From the NCBI RefSeq assembly GCF_963506605.1, contig NC_083277.1, positions 6,200,001 to 6,264,000 of the forward strand: 64,000 nucleotides of DNA, read 5' to 3'. Both the position numbers and the translations under genes were made by a program. The notes beneath the pieces are model-generated. The model saw nothing but the letters and a program-made list of their open reading frames with translations, made no database searches and was not told the DNA's origin. This document shows positions 1 to 64,000 of the stretch, piece after piece (positions within the stretch are counted from its first letter, which is position 1; the number at the start of each line of letters is the position of its first letter). The stretch comes from Zootoca vivipara (lineage: Eukaryota).

Positions 1-166
1 GAAGTTTTGATGGATGCAATAATGGAATAGTGAATGGTTTAGTTTATATGAAATATGCAGGGGTTTATGCTATCCAAAATGAACCACGGAAAGAGAAGGG
101 AAGTCCTTGATATTTTAAGGATGTTTAAATGGGTATTCTAAATTGTAAAACAGAACATTTTCTCTC

Positions 167-229
167 ATATATATATATACATATATACATATACATATAC
201 ATATACATACACGCACACACACACATATA
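167..229. repeat. (TA)/(CATATA)/(CA) compound microsatellite
   Basis: Directly visible simple repeat. Confidence 0.9.
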
Positions 230-267
230 TGAGAAAATGGCTAGACTACATCATTCCTGCAACCTGC

Positions 268-324
268 ACTGCAGGGGTTGGACTAGATGACCCTGGAGAT
301 CCCTTCCAACTCTACAATTCTATG
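268..324 (+). mobile_element. CR1-type 3' terminus (one of many short CR1/CR1-tailed SINE ends in the window)
   Basis: GGGTTGGACTAGATGACC...CCTTCCAACTCT..ATTCTATGA, the CR1 3'-end motif; recurs on either strand near 2914, 3715, 16121, 16320, 24620, 25140, 31225, 44325, 56400. Confidence 0.75.
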
Positions 325-1812
325 AAGGGACCCGATTCTGCCTGACTCTTACCATTTTATGAATAGCGGAAAAATTACTGTTTTGCGTTTTAGCATCTAA
401 TGGGGCTGTCCCTCTCTCTGCCAAGGGGTTGTTGCTGTTGTTGTTGTTGTTGTTAATAATAATTAAATTTGTATACCGCCCTATGCCTGCAGGTCTCAGG
501 GCGGTTCATGAGATAAAATCACGATATAAAATACAAAACACAAAATCAAAACAAAAACAACCCAATAACACCCCCCAACACATTTTAAAAGGGCATTGGA
601 TATTGTTGCTTGTGAATCACCCCCTACTTTCCTAGAATCCTAGGAACAAAGGAAGCTGCGGCTGCCTTCTATTGAGCCAGACCCTTGGTCCATGTAGCTC
701 AGCATTGCTGGTACTGACTGGCAGCGGCAACTCTCTGGGGTTTTGTAGGGGAGCCTGCTTGGGATGCCGCAGACTGAACCTGAGACCTTCTACATGCAGG
801 CAGACACCACACCCTTGAGCTGTGACCCCCTTCCATTAAAGGAAGGTGCTAGCCCTCATTGTTCAAAAGGAACAGCTTTTTAAAAAGGCTCACTGTTGTC
901 TACACTGGCTGGCAGCAGCACTCCAGGGTTTCAAAGAGGAGGACCAGGAGATGCCGGACTGAACCTGGGACCTTCTGCACCCCAAGCTGGTGTTCTGCCA
1001 CTGCACAGTGATCCCTTCCGCTACCATTTATTCTCTCCTCCTCCTGCAGCCGCCCCTCTCCCAAGTCCAACCAGCCCCTCCCTCCCCCCTTTTTAAATGG
1101 TTGTACCTTTAACACTCGGCATCCACAGGCGTAAGCTTCCTCCAATTTTCTCCAAAAAGGGAACACAAAAACCCAGTTCCTAGAAGGAGAAGGTGCAACT
1201 CTCAATGCGGCCCCCCTTTGCTTTCCATTTCCTTCCTCTCTAGGGGGGGAAATGAAGAACTCTGTTCTCCCCTTAACCATTAAAGGTCCAAAAAGGACAG
1301 CACTTTCTGCTTGAACTGAACACAAGCAGGATGAATATTATCGCTGTGTTTTCATACATTATAGTCCCAACATTCCTCCAAGGAATTCATGGTGGTGGGC
1401 ATGATTCTTCCCCCTCCCCAAAACACACACACAACAACCTAGTGAGGTAGGCTGCTGGGCCCAAGCTCAATCCGTGGGAATTTGAACCCTGATCCCCTCG
1501 GTTTCTCCAAGGTGCCACAAGGCTCTTTTCTGTTTGCAGCCGGTTACATTCATGCACAGAGATGTGGGTGGCGCTGTGGGTTTGCCGATCAGAAGGTTGG
1601 CGGTTCAAATCCCCGTGCACTTTTCGACAATATTCTAAATTTCTGAGTTTCACCTGTACATGTAATAAAAGTACACATAGCCTCTCTTTCTTCAATTCAC
1701 AGAGTTCTTTCCACAGACCAGTTGCATTCGGTGTGAGATGCTGCTATCATAGGCAGTGTGCAACATTTTTACTACTACCGGTATTTATTAAATTTCTACA
1801 CTACCCTTCGCT

Positions 1813-2545
1813 GGGACGCAGGTGGCGCTGTGGGTTAAACCACAGAGCCTAGGGCTTGCTGATCAGATGGTCGGCGGTTCGAATCCCCGTGATGGGGTGA
1901 GCTCCCATTGTTTGGTCCCTGCTCCTGCCAACCGAGCAGTTCGAAAGCACGTCAAAGTGCAAGTAGATAAATAGGTACCCCTCCAGCGGGAAGGTAAACG
2001 GCGTTTCCGTGCACTGCTCTGGTTCGCCAGAAGCATTGTCATGCTGGCCACATGACCTGGAAGCTGTCTGCAGACGAACGCCGGCTCCCTCGGCTTACAG
2101 AGCGAGATGAGTACCACAACTCCAGAGTCGTCCGTGACTGGACCTAACGGTCAGAGGTAAAGGTAAAGGGACCCCTAACCATTAGGGGGTCCAGTCGTGA
2201 CCGACTCTGGGGTTGCGGTGCTCATCTCGCGTTATTGGCCGAGGGAGCCGGTGTACAGCTTCCAGGTCATGTGGCCAACATGACAAAGCCACTTCTGGCG
2301 AACCAGAGCAGTGCACGGAAACGCCGTTTACCTTCCCGCCAGAGCGGTACCTATTTATCTACTTGCACTTTGAAGTGCTTTCAAACTGCTAGGCTGGCAG
2401 GAGCTCAGGGACCGAGCAACGGAAGCTCAACCCGTCGCGAGGATTCAAACGGCCGACCTTCTGATCGGCAAGCCCTAGGCTCTGTGGTTTAACCCACAGT
2501 GGCACCCGCGTTCCTAACGGTCAGGGGGTACCTTTACCTTTTTAC
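1813..2545 (+). mobile_element. Sauria SINE (outer copy, interrupted at 2155-2512)
   Basis: GGGACGCAGGTGGCGCTGTGGGTTAAACC head, B-box GGTTCGAATCC, tail GGGGTACCTTTACCTT resumes at 2525. Confidence 0.9.
2155..2512 (-). mobile_element. Sauria SINE nested antisense in the outer SINE
   Basis: Reverse-complement full copy flanked by duplicated CCTAACGGTCAG (2143-2154, 2513-2524). Confidence 0.9.
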
Positions 2546-2780
2546 TATCCACAGACTCCACTTAGCCTGTCCTGAGGAACTGAGTGGCTGGAAACTAGAG
2601 AACTGAATCTGAGCTCTCAGAACTGAATCTGAGCAGTGGTGGACTTTGGGCTCTCAGATTTCAGCGATGCTCCTATGCAAGGCTAGAATTTGGCATAACC
2701 CCTCCCCTCCCCTGTTTGGAAGCTGGCCAGTGTGCACCAGGGGGTGAAACTGGCCATTGATCCTGTAATGCTGGCCACTT

Positions 2781-2887
2781 GACCCGGAAGCTGTACACCG
2801 GCTCCCTCGGCCAATAAAGCGAGATGAGCGCCGCAACCCCAATCGTCTGTGACTGGACCTAATGGTCAGGGGTCCCTTTACCTTTAC
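2781..2887 (+). mobile_element. Sauria SINE 3' fragment
   Basis: GGACCTAATGGTCAGGGGTCCCTTTACCTTTAC tail. Confidence 0.8.
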
Positions 2888-4569
2888 ATTCATGCACAGC
2901 CCTTTAAACACTTCATAGAATGTGGAGTTGGAAGGGTACACAATGGTCATCTAGTCCAACCCCCTGCAATGCAGGAAACCTTTTTTGCCCAATGTGAGTC
3001 TTGAACTCACCACCCTAAGATGAAGAGTCTCTTGTTCTACTGGCAGAGCTGTCTGGGGATGCGGGGGTTGAAAGTGGGCCCCCAAAGTTGATGGGCATTG
3101 CCATCAACTTGCCATGTGTGCACTGTGCCATGTGATCAATTATGTGGGCCAGGGCTTACCTGCCCCCCACCCCAAATATTTTATTCAAGTTGGCCCCCTT
3201 GGGTGGCAAAATGTTTTGACCAAGTGATTTTTGTTGCCTAGTTGAGATTACCAGACACCGGTGAAGACCAGATCAGAAGCCTTGCTTTCTTCAAAGCAAG
3301 AAAAGCAAGTTTAAAGCTCATGGCTTTTCCCAGGGAACTGTAGTTCATTAAGGGTGCTGGGAATTGTATCTCAGTGAGGGGGAAACTACAGTTCCCAGGA
3401 GTCTCTGAAAGAACACACCAGTAGCAGAAAATAAAACCCGATCTTGCGCAAGACCTCCCCATTATTTGTGCAACCTATTTTAAAAACATTATTATTATTA
3501 TTAATTGTTAAATTTGTGTTCCACCCTTCATCCATAGCTCTCAGGCCGGTTCACAACATAAAATTACAATATGAGAAACACAAAATGCATCATAAAAATA
3601 AGAAGAAAAACAGACCAATAACCTCCCTCTCACAAACCTCAGAGCCTGGACAGCTCTGTGGGTTGGAGTGTGATGCTGACGATGCCAGGCATCCGATGCT
3701 CTTTTGAATGTTGCACATAGAATCATAGAATTTTGGAGCTGGGAGGGACCCTAAGGATCATCTAGTCCAACCCCTTGCAATGTAGCTGTGGTTGAACCTG
3801 CCAATCAGTCAAAGGATGATCAATCAGCCCAATCTGCAACAATGAAAGACAGGGACACCTTGGAAGCAACCAGCGAGAGATTGCTGTATTTCAAAGTTTT
3901 GATTATTGGGGGGCAAAGTTGTTGCAAAATCTCCAAAAAATAATAACGAAGCTTTCTTAACACAGGCAAAAAGGTACTTGCACAGGGAAGCTTTTTAAGG
4001 ATTAATGTTTTATTATGTATTCATAACTGGCTGGGTTCAAATTGTTTTTTGTTACGCCTTCAAGGAGAAAAGGAAACATGTGTGATTCTTCAAAGGAGAT
4101 GGTGCAATGCAGACCCTGCAGTTCTGGGTTCCTTACTTGGCAGCTGGACTGCGGGCATCCAGGTCCCTGCCAATGGGTCCCAGCAGAGGTGCTTTTTGGG
4201 GGGTGTGGGTGTGGAGAAGTCCCTTTGTCCTTTTCTTCCCTCTCCTCCCTCTCACCACCATCTTCCTGTGGTGTGATTCAAGGACTGGGAAAATATAAGC
4301 ATTTTCCCGTGACCTGCTTCCCAGAATGAAGCAACGTTTTAAAAAGTGGGGAGAGGCTGGAGCCCTGAGACACCCCCTAGGTGAGCGCCCAAGGGTCCTA
4401 ATGCTCGTCCCCCAACACCACTTTCTGGACACGGATGGGAGACTTCATAGGGGCGCCCTTGGTGGGCATCTCAATTCTATTCCAGCAAAGTTGCCCAACA
4501 GGTGCGGGGCAGCTGAGCACAGATTGCCCGGCTAGATGGGCGAGATGGTTATAATAGTACAGTAATAAT

Positions 4570-4932
4570 AATAATTTTATTGTTTGTATGCCGCCCACCT
4601 GAATGGGTTTCCCCAGCCACTCTGGGTGGCTCCCAACAAAGAATAGTAAAAACACATTGCAACATCAGACACTAAAACTTCCCTAAAGAATACCTTCTAA
4701 AAGAGTTGTAATTCTTTATCTCCTTGACATTTGAAGGGAGGGCGTTCCACAGGGAGGGTGCCACTACCAAGAAGGCCCTCTGCCTGGTTCCCTGTAACTT
4801 GGCTTATCGCACTGAGGGAACTGCCAGAAGACCCTTGGAGGAGGACCTCAGTGTCCGGGCTAAACGATGGGCAGGGGGTGCCGTTTAGGCCTTTAAAGGT
4901 CAGCACCAACAGTTTGAATTCTACTCGGAAAC
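4570..4932 (-). mobile_element. L2-clade LINE 3' fragment
   Basis: Homologous to the L2-type 3' ends at 54060-54570 and 60700-61060 (LVLTFKxLNG.. peptide, GGGCGG..(AAT)n end). Confidence 0.7.
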
Positions 4933-4934
4933 GC

Positions 4935-5116
4935 TGTTGTTGTTGTTGTTGTTTAGTCGTTTAGTCGTGTCCAACTCTTCGTGACCCCATGGACCATAGC
5001 ACGCCAGGCACTTCTGTCTTGCACTGCCTCCCGCAGTTTGGTCAAACTCATGTTCGTAGCTTCGAGAACACTGTCCAACCATCTCGTCCTCTGTCGTCCC
5101 CTTCTCCTAGTGCCCT
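4935..5116 (-). mobile_element. BovB (RTE) LINE 3' end
   Basis: Near-identical to 45203-45380; (CAA)n tail and the C-terminal HGVTKS..RLND coding end. Confidence 0.85.
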
Positions 5117-5560
5117 CATTACCTCTTTTGGGCAGGTAGGATCTCAGCCAACATACTGTACCATGGTAAAATGAATGATCAATTTATTATTATTAAATGT
5201 TTAGAAGACACCTGAAGGCAGTCCTGCACAGGGAAGCTTTTTAAGGTTTAAGGTTTTATTATGTATTCATAACTGGCTGGGTTAAAATAAATTGGTTTTG
5301 TTACGCCTTCAAGGGGAAAAGGAAACGTGTGTGATTCTTCAAAGGAGAAAGTGCAATGCAGACCCTGCAGTTCTGGGTTCCTTACTTGGCAGCTGGACTG
5401 TGGGCATCCAGGTTCCTGCCAATGGGTCCCAGCAGAGGTGCTTTTGGGGGGGGGGGGTGGAGAAGTCCCCTTTGTCCTTTTCTTCCCCCTCCTCCCTCAC
5501 ACTACCACCTTCCCACATGCAGCATCTTATTTTTGTCCTCCCTTGCCACCTACCTCCCTT

Positions 5561-7144
5561 TTTTTTAAAACATACTTTTTATTAATTTTACAAAATACAA
5601 AAAACAAAAAACAAAAAAAAACCGGTACATACATAAACACCTTTTCCACCTCCTTCCTACCCACCCACATGGGTCCTCCCCTGCCACAGAAGTATCCCAT
5701 GTATGTGAACAGTCAGAGATGGTCCATTTTATGCTTGGATTTCTGTCCTCCTCCCCCTCCCCTGACCCCAAAGCCCCCCCCTGCCACCAGGGAGCTCCAG
5801 CAAACCAGGGCAGTACGCAGGAGGTCATCCATCCAACCATCTATTGTCATACCAAAAAAAGAGAAAAATAGAAATAGGAAAAAAGAGAAAAAAGAAAGGG
5901 CAAAAAAAGAGAAAAAAACAATACAAAACAGAAAAAATTTTCTTACATTCATAATTGTAAAACCATATTTTGTGGGCTTCCCTTCCCCCCCCCTTCCCCG
6001 GTTTTCATCCCTTTTTTATCATCTGCAACAGTTTCTTACTTTATAAAAATACACCTTTATATCTTATACAACTTATAAATCAATTGTTAACATTTTCATC
6101 TAATATTCAAATCACTGAAAAATCAAACTCCCATTTTATCTTCCCGTGCCTAATTTTTACTCCCTCTATAAGCCTCCATATTTTCACATTTTTCCAAAAT
6201 CCATTCACTTTTAAAACTATAACTATTCTCAATTTAACCTTACATCCCCGATTACCGGCTCCACCCCCCCAATCCAGCAAATTCCATAATCAGCAGACCA
6301 GTTATAAACCTGTTAATCCATCCTTATAATCACAACATCACTTTCCCTTCACCCCACCCCCTGTTTACAGTCTTTTGCCATCCAGGCCACCATACAGGAC
6401 CCCTGAATTTCTTCTCTTCTCTGCATATTTTTTCCTTCTTCCCTGTGGGCGTTCTGGAGTTCCAGTAATACCAATTGTGCCCTCCTCAAAGGCAGGGCAC
6501 TCCATCCAACTTTTTGTAGAGTAAAGTCATCATTTTTTTCGTGGTGTGTTTCATTTTGTGTTGAATCATCACAGTCCTCATCTTCATCTTTTCCTTCTTC
6601 ATCTTCTAAAAAATCATATTCTGCTATCACCATCTGAAATTGTTGCTGTAACTCTTGCCGTCGTATCTCCTCTTGACATAGTTCTATTCTTGTTTCCCAC
6701 ATTAAGGTCAAAACAGACCGCTGGAACTCAGGAGAACACTTTTTTGTTGACATAGTTCAATCCTGCCAAGGTCAAAACTTGTCACGTGGGGTGGAATATG
6801 ATCACAGTTTATTTTCTCGACTCCATTTTAACAAACTGGCTGCATTCTTCAAGTCTTATTAACAATAAAGTTCGAACTCACATTTCACAAACATTTAAAC
6901 CAAAAAAGAAATTCCACAAAGTCCAGAAATACAAAGTGAAATAAAAATTGACTTATAAATCCTGATCAACTCACTGGGTTGTCTGGGCTGCCGGCTCCCG
7001 AGGAAAAGAAAGGTTTTTCTTAGTCTTTACCTCTTGCTGCAGGGCAAGTCTCTCTCCCCTTTCACCCTGCATCAAAGGGGAGATTCTCTTTGATGCCTTT
7101 GAGGGATCCTTTTGAATTGCAAATCTTCTGTTTACGGCTTCGGG
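5561..7144 (-). mobile_element. Unclassified 1.58-kb poly(A)-type retroposon with 16-bp TSD
   Basis: GCCACCTACCTCCCTT duplicated at 5545-5560 and 7145-7160; T-run/AATAAA-like end at left; 134-aa ORF 6349-6753 with no RT/EN motifs I recognise. Confidence 0.75.
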
Positions 7145-7964
7145 GCCACCTACCTCCCTTGTTCAGTTTTCCAATTCCCTTGATTGCAATTTATAGACGC
7201 AAGCAGAATGTCCACTGTCACCCCTCCTCTCCTTTCCAACGCCCCCCCTCCCCACTTCCAGGGGCTCCTTTTGCCCAATTGCCCAGGAAACATATGATTT
7301 AGGGGGAACACTTCAGGTTTGTTTTGGACCAGGGGGGCCCATAGAGCTACGAGTGGAAGAGCAGCCCCTGCCTTGCTTGCACGGCGGAGGAAATTTTTTG
7401 TAGAAATTCCAGCTTTTCTTAACACAGGCAAAAAGGTACTGTTGGCAGTGTTTACATAAATGATTACAAACTCTTTTTAATGCTGTTATTCAAGGACTGG
7501 GGAAATATAAGCATTTTCCCGTGACCTGCAATGTTAAAAAGTGTGGGGAGAGTATGGAGCCCTGAGACACCCCCTAAGTAGACCCCCAAGGGTCCTAACG
7601 CTCGTCCCCCAACACCACTTTCTGGAAACGGCCAACGACTAAGGAGCCGAACCACCACAGAACAGTGCCCCTACCTCCCAACTTTCCTAGACCATGCAGG
7701 AGATGTTAGCATTTGTAATGTCATTTCATTGGGAATGTATTTCACAAAGGACAGGTGGCATTGGGGAAACGAGGTGGCGCTTTCTTGGTCAAATCAGTTC
7801 GCTCTATCTTGACCGCTGAGAGGTCAAGCTGAGAGGTGTGAGGACTTCGTGCAGACGATGACTGGAGGAGTTTGTAAATAATACTCATAGTTCAACAGTT
7901 GCCAACCTGACCAGTAAAGTTTTATTCTAAACGAATTGGGTAAGGTATATATTTTTATCACAAA

Positions 7965-9783
7965 CTAGCTGGCCCTGCCAGGCGTTGCTGTGCATTATTT
8001 GTGTGATTTCCCCTACCCTGTGCCGATCCATGATTCCCCCCTCCTCCCCCCCGGCTTATCCCTATGATTCCCCCAACTCTGTCCTGATCCATGACCTATT
8101 ATGCCCCCTCTTCCCCCCACCCCAGCTTATCCCTGTGATTTCCCTCATCTCCTCCGTCCAACTCCCCCCCCCCCGGGTTATCCCTGTGACCCCTTCATTT
8201 TGCATACAATCATTCCCCCAATGCGCGTGTTCTGTAAAAATTTGCCCTGTCCCAACCCTGACTCCGCTACCCTTGCGTGTTATGTGAAACTAGTATATTT
8301 CAGCCCGTTCAGTAAACGGGCGCTAGCCGGGCGGGAACAGAGGGGAAGCCCTGAGGAGAAGGAAGAGGCCTCTGCCGCCGGCTCCCGCAGCGCGGCTGCT
8401 GGCAACAACAGAGAGCGCTGCAGCGCCGGCGGCCCCACCAGGAAGCCCGGGGCGGAAGCAGCCGTACTCTCTCCCAGCTCCTGCCGAGCTCCCAAGGAGC
8501 GCGGCAGCGTCGGCGGTGCACCTGGGGGATGGAGGGAGGGCGAGGGCAGGTGTCCAGGAGCGCGGCCGCTGGCAGCAACAGAGAGCGCTGCAGCGCCCTC
8601 GGCCCCGCCAGCAAGTCCGGGGCGGAAGCAGCCGCGCTCCCTTCCAGCTCCTGCCGCCCCGGGCTTGCTGGCGGGGCTGACGGCGCTGCAGCGCTTTCTG
8701 ATGTTGCCAGCGGCCGCGCTCCATTGTATGGTTGTCCCGCAGCCGCCAGGCGTGCCATCGCCGCCGCCGCGATCCTTAGCGATCCTTGGTGGGGGAAGCA
8801 TGCAGTCGGTGGGAGGTGGAAGAAGAAGAGGACGACGACGGGGGAAGTATGGAGGATGGGGGGAGGAAAGGAGGACTGCAGTCCCCGAGGCTCCGTTTGC
8901 AACCAGGCCCTTTTGTAGGAAGCGGACGTCCCTGTCCACACGCTTCCGCGGCTTTCAGCGCTCTCTCTGCCCTCTCATGAAAGGTAGCCCTGAGGGCTGG
9001 GAAGGGAGGGAGAAGCTCGAGCAGATCCGGCCGCCGCCTGCACCTGAGCCGGGTGGCAATGCGAGAGGGGAGTGTGAGGGCGAGCGGCGGTTGGCAGAGG
9101 GGGGGGAGAGCGCGCGTGTGTGCGTCCTGTCTCTCCGTCCAATCCCTGTGTCTCTGGGGTACATGCGCAGTACCCCAGGGACACACAGGACAACTGGACG
9201 CAGGGACAACTTGGACATTATTATATAGGATAACATTTATCCTACCCAAAGGCACGGCCCTGTAAAAGGCCCATATTCAGTTGATTCTATGCTGCAGCCT
9301 ATTCGGCTCCCCCCATCCCCCACACAGGCAGGCCCCTACCTCCACTTGGCTTAGTCTGGAAAGATACTGTGGAGAGGGCCCTACCCTGATCTGACCCATT
9401 ACCTATCCCTGCCCCCTATTCGCCTAGTCTGCTGGGCAATGATGGGCCTTGTTGCTGCAAAAGGCCTGTTTTCAGTTGGTTGCTGTGGAATTTTGTAATG
9501 TCATCTGGTGGCGCGGCTTTGGAGGCAGCAGTGGGCAATCTGCCTTTCTTTTGGATGATGCTGGAGTCTTCAGAGCTTCTGCTGGTGATATCTAATTTGT
9601 GTGCCACTTTTTTGCAATTAATAACTTTTTAAGGTATGAAAAGTTTGCTTTTTTGGAAAAAAATATTATGCCAGATCCCTCACTGATGGGCAAGTTACGC
9701 TTTGTCCTAATTTGATGCAATTTGGTTCAGCGGTTACGGAGAAAGGCTGGGACATCTGCACGCGCAATGCCTCATTTTTATAT
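7965..9783 (-). mobile_element. Non-autonomous Helitron, family A (copy 1)
   Basis: 3' CTAG at 7965-7968 next to a GC hairpin-like segment; both termini homologous to the copies at 27497 and 37092; terminal 5' bases abnormal. Confidence 0.75.
8290..9230 (-). mobile_element. Non-autonomous Helitron, family B, nested in copy 1
   Basis: Minus strand starts TCCTATATAATAATG and ends GCCCGTT-TACTG-AACGGGC hairpin + TGAAATATACTAG; inserted between A and T with no TSD. Confidence 0.9.
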
Positions 9784-9794
9784 CACAAATAGGT

Positions 9795-9965
9795 AACCGG
9801 ATACTGTGGTCAATGGCATTAAAAGCCACTGAGAGATCCAGCAGAACCAGGAAACAGCTTTTAGCTTTGTCCCAAGCCCACCAGAGATAATCAACCAGCG
9901 CCAACAAGGCAGTCTCAGTCTGATGGCAGGGCCTGATACCCAACTCGAACAAATGCAAATTCTGC
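9795..9965 (-). mobile_element. L2-clade RT fragment
   Basis: ORF 9734-9979 contains TETALLALVDYL...LVLLDLSVAFNAIDH (RT motif). Confidence 0.8.
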
Positions 9966-10016
9966 AAACAAACATGCATTTAAATTGTTTTTCCCGGGTG
10001 AGTTTGCTGATGTCCT

Positions 10017-12295
10017 CTAAGCGTTGCATTTAAATGGTTTTTCCCCTGTGTGAGTTAGGTTATGTCTTCTAAGCATTCCACTGTCTCTGAAGCTCTTTCC
10101 ACACTCCATACATTTAAATGGGTTCTCCCCTGTGTGAGTCCTTTGATGGATTCTTAGTGTTTCGCTACGACTGAAGCTCTTTCCACACTCCATACATTTA
10201 AATGTTTTGTCCCCTGTGTGAGTTTGATGATGTCTTCTAAACGTTCCGCTATCAATGAAGCTCTTTCCACACTCCATACATTTAAATGGTTTCTCCCCTG
10301 TGTGAGTTCGCTGATGTCTTCTAAGGGCTCCACTGTGACTGAAGCTCTTTCCACACTCCATGCATCTGAATGGTTTCTCTCCTGTGTGAGTTCGCTGATG
10401 TATTCTAAGGGCTCCACTGTGACTGAAGCTCTTTCCACACTCCATACAGCTGAATGGTTTGTCCCCTGTGTGAGTTTGATGATGTCTTCTAAGCATTCCA
10501 CTCTGTGTGAAGCTCTTTCCACACTCCATGCATTTAAATGGTTTCTCTCCTGTGTGAGTTCGCTGATGTATTCTAAGGGCTCCACTGTGACTGAAGCTCT
10601 TTCCACACTCCATACAGCTGAATGGTTTGTCCCCTGTGTGAGTTTGATGATGTCTTCTAAGCATTCCACTCTGTGTGAAGCTCTTTCCACACTCCATACA
10701 TTTAAATGGTTTCTCCCCTGTGTGAGTTCGCTGATGTCTTCTAAGGGCTCCACTGTGACTGAAGCTCTTTCCACACTCCATGCATCTGAATGGTTTCTCT
10801 CCTGTGTGAGTTCGCTGATGTATTCTAAGGGCTCCACTGTGACTGAAGCTCTTTCCACACTCCATACATCTGAATGGTTTGTCCCCTGTGTGAGTTCGCT
10901 GGTGTCTTCTAAGGGTTCCACTCTGACTGAAGCTCTTTCCACACTCCATACATCTGAATGGTTTTTCCCCTGTGTGAGTTAGGTTATGTCTTCTAAGCAT
11001 TCCACTGTTTCTGAAGCTCTTTCCACACTCAATACATTTAAATGGTTTCTCCCCTGTGTGAGTCCTTTGATGGATTCTTAGTGTTCCGCTATGACTGAAG
11101 CTCTTTCCACACTCCATACATTTAAATGTTTTCTCCCCTGTGTGAGTTCGCTGATGGATTCTTAGCGTTCCGCTATCACTGAAGCTCTTTCCACACTCCA
11201 TACATCTGAATGGTTTGTCCCCTGTGTGAGTTTGATGATGTCTTCTAAGCTTTCCACTCTGTGTGAAGCTCTTTCCACACTCCATGCATCTGAATGGTTT
11301 CTCTCCTGTGTGAGTTCGCTGATGTATTCTAAGGGCTCCACTGTGACTGAAGCTCTTTCCACACTCCATACATCTGAATGGTTTGTCCCCTGTGTGAGTT
11401 CGCTGGTGTCTTCTAAGGGCTCCACTGTGACTGAAGCTCTTTCCACACTCCATACATCTGAATGGTTTGTCCGCGGTGTGAATTCGTTGATGTACAGTAA
11501 GCTTTTCGCTATCGCTGAAGCTCTTTCCACACTCCATACATTTAAATGATTTCTCCCCTGTGTGAGTTTGATGATGTCTTCTAAGGTTTCCACTCTCTGT
11601 GAAGCTTTTTCCACACTCCATGCATTTAAATGGTTTCTCTCCTGTGTGAGTTCGCTGATGTATTCTAAGGGCTCCACTGTGACTGAAGCTCTTTCCACAC
11701 TCCATACAGCTGAATGGTTTGTCCCCTGTGTGAGTTTGATGATGTCTTCTAAGCATTCCACTCTGTGTGAAGCTCTTTCCACACTCCATGCATTTAAATG
11801 GTTTCTCTCCTGTGTGAGTTCGCTGATGTATTCTAAGGGCTCCACTCTGACTGAAGCTCTTTCCACACTCCATACATCTGAATGGTTTGTCCCCTGTGTG
11901 AGTTTGTTGATGTCTTCTAAGCATTCCACTCTCTGTGAAGCTCTTTCCACACTCCATACATTTAAATGGTTTGTCCCCGGTGTGTGCTCGCTGATGTCTT
12001 CTAAGGGTTCCACTCTGACTGAAGCTCTTTCCACACTCCATACATTTAAATGGTTTAGTCCCTGTGTGTGTTCCTTGAAGTTTTGTAGGAATTCCACTCC
12101 CACTGAAGTCCTTTCCACAATCCATACCTTTAAATGGTGTCTCCACTGTTTCAGTTCATTGATGTGAACTAAGGGTGTTCCCTGAATCACATTGTACATT
12201 CCACATATTTAAATTGTTTATTTGAGATTCCTAAAGAAATTACAGATTGCTCTGTCTTCTCTATTGCTTGCTTCTGAGTAAGGGGAAAGGAAATC
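10017..12295 (-). CDS. ZNF-1: C2H2 zinc-finger exon, 24 intact fingers; no KRAB exon found; in-frame stop at 12158-12156, first in-frame ATG after it at 12125 (may be a pseudogene)
   Basis: 709-aa ORF of CxxC..H..H/TGEKPF repeats; acceptor ttctcatctttacag|G at 12296/12295. Confidence 0.8.
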
Positions 12296-12509
12296 CTGTA
12301 AAGATGAGAACAAAGGAATATAACACACATCAAGTTCCTTTGGTGCCTTCTCTTATTTTAACATCTCATACACTCTTCCTTCTTATATGTTCCATTTTTA
12401 TTTTTTTTAGGAAATGAAATAATGTCAGATAATAGTAATGCATCATCAACTTTTAATTATCAATTATCAATTACTGTATCTACTCTGGAGTTGAAAACTA
12501 CTCATTTGG

Positions 12510-14640
12510 AGGAGCCGGAGGAGGAAGATGGTGCCTGAAGCAAGTCTCCTGTGAGCCTCAGCAGCGTGAATAGGAGCTTTTAAAAATAAAAATCAGGACT
12601 TCTGGATTAGCCGCGGTTGCAGCCAGGTCGGGGTCGACAAGCTGGGAGAAAGTGAATCACCCTATTATAGAGGGAAAGGGGTGTCCAGGGCAAGGAGAGC
12701 CCCAAAAACACACGAAGGAAAAGTTCGGAGTTCAAGGTGAGAAGCGGCACTGCAAAAGGGCTAGAAACCAAAGAACAAAAAAACAAAAAGGGGGAAAGCC
12801 CAAGCGCTAACAGAATGCCCAACCCTCTATGAGTTGCCTCAGGACGGGGCGCAAATCGGCGGCTGAGATTCATAAAAAGAAGGAAGCCAAGAGCAAAGCT
12901 ATAACCTTTGTAATAAATCTTAAATTACTGGAAAATATTAAGTATGAAGTTTTATGGACTTACTGAAACTGTTGAACTATGAGCTGTTGCTGCATTAAGG
13001 AGAATATTGAGCGCTGACGGCAAGAGAGAAAACAGAGAACTTGCTTGCAGTATCAGAAAACGTGCAAACTGCACAACAAGCGGTGCAGATAAATAAAGAA
13101 AAAATCTGGGGTTCAGGAGGAATAAAGGAAAAACCCTACACCAACCCGCCAAACCTGGAGGTACCCACAAAGAAGGGGAAAGGGCAAGGCGGAGAATAAA
13201 GAGAAAGGCTGCACGTTGCATGCTTAAGAAACAGAGGAGTAAGTAGAAGAGGTCTTTACAGCGACAGAGGGGTGAAGTGAAAAACGGAAAATAAAGGGGG
13301 GAGGAGGAGAAGAAACTTGGATTTTTAAACTTGAAAGTAACGTGGAGACTGAAGTAGGAGGAGGAAAGAAGAGCACAAACTCTATCTGAAGGAAAACAAA
13401 ATAAAAGGAAAGAAAGAGGAGGGGGAGAAAGACAGTTAAAACGCCAGAACTAAGAACCAGAGAAGGGAAAGTCTTTAAAATAAGATAGAAAAGCCAAAAT
13501 ACGTGAAAGCATTGGTTAATGGTGACAAGGTTCGGCTGAGTCACGCAAACTGGAAAAGAAAGGGAAAGGGAATCTAGTTAAAGCAACAAAGTAACTAAGA
13601 AAGTCTGAGACGGAAAATAGAAAGAAGGGAACAGCGACACCTAAAGGGCAACGTTGGTAAAACGACCCCCAAGAAAATAAAAGGGGGAAATTAACCTGGA
13701 AAACTTTCCCTTCAAGTAAGAAAAATGAGCTCAAATTAAAAATATAACCGACCCCCCCCCCCAGAGAAATAAGTACAGGAAAATACTCTTCTAGAAAAAG
13801 AAGGGGGGGGAACAATAATAGTGAAGATTCATAGAATAAACGGCTTATTGTAAAATGGACAAAAAAAATAAAAACCAAGCAATAACTACCCCAGCATCTC
13901 ATCAAAGACGTACCTCTAATCTAGAGGCAGAGACAATGGATATTAAAGTTAATTTTGGGCTTGAAAGCAGAATTAAGTGAAAAAATGGATACATTAAATG
14001 AAGAATTAGATAATATGGGACACAGAATTGAACAAAATACACAAAAATAGAACAGAATGTAAATGCAATAGAACATTTAAATAAACAGTTTACAGAACTA
14101 CAAGAGAAGAGTACAGAAATAGAAAAAGACTCCCAAAACTTGATGACAAGAACAACGAAGCAGGAGGATGTGGCGAAAAAGTGTCTTGAGGATTACAAAG
14201 AATTCAGGAAATCTCAAGATAAAATAAAATATGACATACAAAAAATTAAGGAAACACAAGAATTGATTTGGGATGCTCTTGCGATGCAAGAACTTAAACA
14301 GAATGACTTGACATTGAGGATTCAAGGCCTCAAAGAGACCCAAGATGAAAACATTGAGAGCATTTTGATCAAAGGCATTGCAGAGTGGCTACAATGGAAT
14401 AAGACGTCTCCATCTGTCTAGATAGAGCTTTCAGACTAAAATCAAAACAAGCTCGAAGCAATGGATGACCTGGGGATTGTCTAGTTTTCCTTAATTCTAG
14501 AATGTTAAGAGATAAGATCATGCAGCAAAAAAGGTGCAAAAGTTGAGAATTGATTATAAGGAGATTGTGATTATGAGAGAAGTGCCACCAAGGTTATTAA
14601 AGAAAATATCAAAATCTTTTCCGGGATGATAGGGCCTTGT
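12510..14640 (+). mobile_element. L1-clade LINE 5' portion (5'UTR + disrupted ORF1)
   Basis: GAAGATGG start, long A-rich UTR, coiled-coil-like region then LTLRIQGLKE..ENIESIL (ORF1 RRM-like) at 14140-14421. Confidence 0.65.
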
Positions 14641-14869
14641 CCTGGATTTCTAAAAACTGGATTGCTACTGGAATTTGTCTTATTATTATCAACTTAAAAC
14701 TTTCTAAAAATTATCCCTTTACCTGGCCAGAGCTCTTGGAATCTTTTCATGTGAGTTGGAGGAGTGGCTGAACAACATAAGAGCACAATACTTGGACTTG
14801 GGCAACTATCCCTACATTCTGATAGGGCTGTATAAAGATCTGCGTCTCTTTCTCTCTCGGCACCCCCTG

Positions 14870-15850
14870 CCATTGCTGGTCGGGGCTTCCCTCCCCCAGG
14901 GAGGCTTCCCTTCCTTCCTCCCCCCCCCCCAAAAAAAGTTCCTTTCTCTGCCCCCTCCGTCCCAGAGTCTCCCCTGCGCCCAGAGACCCCCTTGGCCCGG
15001 CTCACCCCTCGCCCTGCGCGCAGAATCTCTCTCGAGCGCACCGACCTCTCCATCCGGAGGAGCCTCCCAAGACGAGCAGGGAGGGGGGAGGAGATAAGAG
15101 ACGGAAGTGGGGGAGGGAGGGGGGGTCTCTTTCCAGGCCTCTCTAGGCATCTCGGCTCTCTCGCTTCTCTAACCCCTTCCTTGCACTTTACTTCTCTCCA
15201 GCCAAAAGAGGCGCGCCTCGCCACATACGCGCAGCAAGGAGGAGCGCTCCAGGGCATTCCTGCCAGGGGAAAACGGGGGGCGCGCGTTCCCCGGGGCGCT
15301 TGTTTGGGGGCCTCTCTTGAACCCCCCAGCCCTGTTTGGGGATGGGGGCTCTCATACGGGCGCCCTTGGTGGGCATCTCAATTCCATTCGGGAACGGTGC
15401 TTGGCTGGCCAGATGGGCAGTATGGTTATAAAAATGATAATAATTTTATTTCATTCATTTGGGGGGAAATAGCCAATAACTCAACACTTCCGATAGGGGC
15501 TGCTGCCACGCGCCCGGATTTTCCCGGCCATTCGCTCGTTTGTGTATGTGTATACAGTACTGTATACCTGTATAATTGTCGCTGCCCGAAAATCCCGCCC
15601 TGTCTCTGGCCGGGAAATTCCGGGCGCACGGCAGCCGAAGGGCAAGGCTCGGAGAAGGCAGCCTCTGAGACGCCCAGTCCTCCGAGGGTTAAAAACACTG
15701 AGCTGCGGCTCCTAGAGGGGCAGGAAGTTCGCCACGTTGGGGGGAGGGGAGGTCAGAGTGAGCCGCTTGCTTTGGTCCTCCAGGAAGGGGAAGGAGGCCT
15801 GGCGACGTCCCTCGGCCGGGAGGCAGATGCTACACAGGGCAGGACCAAAG
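14870..15850. promoter_or_regulatory. CpG island, probable bidirectional promoter between ZNF-1 (-) and ZNF-2 (+)
   Basis: High GC/CpG density between head-to-head genes; shared promoter motif at 15687-15728; donor GAG|GTAAAG near 15852. Confidence 0.7.
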
Positions 15851-16767
15851 AGGTAAAGGGGCCAGCTCACAGTTTCCTTTTGACCCAGGAGCTCAGGTTG
15901 CAAAATGGGGGTCCATCAGCTGGGTGCTCCCCTTGCACAAGTCTCTTGAAGCCTCCCTCCCCCCCCCCAGGATATTTGGCTGGGGGGCTGATTTGGTGCA
16001 GAAGAAGCAGCCTTGCTCGTGGAAGAGGAGAAACAGACCCTCTTAAAAAAATAAAAAATGAGGATATAAGGAAGGGGATTCCACTGTCCCAAGAATCTTG
16101 GTTTTTGCAGCTGCAAAGTGTCATAGAATCGTATAGAATTGTAGAGTCGGAAGGGGCCCAGAGGATCATCTAGTCCAACCCCCTGCAATGCAGGGATCTC
16201 GGGATTTGAACCCACAACCCTGGGATTAAGAGTCTCCTGGTCTACTGACTTCAGAACTGCATTTTTCTCAATTGCAGGATCTTCCTTCCTAAGAGCTCCA
16301 TCCAGTCCCTGTGGGGTTGTATCATGAAGTTGTAGAGTTAGAAGGGCCCCAAAGGATCATCTAGTCCAACCCCCTGCAATGCAGGCATCTCTGTTGAAGC
16401 ATTCAGGACATTTGGCCTTCCAACCTCTGCTTAAAAACCTCCAGGGAAGGAGAGGCCACCAGCCACGCAGAAAGAGGTGGAGCGGCTTTCATGATCCAGA
16501 GCCGCAGGGGAGCTGCTTTTAGAGTTCCTGGACCTGAAGAGAGCCTGTTCGGCTCCAATTTGCCTTCTAAAGCTCAAGTCTCAAGGCAGTGGCAATAAAT
16601 AATTTTTTCCCCTCCTTCCCTCTGAGGTTGCTGCTGTTCAAGGGGGGGTCTTCTCCAGACCCCCTATTGAGAGTTTGGCTGGACTCCTTTGCTCTGGAGG
16701 GGTAAATAAAAGCTGATCTGCTGGATCTGACTCCTTTTGCAGAGTTGTCACCTGGGAGCTATAAGGG

Positions 16768-17299
16768 TCCCCAGAATCATCTACTCCGACCCCTGCAATG
16801 CAGGTAGCATACCTCACTTACGAAGTTCCTAAAGTCAAGTTCATGCATTTATCCATGCAGCAACAAATGAACACAGGCAGAAATCTTGGGATATAAAATA
16901 TAGTGAAATAGCGGTCTGAGTTTGTAGTGAGCAAGGTGGGTACACAAGGTAAAAGAAAACGAACAAACTAGGCAAATTTAAGTTCCTTCCAGGTGAGGGA
17001 CATGACCTGAGTCTAGGAATACGCATCTGTGATCCCCAGAATCATCTACTCCGACCCCTGCAATGCAGGTAGCATACCTCACTTACGAAGTTCCTAAAGT
17101 CAAGTTCATGCATTTATCCATGCAGCAACAAATGAACACAGGCAGAAATCTTGGGATATAAAATATAGTGAAATAGCGGTCTGAGTTTGTAGTGAGCAAG
17201 GTGGGTACACAAGGTAAAAGAAAACGAACAAACTAGGCAAATTTAAGTTCCTTCCAGGTGAGGGACATGACCTGAGTCTAGGAATACGCATCTGTGATC
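16768..17299. repeat. Perfect 265-bp tandem duplication
   Basis: 16768-17032 repeated at 17033-17297; identical ORF translations in the track. Confidence 0.95.
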
Positions 17300-17393
17300 T
17301 TCGTGCATTAACTAGCCCTACACTTGCTAGTTGTATTTGCCTGCAATTTCCCACAAGCATTTCAAACTGAAAGCCCTTTTTTCTTTCTTTCAG

Positions 17394-17520
17394 TAACTGG
17401 TGCCGTTGGAGGCGGCGGGTGATCACATCCCCAAAGAGGAGTGAGATCTCCTGGATCCAGGCCAAAGAACTCTCTACAAGGAAGTCGTGATGGAGGATTT
17501 GGGGAAGGAGGTCTCTGCAG
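17394..17520 (+). pseudogene. ZNF-2 degenerate KRAB-A exon (stops at 17394 and 17442); probable start codon ATG 17490
   Basis: 127-nt exon, *LVPLEAAGDHIPKEE*DLLDPGQRTLYKEVVMEDLGKEVSA; ag/gtaagg sites intact. Confidence 0.8.
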
Positions 17521-17877
17521 GTAAGGGTACTTTTTCCGTGGCTGAGGGCTATTGAAGGGATAGATTCCTAGGGCAGAGCCGCATGTTATCCCCCAAAGAA
17601 TGCTGGGAACTGTAGTTTGCTTCTCACAGAGCTACAGTTTCCAGCACCTTTGGGACAACAGTGGTGTACTAGCAAGGACACAGCATCTCATTTACACCAG
17701 TGTAAAATGGGAAGGGGAGAATCATGTTTGCCACCTTAAACTCCTTGGAGGAAAAGGTTGTATGCAAATGTTATAAATGAATGATTTATAATTGTTCTGA
17801 ATTAATTCCAGTTTCTTTGGTGAACTGTTCTTTCCCCCCATGTTTTATTTTTCTTTCGTTCCCTCTGCCCCCAGCAG

Positions 17878-18662
17878 GTGATTGGCAGGCGAGCAAAAGT
17901 GAGAAGGAACCCTCTATCGAAGCAATGAAGCAAGAAGCAGGACGGGAGACATTTAGGGACCCAAAGGCATCAAAAAGGCAGAAGGCGAAGCAGTCAAAGA
18001 ACGAGGAAATCAAATCCTCCCTTTCCAAGGCGACTGAAGGCCGTGAACTCCTGATCCCCAAACAAGATCCCAAAGTCAAGCGAGGGATCCAGTGTCCCGT
18101 GTGCGCGAAGATCTTCAAATGCAGGTCGGACTACAATCGGCACCGCGTCACCCACACAGGGGAGAAACCGTATCAGTGCATGGAGTGCGGAAAGAGCTAC
18201 AGCGACAGCGGGACTCTTACCGCACATCAGAGAATCCACACGGGGGAGAAACCCTACGAGTGTGTGGAGTGCGGGAAGCGCTTCAACAGGAGCGGGACCC
18301 TTAAGAGACATCAGAGAAGCCACGCAGGGGAGAAACCCTACAAATGCCTCGAGTGCGGGAAAAGCTTCGGCCGCAACTCCATCCTCACGGCGCACGAAAG
18401 AACCCACACCGGGGAGAAGCCCTACAAATGCCTCGAGTGCGGGAAAAGCTTCAGTCGCAGCATAAGTCTCAACAGGCATAAAAAGAAACACGCTCAGGCA
18501 GAAACGGCAGAATGCGTGGAGTGCGAACAGGGGCTGAGCCCGAAATGCGTGGAGTGTGGAAAGGGCCTGAGTCCGAGTCAGCTCCTTACTGCTCATCAGA
18601 TAATCTACACAGGGGAGCATGGGAGCAACCATGTTAAGTTATGGAGGGTGGAACGAGCTTGA
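17878..18662 (+). CDS. ZNF-2 zinc-finger exon, 5 intact C2H2 fingers plus degenerate ones
   Basis: NAGNAG acceptor 17872-17877, phase 1 (G|GT GAT TGG); ORF 17781-18662. Confidence 0.85.
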
Positions 18663-19188
18663 GACGAGAGTCGGTGCCAGGGAACCCACACGGGGAAGAA
18701 ACCACATAAATGTTGGGGGGAGGGGGAAGCTGAATATTGCAGCGGACGACTTAGCAGGACGAGGGAGATGCCCTAAACGTGAACAGACTGTGGAAAGGGA
18801 TTCGGGAAGAATCTTGCTTCACATCAGAGAGCTCTCGCAGGGGGGAAACCCTCTTTTGCTGGAATGTTGTGTTGTGTTACAGTGGTGTACAGAACCTTTC
18901 AAGATTTTTTCTTTTCTGAAATCTTTATAACGGGGGGACTCACCCTGCTTTGGGGTGGGGGTGGGGAGGCACTAAATATGCCACTCTTCCTTCCCCTCAG
19001 TGAGAAGGGCTTCTTAATTCTCTTGGTGCCTCACAACTCTAGTGAGTGGGTGAATCGGATCAGCCCCCACCCCAAAAAGTGTTCCCTTCCCTATCCTGCC
19101 CACGGTCTCACTTCCCTGGGCTGCGAGTCTTTGGAATTGTCATTCCCATGGAAATGTGCCTTGGGCTGCTTATTGATCATAGAATTAA

Positions 19189-19414
19189 CAGTGGTACCTC
19201 TGGTTAAGAACTAAATTCATTCCAGAGGTCTGTTCTTAACCTGAAACTGTTCTTAACCTGAGATACCACTTTAGCTAATGGGGCCTCCTGCTCCCGCCGC
19301 ACCGCTGGAGTACGATTTCTGTTCTCATCCTGAAGCAAAGTTCTTAACCTGAGGTACTATTTCTGGGTTAGCGGAGTCTGTAACCTGAAGCACCTGTAAC
19401 CCGAGGTACCACTG
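19189..19414. mobile_element. Tigger/pogo-type MITE
   Basis: TIR CAGTGGTACCTC...GAGGTACCACTG, TA on the right flank; sits within a CR1 3' end. Confidence 0.85.
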
Positions 19415-19604
19415 TATAGGGCTGAAAGGGACCCATGGGTCATCTAGTCCAACCCCCTGCAATGCAAGGATATTGTGCTTGCCTGTTCCCTTTCCCGCCC
19501 ATCTTTGCCAAGCGACCAAACCCATTAACCTGTTTCAACTCTGCTGTTTCTGCTGACCGCCACATTGCTAGACAGGCGAGAACAGAAATCCCATTCTTCC
19601 AGGC

Positions 19605-19922
19605 CAGGGGTCAGCAAACTTATTCAGCAGGGGGGCCGGTCCACTGTCCCTCAGACCTTGTCGGGGGCCGGACTATATTTTGAAGGGGGGGAATGAACAA
19701 ATTCCTATGCCCCACAAATAACCCAGAGATGCATTTAAAATAAAATGATACATTCTACTCATGTAAAAACACCAGGCAGGCCTCACAAATAACCCAGAGG
19801 TGTATTTGAAATAATACATTCTACTCATATAAAAACATGCTGATTCCCGGACCGTCCCCAGGCTGGATTTAGAAGGCGATTGGGCCAGATCCAGCCTCCG
19901 GGCCTTAGTTTGCCTACCCATG
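19605..19922. mobile_element. hAT (Charlie-like) MITE
   Basis: CAGGGGTCAGCAAAC...GTTTGCCTACCCATG ends; degenerate 8-bp TSD TTCCAGGC/TTTCACGC. Confidence 0.7.
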
Positions 19923-20667
19923 TTTCACGCCCTCTTTTTTTCCAGCAAAGAGAACTGAAAACGACTTACAAAGAAAGTGTAAAAGCAAGAATACAAGCTA
20001 AAAAACATACGAGCCGATCCAACTCAACCCCGTCCCGTTAAAAACTAAGCTTATGTTTTAATTGTCGCAATCCGCCCTGGGGTCTTTGGGTGAAGGGTGG
20101 GTGAACAATAATAATCCCAAGGTCATTTTCTTAACATTTCTAAAACAGGCAGGTAGCAAAGGATAAGGTGGCACTTTTCTCTCTTTTTTAATAAGATGAT
20201 GGCAGCTAGATCTGAATATGCAACGCAAACCTGATACCCAGACTTGGAAGCAGGGATATGACAGACATCTTGAACTTGGCACCCTCCAGTTGTACTAAAA
20301 TTCCCACCAGCACCAGACTACATGGGAATTCTAGTCCAAAACAACTTTGGAATGACCAGATGATTTGAAATGTTTGCTAATATCCCGTAAGCCCCTGTAA
20401 CCTCCCTGGTTTTGTATTAACTATTTTGTATGGCTATTGTATGGATGTCTGTATATATTTTTGGTAGCAGCTAAGGGAAATAGTTTCCCGGTGAAGGATC
20501 CTGAGAAGGACGACTGGCATCAATTTAATATCAGGAGGACTAAAGTCAATACGATTAAAAAGGATCAATGTGGGAATTTTATACGGGGAATATGTAAGGG
20601 GTTATATCTTCTGTTTTCTTTCCGTACCTCCTATTCCTTTCCATTTCCTTTGCAGAAATTTGGTGGT

Positions 20668-20965
20668 AGAATCATAGAATCATAGAGTTGGAAGAGACCA
20701 CAAGGGCCATCCAGTCCAACCCCCTGCCGAGCAGGAAACATCATCAAAGCATTCTTGACATATGCCTGTCAAGCCTCTGCTTAAAGACCTCCAAAGAAGA
20801 AGACTCCACCACACTCCTTGGTAGCAAATTCCACTGCCGAGCAGCTCTTACTGTCAGGAAGTTCTTCCTAATGTTTAGGTGGAATCTTCTTTCTTGTAGT
20901 TTGAATCCATTGCTTCATGTCCGCTTCTCTGGAGCAGCAGAAAACAACCTTTCTCCCTCCTCTAT
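20668..20965 (-). mobile_element. CR1 LINE 3' fragment
   Basis: (ATTCTATG)n tail in reverse complement plus CR1 ORF2 C-terminal sequence; similar copies at 46640-47115 and 49760-49900. Confidence 0.8.
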
Positions 20966-21581
20966 GGTGGTGATGTAACAGTTCTCTTGTCTTGCTGTTT
21001 TACATAATATGGGTGATATTCAGCTCAATATTTCCATCAGGTGTCCCCAAATCTGCTCTGGAGGGTTGTGGGGGGGATTTGAGTGGGGGGGGGCATATGG
21101 AAGAGGAAAGGATTTTCGCCCCTACAAAAATATAATGACTTTTTAAAAGAGTTAGTCTTGGTTCAGTTGCTTCTGAAAATTCCATTAACACCCGTCGCCT
21201 GTTTCCCACATTCTTCTTTCAGTATTGCTATTTAATCCATCTTTCTTTCTTTGGGCATTCAAGGGATGAACTGGGACAACCTCAAAAGTGTGTAGCAACT
21301 TGCCTACCTTATTTTTAAATAACAGTGGGACAATTTGGGGGGGGGGGAATAAGCCCTGCAGCACCTGAAAGAGCAACAAATGCATTGTGGGATCAGATTT
21401 CATTGTGTAGACTCCACTGATGTTTTTATTATGTGGATGTTAGGGGAGTGGGTGGTACCTCGGGGGGGGGGACACACACCGTACTCCTTCTAGGGTTGTT
21501 TGTCCACCTTTGGCCCCCAACCTGCACTCAGATCTCGGCTGTGGCTCCTAGAAGCTGTCAGCCTGCGACAGCAGCCACAAT

Positions 21582-21796
21582 TAGGGTTGCCAGACTCAAT
21601 AGAGGACAGGACTTCTGTGCCTTTAATTGCCCTGCTCTCTTTTGAGTCTGGAAACCTTAAAGAGAAACCAGCAGATTCTTTGCTTGGAAATTAAACAAAG
21701 GGTCTGCTGGTTTCTCTTTAAGGTTTCCAGACTCAAAAGAGAGCAGGGCAATTAAAGGCACAGAAGTCCTGTCCTCTATTGAGTCTGGCAGCCCTA
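21582..21796. mobile_element. Palindromic hAT-type MITE (~95-bp arms)
   Basis: TAGGGTTGCCAGACTC...GAGTCTGGCAGCCCTA; TSD GCCACAAT/GCCAAAAT. Confidence 0.85.
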
Positions 21797-22009
21797 GCCA
21801 AAATCCCAGGAAACGGCTTCAACTGGCTGGCTAAACCAGGCAACCAATGTCGGAAGTGTAGACTTTGGTGAAATTTCTTCAAAATAGCTCAAAAACACAA
21901 AAAAGCAACTTGGGGAGGGGGAGCTTAATAACTTTTGTGCCTGAAATACTGTGTTTTTTTCCGTGTATAAGACTATAAAGTAAAGGTAAAGGGACTCCTG
22001 ACCGTTAGA

Positions 22010-22265
22010 CAGAAACAACAAATTCTCTCTGTGGGATTGGAATAACACTTGTAATGCGACGATGAACTAAGAAGACAATGGCGATATAAAAATGTGGGTT
22101 AATATAAAAGATGCAGAAGGAAAGGATTCACAATAAGACCCACAAAGGGGAGGAGGGGGAAGTCCAAGGGATTCTTTGGGATCTTGTTCTTATATATTAT
22201 GCTATTATGTGAATGGGAATATTAATTTGGAAAATCAAATAAATAGATTAAAAAATAAATAAATA
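22010..22265 (+). mobile_element. L1-clade 3'UTR fragment with A-rich tail
   Basis: Homologous to 43660-43830, which follows an L1 ORF2 C-terminus; weaker match to 1-150. Confidence 0.65.
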
Positions 22266-22379
22266 GAAATCTCTGGTTGCACGGTAAGGGAGGGAAAAGA
22301 AGGGCTTCCAAGAGGCCTCTCTCACCACTTTCTCAGGGGAGAAAAACGGAGGACCCAGCAGAGAAATGATGCTTCAGGC

Positions 22380-22620
22380 GCAATAATTGCAAAGCAGTTG
22401 GCGGGCAGCGGAGGGAGGGAGAGAGGGAGAGGCAGCCTGGTCCTCCAGAGGCTTCCTAGAGAGGCAGGAAGTTCTGAAAGTGAGGTTGAGGTGGGGGGAG
22501 ACAATAGGGAGCCCCCATTCCCTGGTCCTTCCAGGCAGGGAAGGAGGAGGCCTGGTGACATTCCTTGGCCAGGAGGGGGAGGCTCAGGAGGAAGACATGG
22601 TGCGGGCAGGTATCCTGCAT
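22380..22620 (+). promoter_or_regulatory. Probable promoter/first exon of ZNF-3
   Basis: GC-rich; GCTTCCTAGAGAGGCAGGAAGT motif shared with the other promoters; candidate donors near 22480 and 22610. Confidence 0.45.
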
Positions 22621-22791
22621 GGGGAGAGCAAGAATTGGCCTTTTTTTCTTGGGGGGGGGGGGCACACACATAAGATTTCCTTCCTATTGAAATCGCACAC
22701 ACAAAAAATTAAAAAATTGGGAGGGGGGGGTCTGACCTCTGCAACCCAGCTGCAAAAACGGGATGCCTTTGCAATGCTTCAGTTGTTGTTA

Positions 22792-22929
22792 GGGTAGCTC
22801 AGCTGGTTGGAGCATGGAGTTGACAGACAGCAGGTTCGATCCCTTTGGGGGGCCGCTGCAGATTTCTGCATTGCAAGGGGGTTGGGCTAGATGACCCTGC
22901 CGACCCCTTCCAACTCTACGGTTCTATGA
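22792..22929 (+). mobile_element. tRNA-head/CR1-tail SINE (Squam2-like)
   Basis: A-box TAGCTCAGCTGG, B-box GGTTCGATCCC, CR1 tail; related copies clustered at 55894-56460. Confidence 0.65.
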
Positions 22930-23318
22930 CCCACTTTTCTCCCACTACCACCAATCCAGCAGCAGCATCTTCCATGGGAGATGGGGAGACCCTCTGTTTG
23001 CAGAGGAAGCAGCATGGACGGAGGGTGTGTGTGGAGAAAGGACGTCCCTCATCGCTAAATATAAAAAGTAGGATTATCCAGTTGCAAATAGCTTCCTTTT
23101 TGCCCCAGAATGCATTGACTGCATTGCAAGATCTTCCTCCCTCTCTTTCTCTCTCTCTCTCTCCCCTCTCAGAGCTCTGTCCAATCTCTGTAGGTGCTGC
23201 AGAGGAAAGTGCCTCTTACAGGGAGAAGCTGTTTTTTCACAACAGGGACTTCCAAGGGAAACAGACACACAGAATTAAAAACAGCAACAGCAACTATCCT
23301 TCTTTGTCTCCCTTCCAG

Positions 23319-23402
23319 GCGGCAGGAAAAGCCCCAGCGACACCTTCTGGGTCTCCTCCTCTTTACAGTGAAGTGGGAAGAGACTCTACGCAGCCAGCTC
23401 AA
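23319..23402 (+). CDS. ZNF-3 pre-KRAB linker exon 1 (AAGKAPATPSGSPPLYSEVGRDSTQPAQ); start codon not resolved
   Basis: ccttccag| acceptor and CAA|gtaagg donor, phase 0; paralogous to exons 26880 and 47388 but 84 nt rather than 83. Confidence 0.6.
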
Positions 23403-24456
23403 GTAAGGGATTTGCCGGGGGTGGGGGTGGGGGGACGGACTGACTTTGTGGGCTTATTTTTATGGGATGCATCTCTGAAGACCCTTGCCATGCTTTTAAA
23501 GCACATGCCCTTCCCTTGAGTTCTATGGGTGCCAAATGTCCAGGCCATATTACCTTTATTTATTTAATTTATTATTATTATTATTATTATTACCCTGCCC
23601 ATCTGACTGGGTTGCCCCAGTTGGAAGGCACTAGTGAATTATTCCACTAGTTTGCTCACCTGGACCTTTTGAACCACAGCAACCCCCCCCCAAAAAGAAA
23701 CCCAAATCGTTATCGTTATCCTTATTTTCATCAAAACCTCCCTCTCCTCCCCTTGCCTTCTGTGGCAGGAAGATGTCAAGACTGCCCAATGTAAATCCTG
23801 GGCAGTTTTGCTCAGAAAACGGCCCATATGTTGCCAGGCCACGTACAAGGTTATTGTCATTAATTTACAAGGCTGCTTTATCCCTTATATCTCTGCTTGA
23901 CCACTGAAGTCCTCAGGGGAGCCACTGAGGCGTTCCCCCTGACTTGGATGTGTGGCTCGGATCCACCAGAATTACAGGCCCAATCATGTGGAAATCCCTT
24001 GCAATTGAGGACAGAGTAGAACTCCTTCCCTGTTTTGGCACTTAACTGAATACTTTTTTTATTCCAGCAGGTTTTTTTAAAAAAAAAATTGAACTCCTGA
24101 CTGTATAGTTTTAATTCATGTTTTAGTCTTGTTGCATCTGACGACTGATATAGTGGTATGCGATATAGTGGTAAAAACATCCAACAACAGAAACGATTTC
24201 TCTACAATTTCTTATTAAACAATTAAAAATGATTGCATTTCAGACACAGTGACAGATAGGCCTCCCATCAACTCCTTTTGCGCAATGAATGGTTTCTGCT
24301 TCTACGTGGATAAGTGAGTCGAGACCTCCCCAGGCGTAGAGCGAAAGAAGCTGGGGTGAAATCGTACCGAGGACTAGTTAGCAGGATCAGGTCAAACAGG
24401 GGCAGATAAGCAGAACACTTATTTGAACCAGTTGCAGCTTAATCACACAGTGTATA

Positions 24457-25041
24457 TTGTGGTACCTTGGTTCTCAAACTTAATCCATTCCGGATATCCG
24501 TTCCAAAACCAAAGCGTTCCATAACCAAGGCACGCTTTCCCATAGAAAGTAATGCAAAACGGATTAATCCGTTCCAGACTTTTAAAACCAACCTCTAAAA
24601 CAGCAATTTAACATGATTTGAGGTCTTTAAGCAGAGGCTTGACAGCCATATGCCAAGAATGTTTTGGTGGTGTTTCCTGCTTGGCAGGGGGTTGGACTGG
24701 ATGGCCCTTGTGGTCTCTTCCAACTCTATGATTCTATGAATTTTACTATCTAATGAGACCATTGATCCATAAAATGAAAGCAATAAACAATGTACTGCAG
24801 TCATACAATCAATCAGTAGCTGAATTGGGTTCCACACAGTCATAAAAACAAACAAAAAAGAGCCACAGCGTAACACTCAAAATGGAAGCATAAATCTCAA
24901 AACAGAAGTGTGGCATTCAAATCAGAAGCGTAACACTTAAAACGGAGCATCTTCAGCCTCCAAAAAAAGTCTGCAAACCGAAACACTTACTTCTGAGTTT
25001 GCAGTGTTTGGGTTCCAAGTTGTTTGAGTAAGGTACCACTG
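24457..25041. mobile_element. Tigger-type non-autonomous element with internal CR1 fragment (~24615-24740)
   Basis: GTGGTACCTTGG...AAGGTACCACTG-TA ends. Confidence 0.7.
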
Positions 25042-25523
25042 TAGTATCTTTTGAGTTGCATGCATTGCTTCCCCGTCTTCTGACTCTCCTTCCTTGGAGG
25101 TTTTTAAGCAGAGTCTTGGATGCTTTAGCTGAGATTCTTGCATTGCAGGGGGTTGGACTAGATAAGCCTTGGAGTCTCTTCCAACCCTAAGATTATATGA
25201 TTCTATGAATAACATAAGAGACCTGCTGGATCAGGCCCCTCTAGTCCAATATATCGTTCCTGCAGTGACCAACCAGATTTCTCGAGGGGAAGCGCAGAAT
25301 CAGGACCTGAGTGCAACAGCGCTTTCCCGCTGCTCTTGAATCCCAGTTCCCGGGAATCCCAAGTGAATCTGCTTTCAAGTCCTGCTTCCTACACACATCT
25401 GGTTGGCCACTGTAAGACCAGGATGCTGGACTAGATGGGCCTTTGGCCAGGTCACGTCTGCTCACCTGTCCGACTGCCTGTTTTTTGTATGTGTGATGAG
25501 ACATATCTTCTTTTCCACTTTAG

Positions 25524-25679
<156 letters not shown>

Positions 25680-26253
25680 TAGACACTAATGTTTTTATCT
25701 GTTTACAATTTATTTGTAAATATCCAGCAAACCATTTCCATTCTTTTATAAAAAAAAGTTTGTTATCTTGATATCTTATTCTTCACCATTTCTGCATATT
25801 CCCTGGGTTTTTGTATCCATTCTTCCTTTACTGCTTCTTTTCACTTTTGGGCAAGTAACATTCTTGCTGCTGTAGTAGCATACATGAATAAATTTCTACA
25901 CAATTTAGGTAGTTCTGTCCCTATAATTCCCTCCATTCCTGCTCCGTCTTCTGCTTCTGGACTGCTCTCTGCCACAGCGTCCTCCTGCTCACTAAGCTCT
26001 GTCACCTCTTCAGCTTCCGACACCTCCTCCTCCCAGTGTTCTCCCTCTGACCACCCAGCTTCGTTCCACCACCAATCCCTGAGCTCTCAGCCTTCTTCCC
26101 TTAGGGGGTTCCCCGACTGGTGCTTCCCAATATTTCTATTCATCCAATGATGGCACTACCTCTGTCTTAGGGGGCCAGTAACAGAACCAGTCTAGCCTGA
26201 AATGCTAGACTCCTAGAAGGAAAAAATGTTTTCTTCTTCTTCTTCCATTCAAG

Positions 26254-26334
26254 ATGGGCCTCTCATTCTTCAACCTCTTCTCATCAGCTGGTTGGAAGGA
26301 GAGGGAGAGCAATTTGACCCTGAGCGACTGGCAG
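26254..26334 (+). CDS. ZNF-3 KRAB-B-like exon 1 (DGPLILQPLLISWLEGEGEQFDPERLA)
   Basis: P.LIS.LE motif; phase 1-1 splice sites. Confidence 0.7.
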
Positions 26335-26879
26335 GTAGGTGCGAGGATTGTTCCCTGGGGCAAAGGTTGTTCCCTTGCCAGATCTGTGGTTTTGCTTTGT
26401 GTAACTCAGAATCGGTGCTTTTTTTCTTTCCTTAAAAAAATGTTTAGAGGTGCACTCATTTTGACTCAATAAAATCACCATTTTATAGTTCAAATTGGGG
26501 GAAATAAATACAGTAAATGGAGAAAAGTGCAAAGAACATGCATTACCTCATATTACACAGCTGACAGCTCCCAGTAACACATCTACATTCCACTGCTCAG
26601 AATAGCCTGAGGCTAGATGCCTTGACACCCATCGTGGATGGTTTTCACCCACTTTGATTCCTCACAAAATCAAGGTGGGGGCGGCATTGCAGGGGGTTGG
26701 ACCTAGATGCCCATTTGAGTCCCTTTCATCTCCACAAGGCTACGATTTCATGAATTGTGAATCAAACCCAGAATCATGGCTTGCATCTCCCAAGACAAGC
26801 AGGATAACGTGGTTGCCGTGCAAGGAAGCGGCATGGAAAATATTATCCTGCCATCTTTTTTCTCTCGTCGCCCTTGCAG

Positions 26880-26962
26880 GTGGAGCGGAAACCTCCATGA
26901 CGTGGTCAAGGCTCTCGCTTCTTTGTGGCCGGGTGGAAAGAGCCGTTCTGCCCTCATCTCAG
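26880..26962 (+). CDS. ZNF-3 pre-KRAB linker exon 2 (GGAETSMTWSRLSLLCGRVERAVLPSSQ)
   Basis: 83 nt, ttgcag| and CAG|gtaagc, phase 1-0. Confidence 0.8.
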
Positions 26963-27496
26963 GTAAGCAGGGCTCCTCCTCTCTGTGACAGAGGTGATCC
27001 AGGCAAAGGTTGCTCCCAGGGTAAAAATAAATGATTTTTAAAAATAAAAAATTTGGAATTTTAAAAAATAAAAAAATCAGATTTTTAAAATTTTAAATCA
27101 GATTTTTAAAATTTAAATTGGATTTTTAAAATAAAATGCTTTTGGAGGGAAAATCTTTCTAAAGATAGTTTTCTACAGTATTTAAGTTACATTATAGTCC
27201 AAAGGCTATTCATCAGGAAATAAGGATTTGATTTAAGTTTTTCATGTGTGTTAAAACTCAGTCTAAGTGTTTTTTTATTGTTTAACCACATCAGTTAACA
27301 AACATGGATACATATGCTATAATGTTATTGTTTTAGTTAAATGAATTGTTTAAATTGTTATTAAGGAAATGGTTATTTAGGAAATGATCATTTTTCTCCT
27401 TCTAATAAAGTATAGCAGAAAGGTTGTCCAAATATAAACAGTTAACTTGATTAAACCTCACAATAATTTCATAATTATCTGTCTATGTATATAGTA

Positions 27497-30400
27497 CTAG
27501 CTGACCCGGCCACGCGTTGCTGTGGGTCTTTCCTGTGATCCCCCCCCACCCTGTCCTGATCCATGACGTATCTTGCCCCTCCTCCCTCCACCCCGGCTCA
27601 TCCCTGTGTTTTGGTAGGATATCCTTTCATCTGTTGTCCTTGGGGAGTGTTGGCCCCTCCCCCATGTATCTCCATACCTTGGCCCCCACCCTTGGAGAAG
27701 GAACTGTTAGGTTCTGGGTTTTATTTCCCAGTATGCACTTCTGTCTGAGGCCTCTGTTGTCCGTGGGGAGTCTTGGCCCCTATCCCCGGTATCTTACTAC
27801 ATTGGCCCCCAGCCTTGGAGAAGGAGCTGTCAGTTTCTGGGTTCCATTTCCCAGTATTTACTTTTGTCTGAGCCCTCTGTTGTCCCCTCCCCCCTGTATC
27901 TTCATACATTGCCCCCTGTGCACGGATCGTGAACATTTCTGTATATTTAGATTAAGGATGGGGGGTGATGATGTGTCCTGGGACGCAGAGAACTACTTAA
28001 AAAATCCCGAGGGGGGGGGGTTAAATAGCGAAGGCGTATAGTCCCGTAGCAAGAGATAGGCCCAGATAGAAGGAGGGGGGGTCATATGGGCCACTTGGCG
28101 CGGGTCTCCGAATCTAAAGGGGGTCTCGGTCTGCATATTGACAATTAGTAAAATGAAAAAAGTTAGAAAAGGGTTAAAAGCAGGGCCACATTATCTTATC
28201 TACGGTTTTAGATTCCTTTTTGGATTGGTGTAGTTGTAGTTTTCGTGAAGGTAGTTTATCCTGGGGTTGTCCTGGGTAGAAATGGATGTTGGAGTGATGT
28301 GCAAGTAAAAGGTGGGAGGAGGGTATGAGATCCGAAAAGAATTTTAAATATTCAGAAGGTAAAAAGTTATGTTGTTGTGGGTAGAGATATGGTATCCTAC
28401 CTTTAGAGTTCTTTTTGGATTGGTGGAGTTGTAGTTTTGGGTGAAGGTAGTTCATGCTGGGGTTGTCCTGGATATTTGGTAGGTAGAAATGGATGTTGGA
28501 TTGATCTGTAAGTAAAAGGTGGGAAGTGGGTATATGATCCGAAAAGAATTGTAAATATTAGGAAGTTAAGAAGTAATGTTGTTGGGGGTAGAGATGTGGC
28601 ATCCTACCTTTAGAGTCATTTTTGGATTGGTGGAGTTGTAGTTTTGGTGAAGGTAGTTTATGCTGGGGTTGTCCTGGATATTTGTCAGGTAGAAATGGAT
28701 GTTGGATTGATCTGCAAGTTAAAGGTGGGAAATGGGTATATGATCCGAAAAGAATTGTAAATATTAGGAAGTTAAGAAGTCATGTTGCTGGGGGTAGAGA
28801 TGTGGCATCCTACCTTTAGAGTCTTTTTTGGATTGGTTGAGTTGTAGTTTTGGTGAAGGTAGTTTATCTTGGGGTTGTCCTGGATATTTGTCAGGTAGAA
28901 ATGGATGTTGGATTGATCTGCAAGTAAAGGGTGTGAGGTTGTTATAAGATAGTAAAGGAATTGTAAATATTCAGAAGTTAAGAAGTTATGTTGCTGGGGG
29001 TAGAGATGTGGTATCCTACCTTTAGAGTTGGTTTTGAGTTGGTGGAGTTGCAGTTTTGGTGAAGGTAGTTTATACTGGGGTTGTCCTGGAACTGTAGCAG
29101 GTGTGAATGGATGCTGGAGTTGTCTGTAAATAAGTTTTGTTTTGTTTTTTATTGTAGAAGTCGAAGGATGGTGTTGGAGAGGTTTATAGGACTTTGTTTA
29201 TGAGGGGATTTTGAGAGGGGAAGTATTTGACGAAGGTAAGAGGGAATGGATCGGAGGATGGTGGGGTAGGAGGTCATTAAGGTTGCGGAAAGCTTTTGAG
29301 GGGTTTTGGGGTGGGTGTGATTATGAGAGGGAAAGAATCGTAGGATGTTGTTGGAGAGGTTTGGAGGATGTAATTGAGTAGGGGATGAAGAGGGAGAAAA
29401 GCGTTCATAAGAGTATGTTGGGGGGGTTGAGAGGGAAATGTAGAGAGGACGGTGAGAGGGACCGATCGGAGGATGGTGGTTTGGTGTTTCTGAAGAAGGT
29501 GGAAAGACTCTGAGTGTCTGGGGTGGGGTGTTATTGTGAGAGGGGATGGATTGGAGGAATGTGTTGGAGACGTTAGGAGGAACTTGTAATGGAGTGGATA
29601 AATAAGAAGGAAATTGTTTTTGAGGGGTTTGGGGGGTGTTTGTGAGAGGATAAAGGATCACAGGACGGTGGTTATTAGGGTCGGAAGATGGAGGAAAAGT
29701 TTGGAGGCTGTGGGGGGGGGAGTGTGAGTGTGAGAGGGGAAAGATCGGTAGAAGGATAAGAGGCAGCGGATCGGAGTACGATGTTAGAGATGTTAGGATA
29801 ATTACGAAGGAAAGTTTTTTTGAGGGCCTGTGGGGGTGTGTGATTTTGAGAGGGGAAAGGATCGCAGGACGGTGAGTGGGAAGGTTTCGTAGGACGCTGG
29901 TTATTAGGGCCGGAAGATGGCGGATACGTTCGGAGGCCGTGGGGGGGGGTGTGAGAGGGGAAAGATCGGTAGAAGGATAAGAGGTAGCGGATCGGAGTAC
30001 GATGTTCGAGATGTTAGGATAATTACGAAGGAAAGTGTTTTTGAGGGCCTGTGGGGGTGTGTGTTTTTGAGAGGCCGAAGGATTGCAGGACGGTGAGTGG
30101 TTGTTAAGAGGGCTGCAAGATGGCGGATAGGGTCGGAGGGTGTGTGTGGGGGTTTGAGTGTGATAGGGGAAAGATCGGAGGAAGAATAAGAGGGAATGGA
30201 TAGGTGAGAGGATGAGGGAGTGTGAAAGGGAAAGGTATACTCCTCTTAGATTTTTGGACGTTGGTAGGATGTTAAGATGGCGGCGTTGTGTGTCTCCATT
30301 GAGGTCTTTGTGGGTGTGGCTTAGATTTCACAGGAAGGGAGGGGGTGTACTGTGGGAGAAATTCCACTTGAGGGCGCTGTTTGAGTTGGTGGAAAAGCGG

Positions 30401-30564
30401 GTCAAATCCTGTCAAGGTGTTTGATTTGAGGTTTATCATGGCCCCTACAACCCTCTGGGAGTGGCCAGGATCGCTGTGTCAAAATTTCAGGACGATTGGT
30501 CAAGCGGTTACGGAGAACATAGCGGCCGTAAATTTCAAGATTTTTACATTTTTATATATATAGA
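27497..30564 (-). mobile_element. Non-autonomous Helitron, family A (copy 2, 3.07 kb)
   Basis: Minus strand starts TCTATATATATAAAAATG and ends CCACAGCAACGCGTGG hairpin + CCGGGTCAGCTAG; A|T target. Confidence 0.9.
28199..29130. repeat. ~206-bp tandem repeat (~4.5 units) inside the Helitron
   Basis: TCCTACCTTTAGAGT recurs at 28395, 28602, 28808, 29014. Confidence 0.9.
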
Positions 30565-31051
30565 TGACCAAATCAGTAATTTTTTATATAACTGTAACAA
30601 CTACTCTAGAAATTTATTATTCGAAAAATGAAATCTTCCACCTGGTTGTAAGTATTAAGATTATACCAGCAAGAATGAGTCTTTCTGTAAAAAAAAATGA
30701 TTTACGGTAAATCAAGTCTTACTGGCTAGTGCTTTAAATCGTGATTTGAATCGTGATTTTAAACAATTTGATTTAAATTGAATCCACACTGGTTGCTCCT
30801 CCCATTTGCTCCTGAGGCGGGGCTATGTGAGTGGCCCAACCAATCAGAGCAGGCCACAAAGAGAAGGGCAATAGCCCCTTGGCACAAAACCTGGCAAGGA
30901 GATGCCAGCATCCTAGGTGGCAGATTTGTGGGGTGGGTTGGGTCCTCAAAGCAATTTCTTCCTCCTGCCTCTGCATGGATTCTTGTTTCAATTGGGTTCT
31001 TTATTTTTGCTAAGGGCACGAGGGGATCGCCCATCTGTTTGGTGCTGTTGA

Positions 31052-31243
<192 letters not shown>

Positions 31244-31452
31244 TAGTCCAACCCCCTGCAATGCAGGAATCTCAGCTTAAAGGATCCATTTTTCATCCAC
31301 CAACCCTCATCTGTTCTAGCAAGGATCCCGGAGGGCTATTTACAAACATGTGACCATGTGCCACAGCTGTACGAGGGCATCAGGCAGGGCTCCAAACGAT
31401 GCTTCATGGCTGTCCTTTGGAGATGGTGGAGCGGCCCAAGCTGGTATTTTTC

Positions 31453-32264
31453 ATATTAAATATTTTTATTAATTTTCCAATTAAAACCAATTATATCACA
31501 TTCAATATTTCAAATTATACACATATATATATCAATCAAACCGAATGTTATGCCAAATCATCTAAAGAATTTTTTATTTGGGTTCCCATGCTTCAAGAAA
31601 TTGGGAATTCCTCGCAACTGTCCACTGCCGTCTTTTTTCTAAAGTTCAAATCGTCCTCCAAGTTCATAATAATCCAGATCTTCCCCTTACAGTCACATAG
31701 ATGTATTCCACTTTCATCCGATTGTTTCCCAGCTGCTGAGATAAATATCAAACAAAGTTTCACAGATGTTCTTTCTCCTGTGTGAGTTAATCAGTCCAGC
31801 CTCCCCATAAATCTTCTTAATGGAGCTCCCTGTTGCGTCGAAGCAGCTCGAAGTAGCGCCATCTTGAAAAACTCAAATCACTTTCGTTTTCTCTCATAGC
31901 CATGAAGATTTACGATCATTATAGAATTTACAGCTTTTTCAGGCAGGAGACCCAAACATCAAACCATTAACTCTTGGTAAATTAATGGATCTCCTTGCCC
32001 TATAGCTGAACTTAGCTTCAGGTCGCTGCTCCAATTTAAAGTGCATCACAGCTCATAAATCCTCCGAACGCGTCCAGAACTTCTTCCGTCCGACTAGGGG
32101 GGGGCTTTTCTCATCGGCAACTCCACATCTTTAAAAAATATGCTCAGTAACAACAATTATAAAGTTCAACTCACACAGTCTTTTGCTTCTCTTTCACTCC
32201 AAACAAGCCAGGACATCGCGTCCAGGAAGGTACGAGGCAACAATATGAAGAAAAAAAAATAAAG
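31453..32264 (-). mobile_element. 812-bp non-coding retroposon with 17-bp TSD
   Basis: CCAAGCTGGTATTTTTC at 31436-31452 and 32265-32281; AATAAA near the minus-strand 3' end. Confidence 0.7.
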
Positions 32265-32737
32265 CCAAGCTGGTATTTTTCTCTTTGCTGGGCTTTTCCT
32301 TCATTTCATTTCATTTCACTTTTAATTTGTATACTTCCTTTATATATTGCTCTACGCAAGGCAGTTTACAAGCTGAAAAAACAGCAACATAGGCAGCAAA
32401 GATCCCACACATAATAACAATCTAACATACCAGGGCCTCAACTAGGGCCAGGGCCTTTTCAGTGTTGGCCCCGACTTGGTGGAACGGTCTCTCACAGGAG
32501 ACCAGCGCCCTGCGGGATTTGACATCTTTCCACAGGGCCTGTTCCGCCTGGCCTTTGGGTTTTGATTTGGGCCATTTTAAAATGAGGCTGCATTTTTAAA
32601 ACAAATTTTAAATCTAAATTGTATTTTAATCTGCATTTTAATCAATTGTTTTTCTTTCTTTTACGTTTTATTGTAACTTTATTGATGTCAGCCGCCCTGA
32701 GCCCGGCTCTCACTGGGAGGGCGGGGTATAAATAAAA

Positions 32738-32781
<44 letters not shown>

Positions 32782-32868
32782 TGATCCCACACAACAAGTC
32801 ACAGTAACATTAAAATAAACAGCTTATATCAATTTAAGCAATTTTCATTAATCCACTAGAATACAATA

Positions 32869-33268
32869 TTTTAATAAATATTTTTATTAGCTTTCAATAA
32901 CAATACTCCAGTATGCACTTCACTGTATCAATACCAAATTATAACATCAATTCCACTATCAATCAGTCAAATACTCAATTACATAATTTAAGTGGCCCTC
33001 CATGTGCTAGAATTGGAGGTTTGATACCGTACTTTAATTCTGCTTCCAAACTCTTATTTAATCCCATGACATTCCAATCATAATAATAATTTCTTATACA
33101 ACAGCTGCAATATTATTAACTTCCATTCATGTTAACACATTTAATAATTTGTAAGTCTGCCAGTGAAGATCAGTATTCTTATTTTTCCTGTGTGAGCTAT
33201 TTATTCAGTCCATATTTTCTTCATGTCCTTGCCAGCTGTTATGTCTATCTTGGTTGCTGCTGCTCTCT
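32869..33268 (-). mobile_element. 400-bp 5'-truncated retroposon with 18-bp TSD (related copy ~59955-60530)
   Basis: ATCCACTAGAATACAATA at 32851-32868 and 33269-33286; GTGCTAGAATTG..GGTTTGAT shared with the 60085 region. Confidence 0.7.
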
Positions 33269-33467
33269 ATCCACTAGAATACAATAGTAAACAGTAAAAA
33301 TAAATACTGACAAATATAACAGTTTACACTTATCAGTTACAAAAAAAAATTTCTAAACTATAACCAATAAAAATAGTGGCAAGTTGCAATGCATGAAATA
33401 CCACAAAACATACAAAGGATCCATGTGAAAGGTACAGTTTCTAATAATAATAATAAAAAAATTTATT

Positions 33468-34200
33468 ATCCCACGGTGGAGTCTACCTCTTCCCAAATCT
33501 GAGTGACTTTATCTGCAAAAAACTTTGCAAAATCGTTGCAGGAGATCATGTGGCCCTTACTGGGCCCCGATGGAGCAGGTGGTTCCACTAAACTGCGAAC
33601 CACCTGAAAGAGTCTCCTGCTGCTGTTTTCTGCAGATACAATAGAGGCGGTGAAGAAAGTCTTCTTCGATGTCGCTACCGCCATTTGATAGGCTCAACAT
33701 TGAGCTCTAACCCGTGTCCGGTCAGCTTCAGAATGAGTTATCCGCCACTGGTGCTCTAGCCATCTCAGTGATTGTTTCATTGCCCTCAGATCCATGGCAA
33801 ACCATGGTGCTGTCCGGGCTCCATGCAATCAGAGAGGGCGCTTTGGAGCCAGACAGTCAATAGCCCTGGTTAACTCCATATTCCAACGGGTCACCAGGGA
33901 ATCAGCTGAAAGGCCATCAACATGGGATAAAACACCCCCTACCACTCTCTGGAAACCATTTGGATCCATTAAGTGGCGGGGGCGGACCATCCGAATCGGT
34001 CCCACCTCCCTGCAGAGGGGAAGGGGATTGCTTGGGGAAAGCCCCGGAGAGGAAGAGACATAGATGGCTGTGAGGAGGCGGGGACTTTAGTCTCGGCAAC
34101 TGATTTCCATGGAGGAAGACCACATGGAGGAAGGAGCTGCTCTGCTCATTAGGCCTGACACACAGCCAAATCTGTGGAGATTGTGTTTTTGCTAACAAAG
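33468..34200 (-). mobile_element. L2-clade LINE ORF2 fragment
   Basis: KKTFFTASIVSAENSSRRLFQVVRSL...FAKFFADKV peptide. Confidence 0.7.
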
Positions 34201-34461
34201 AGTTAACTCCTACTTGGAACAGTGTGATTTACTGCTGGCTCGCTCTTTGACAGCAATGCAGATGCCCTACCACCAAGCTGTGCTCCTTCCCCTCCTGATA
34301 CCCGGTCTACTTGTTTATTCCTTTTTAAAAATCCATTGTCTTCATTCCATTTGCCCTTTGGGGTGGGGTGGAGGTACAAAACAGGCCACGTGGCCTGGGA
34401 TTTCTGGACACACAAGTGCCATAAATATTTGTTTTCTCTCTCTTTTCTTTATCCCATGAAG

Positions 34462-34578
34462 AAGGACCTCTGATGCACAAATCTGACCTTGTCTCCTGGC
34501 TGGAAGGAAAGGAAGAACTGCTGGCCTGGGAGTGGCCTGCAAAGAAGGAAGAGGGATTTTCCCAGGAAAAATTGACTG
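34462..34578 (+). CDS. ZNF-3 KRAB-B exon 2 (EGPLMHKSDLVSWLEGKEELLAWE...)
   Basis: K.DL.S.LE motif; aag acceptor, G|gtaggt donor, phase 1-1. Confidence 0.75.
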
Positions 34579-34785
34579 GTAGGTCCTCAGATTAAAAATA
34601 TCAATCAGAGAAAGATCTGCACCCGGTGAAATTGAGTGAGGGAATCAACCAGAAATGAATTTGTGCTATTCTCTCAGATATTGGCAAATGCAAAAGGTAA
34701 CCTAGCAGGGTGTGTAGACAGAAAAGGGAAGGATTTTGGAGACTGTGAAATAACAAAAGCAGCTAGTCCTCAGTTTCTGCCTTGA

Positions 34786-36378
<1,593 letters not shown>

Positions 36379-37091
36379 AAGATGAACAATGCAACTATTT
36401 GACTCTTGGGTGGGTGCTGTTTAGTCCCATAGCTTTGCAGCTTCCTGTGTTTGCTAGTAACAAAATTCGCCCCTTGCCTTCATCCTCTGCTCTTATTGTT
36501 GTCAAACGTTGCAGACAAGGGTGTGGCAAAGTGATGGCGGTTCTCTATTTCCTTTATATCTTGTTTTAAGAGGATTCTGTTGAGGCTCTGAGCAGGCTGT
36601 CCTCTGAAGGGAGGCTAAAGCAATTTTAAAACTGGAACAATTTTGGAGAACACTGAAAAAACCCTCCTATGACCTTTTTGCTTTGTTTTGGAACTCTTAA
36701 CGTGTAGTGGGGAGCCTTTCATGTAAGATAATCTACAGCGGGGAGTGATGGTTGTTGTTTGCCTTTATTGATTTTTGTATATTACAATAATAAACGTTTT
36801 TATAATACAATCATCATCTTCAATAGTTTATATTACATTTTTAAATCCTATATACAAAAGATAATTCACACCACAAAGTCCACTAAATAAAATTAAAAGG
36901 AAAAGAAAAAAATAAGAGAAAGAAAAAGAAAAACAGAAAAGAAAAAGAAAAACCAATTTCTCCAGATCTTAAATAAATCATCAAAGTAGACTTCCCATCA
37001 ATCCCCAATGTATATTCTTGTATTACAAATGAATGTACTCTATTTGCTATACATATCTTTATCTATTTTCTATTACATTCTTATAACAACA

Positions 37092-37960
37092 CTAGCTGGC
37101 CCGGCCACGTGTTGCTGTGGCTCATCCCTGTATTTTCCCCCCACCCTGCCCCAATCCATGACGTAGCCTGTCTCCCTGCCCCACCCCCAGCTCATCCCCA
37201 GAGAGCCAGTGTGGTGTAGTGGTTAAGAGCGCTAGACTCGTAATCTGGGGAGCCGGGTTCGTGTCTCCGCTCCTCCACATGCAGCTGCTGGGTGACCTTG
37301 GGCTAGTCACACTTCTCTGAAGTCTCTCAGCCCCACCCACCTCTCAGGGTGTCTGTTGTGGGGGAGGAGGGGAAAGGAGATTGTTAGCCGCTTTGAGACT
37401 CCTTCGGGTAGTGATAAAGCGGGATATCAAATCCAAAACTCTCACTCATCCCTGTGATTTCCCCCACCCTGTCCTGACACATGACCTATTCCACCTCCTC
37501 CCCCTCCCCTCCCGGTTCATCCCTGTGATTCCCTCCACCCTGTCCCGACCCATGACTTATTCCGTCCCCTCCTCCCCCCAACACCCACCCATGCGAGTCC
37601 CCACCTCCATTCGGCCTAGTTCGGCCTTATCTGTAAAGGCGAGCTGAGGTGCTGTGGAGAGGGAAGGTTTTCTAGCTGCAGTACCAGTGTAGCCACCGAT
37701 AGAGGGCGAAGGTTTTCTAGCTGGGAAAGGATATGGCGTCTGTTCCCTTATTGTCCAGTGGAGGGCGCTATGTGTGTTTTTTAATAGAAAATTCAATTTT
37801 TACCTGCCAAATGTTTGGCATGTGTGGAATCTAAGGTTATGTTGGCACTCGCGTAATGGTACTAGACACTGTGTCCAAATTTGAACACAATTGGTCAAGC
37901 AGTTTCCGAGAAAAGTGGAAAGTCCCAAACATGGACCCTTTACATTTTTATATATATAGA
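37092..37960 (-). mobile_element. Non-autonomous Helitron, family A (copy 3)
   Basis: TCTATATATATAAAAATG 5' end, hairpin + CTAG 3' end, A|T target. Confidence 0.9.
37200..37444 (+). mobile_element. tRNA-derived SINE (Squam3-like) nested in Helitron copy 3
   Basis: A-box TGGTGTAGTGG, B-box-like GGTTCG, MIR/CORE-like GTGACCTTGGGC; CTCATCCC duplicated on both sides. Confidence 0.7.
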
Positions 37961-38989
37961 TGTACCCGCAGTCATAATAATCAAGTCGTTCTCCCTTCAA
38001 GGTCACTCAAATGCTAGCATAGATAGCATACCCTTACTGTATTTTTGGACATACATCTTATATCTATCCCACTTTTCCATAATTTTTTGTTTGGAGTTAC
38101 CTCTCAACCTCTCAGACTATTTGTCAACTGCGCCATTTTGGCAAAATCTTGTAGCTTGTTTTGAACTCTATTAGGGTTGGGACCTCCTCTTCCTTCCATC
38201 TTTTTGCTACCAAGATCCGTGCTGCTGCCGTTGCATATAGAAATATCTCTCGTAAATTATTTGGGATGTCTTTGCCAAGAATACTTAATAGAAATGCCTC
38301 CGGTTTTTTAAGAAAGGTAATTCCAAACATTTTTTTCAACTCTTCGTAAAGTAAGCCCCAGAACATTTTGATCTTCCTACACGTCCACCACATGTGGTAC
38401 ATATTCACCCCATACCTCCAGCAATTATTTGCAAGATTTCTGTACATCTTAGATAATCTTGAGGGGGTGAGATACCCATCTGTGCTGCCTCTTTGACATG
38501 TTCTCCTTGATACTATATCTCGCCGTAAATTTCATACTGATTCTCCAAAGACTCTCCCGTTCAGACACCATTATTGGACGGCCAATATCCTATGCCCACC
38601 TAATCATTGTACTTTTCACTTGTACTGACTTCCCATTCAAGGAGTAGGTGGTAAACTTTTGAAATTATATTAGATTTGTTATTTATCAATTCTGTTTCCC
38701 ATTTTGAAAGTTCTTTATCAAATCCAGTATTTTTATCTTGTTTAAATATTTCGTTAATTTGGTGGTATTCCAACCAGCCAGAGTTGGTCCTTTATTTCCT
38801 CATACTTTCTTAATTTAATTTCTCTCTCCTCCTCTACCAGTAATGCATTGTATGTTAGCCAGTTTCCCTTCATATTCATCTGCTTCCATCGGTGACATCC
38901 ATCTTGGGATCTTTGGTTCTAAAGGCTTCTATATTTTTCCCATGTTTTGACAACACATTTCTTATTATATGGTTTGTAAAGTTCTTATG

Positions 38990-39410
38990 CCTGTTGTCTT
39001 TGTCCATGGAGTGGCTTGCCAGTTCCTTCTCCAGGTGGATCACGTTTAGTCAAAACTCTCCACTATGACCTGTCCATCTTGGGTGGCCCTGCATGGCATA
39101 GCTCATAGCTTCTCTGAGTTATTCAAGCCCCTTCGCCACAACAAGGCATTGATCCATGAAGGGAATACTTCCAATACTTTGGCCACCTCATGAGAAGAGA
39201 AGACTCCCTGGAAAAGACCCTGATGTTGGGAAAGATTGAGGGCACAAGGAGAAGGGGATGACAGAGGACGAGATGGTTGGACAGTGTTCTCGAAGCTACG
39301 AACATGAGTTTGACCAAACCGAGGGAGGCAGTGCAAGACAGGAGTGCCTGGCGTGCTCTGGTCCATGGGGTCACGAAGAGTCGGACACAACTAAACGACT
39401 AAACAGCAAC
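38990..39410 (+). mobile_element. BovB insertion: inverted 5'UTR piece joined to sense 3' end
   Basis: 12-bp TSD AAAGTTCTTATG (38978-38989, 39411-39422). Confidence 0.8.
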
Positions 39411-39927
39411 AAAGTTCTTATGTACTCTATGCTTCCCATAGTTTAAATAGGCATGCCACCCTTACTTTCTTAATTTAATTTATCATGTCCTTCTAAGTCT
39501 AATACATCGGTGTTGGTTAAAGTATACCAGTCCTTCATCCATGAACAGCAAGTATTATGGTTTTGGTGTATACTCTAGTGCCCAGTCTTTTCAGTATTTT
39601 TAATAAAGTTTCACAACTATGATGCCAGTCGTTCAGATTGTGAATGTATGGCAATAACTTTTTTTCATTGTGGAGGGTGGAAAGTGCTGTAGAGATAAAG
39701 GAACACTTCCTACATATAAACAAAAAATAAAAAAACTCATACCAATGCACACGAAAGCTCATACCAATGACAAACTTAGTTGGTTACTAGACAAACTGCT
39801 ACTAGAAGGAATTTTTTTGTTTTTTATTTCGCCTACGGCAGACCAACACGGCTACCTACCTGTAACAACAAACTCAAACAGGTTGAAATATTTTCAGTAT
39901 GTTGAAAGAGCTTTAGTCAACACCTTA

Positions 39928-40291
39928 AAGGTAAAGGGACCCCTGACCATTAGGTCCAGTTGCGGACAACTCTGCAGTTGCGGCGCTCATCTCGCTTTAC
40001 TGGCCAAGGGAGCTGACATTTGTCTGCAGACAGTTTTTCCGGGTCATGTGGCCAGCATGAGAAAGCCACTTCTGGCGAAACCAGAGCAGCGCACAGAAAC
40101 GCCGTTTACCTTCCCGCTTGGAGCGGTACCTATTTATCTACTTGCACTTTGACGTGCTTTCAAACTGCTAGGTTGGGAGGAGCTGGGACCGAGCAACGGG
40201 AGCTCACCCCGTCGCGGGGATTCGAACCGCCGACCTTCTGATCTGCAAGTCCTAGGCTCAGTGGTTTAGACCACAGCGCCACCCGCATCTC
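39928..40291 (-). mobile_element. Full-length Sauria SINE
   Basis: 14-bp TSD TAGTCAACACCTTA (39914-39927, 40292-40305). Confidence 0.92.
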
Positions 40292-41290
40292 TAGTCAACA
40301 CCTTACTTTAAAAAAAATATTAAGGATTTTCTTGGTTTACAAAGGTAGTACAATGTATCGTATTTTTTCTCATGTATCGTTTTTACACATTAATCTTGAA
40401 TTTTGAGACATTAGGAAGAAAGGGGGGAGGTGGGTGGGGTGCCGGTGTTTCTATTTTCCTTGGTATGTGTAGGGGTTCAGTGTCAGCGTTGATTGTGCAG
40501 GTTCTCTGTTGTTCGCTTGTGCTCCTTTGCTGGTGAGAGAGGTCGGGGGTTGGCGTAGGATGCGCTTGTTCACTATACCTGAAAAAGCCTGCCCGGGGGG
40601 GGGGGGGACCACTATGGAAATGTACAGAGTCTGGAAAAAGCATCAGCCAGAGTCAATGCTTTGCAAAGAACCATTTCAAAGTATCAAAGATTAAGATGAT
40701 CATGACAGTGAGAAGAAAAAGGAGGGCAAACTTGATGACCAATAGGTTTTTTGCTACAACCCTTTTAGTGCTTGAGATTCATGCAACTGCAGCTGCTGAA
40801 ATAAAAACTGAACTTGCTTTCATGGCATGCCTGATCACCGATAAAGAACAAATTGCCCACCCTTTGTTAGAAATCCTAGCTTCCAAAGTTTTGAATGTGC
40901 ACCCTGTCTGCATTCTGGAAGCACCTTAGCAACGCAGCCCCTGCTTTTTGATCTTCCTCCACAAAGCAGCTTCTTTATTCATTGCTCCTTGTTTGAAAGG
41001 GGGAAGTGGCTGATTTCATTTGTAAGATTTCTCACCTGCTTTTAAGGACATAAGAAGAACTCTGTCCCATGGCTCACCTGGCCCGGGAATTTGCTCTCAC
41101 AACGGCCAAGCAGGTGCTTCAGTGGGGAGCCCACAAGCAAGACCTGAACGCAACAGCCACTCTCCCCACTTGTGATTCTCACCAAATTTAGAGCCATTTA
41201 GAGCCTTCCTGCATGAACTTGCACTGCAGCAGTTATGCAAGCTGTTTCTTCTGTTTTTATGATGTGCATTTGTATTTGTTTATTCTACTA

Positions 41291-43450
41291 CAGTGGTATC
41301 TCAGGTTAAGAACACCCCAGGTTACGAATTTCTGGGTTATGCACATTTTTAACCCGGAAGTGGGTGTTCCAGCTTGCAAAATTATTTTGGGATGTGAAAG
41401 AGATCTCCGAGGCCTTTAGCAAAGTGGGCGGCACCTGGCCAAGTAAGCCCACCCACCCCGTGGGAGGGGGGAGAGGAACATTTTGGGATTCTGCAAGGCA
41501 TTTTGGGATTTGTTTATGTGACTCTGCCATGTGCCTTTGTCTCTGCTTTGCTCCTTCGTTTGGGGGACTCTGCCTTCTGCCATTGTTTTGGGGATTGTGT
41601 GGAGCCCAGTTCAGCTTCCTGAATCTGCCGACATGAAGCAAAGCAGCAAAGCCAAGAGAACCGTGATAACTGTTGAGGTAAAGAAGAAAATTATTTCCAA
41701 ATATGAAAGTGGGTTCCGTGTAAGTGATCTGGCAAGGCAGTTTGGGATGCCCAAATCTACAGTTAGTACCATCTTAAAAAATAAGGATGCTATTAAGGGG
41801 GCCAGGGTTGCAAAGGGTGTTTCAACACTCAAGCAACGAACACAGACAATGGAAGAAATGGAAAAAATGCTTTTAATTTGGATAACTGGGAAACAGGAGG
41901 CCGGTGACAGCATTCCTGTGAGCATAATTTGTGAAAAAGCTTTACAGTTGCATGCTGACCTCATCGCAAACTCCCCTGGAGCAAGTGCTGAGGTTGAGAG
42001 TTTCAAGGCAAGCCATGGGTGGTTTGAAAGATTTAAGAAGAGAACTGGCATCCACAGTGTTGGGAGACCTGGTGAAGATGCCAGTGGCAACAAATTGGAT
42101 GCTGACCAATTTGTTTTGGAGTTCAAAGATTATGTTGAGTCGCAGGGCTTAGTTCCCCAGCAAGTTTTCAACTGTGGCGAGACAGGCCTCTTTTGGAAGA
42201 AAATGCCAAAGAGGACCTACATCACAAAAGAGGAGGAAGCATTGCCAGGACACAACAAGCCCATGAAAGACAGGCTAACCCTTTTATTATGTGTGAATGC
42301 AAGTGGAGATTTTAAGTTGAAGCCTTTGCTAGTCTCCCATTCTGAGAACCCCATGACATTTAAGAAAAACAAGGTCATAAAAAGCAATTTGCATGTGATG
42401 TGGAGGGTGAACAGCAGAGCTTTGGTAACCAGGCAATTTTTTATTGAGTGGGTTCACAAAGTGTTTGGGCCAAGTGTGAAAAAATACCTCCAGGACAAAA
42501 ACCTTCCAATGAAGTGCCTGCTTGTTATGGATAATGCTCCAGCCCACCCTCCAGGATTGGCGGAAGAGCTGATGGAAGAATTCAATTTTATCAGTGTAAA
42601 GTTTTTGCCCCCCAACGCAACTCCCCTCATCCAGCCCATGGACCAGCAGGTCATATCAAATTTTAAGAAGCTTTACACCAAAGCACTGTTCCAAAAGTGC
42701 TTTGAGGTGACCTCAGACACAGACCTAACCCTAAGAGAGTTTTGGAAGAATCATTTCATTATCCTCCATTGCTTTCATATGATAGACAAAGCATGGAGGG
42801 ATGTGACTCAGAGAACACTGAAGGCAGCATGGAAGAAATTGTGGCCAGAAGCTGTCCCAGAACATGGAACGGAGGCTGTTGAAGAGGATGCTCCTATTGT
42901 TGAGGATATTGTCTCTCTGGCAAATTCCATGGGCTTGGAAGTGAGTTGTTCTGATGTGGAGGAGTTAGTGGAGGAGCAGAGGACTGAGCTCACCACAGAA
43001 GAACTTCAATACATTCTGACGGAGCAGCAAAAGGTGGCAACTGAGGAAATATCTTCAGAGGAGGAGGAGAGCAGAGAAAGTGCACCTACAGCAACAATCG
43101 AAGAACTGCTTGCAAAATGGGCTGAAGTGCAAGCTATTGCTGAAAAATATCACCCGGATAAAGCTGCTCTAAGTCAGGCCGCTAACACCTACAATGATAA
43201 CGTAATCTCTCACTTTAGGCTAATCTTAAAACAACGACAAAAGCAAGTCTCAATTGATAAAAGTTTGGTAAGGAAAAGACCCAGTGAGTCTGAACCAGGC
43301 GGCAGTGGTGTAAAGGGAAGGAATGGCAGGAGAGGAGTCACCAATTTTGAATGTGGAAGAGGACCCCAACCCCCCATCCAAACAATGACTATCATCAGTG
43401 CAGGTAAGAAAAAAATTACATTTTCATTTTCTAAAAATCATCTAAGCATC
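41291..43450 (+). mobile_element. Tigger/pogo DNA transposon remnant (left TIR present, right TIR not seen)
   Basis: TA|CAGTGGTATCTCAGGTTAAGAAC left TIR; 3' side runs into an L1 fragment. Confidence 0.85.
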
Positions 43451-43468
43451 ATCAGGATGCTTAGATGA
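41633..43468 (+). CDS. TIGD1-like pogo transposase (CENP-B N-terminal HTH, HTH_Tnp_Tc5, DDE_1), first catalytic Asp replaced by Gly; candidate domesticated exon 41610-43403
   Basis: ITVEVKKKII..SDLARQFGMPKSTVSTIL; FKASHGWFERFKKR; VFNCGETGLFWK; LVMDNAPAH; IQPMDQ. Confidence 0.88.
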   Translation: MKQSSKAKRTVITVEVKKKIISKYESGFRVSDLARQFGMPKSTVSTILKNKDAIKGARVAKGVSTLKQRTQTMEEMEKMLLIWITGKQEAGDSIPVSIICEKALQLHADLIANSPGASAEVESFKASHGWFERFKKRTGIHSVGRPGEDASGNKLDADQFVLEFKDYVESQGLVPQQVFNCGETGLFWKKMPKRTYITKEEEALPGHNKPMKDRLTLLLCVNASGDFKLKPLLVSHSENPMTFKKNKVIKSNLHVMWRVNSRALVTRQFFIEWVHKVFGPSVKKYLQDKNLPMKCLLVMDNAPAHPPGLAEELMEEFNFISVKFLPPNATPLIQPMDQQVISNFKKLYTKALFQKCFEVTSDTDLTLREFWKNHFIILHCFHMIDKAWRDVTQRTLKAAWKKLWPEAVPEHGTEAVEEDAPIVEDIVSLANSMGLEVSCSDVEELVEEQRTELTTEELQYILTEQQKVATEEISSEEEESRESAPTATIEELLAKWAEVQAIAEKYHPDKAALSQAANTYNDNVISHFRLILKQRQKQVSIDKSLVRKRPSESEPGGSGVKGRNGRRGVTNFECGRGPQPPIQTMTIISAGKKKITFSFSKNHLSIIRMLR

Positions 43469-43860
43469 GATGGCCAAGAGATGGAAAGAAGATAAAGTCC
43501 CTACCAGAGAAGAATGGCAGATCAAGTTGATGGATTATTATGCCGAAATAGCTAAAATGACCGGAAGAATCAGAAATCAGGAAGACAAAAATTTTAATAA
43601 GGATTGGGGAAATTTTACAATTTATCTTAAAAACCATTGTAAACCGTTAAAATAGTTTAGTAGGATTGGAATAACACTTGTAGTTTAATGGTGAATTTTG
43701 GACACAATGGAGAGGTAAAAGATTTGGATTATCATAAAAGATGCAGGAGAAAATGATCAACAATAGGACCCACAAAGGAAAGGAGGGAAGTCCAGGAGAT
43801 TTTTTTGGAATCTTGTTTCTGTCTTGTACAGTATGTTGGATATGACTGTAAAATTTTAAT
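43465..43860 (+). mobile_element. L1-clade LINE 3' end
   Basis: AKRWKEDKVPTREEWQIKLMDY.AE.AKMT..IRN..F.KDW peptide then 3'UTR. Confidence 0.8.
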
Positions 43861-44499
43861 CTGAAATGGATCCTATAGCTCTGATCCAGCAGGTTTTTCT
43901 CCTTATATCCAACTAGCTGGACTTTTTAAAAAAGTAAGATTATGCTAGCTGGAAATTTGGGATCATGGCCTCAAGAACTGGTGGCCCCAGGCATAAGAGC
44001 CCAGTTGTCAGAACTTGATTTTGGGAGCCCCATGGGACAGAAATAACTAAGCTGGCTGTTATGTTCAATATCTGGGCATTCTCACTTTGGACCAGCCAAC
44101 CCAAGATGGCCACTCCCTCCAAATGAGACAAACACACCCACCCTTTTTTTTCAAAAGCCTGTTGCAGGACAAGGCAAAAGCGTGTGGCTAAAAACTTTGC
44201 TGGGTGGCTTGGGGAAAAGTCCACCCTCCTCCTCCATGTGTGGTAGACACTCCTTCCTTGGGGTTTTTGAAGCAGAGGTTGGATGGCCATCTGTCAGGGA
44301 TGCTTTAACTGAATTTATTCCTTCATTGCAAGGGGGTTGAGCTAGATGACCCCAGGGTTCCCCTTCTATGATTCTCTGAAATGTTTCTGGGTGCGAGGCA
44401 AAGTGGAAGCAACTTGTCTTTCATTGCCTCTGAACAAAGAGGGAACCAGAGGAGGATCGCTCCCAGCTTCCCCAGAAAAATCAGCGTCCAGGAAGGATC

Positions 44500-44860
44500 C
44501 GGCAGAGGAGTCATTGCTAAAGGCGCGATGGGCGAGGACCACGCGGCTTCTACCACTACGCCCCTTAATGGTTAAACGCACTAAGCTCCGCTTCCTAGAG
44601 GGGCAGGAAGTAGTAACGTTGCGTCGGTGGGGGAAGGTGACGGCGAGCGCACAGGTCTGGCATGGCTTCCGGAAGGGTGACGTTCCGGGCAGAGGTCTGA
44701 AGCTTCGGAGAAAAGGGCCGGGCCAAGGAGGTGAAGGCGCAGCCCCCGGGGGGGGGGCGGGGGCGGGGGCGGGGGCAGTGCTTGGGGGGAGACCCCCCCT
44801 CCACCTCCCTCTCGAAATCCACAGGTTGCGGGGTTGGGGCATGCAACATGGCTGCAAAAA
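44500..44860 (+). promoter_or_regulatory. CpG-island promoter of ZNF-4
   Basis: CpG-rich; ETS sites (CCGGAAG, CAGGAAGT), tandem GGGGCGGGG GC-boxes at 44753-44776, shared motif 44570-44611. Confidence 0.75.
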
Positions 44861-44920
44861 GGGATCCGCCCGCTTTATAGCTGGCTCTGCAAGGCCATCG
44901 TATATGGGGGTTATTATTAT

Positions 44921-45091
44921 CAGTGCTTTTTTCTTTTAAAAATATGTTTAGGGGTACTCTCATTTGACTCAAGAAAATCACCATTCTATAGTTCAAATTG
45001 GGAAAAATAAATACAGTAAATGGACAAAAGTACAGATCCACAAAATGTTTAGCCCATGTGTACACTTGTGTCCCCACAGACAAAAGCACTG
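44921..45091. mobile_element. Short TIR MITE (CAGTGCTTTT...AAAAGCACTG); further copies at ~26412-26530 and 55371-55548
   Basis: Terminal inverted repeats and three homologous copies in the window. Confidence 0.75.
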
Positions 45092-45202
45092 GTTGTTATT
45101 ATTATTATTATTATTAGTCGTATATGGGGGTTGTTGTTGTTGTTATTTAATTCATCATATATGGAGTTATTATTAGTATCATTCATCGTATAGGGGGTAA
45201 TT

Positions 45203-46131
45203 GTTGTTGTTTAGTCGTTTAGTCGTGTCCGACTCTTCGTGACCCCATGGACCATAGCACGCCAGGCACTCCTGTCTTGCACTGCCTCCCGCAGTTTGGT
45301 CAAACTCATGTTCGTAGCTTCGAGAACACTGTCCAACCATCTTGTCCTCTGTCGTCCCCTTCTCCTAGTGCCCTCAATCTTTCCCAACATCAGGGTCTTT
45401 TCCAAGGATTCTTCTCTTCTCATGAGGTGGCCAAAGTATTGGAGCCTCAGCTTCACGATCTGTCCTTCTAGGGAGCACTCAGGGCTGATTTCCTTAAGAA
45501 TGGATAGGTTTGATCTTCTTGCAGTCCATGGGACTCTCAAGAGTCTCCTCCAGCACCATAATTCAAAAGCATCAATTCTTCGGCGATCAGCCTTCTTTAT
45601 GGTCCAGCTCTCACTTCCATACATCACTACTGGGAAAACCATAGCTTTAACTATACGAACCTTTGTCGGCAAGGTGATGTCTCTGCTTTTTAAGATGCTG
45701 TCTAGGTTTGTCATTGCTTTTCTCCCAAGAAGCAGGCGTCTTTTAATTTCGTGACTGCTGTCACCATCTGCAGTGATCAAGGAGCCCAAGAAAGTAAAAT
45801 CTCTCACTGCCTCCATTTCTTCCCCTTCTATTTGCCAGGAGGTGATGGAACCAGTGGCCATGATCTTGGTTTTTTTGATGTTGAGCTTCAGGCCATATTT
45901 TGCGCTCTCCTCTTTCACCCTCATTAAAAGGTTCTTTAATTCCTCCTCACTTTCTGCCATCAAGGTTGTGTCATCTGCATATCTGAGGTTGTTGATATTT
46001 CTTCCGGCAATCTTAATTCCGGCTTGGGATTCATCTAGTCCAGCCTTTCGCATGATGAATTCTGCATATAAGTTAAATAAGCAGGGAGACAATATACAAC
46101 CTTGTCGTACTCCTTTCCCAATTTTGAACCA
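45203..46131 (-). mobile_element. 5'-truncated BovB (RTE) LINE with uninterrupted RT C-terminal ORF
   Basis: LRYADD motif, 293-aa open frame, (CAA)n tail, 13-bp TSD ATAGGGGGTAATT (45190-45202, 46132-46144). Confidence 0.95.
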
Positions 46132-46179
46132 ATAGGGGGTAATTAGTACAGTATTATTGTTGTATATGGGGGTTATGGA

Positions 46180-46514
46180 CTATGCGGGTGGCGCTGGGGG
46201 TTAAACCACAGAGCCTAGGGTCGGCAGTTCGAATCCCTGCAATGGAGTAAGCTCCCGTTGCTCGGTCCCAGCTCCTGCCAACCTAGCAGTTCGAAAGCAT
46301 GTCAAAGTGCATTTAGAAAAATAGGTACCGCTCCAGCGGGAAGATAAACGGCGTTTCTGTGTGCTGCTCTGGTTCGCCAGAAGCGGCTTAGTCATGCTGG
46401 TCACATGACCTGGAAGCTGTAAGCCGGCTCCCTCAGCCAGTAAAGCAAGATGAGCGCAGCAACCCCAGAGTCGGTCATGACTGGACCTAATGGTCAGGGG
46501 TCCCTTTACCTTTT
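46180..46514 (+). mobile_element. Sauria SINE
   Basis: Homologous to the 1813 copy; CCCTTTACCTTT tail. Confidence 0.9.
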
Positions 46515-47387
46515 GGGGGGTTATTATTAGTTCTATTAGTAGTATTAGTATCATCATCATAGAATCATACTATTGTAGAGTTAGAAGGGAAAGGGGGGCA
46601 AGGCATGGGGAGCTCAGCAGAGCTCAGTTGGCAGCACCAATCATACAATTAGAAGGAACGCCAGAGGTCCTCTAATCCAGCCCCCTGCAATGCAGGAATC
46701 TCTGCTAAAGCATCCATGGTTGGTGGCCCTCCAGCCTCTGCTTGGCAATCTCCAAGGAAGGAGAGCCCACCTCCTCCCGAGGGAGACAGTTCCACTGATG
46801 AACATCTCTTACTGTCAGAATTTTTTCCGTATGTCTGGTTGGAATTTTCTTTCTTGTAACTTGAAGCCATTGGCTTGAGTCCTACCTTTCAGAGCAGGAG
46901 AAAACTTGCTCCCTCTTCCATGTGACAGTTCTTCGAATATTTGAAGACAGCTACCCTGTCTCCTCTCAGTCTCCACTTCTCCAGGCTAAACATACCCAGC
47001 TCCCTCAACCATTCCTCATAAGGCTTCGTTTCTAGACCCTTGATCATCTTGGTGGCTCTCCTCTGCACACCTTCCAGTTTAACTATATCCTTCTAATGTT
47101 GTGGCGCCCAGAACTACTATTATATTTATTTATATCCCACCTTTTCCTCAGACTACATACAAAATATAATGGAAAATTAGTTAATAATATTTCTAACAAA
47201 TGAGAAAAAAATAGCATAAGCTGAAGGGGAAAAAATAGGATAAGCTGAAGGAAAAAGGGATTGACAATGGAAAACCAGGGAAGGATGATGGGAAGTCAAG
47301 GGATTTTACCTTTACCTTTTACCTCCACCAGGGCTCCTCTTATCTTCAGAAATCCCCTTGTTTACATCTCTTCTGTCTCCTCCCCAG

Positions 47388-47470
47388 GCAACACAATGGC
47401 ATCAAAGGCACCTCCAGGATCCTACCTCCTTTGGGGTAGAGCAGAAAGAACAGCTGTGCAGCCATCTCAG
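47388..47470 (+). CDS. ZNF-4 pre-KRAB linker exon (GNTMASKAPPGSYLLWGRAERTAVQPSQ), ATG at 47396
   Basis: 83 nt, strong acceptor, CAG|gtaagt, phase 1-0. Confidence 0.85.
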
Positions 47471-48019
47471 GTAAGTTAGGGACCACCTGGGAGAGATGCT
47501 AGGGGTAGGCCTGGACACCTCCGTTCTGTCTCACTATGCTGCGGGAGGGGGGGGGGGGACTGAATAACATTCCCCTTTCTTCTTGATGCCCAAAGATATG
47601 AAGATGATCAAGAGAGAAGTCTGTGGAAATGACTTTTCCTGCGGGTCTTGAATCTAGTAAAAAGGAAGAAAAAAAATAGTAAGGCGAAAGCAAAGCTGAT
47701 TTGTTTAATTTGTACGCCACCTTTGTATGTTGAGAAATCTTTAAGCCGTTTACATAGCAGATACCAATGGGTGGTTTTCAATTATCTCATTCCGTCAGCT
47801 CAGGGATTACTGCTAGTGTGGTAGGATGCCACCCTGCTCATGTGCTGCCCACTCTCCATATGTGCTCCAGAGGGTTGGGAGACCCCTAGTACAGAATTTT
47901 TGGGGGTGGGGGGAGATGGGGGGAATTGCATTGCACCAAAAGAAATCCCTGTGCTGATGGAATGAGTGCCTTAGCACTATGTTAAATGCAACCATATATA
48001 CATTTATATACAAATACAA

Positions 48020-48020
<1 letters not shown>

Positions 48021-48100
<80 letters not shown>
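48021..48100. repeat. (CA)n(TA)n microsatellite
   Basis: Directly visible. Confidence 0.95.
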
Positions 48101-48103
<3 letters not shown>

Positions 48104-61218: not shown

Positions 61219-63155
61219 CAGGGCATGTATGGAAGAGAGAAAGTGATGAAGAAGCCCATCAGGCGTTGGAAGAAAGCATTATATTTCCAGCTATGGTCGA
61301 GAACCTTGGGAATCAAGATGGGATAAAGATGCAGGCAGGAAACGAGGCAGATCAGGATTGGGGCGAAACTATTGGTTGTCTGAACAGCGGCTTCTTTGAA
61401 ATCCCAGCCCATCCAGGAAAACATAAAGGAGGAAGAAGGAACGAGTCCCCGGCGTATTCGGAAAGCTTTAACGATGCAGCAGGCCTTCAAATGCGCTGGA
61501 AAACCCAGACAGGAGACAAACCATATAAATGCCTTGACTGCGGAAAGAGCTTCAAGCGCAACTCAGAGCTTATTCGACATAAAAGGATCCACACGGGAGA
61601 GAAACCTTTCAAATGCCTGGAGTGCGGGAAAAGCTTCACTCAGAGCAGAAACCTTACTTCACATCAGAGGAGCCACACAGGAGAGAAGCCTTATAAATGC
61701 CTGGAGTGTGGAAAGTGTTTCAGCCAGGCTGGGATTCTTACTTCACATCAGAGAAGCCACACCGGGGAGAAACCATATCAGTGCCTGGAGTGTGGAAAGT
61801 GCTTCAGTCAGAGTGGGATCCTTACTGCACACCAGGGAATGCACACAGGGCAGAAGCCATTCAAGTGTTTGGAGTGTGGGAAAAGCTTTCGCCAGCAGAT
61901 CCACCTCACCTCCCACGAAAGGACACACACCGGGGAGAAGCCCTTTGAATGTCAGCAGTGTGGAAAATGTTTCCGCCAGCAGATCCACCTTACTTCCCAC
62001 GAAAGGACGCACACCGGAGAGAAACCGTTCAAATGCCGGGAGTGCGGGAAGAGCTTCAGCCAGAGCTCCCACCTTATCAGACACGAAAGAATCCACACCG
62101 GGGAGAAGCCATTTAACTGCCTGCTGTGCGGAAAGAGCTTTGGCCACAGTGCGGAACTCATTCGACACGAAAGGACCCACACAGGGGAAAAGCCCTTCAG
62201 GTGCCAGGTTTGCGGGAAGAGCTTCAGCCGGAGCTCCGAACTTATCCGACACGAGAGAACCCACACGGGAGAGAAACCGTTCAAATGCCTGGAGTGCGGG
62301 AAGGAATTCAGCGACAGCACCAACCTCATCAGGCACCAAGTCAGCCACACGGGAGAGAGACCGTACAAGTGTCCGGTGTGTGGGAAGAGCTTCAGCCAGA
62401 GCAGGAGCCTGACTTCACATCAGAGAACCCACACAGGGGAGAAGCCGTATCAGTGCCTCGAGTGCGGGAAGTGCTTCAGCCAGAGCGGGATCCTTACCGC
62501 GCACCAAGGGATGCACACAGGGCAGAAGCCGTTCAAGTGTCCCGAGTGCGGGAAGAGGTTTCGCCAGCTCATCCACCTCACCTCCCACAAGCGGATCCAC
62601 ACAGGAGAGAAGCCCTTCAAATGCCTGGAGTGCGGCCGGAGCTTTCGTCAGCACATCCACCTCACCTGCCACGAGAGGACGCACACCGGGGAGAAGCCCT
62701 TCAAGTGCATGGAATGCGGCAAGAGCTTCAGCCACAACTCCATCCTTATTTCTCACGTGAGAACCCACACAGGAGACAAACCCTTTAAATGCCTGGAGTG
62801 CGGGAAGAGCTTCACTTGGAGCACTCTCCTTATTAGACACGAGAGAACCCACACGGCAGAGAAGCCCTTCAAATGCCAGCAGTGCGGGAAAAGCTTTCGC
62901 GAGAGCTCACTGCTCAACAAACATCAGAGAAGCCACACTGGGGAGAAGCCGTTCAAATGCTTGGAGTGCGGGAAGAACTTCACTTCGAGCACGCTCCTTA
63001 TAAGACACCAGCGGGTTCACACAGAGAACCATTTCAGTGCTTGGAGTTTTGAAAGAGCTCCGGCCAGCGCTCAGAACTTACTAGACATCAAAGAATTCAA
63101 GGAGGAGATGATCCACTGCAACGATGAAAACAGTGGAGCGGTTGTCATGCAATAA
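61219..63155 (+). CDS. ZNF-5 zinc-finger exon, 18 C2H2 fingers
   Basis: NAGNAG acceptor at 61216-61221, phase 1, ORF 61266-63155. Confidence 0.92.
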
Positions 63156-64000
63156 GCTTTGTCGGGCTCCTGGAATTATTCACATTGTGGGAAATTTATA
63201 TGTGCTGCAGCTTCTGCAACAGATCAGTTCACAGCTAATCAGAGGGAGAAATCATGAAAACCAGAAGAAAGAGCTTCTGGAATTGCAGAGTCCTCCTCAG
63301 TTGCATGGATTATAATGAGTTGCCTGCACAGTCATAAAATCTGGCAATTTTTCCAGGCACTACAAACTTCCTGATTCCTTGAAGGCGTACAGCAGAGGGA
63401 AGAAGGTCTCATAATCTTACGTTGTTTTTTAAGCGTGTATATTTCCTATTGTGCAATCTAAGAAACAATACTTTCATGTTAGGCCACCACCAAGCAAACG
63501 TCTGTGATGTATGAACACTGCTATGTTCCACTGCTGCCTGTCGTTGTATGGAAGTCACTCATATATCTCTGGTCCTTTGTCTTCCACATATCCCTTTTAA
63601 AAAATACTATTTTTGCTAGGTGGTTCTGTGTGTCGTTAGAGGAGCTGTTCACCCTTCAGGTATAAGAGCGTGTGACAGAAGAGGAGACTTATTCACCTCT
63701 TGCGGTGAAAACAGCAGGTGGAATGCATCACCTTTAAGACTTAATAGTTTTCCTGTCGGCTGAACTTTTGTCAGGAAAAGCTGGCTTGTGGCTGACATGT
63801 GAGGTGGACATAGAAGGTGTTGCGTGTGCAGACTAAATCCTAGTCAGCATATGTTTGGCTAGATGTATCTCTGTTTCCATCAACGGAGAGAAAAATACCC
63901 TTCAGGGAATTTCTGTCATGGGAGAACAAGAATAAAAAACTGTCTTGGTTAATTTGTGTTATGGAAGACCCCATAAATGGAGAGTGAAAATCCTGAGGAG

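Follow-up and report, generated by a model that had tools for sequence, protein, structure and literature searches.

How does an entire transposase come to stand in front of a KRAB zinc-finger (KRAB-ZNF) protein? That transposase capture yields new transcription factors is accepted, and the described route begins with a host exon and uses an acceptor within the element. The Zootoca vivipara DNA analysed here (the window, 64,000 nt) holds a mirror image of this route with its steps still visible: an element donor, a lost right end, a deletion that skips the stop, and an in-frame host exon. The protein is already present in the automatic annotation, with a function that is predicted only. With a probability of roughly 55%, we favor the reading that the lost stop and the element's donor generate a long transposase-KRAB-ZNF isoform in which the transposase is mostly passive.

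Exon chain and predicted product

Five exons on the plus strand of the window (41633-43403, 47388-47470, 48483-48609, 49263-49364, and 52399-53555) translate without a stop into 1079 amino acids with eight C2H2 fingers, exactly the product that NCBI has annotated as RefSeq XP_060125417.1 (1079 aa). The transposase coding exon (41633-43403; amino acids 1 to 591 of model P0121) contains CENP-B_N, HTH_Tnp_Tc5, and DDE_1 domains, all above the Pfam cut-offs and together characteristic of Tigger/TIGD1-like pogo transposases. It is followed by a linker exon (47388-47470; amino acids 592 to 618 of P0121) with the ATG of a short isoform at 47397, by the KRAB-A exon (48483-48609; Pfam KRAB, E = 6.6e-16), by the KRAB-B exon (49263-49364), whose acceptor and donor reproduce P0121 exactly, and by the zinc-finger exon (52399-53555), in which Pfam and the translation place the eight fingers. 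The host thus has the KRAB-A and KRAB-B exons and subsequent C2H2 array exon of a KRAB-ZNF gene, and the predicted fusion (transposase, linker, KRAB, fingers) joins a transposase domain in frame to a host domain across at least two exons, the arrangement by which Cosby et al. define such fusions.

The original prediction placed this fusion at an in-frame splice from 43403 to 47388. Its coordinates were all correct, the site at 47388 is preceded by CAG and is in phase 1, and the junction agrees with XP_060125417.1 and recurs in models from three Podarcis species. The linker exon is open upstream of its own ATG, as had been claimed, but over three codons only, which is expected by chance; the architecture is likewise unusual, although it has precedents.

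At the residues mutated in KRABINER (DV, EE, and LYR), our own alignment gives EV, GE, and LYK for the lizard fusion, suggesting a near-canonical KRAB domain that lacks one acidic residue. The single-sequence AlphaFold prediction for P0121 was uninformative (mean pLDDT, 35.9). Within the window, self-BLAST turned up no paralog for the linker exon at the DNA level; by eye only, the exon resembles 26881-26962.

The element, its donor, and the skipped stop

The Tigger/pogo (TIGD1-like) copy occupies 41291-43437 on the plus strand, its left end following a TA at 41289-41290 and its right end missing. No match to the right end (up to 4 mismatches) occurs within 43300-53000, and likeness to sister copies stops at about 43430-43442. 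In its place is a fragment of a multi-copy repeat (43453-43866, plus strand) that matches 22031-22172 of the window and C2:6287855-6287556. We take this fragment to be L1-like; its portion at 43455-43640 has no Pfam match. Among the best 120 of 660 near-length protein matches, the nearest are named TIGD1-like. The first catalytic aspartate is replaced by glycine in Zootoca (NCGETG, as opposed to NCDETG in all seven other proteins checked), and the Podarcis triad is broken differently, its third aspartate having become asparagine. With a broken catalytic triad and no right end found, the copy is not an autonomous element. Its 5' portion includes a candidate 5'-UTR intron of putative use (41443-41609, plus strand), with GTAAGC at 41443 and AG at 41603 and 41608.

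In an alignment with sister copies L002, L005, L006, and L008, read by eye, 8 nt are missing from the window at 43312/43313, which shifts the frame. As originally described, the +1 frame at 43323-43388 reads MAGEESPILNVEEDPNPPSKQ followed by a stop, and the main frame passes this stop and reaches GCAG/GTAAGA at 43403. This out-of-frame segment on the plus strand is the C terminus of the family, retained in frame in copy L033, where it ends in EDDPEPPSNQ and a stop; the family TGA lies at 43386-43388, 15 nt upstream of the donor. The donor itself (CAG/GTAAGA, 43401-43409, plus strand) is in phase 1 in the shifted frame. Described originally as perfect, it is real but not particular to this copy: the PSKQ-stop motif occurs in 25 of the 29 other loci, and AGGTAA follows it in 22 of the 29, so that the splice site came with the transposon.

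The junction in other lacertids

The junction (SAG joined to xTMA) is present in models from P. raffonei (P0122 and P0147), P. lilfordi (P0149), and P. muralis (P0150), such that four of the five lacertid species with a model at the locus have the junction and three of the five have the complete fusion. In P. muralis, the junction is modelled, but the frame is lost in KRAB-A and the fingers are absent. The L. agilis model (P0138), which includes the same upstream ZNF gene, and an older Zootoca model (P0135) contain only part of the transposase, skip the 43403-47388 junction, and link the genes via other splice sites; in these models the frame may be disrupted, or it may simply have gone unsupported.

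The Podarcis models have the same transposase, linker, and ZNF as Zootoca, and they carry the shifted frame on which the original prediction had called for an ortholog check. Ahead of the donor, the linker comes in three lengths, being 12 amino acids shorter in P. lilfordi and P. muralis and 17 shorter in P. raffonei than in Zootoca, all in the shifted frame, in a comparison of protein models that can reveal in-frame indels only. Changes of -36 and +21 nt in this linker also appear as DNA letters, independent of annotation, in run X16 from organism B. Because the P. lilfordi annotation was guided by the P. muralis UniProt proteome, according to the available portion of its description (PMC10214862), the lacertid models are not fully independent. 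The same portion puts the separation of these two species at 18-20 million years; the accessible part of PMC12961865 yielded no date for the split between Zootoca and Podarcis.

A candidate second start and the RNA evidence

Within the intron of the fusion is a CpG island (44401-44900, plus strand, by CpG scan) with a candidate first exon for a short KRAB-ZNF isoform, whose donor (GGAG/GTGAAG, at 44730) is in phase 1. This island, which the original prediction did not include, shares a 42-nt stretch with another at 15687-15728. Models P0138 and P0148 connect the orthologous CpG-island exon to the linker, and model P0146 (488 aa) begins at the methionine of the linker exon. With this island and candidate first exon in the intron belonging to the ZNF gene itself, the gene probably has two isoforms, of which the fusion is one.

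The locus is nearly silent in the three raw RNA runs, sampled at about 6% of each (depth below 1 in the linker exon and at most 0.16 in the CpG island), so that these runs had no power to reveal the junction. No read or contig was seen with both sides of 43403-47388. All of the listed RNA reads that match the transposase have at least two other differences and are paralog-like, and none of the 15 joints listed among 454, a set flooded by repeats, is supported by RNA. Contigs of probable-RNA runs depart from the genomic sequence at 43404. One of these, from a related species (X16; 178 nt, depth 8.5), fits for 46 letters past its joint, to 43404, after which 26 letters remain; as an unspliced copy would match further, this single contig, from a run that is RNA only by our guess, is likely spliced at the donor. 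The loose end behind 43404 in X11 is not the linker exon, and that in X17 merges two unlike contigs into one consensus (agreement, 0.63), with 16 of 30 linker letters by eye; neither can be assigned to the locus because the stretch is common to many element copies.

Possible selection on the frame and on the residues

The window frame has no stop or frameshift, as opposed to several in each of the similarly diverged copies L037, L052, L053, and L041. In simulations at 6-8% divergence, the probability of remaining free of stops is 0.022-0.005, falling to at most 0.0007 with an assumed indel rate. Open frames are nevertheless common in the Tigger family, a stop-free frame of at least 549 codons being present in six of the nine element copies examined. 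The leaf dN/dS of the transposase, computed from distances between real copies, is 0.65 with an interval of 0.47-0.91 at a kappa of 2, just excluding 1, and 0.78 with an interval of 0.56-1.08 at a kappa of 4, which includes it. Relative to organism B, there are 15 replacement and 3 silent changes, a count based on 29 differences from 40 of 108 rows, with 5 multi-hit codons set aside. Four species have an open frame as far as the donor. The leaf dN/dS is like that of broken copies, and this weak amino acid constraint fits a passive role for the transposase.

Proposed origin of the fusion and alternative explanations

Under the favored reading, a Tigger copy upstream of a KRAB zinc-finger gene has lost its right end, a small deletion has removed its stop codon from the frame, and the downstream donor of the element then likely places the entire transposase, in frame, ahead of the KRAB-ZNF protein. 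The resulting long isoform would coexist with a short isoform, likely produced from the gene's CpG island. We infer that the fusion predates the split between Zootoca and Podarcis and that selection acts on the open frame more than on the residues, since a stop in the first exon would abolish the KRAB-ZNF product of the transcript. The protein would silence chromatin via KRAB at the targets of its zinc fingers. The dead transposase would be a largely passive extension at its N terminus, perhaps contributing dimerisation or binding weakly to element ends.

Two alternatives concern the structure of the locus itself. The 8-nt deletion could be an assembly error, as the original prediction allowed, leaving the donor to open a 3'-UTR intron; sister copies have an A-run where the deletion lies, and in unshifted copies the donor does sit in the 3' UTR. 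The shifted frame is, however, common to three Podarcis species, and the organism-B contig, with a linker 36 nt shorter, is still in frame, which contradicts this alternative and makes an assembly error very unlikely; we regard the deletion as genuine. A contig from run X1 also matches 43228-43342 throughout (0 differences, 0 gaps), although it extends just 30 letters to the right of the break (one below the bridging rule of the tool) and may not be independent of the assembly; among the listed pieces of DNA run X2, none spans the deletion. The transposase exon could instead be reached at 41610 from the upstream double-KRAB gene, producing a KRAB-KRAB-transposase-KRAB-ZNF protein. The segment at 41610-43403 is indeed symmetric (phase 1-1; 1794 nt, a multiple of 3), AG is absent between 41498 and 41602, and the KRAB-B exon of the upstream gene also ends in phase 1, but such a protein is missing from the 25 long matches and from the best 120 of the 660 matches of near length. 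Moreover, Podarcis models P0122 and P0149 begin inside the candidate intron (41443-41609), upstream of 41610, and in no model found are the KRAB exons of the upstream gene joined to a complete transposase, so that this extension of the original prediction is highly improbable.

The remaining alternatives accept the locus but differ on its product. The real gene might be the short isoform that starts at the CpG island, with splicing from the transposase donor as low-level noise and an open frame owed to chance, to ascertainment, or to selection acting on a stand-alone transposase. The island and the short-isoform models, the missing junction reads in nearly silent RNA runs, the near-neutral residue change, the incomplete L. 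agilis and P. muralis models, and the open frames of other copies all agree with this explanation. We nonetheless consider it unlikely because four species keep the frame open as far as the donor over at least 18-20 million years (from the portion of PMC10214862 available), because several length changes adjoining the donor all preserve the shifted frame, and because drift is unlikely to leave a frame open in our simulation. Conversely, the transposase might be fully active in binding, making the protein a two-handed repressor, a KRABINER in reverse, whose helix-turn-helix (HTH) domains bind Tigger ends and short derivatives while the fingers bind other sites and KRAB silences both. Both HTH domains exceed the Pfam cut-offs in Zootoca and Podarcis, HTH2 is identical at 61-63 of 69 positions between them, and short copies of the element are abundant (1566 first-look candidates, of which 40 were scored). 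In the accessible text of the preprint by Cosby et al. (bioRxiv 10.1101/2020.05.07.082677), four KRAB-transposase fusions act as repressors at their cognate inverted repeats. HTH1, however, is the least conserved part of the protein, with 38 of 49 positions identical between Zootoca and Podarcis as opposed to 50 of 51 in a neighboring transposase-SCAN-ZNF gene, and the leaf dN/dS of 0.65-0.78, similar to that of broken copies, contrasts with 0.30-0.37 in that gene, which renders such a repressor doubtful.

Comparison with known fusions

The lacertid transposase-SCAN-ZNF gene (XP_034963211.1 and its orthologs) is on the same chromosome, about 2 Mb from the KRAB fusion, and shares with it the Tigger family, the element donor, and the transposase-first order. 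It differs in being a separate insertion with a donor in phase 2, in having SCAN instead of KRAB, and in its clear purifying selection. Additionally, a duplicate of the lizard KRAB-ZNF gene is modelled with a hAT transposase in front. We tentatively suggest that reversed capture may recur in lizard ZNF clusters, with a Tigger donor past the stop and a stop-skipping deletion fronting the next ZNF gene with a transposase. At least two cases in this cluster (KRAB and SCAN) would have arisen in this manner, and the young duplicate would have acquired an unrelated hAT transposase at the same KRAB acceptor. The products would be repressors that each have two systems for binding DNA, with the KRAB gene possibly caught while only its frame is selected. 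The series in this cluster, from a strongly constrained SCAN fusion through a weakly constrained KRAB fusion to a young hAT-KRAB fusion on a duplicate, makes it testable whether fusions are kept first for their frame or promoter and later for transposase DNA binding.

The locus is a reversed-order variant of known host-transposase fusions. Like KRABINER of vespertilionid bats, as presented in the accessible text of the preprint (bioRxiv 10.1101/2020.05.07.082677), it is predicted to join a full-length transposase of the Tc1/mariner-pogo type to a KRAB-ZNF host by splicing at a site that the element brings, with one continuous frame produced by a small deletion and the parental transcript kept as an alternative. 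KRAB precedes the transposase in KRABINER, whereas in the lizard fusion it is internal and the fingers are kept; nor does any model use 41610 from a KRAB exon, as an N-terminal KRAB of the KRABINER/KTIGD type, joined via an acceptor upstream of the transposase open reading frame (ORF), would entail. In that text, 8 of the 9 fusions traced use an acceptor that precedes the ORF, and all 81 tested have a dN/dS below 1; in contrast, the lizard donor is downstream of the ORF, past the skipped stop, and constraint is weak. By name, with which our comparison ends, its TIGD-G4-Zscan29 combines a Tigger-derived domain with a SCAN zinc-finger gene, and our guess is that it could be the one traced fusion without an upstream acceptor. 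Because Fig. 1 of the preprint has a lacertid branch, the lizard KRAB or SCAN fusion may already be in the list of Cosby et al. In the literature covered, which for Cosby et al. was the accessible text, no published description of the fusion gene was found, and the accessible part of PMC10027918 has no mention of KRAB that we could find. POGK and POGZ, in the portion of PMC7386202 available, likewise join a pogo-derived transposase to KRAB or zinc fingers, and TIGD1-like sequences are set aside there as pseudogene-like. Unlike the lizard fusion, POGK and POGZ are old genes with an N-terminal host domain and a Ka/Ks of about 0.06-0.07.

A Tigger element donor probably leads into a KRAB-ZNF gene

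The transposase open reading frame in the window has CENP-B_N, HTH_Tnp_Tc5, and DDE_1 domains, and its closest named relatives are the TIGD1-like proteins of lacertid lizards. The left end of the Tigger element lies at position 41291, after a TA; no right end was found downstream of it, and similarity to sister copies ends near 43437, where another repeat starts. An alignment with sister copies of the same genome, read by eye, shows 8 nt missing from the window at 43312/43313, a deletion that carries the frame past the family stop, as originally predicted; the Tigger copy L033 retains the unshifted C-terminal end. The motif AGGTAA stands directly past the family stop in 22 of the 29 other Tigger loci, and by sequence comparison the splice donor at 43403 is part of the element. 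With the right end lost, this donor would be without its normal partner, so that the next strong acceptor would be the one in the ZNF gene. In three other copies (L002, L005, and L013), a second donor-like motif occurs past the donor, 385 to 467 nt downstream in the 3' part of the element, which also has sequence resembling the 5'-UTR acceptor region.

Positions of the frameshift, the donor, and the linker exon were all correct on re-check, and the proposed in-frame 43403>47388 fusion equals an existing protein model. A search among longer proteins returned a 1079-amino-acid RefSeq model from Zootoca vivipara (100% identity, with KRAB and fingers) that corresponds exactly to window exons 41633-43403, 47388-47470, 48483-48609, 49263-49364, and 52399-53555. 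The same search returned a 1081-amino-acid Podarcis raffonei model, with which P. lilfordi and P. muralis models having the identical junction were clustered. Across lacertid models, the stretch ahead of the donor has three lengths, and the frame is shifted in all, Podarcis included. The P. muralis model exits the frame within KRAB-A, such that the junction is modelled in four of five species and the full fusion protein in three of five. Two other models, one from Lacerta agilis and an older one from Zootoca, bypass the 43403>47388 junction: they link the ZNF gene upstream to half of the transposase and then to the downstream gene. For P. lilfordi, the annotation drew on RNA-seq and Iso-Seq but also on the P. 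muralis proteome (PMC10214862), and the models are therefore not independent proof of splicing. Part of what characterizes a host-transposase fusion is seen in these models: transposase and KRAB/finger portions in one multi-exon model, with an element-derived donor.

The shift in frame probably arose before Zootoca and Podarcis separated and would thus be older than the 18 to 20 million years given in the same source for the separation of P. lilfordi and P. muralis (PMC10214862).

A CpG island and a probable short isoform

A CpG island at 44401-44900, overlooked in the original prediction, contains a phase-1 donor at 44730 and has a 42-nt stretch in common with an island ahead of another ZNF gene. 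In models from L. agilis (P0138) and P. lilfordi (P0148), the ortholog of the island exon is spliced to the linker exon, and a 488-amino-acid short form (P0146) has a start methionine corresponding to position 47397. The P. lilfordi model additionally connects the 3' part of the transposase with the island exon, a modelled link that fits transcription running through the region. On the best reading, an ordinary KRAB-ZNF gene has the fusion as its long isoform.

The window as a whole, G000:C2:6200001-6264000, is a cluster of C2H2 zinc-finger genes. A motif, ..CCTAGAGRGGCAGGAAGT, is shared at the likely starts of three of them (15687-15728, 22451-22472, and 44570-44611). The ZNF exons at 34786-36378 and 52374-53555 share a similar non-finger tail, suggesting that they are tandem duplicates, and in the upstream ZNF gene a linker exon separates two KRAB-A/B pairs. 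By eye, a segment of about 270 nt is directly duplicated (16765-17040 and 17030-17300) just ahead of a degenerate-looking KRAB-A-like exon near 17400-17520. On the minus strand, a 712-codon open frame at 10017-12155 encodes highly repetitive, near-identical zinc fingers, suggestive of a recent internal expansion.

Selection on the transposase exon

The window transposase frame is free of stops and frameshifts; similarly diverged copies (L037, L052, L053, and L041) have several. Simulated drift at 6 to 8% divergence left the frame stop-free in 2.2 to 0.5% of runs and, when 0.05 indels per substitution were assumed, open in 0.07% or fewer. Long open frames also occur in six of the nine Tigger copies examined, several with orthologs in other lacertids. 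Within the family, L032, L033, L035, and L036 have open frames of 549 to 643 codons; other lacertids have named counterparts of all but L033, and the model for L036 carries one more exon at the N-terminus. Across the open-frame copies, leaf dN/dS ranges from 0.30 to 0.96.

For the window transposase, kappa 2 gives a leaf dN/dS of 0.65 (0.47-0.91) and kappa 4 gives 0.78 (0.56-1.08), compared with 0.54 to 0.98 in broken copies and 0.30 to 0.37 in a Tigger-SCAN-ZNF fusion. In a comparison with a related species (organism B), made from a partial table limited to the C-terminal region, 15 of the 18 single-hit codons carry replacements. Compared with P. raffonei, identity is 473/553 in the transposase (HTH1, 38/49; HTH2, 63/69), 65/73 in KRAB, and 202/222 in the fingers, and the catalytic triad is broken in both Zootoca and Podarcis, at different positions.

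Mechanism and alternatives

Insertion, loss of the right end, the deletion, the element donor, the open exon chain, and the broken triad are directly observed at the locus. We propose that a transcript beginning in or before the element splices onto the linker exon and is translated; that truncating changes are purged from the transposase exon because a stop there would leave that transcript without its KRAB-ZNF product; and that the fusion protein represses via KRAB at the targets of its fingers, with the transposase largely a passenger. We assign this reading a probability of roughly 55%. Amino-acid constraint on the transposase is weak, and a true two-handed repressor seems unlikely.

It is likewise doubtful that the fusion is noise from splicing next to a short gene of the normal kind. 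Counting against the fusion, the 43403>47388 junction was not listed in three raw RNA runs in which the locus is nearly silent; the best direct hint of splicing at the donor is a contig from run X16 (organism B; putatively RNA) whose match stops at 43404 and leaves 26 letters beyond it. X16 also joins 43312 to 43359 across 10 intervening letters (a net loss of 36 nt) and has a 21-nt insertion, both agreeing at the DNA level with the Podarcis proteins, and a contig from run X1, a run possibly not independent of the assembly, matches exactly across the deletion, its short side having 30 letters. Together with the shifted frame in Podarcis, these contigs make assembly error, initially raised as the source of the 8-nt deletion, very unlikely. 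A KRAB-KRAB-transposase-KRAB-ZNF read-through from the upstream gene, earlier considered formally possible, has no protein model behind it among the hits examined and stands only a slim chance.

Recurrence and comparison with known fusions

At a second Tigger copy, two megabases away, the reading frame enters this element donor in phase 2. The Tigger-SCAN-ZNF gene (P0159; L034/L067-L068, G000:C2:8289760-8298792) is modelled in five lacertid species at 92 to 93% identity (HTH1, 50/51) and is under clear purifying selection. In the agamid Phrynocephalus forsythii, a Tigger-like protein model (P0005), 67% identical to the window protein, likewise follows the shifted frame to ..QTMTTISAG and then runs into unrelated sequence, a possible independent case. 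Just beyond the window end, an inverted duplicate of 46535-55468 (L063-L064, G000:C2:6266686-6276584, minus strand), 82 to 99% identical by piece, lacks the CpG island, the Tigger element, and most fingers. There, NCBI models from two annotation rounds (LOC118081165; P0169/P0188-P0190) splice seven hAT-like transposase exons to the duplicated linker exon at the same acceptor, yielding a modelled hAT-KRAB product with at most one partial finger. Recurrence in these three cases is known from gene models rather than reads.

A literature search found no description of the window fusion gene. Cosby et al. (bioRxiv 10.1101/2020.05.07.082677) describe 106 host-transposase fusions, with KRAB taking part in 32 events; splice sites come from the element, 8 of the 9 traced cases using an upstream acceptor, and a 1-nt deletion made the frame of KRABINER. 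The window locus works the same way, but unlike the pattern described there, it is neither KRAB-first nor acceptor-based, and to this extent the transposase-first order is unusual, as originally predicted. The fusion list in the same source (bioRxiv 10.1101/2020.05.07.082677) includes TIGD-G4-Zscan29 and a lacertid branch, so the reversed order is probably not unprecedented, and the window fusion gene may already be among those listed.
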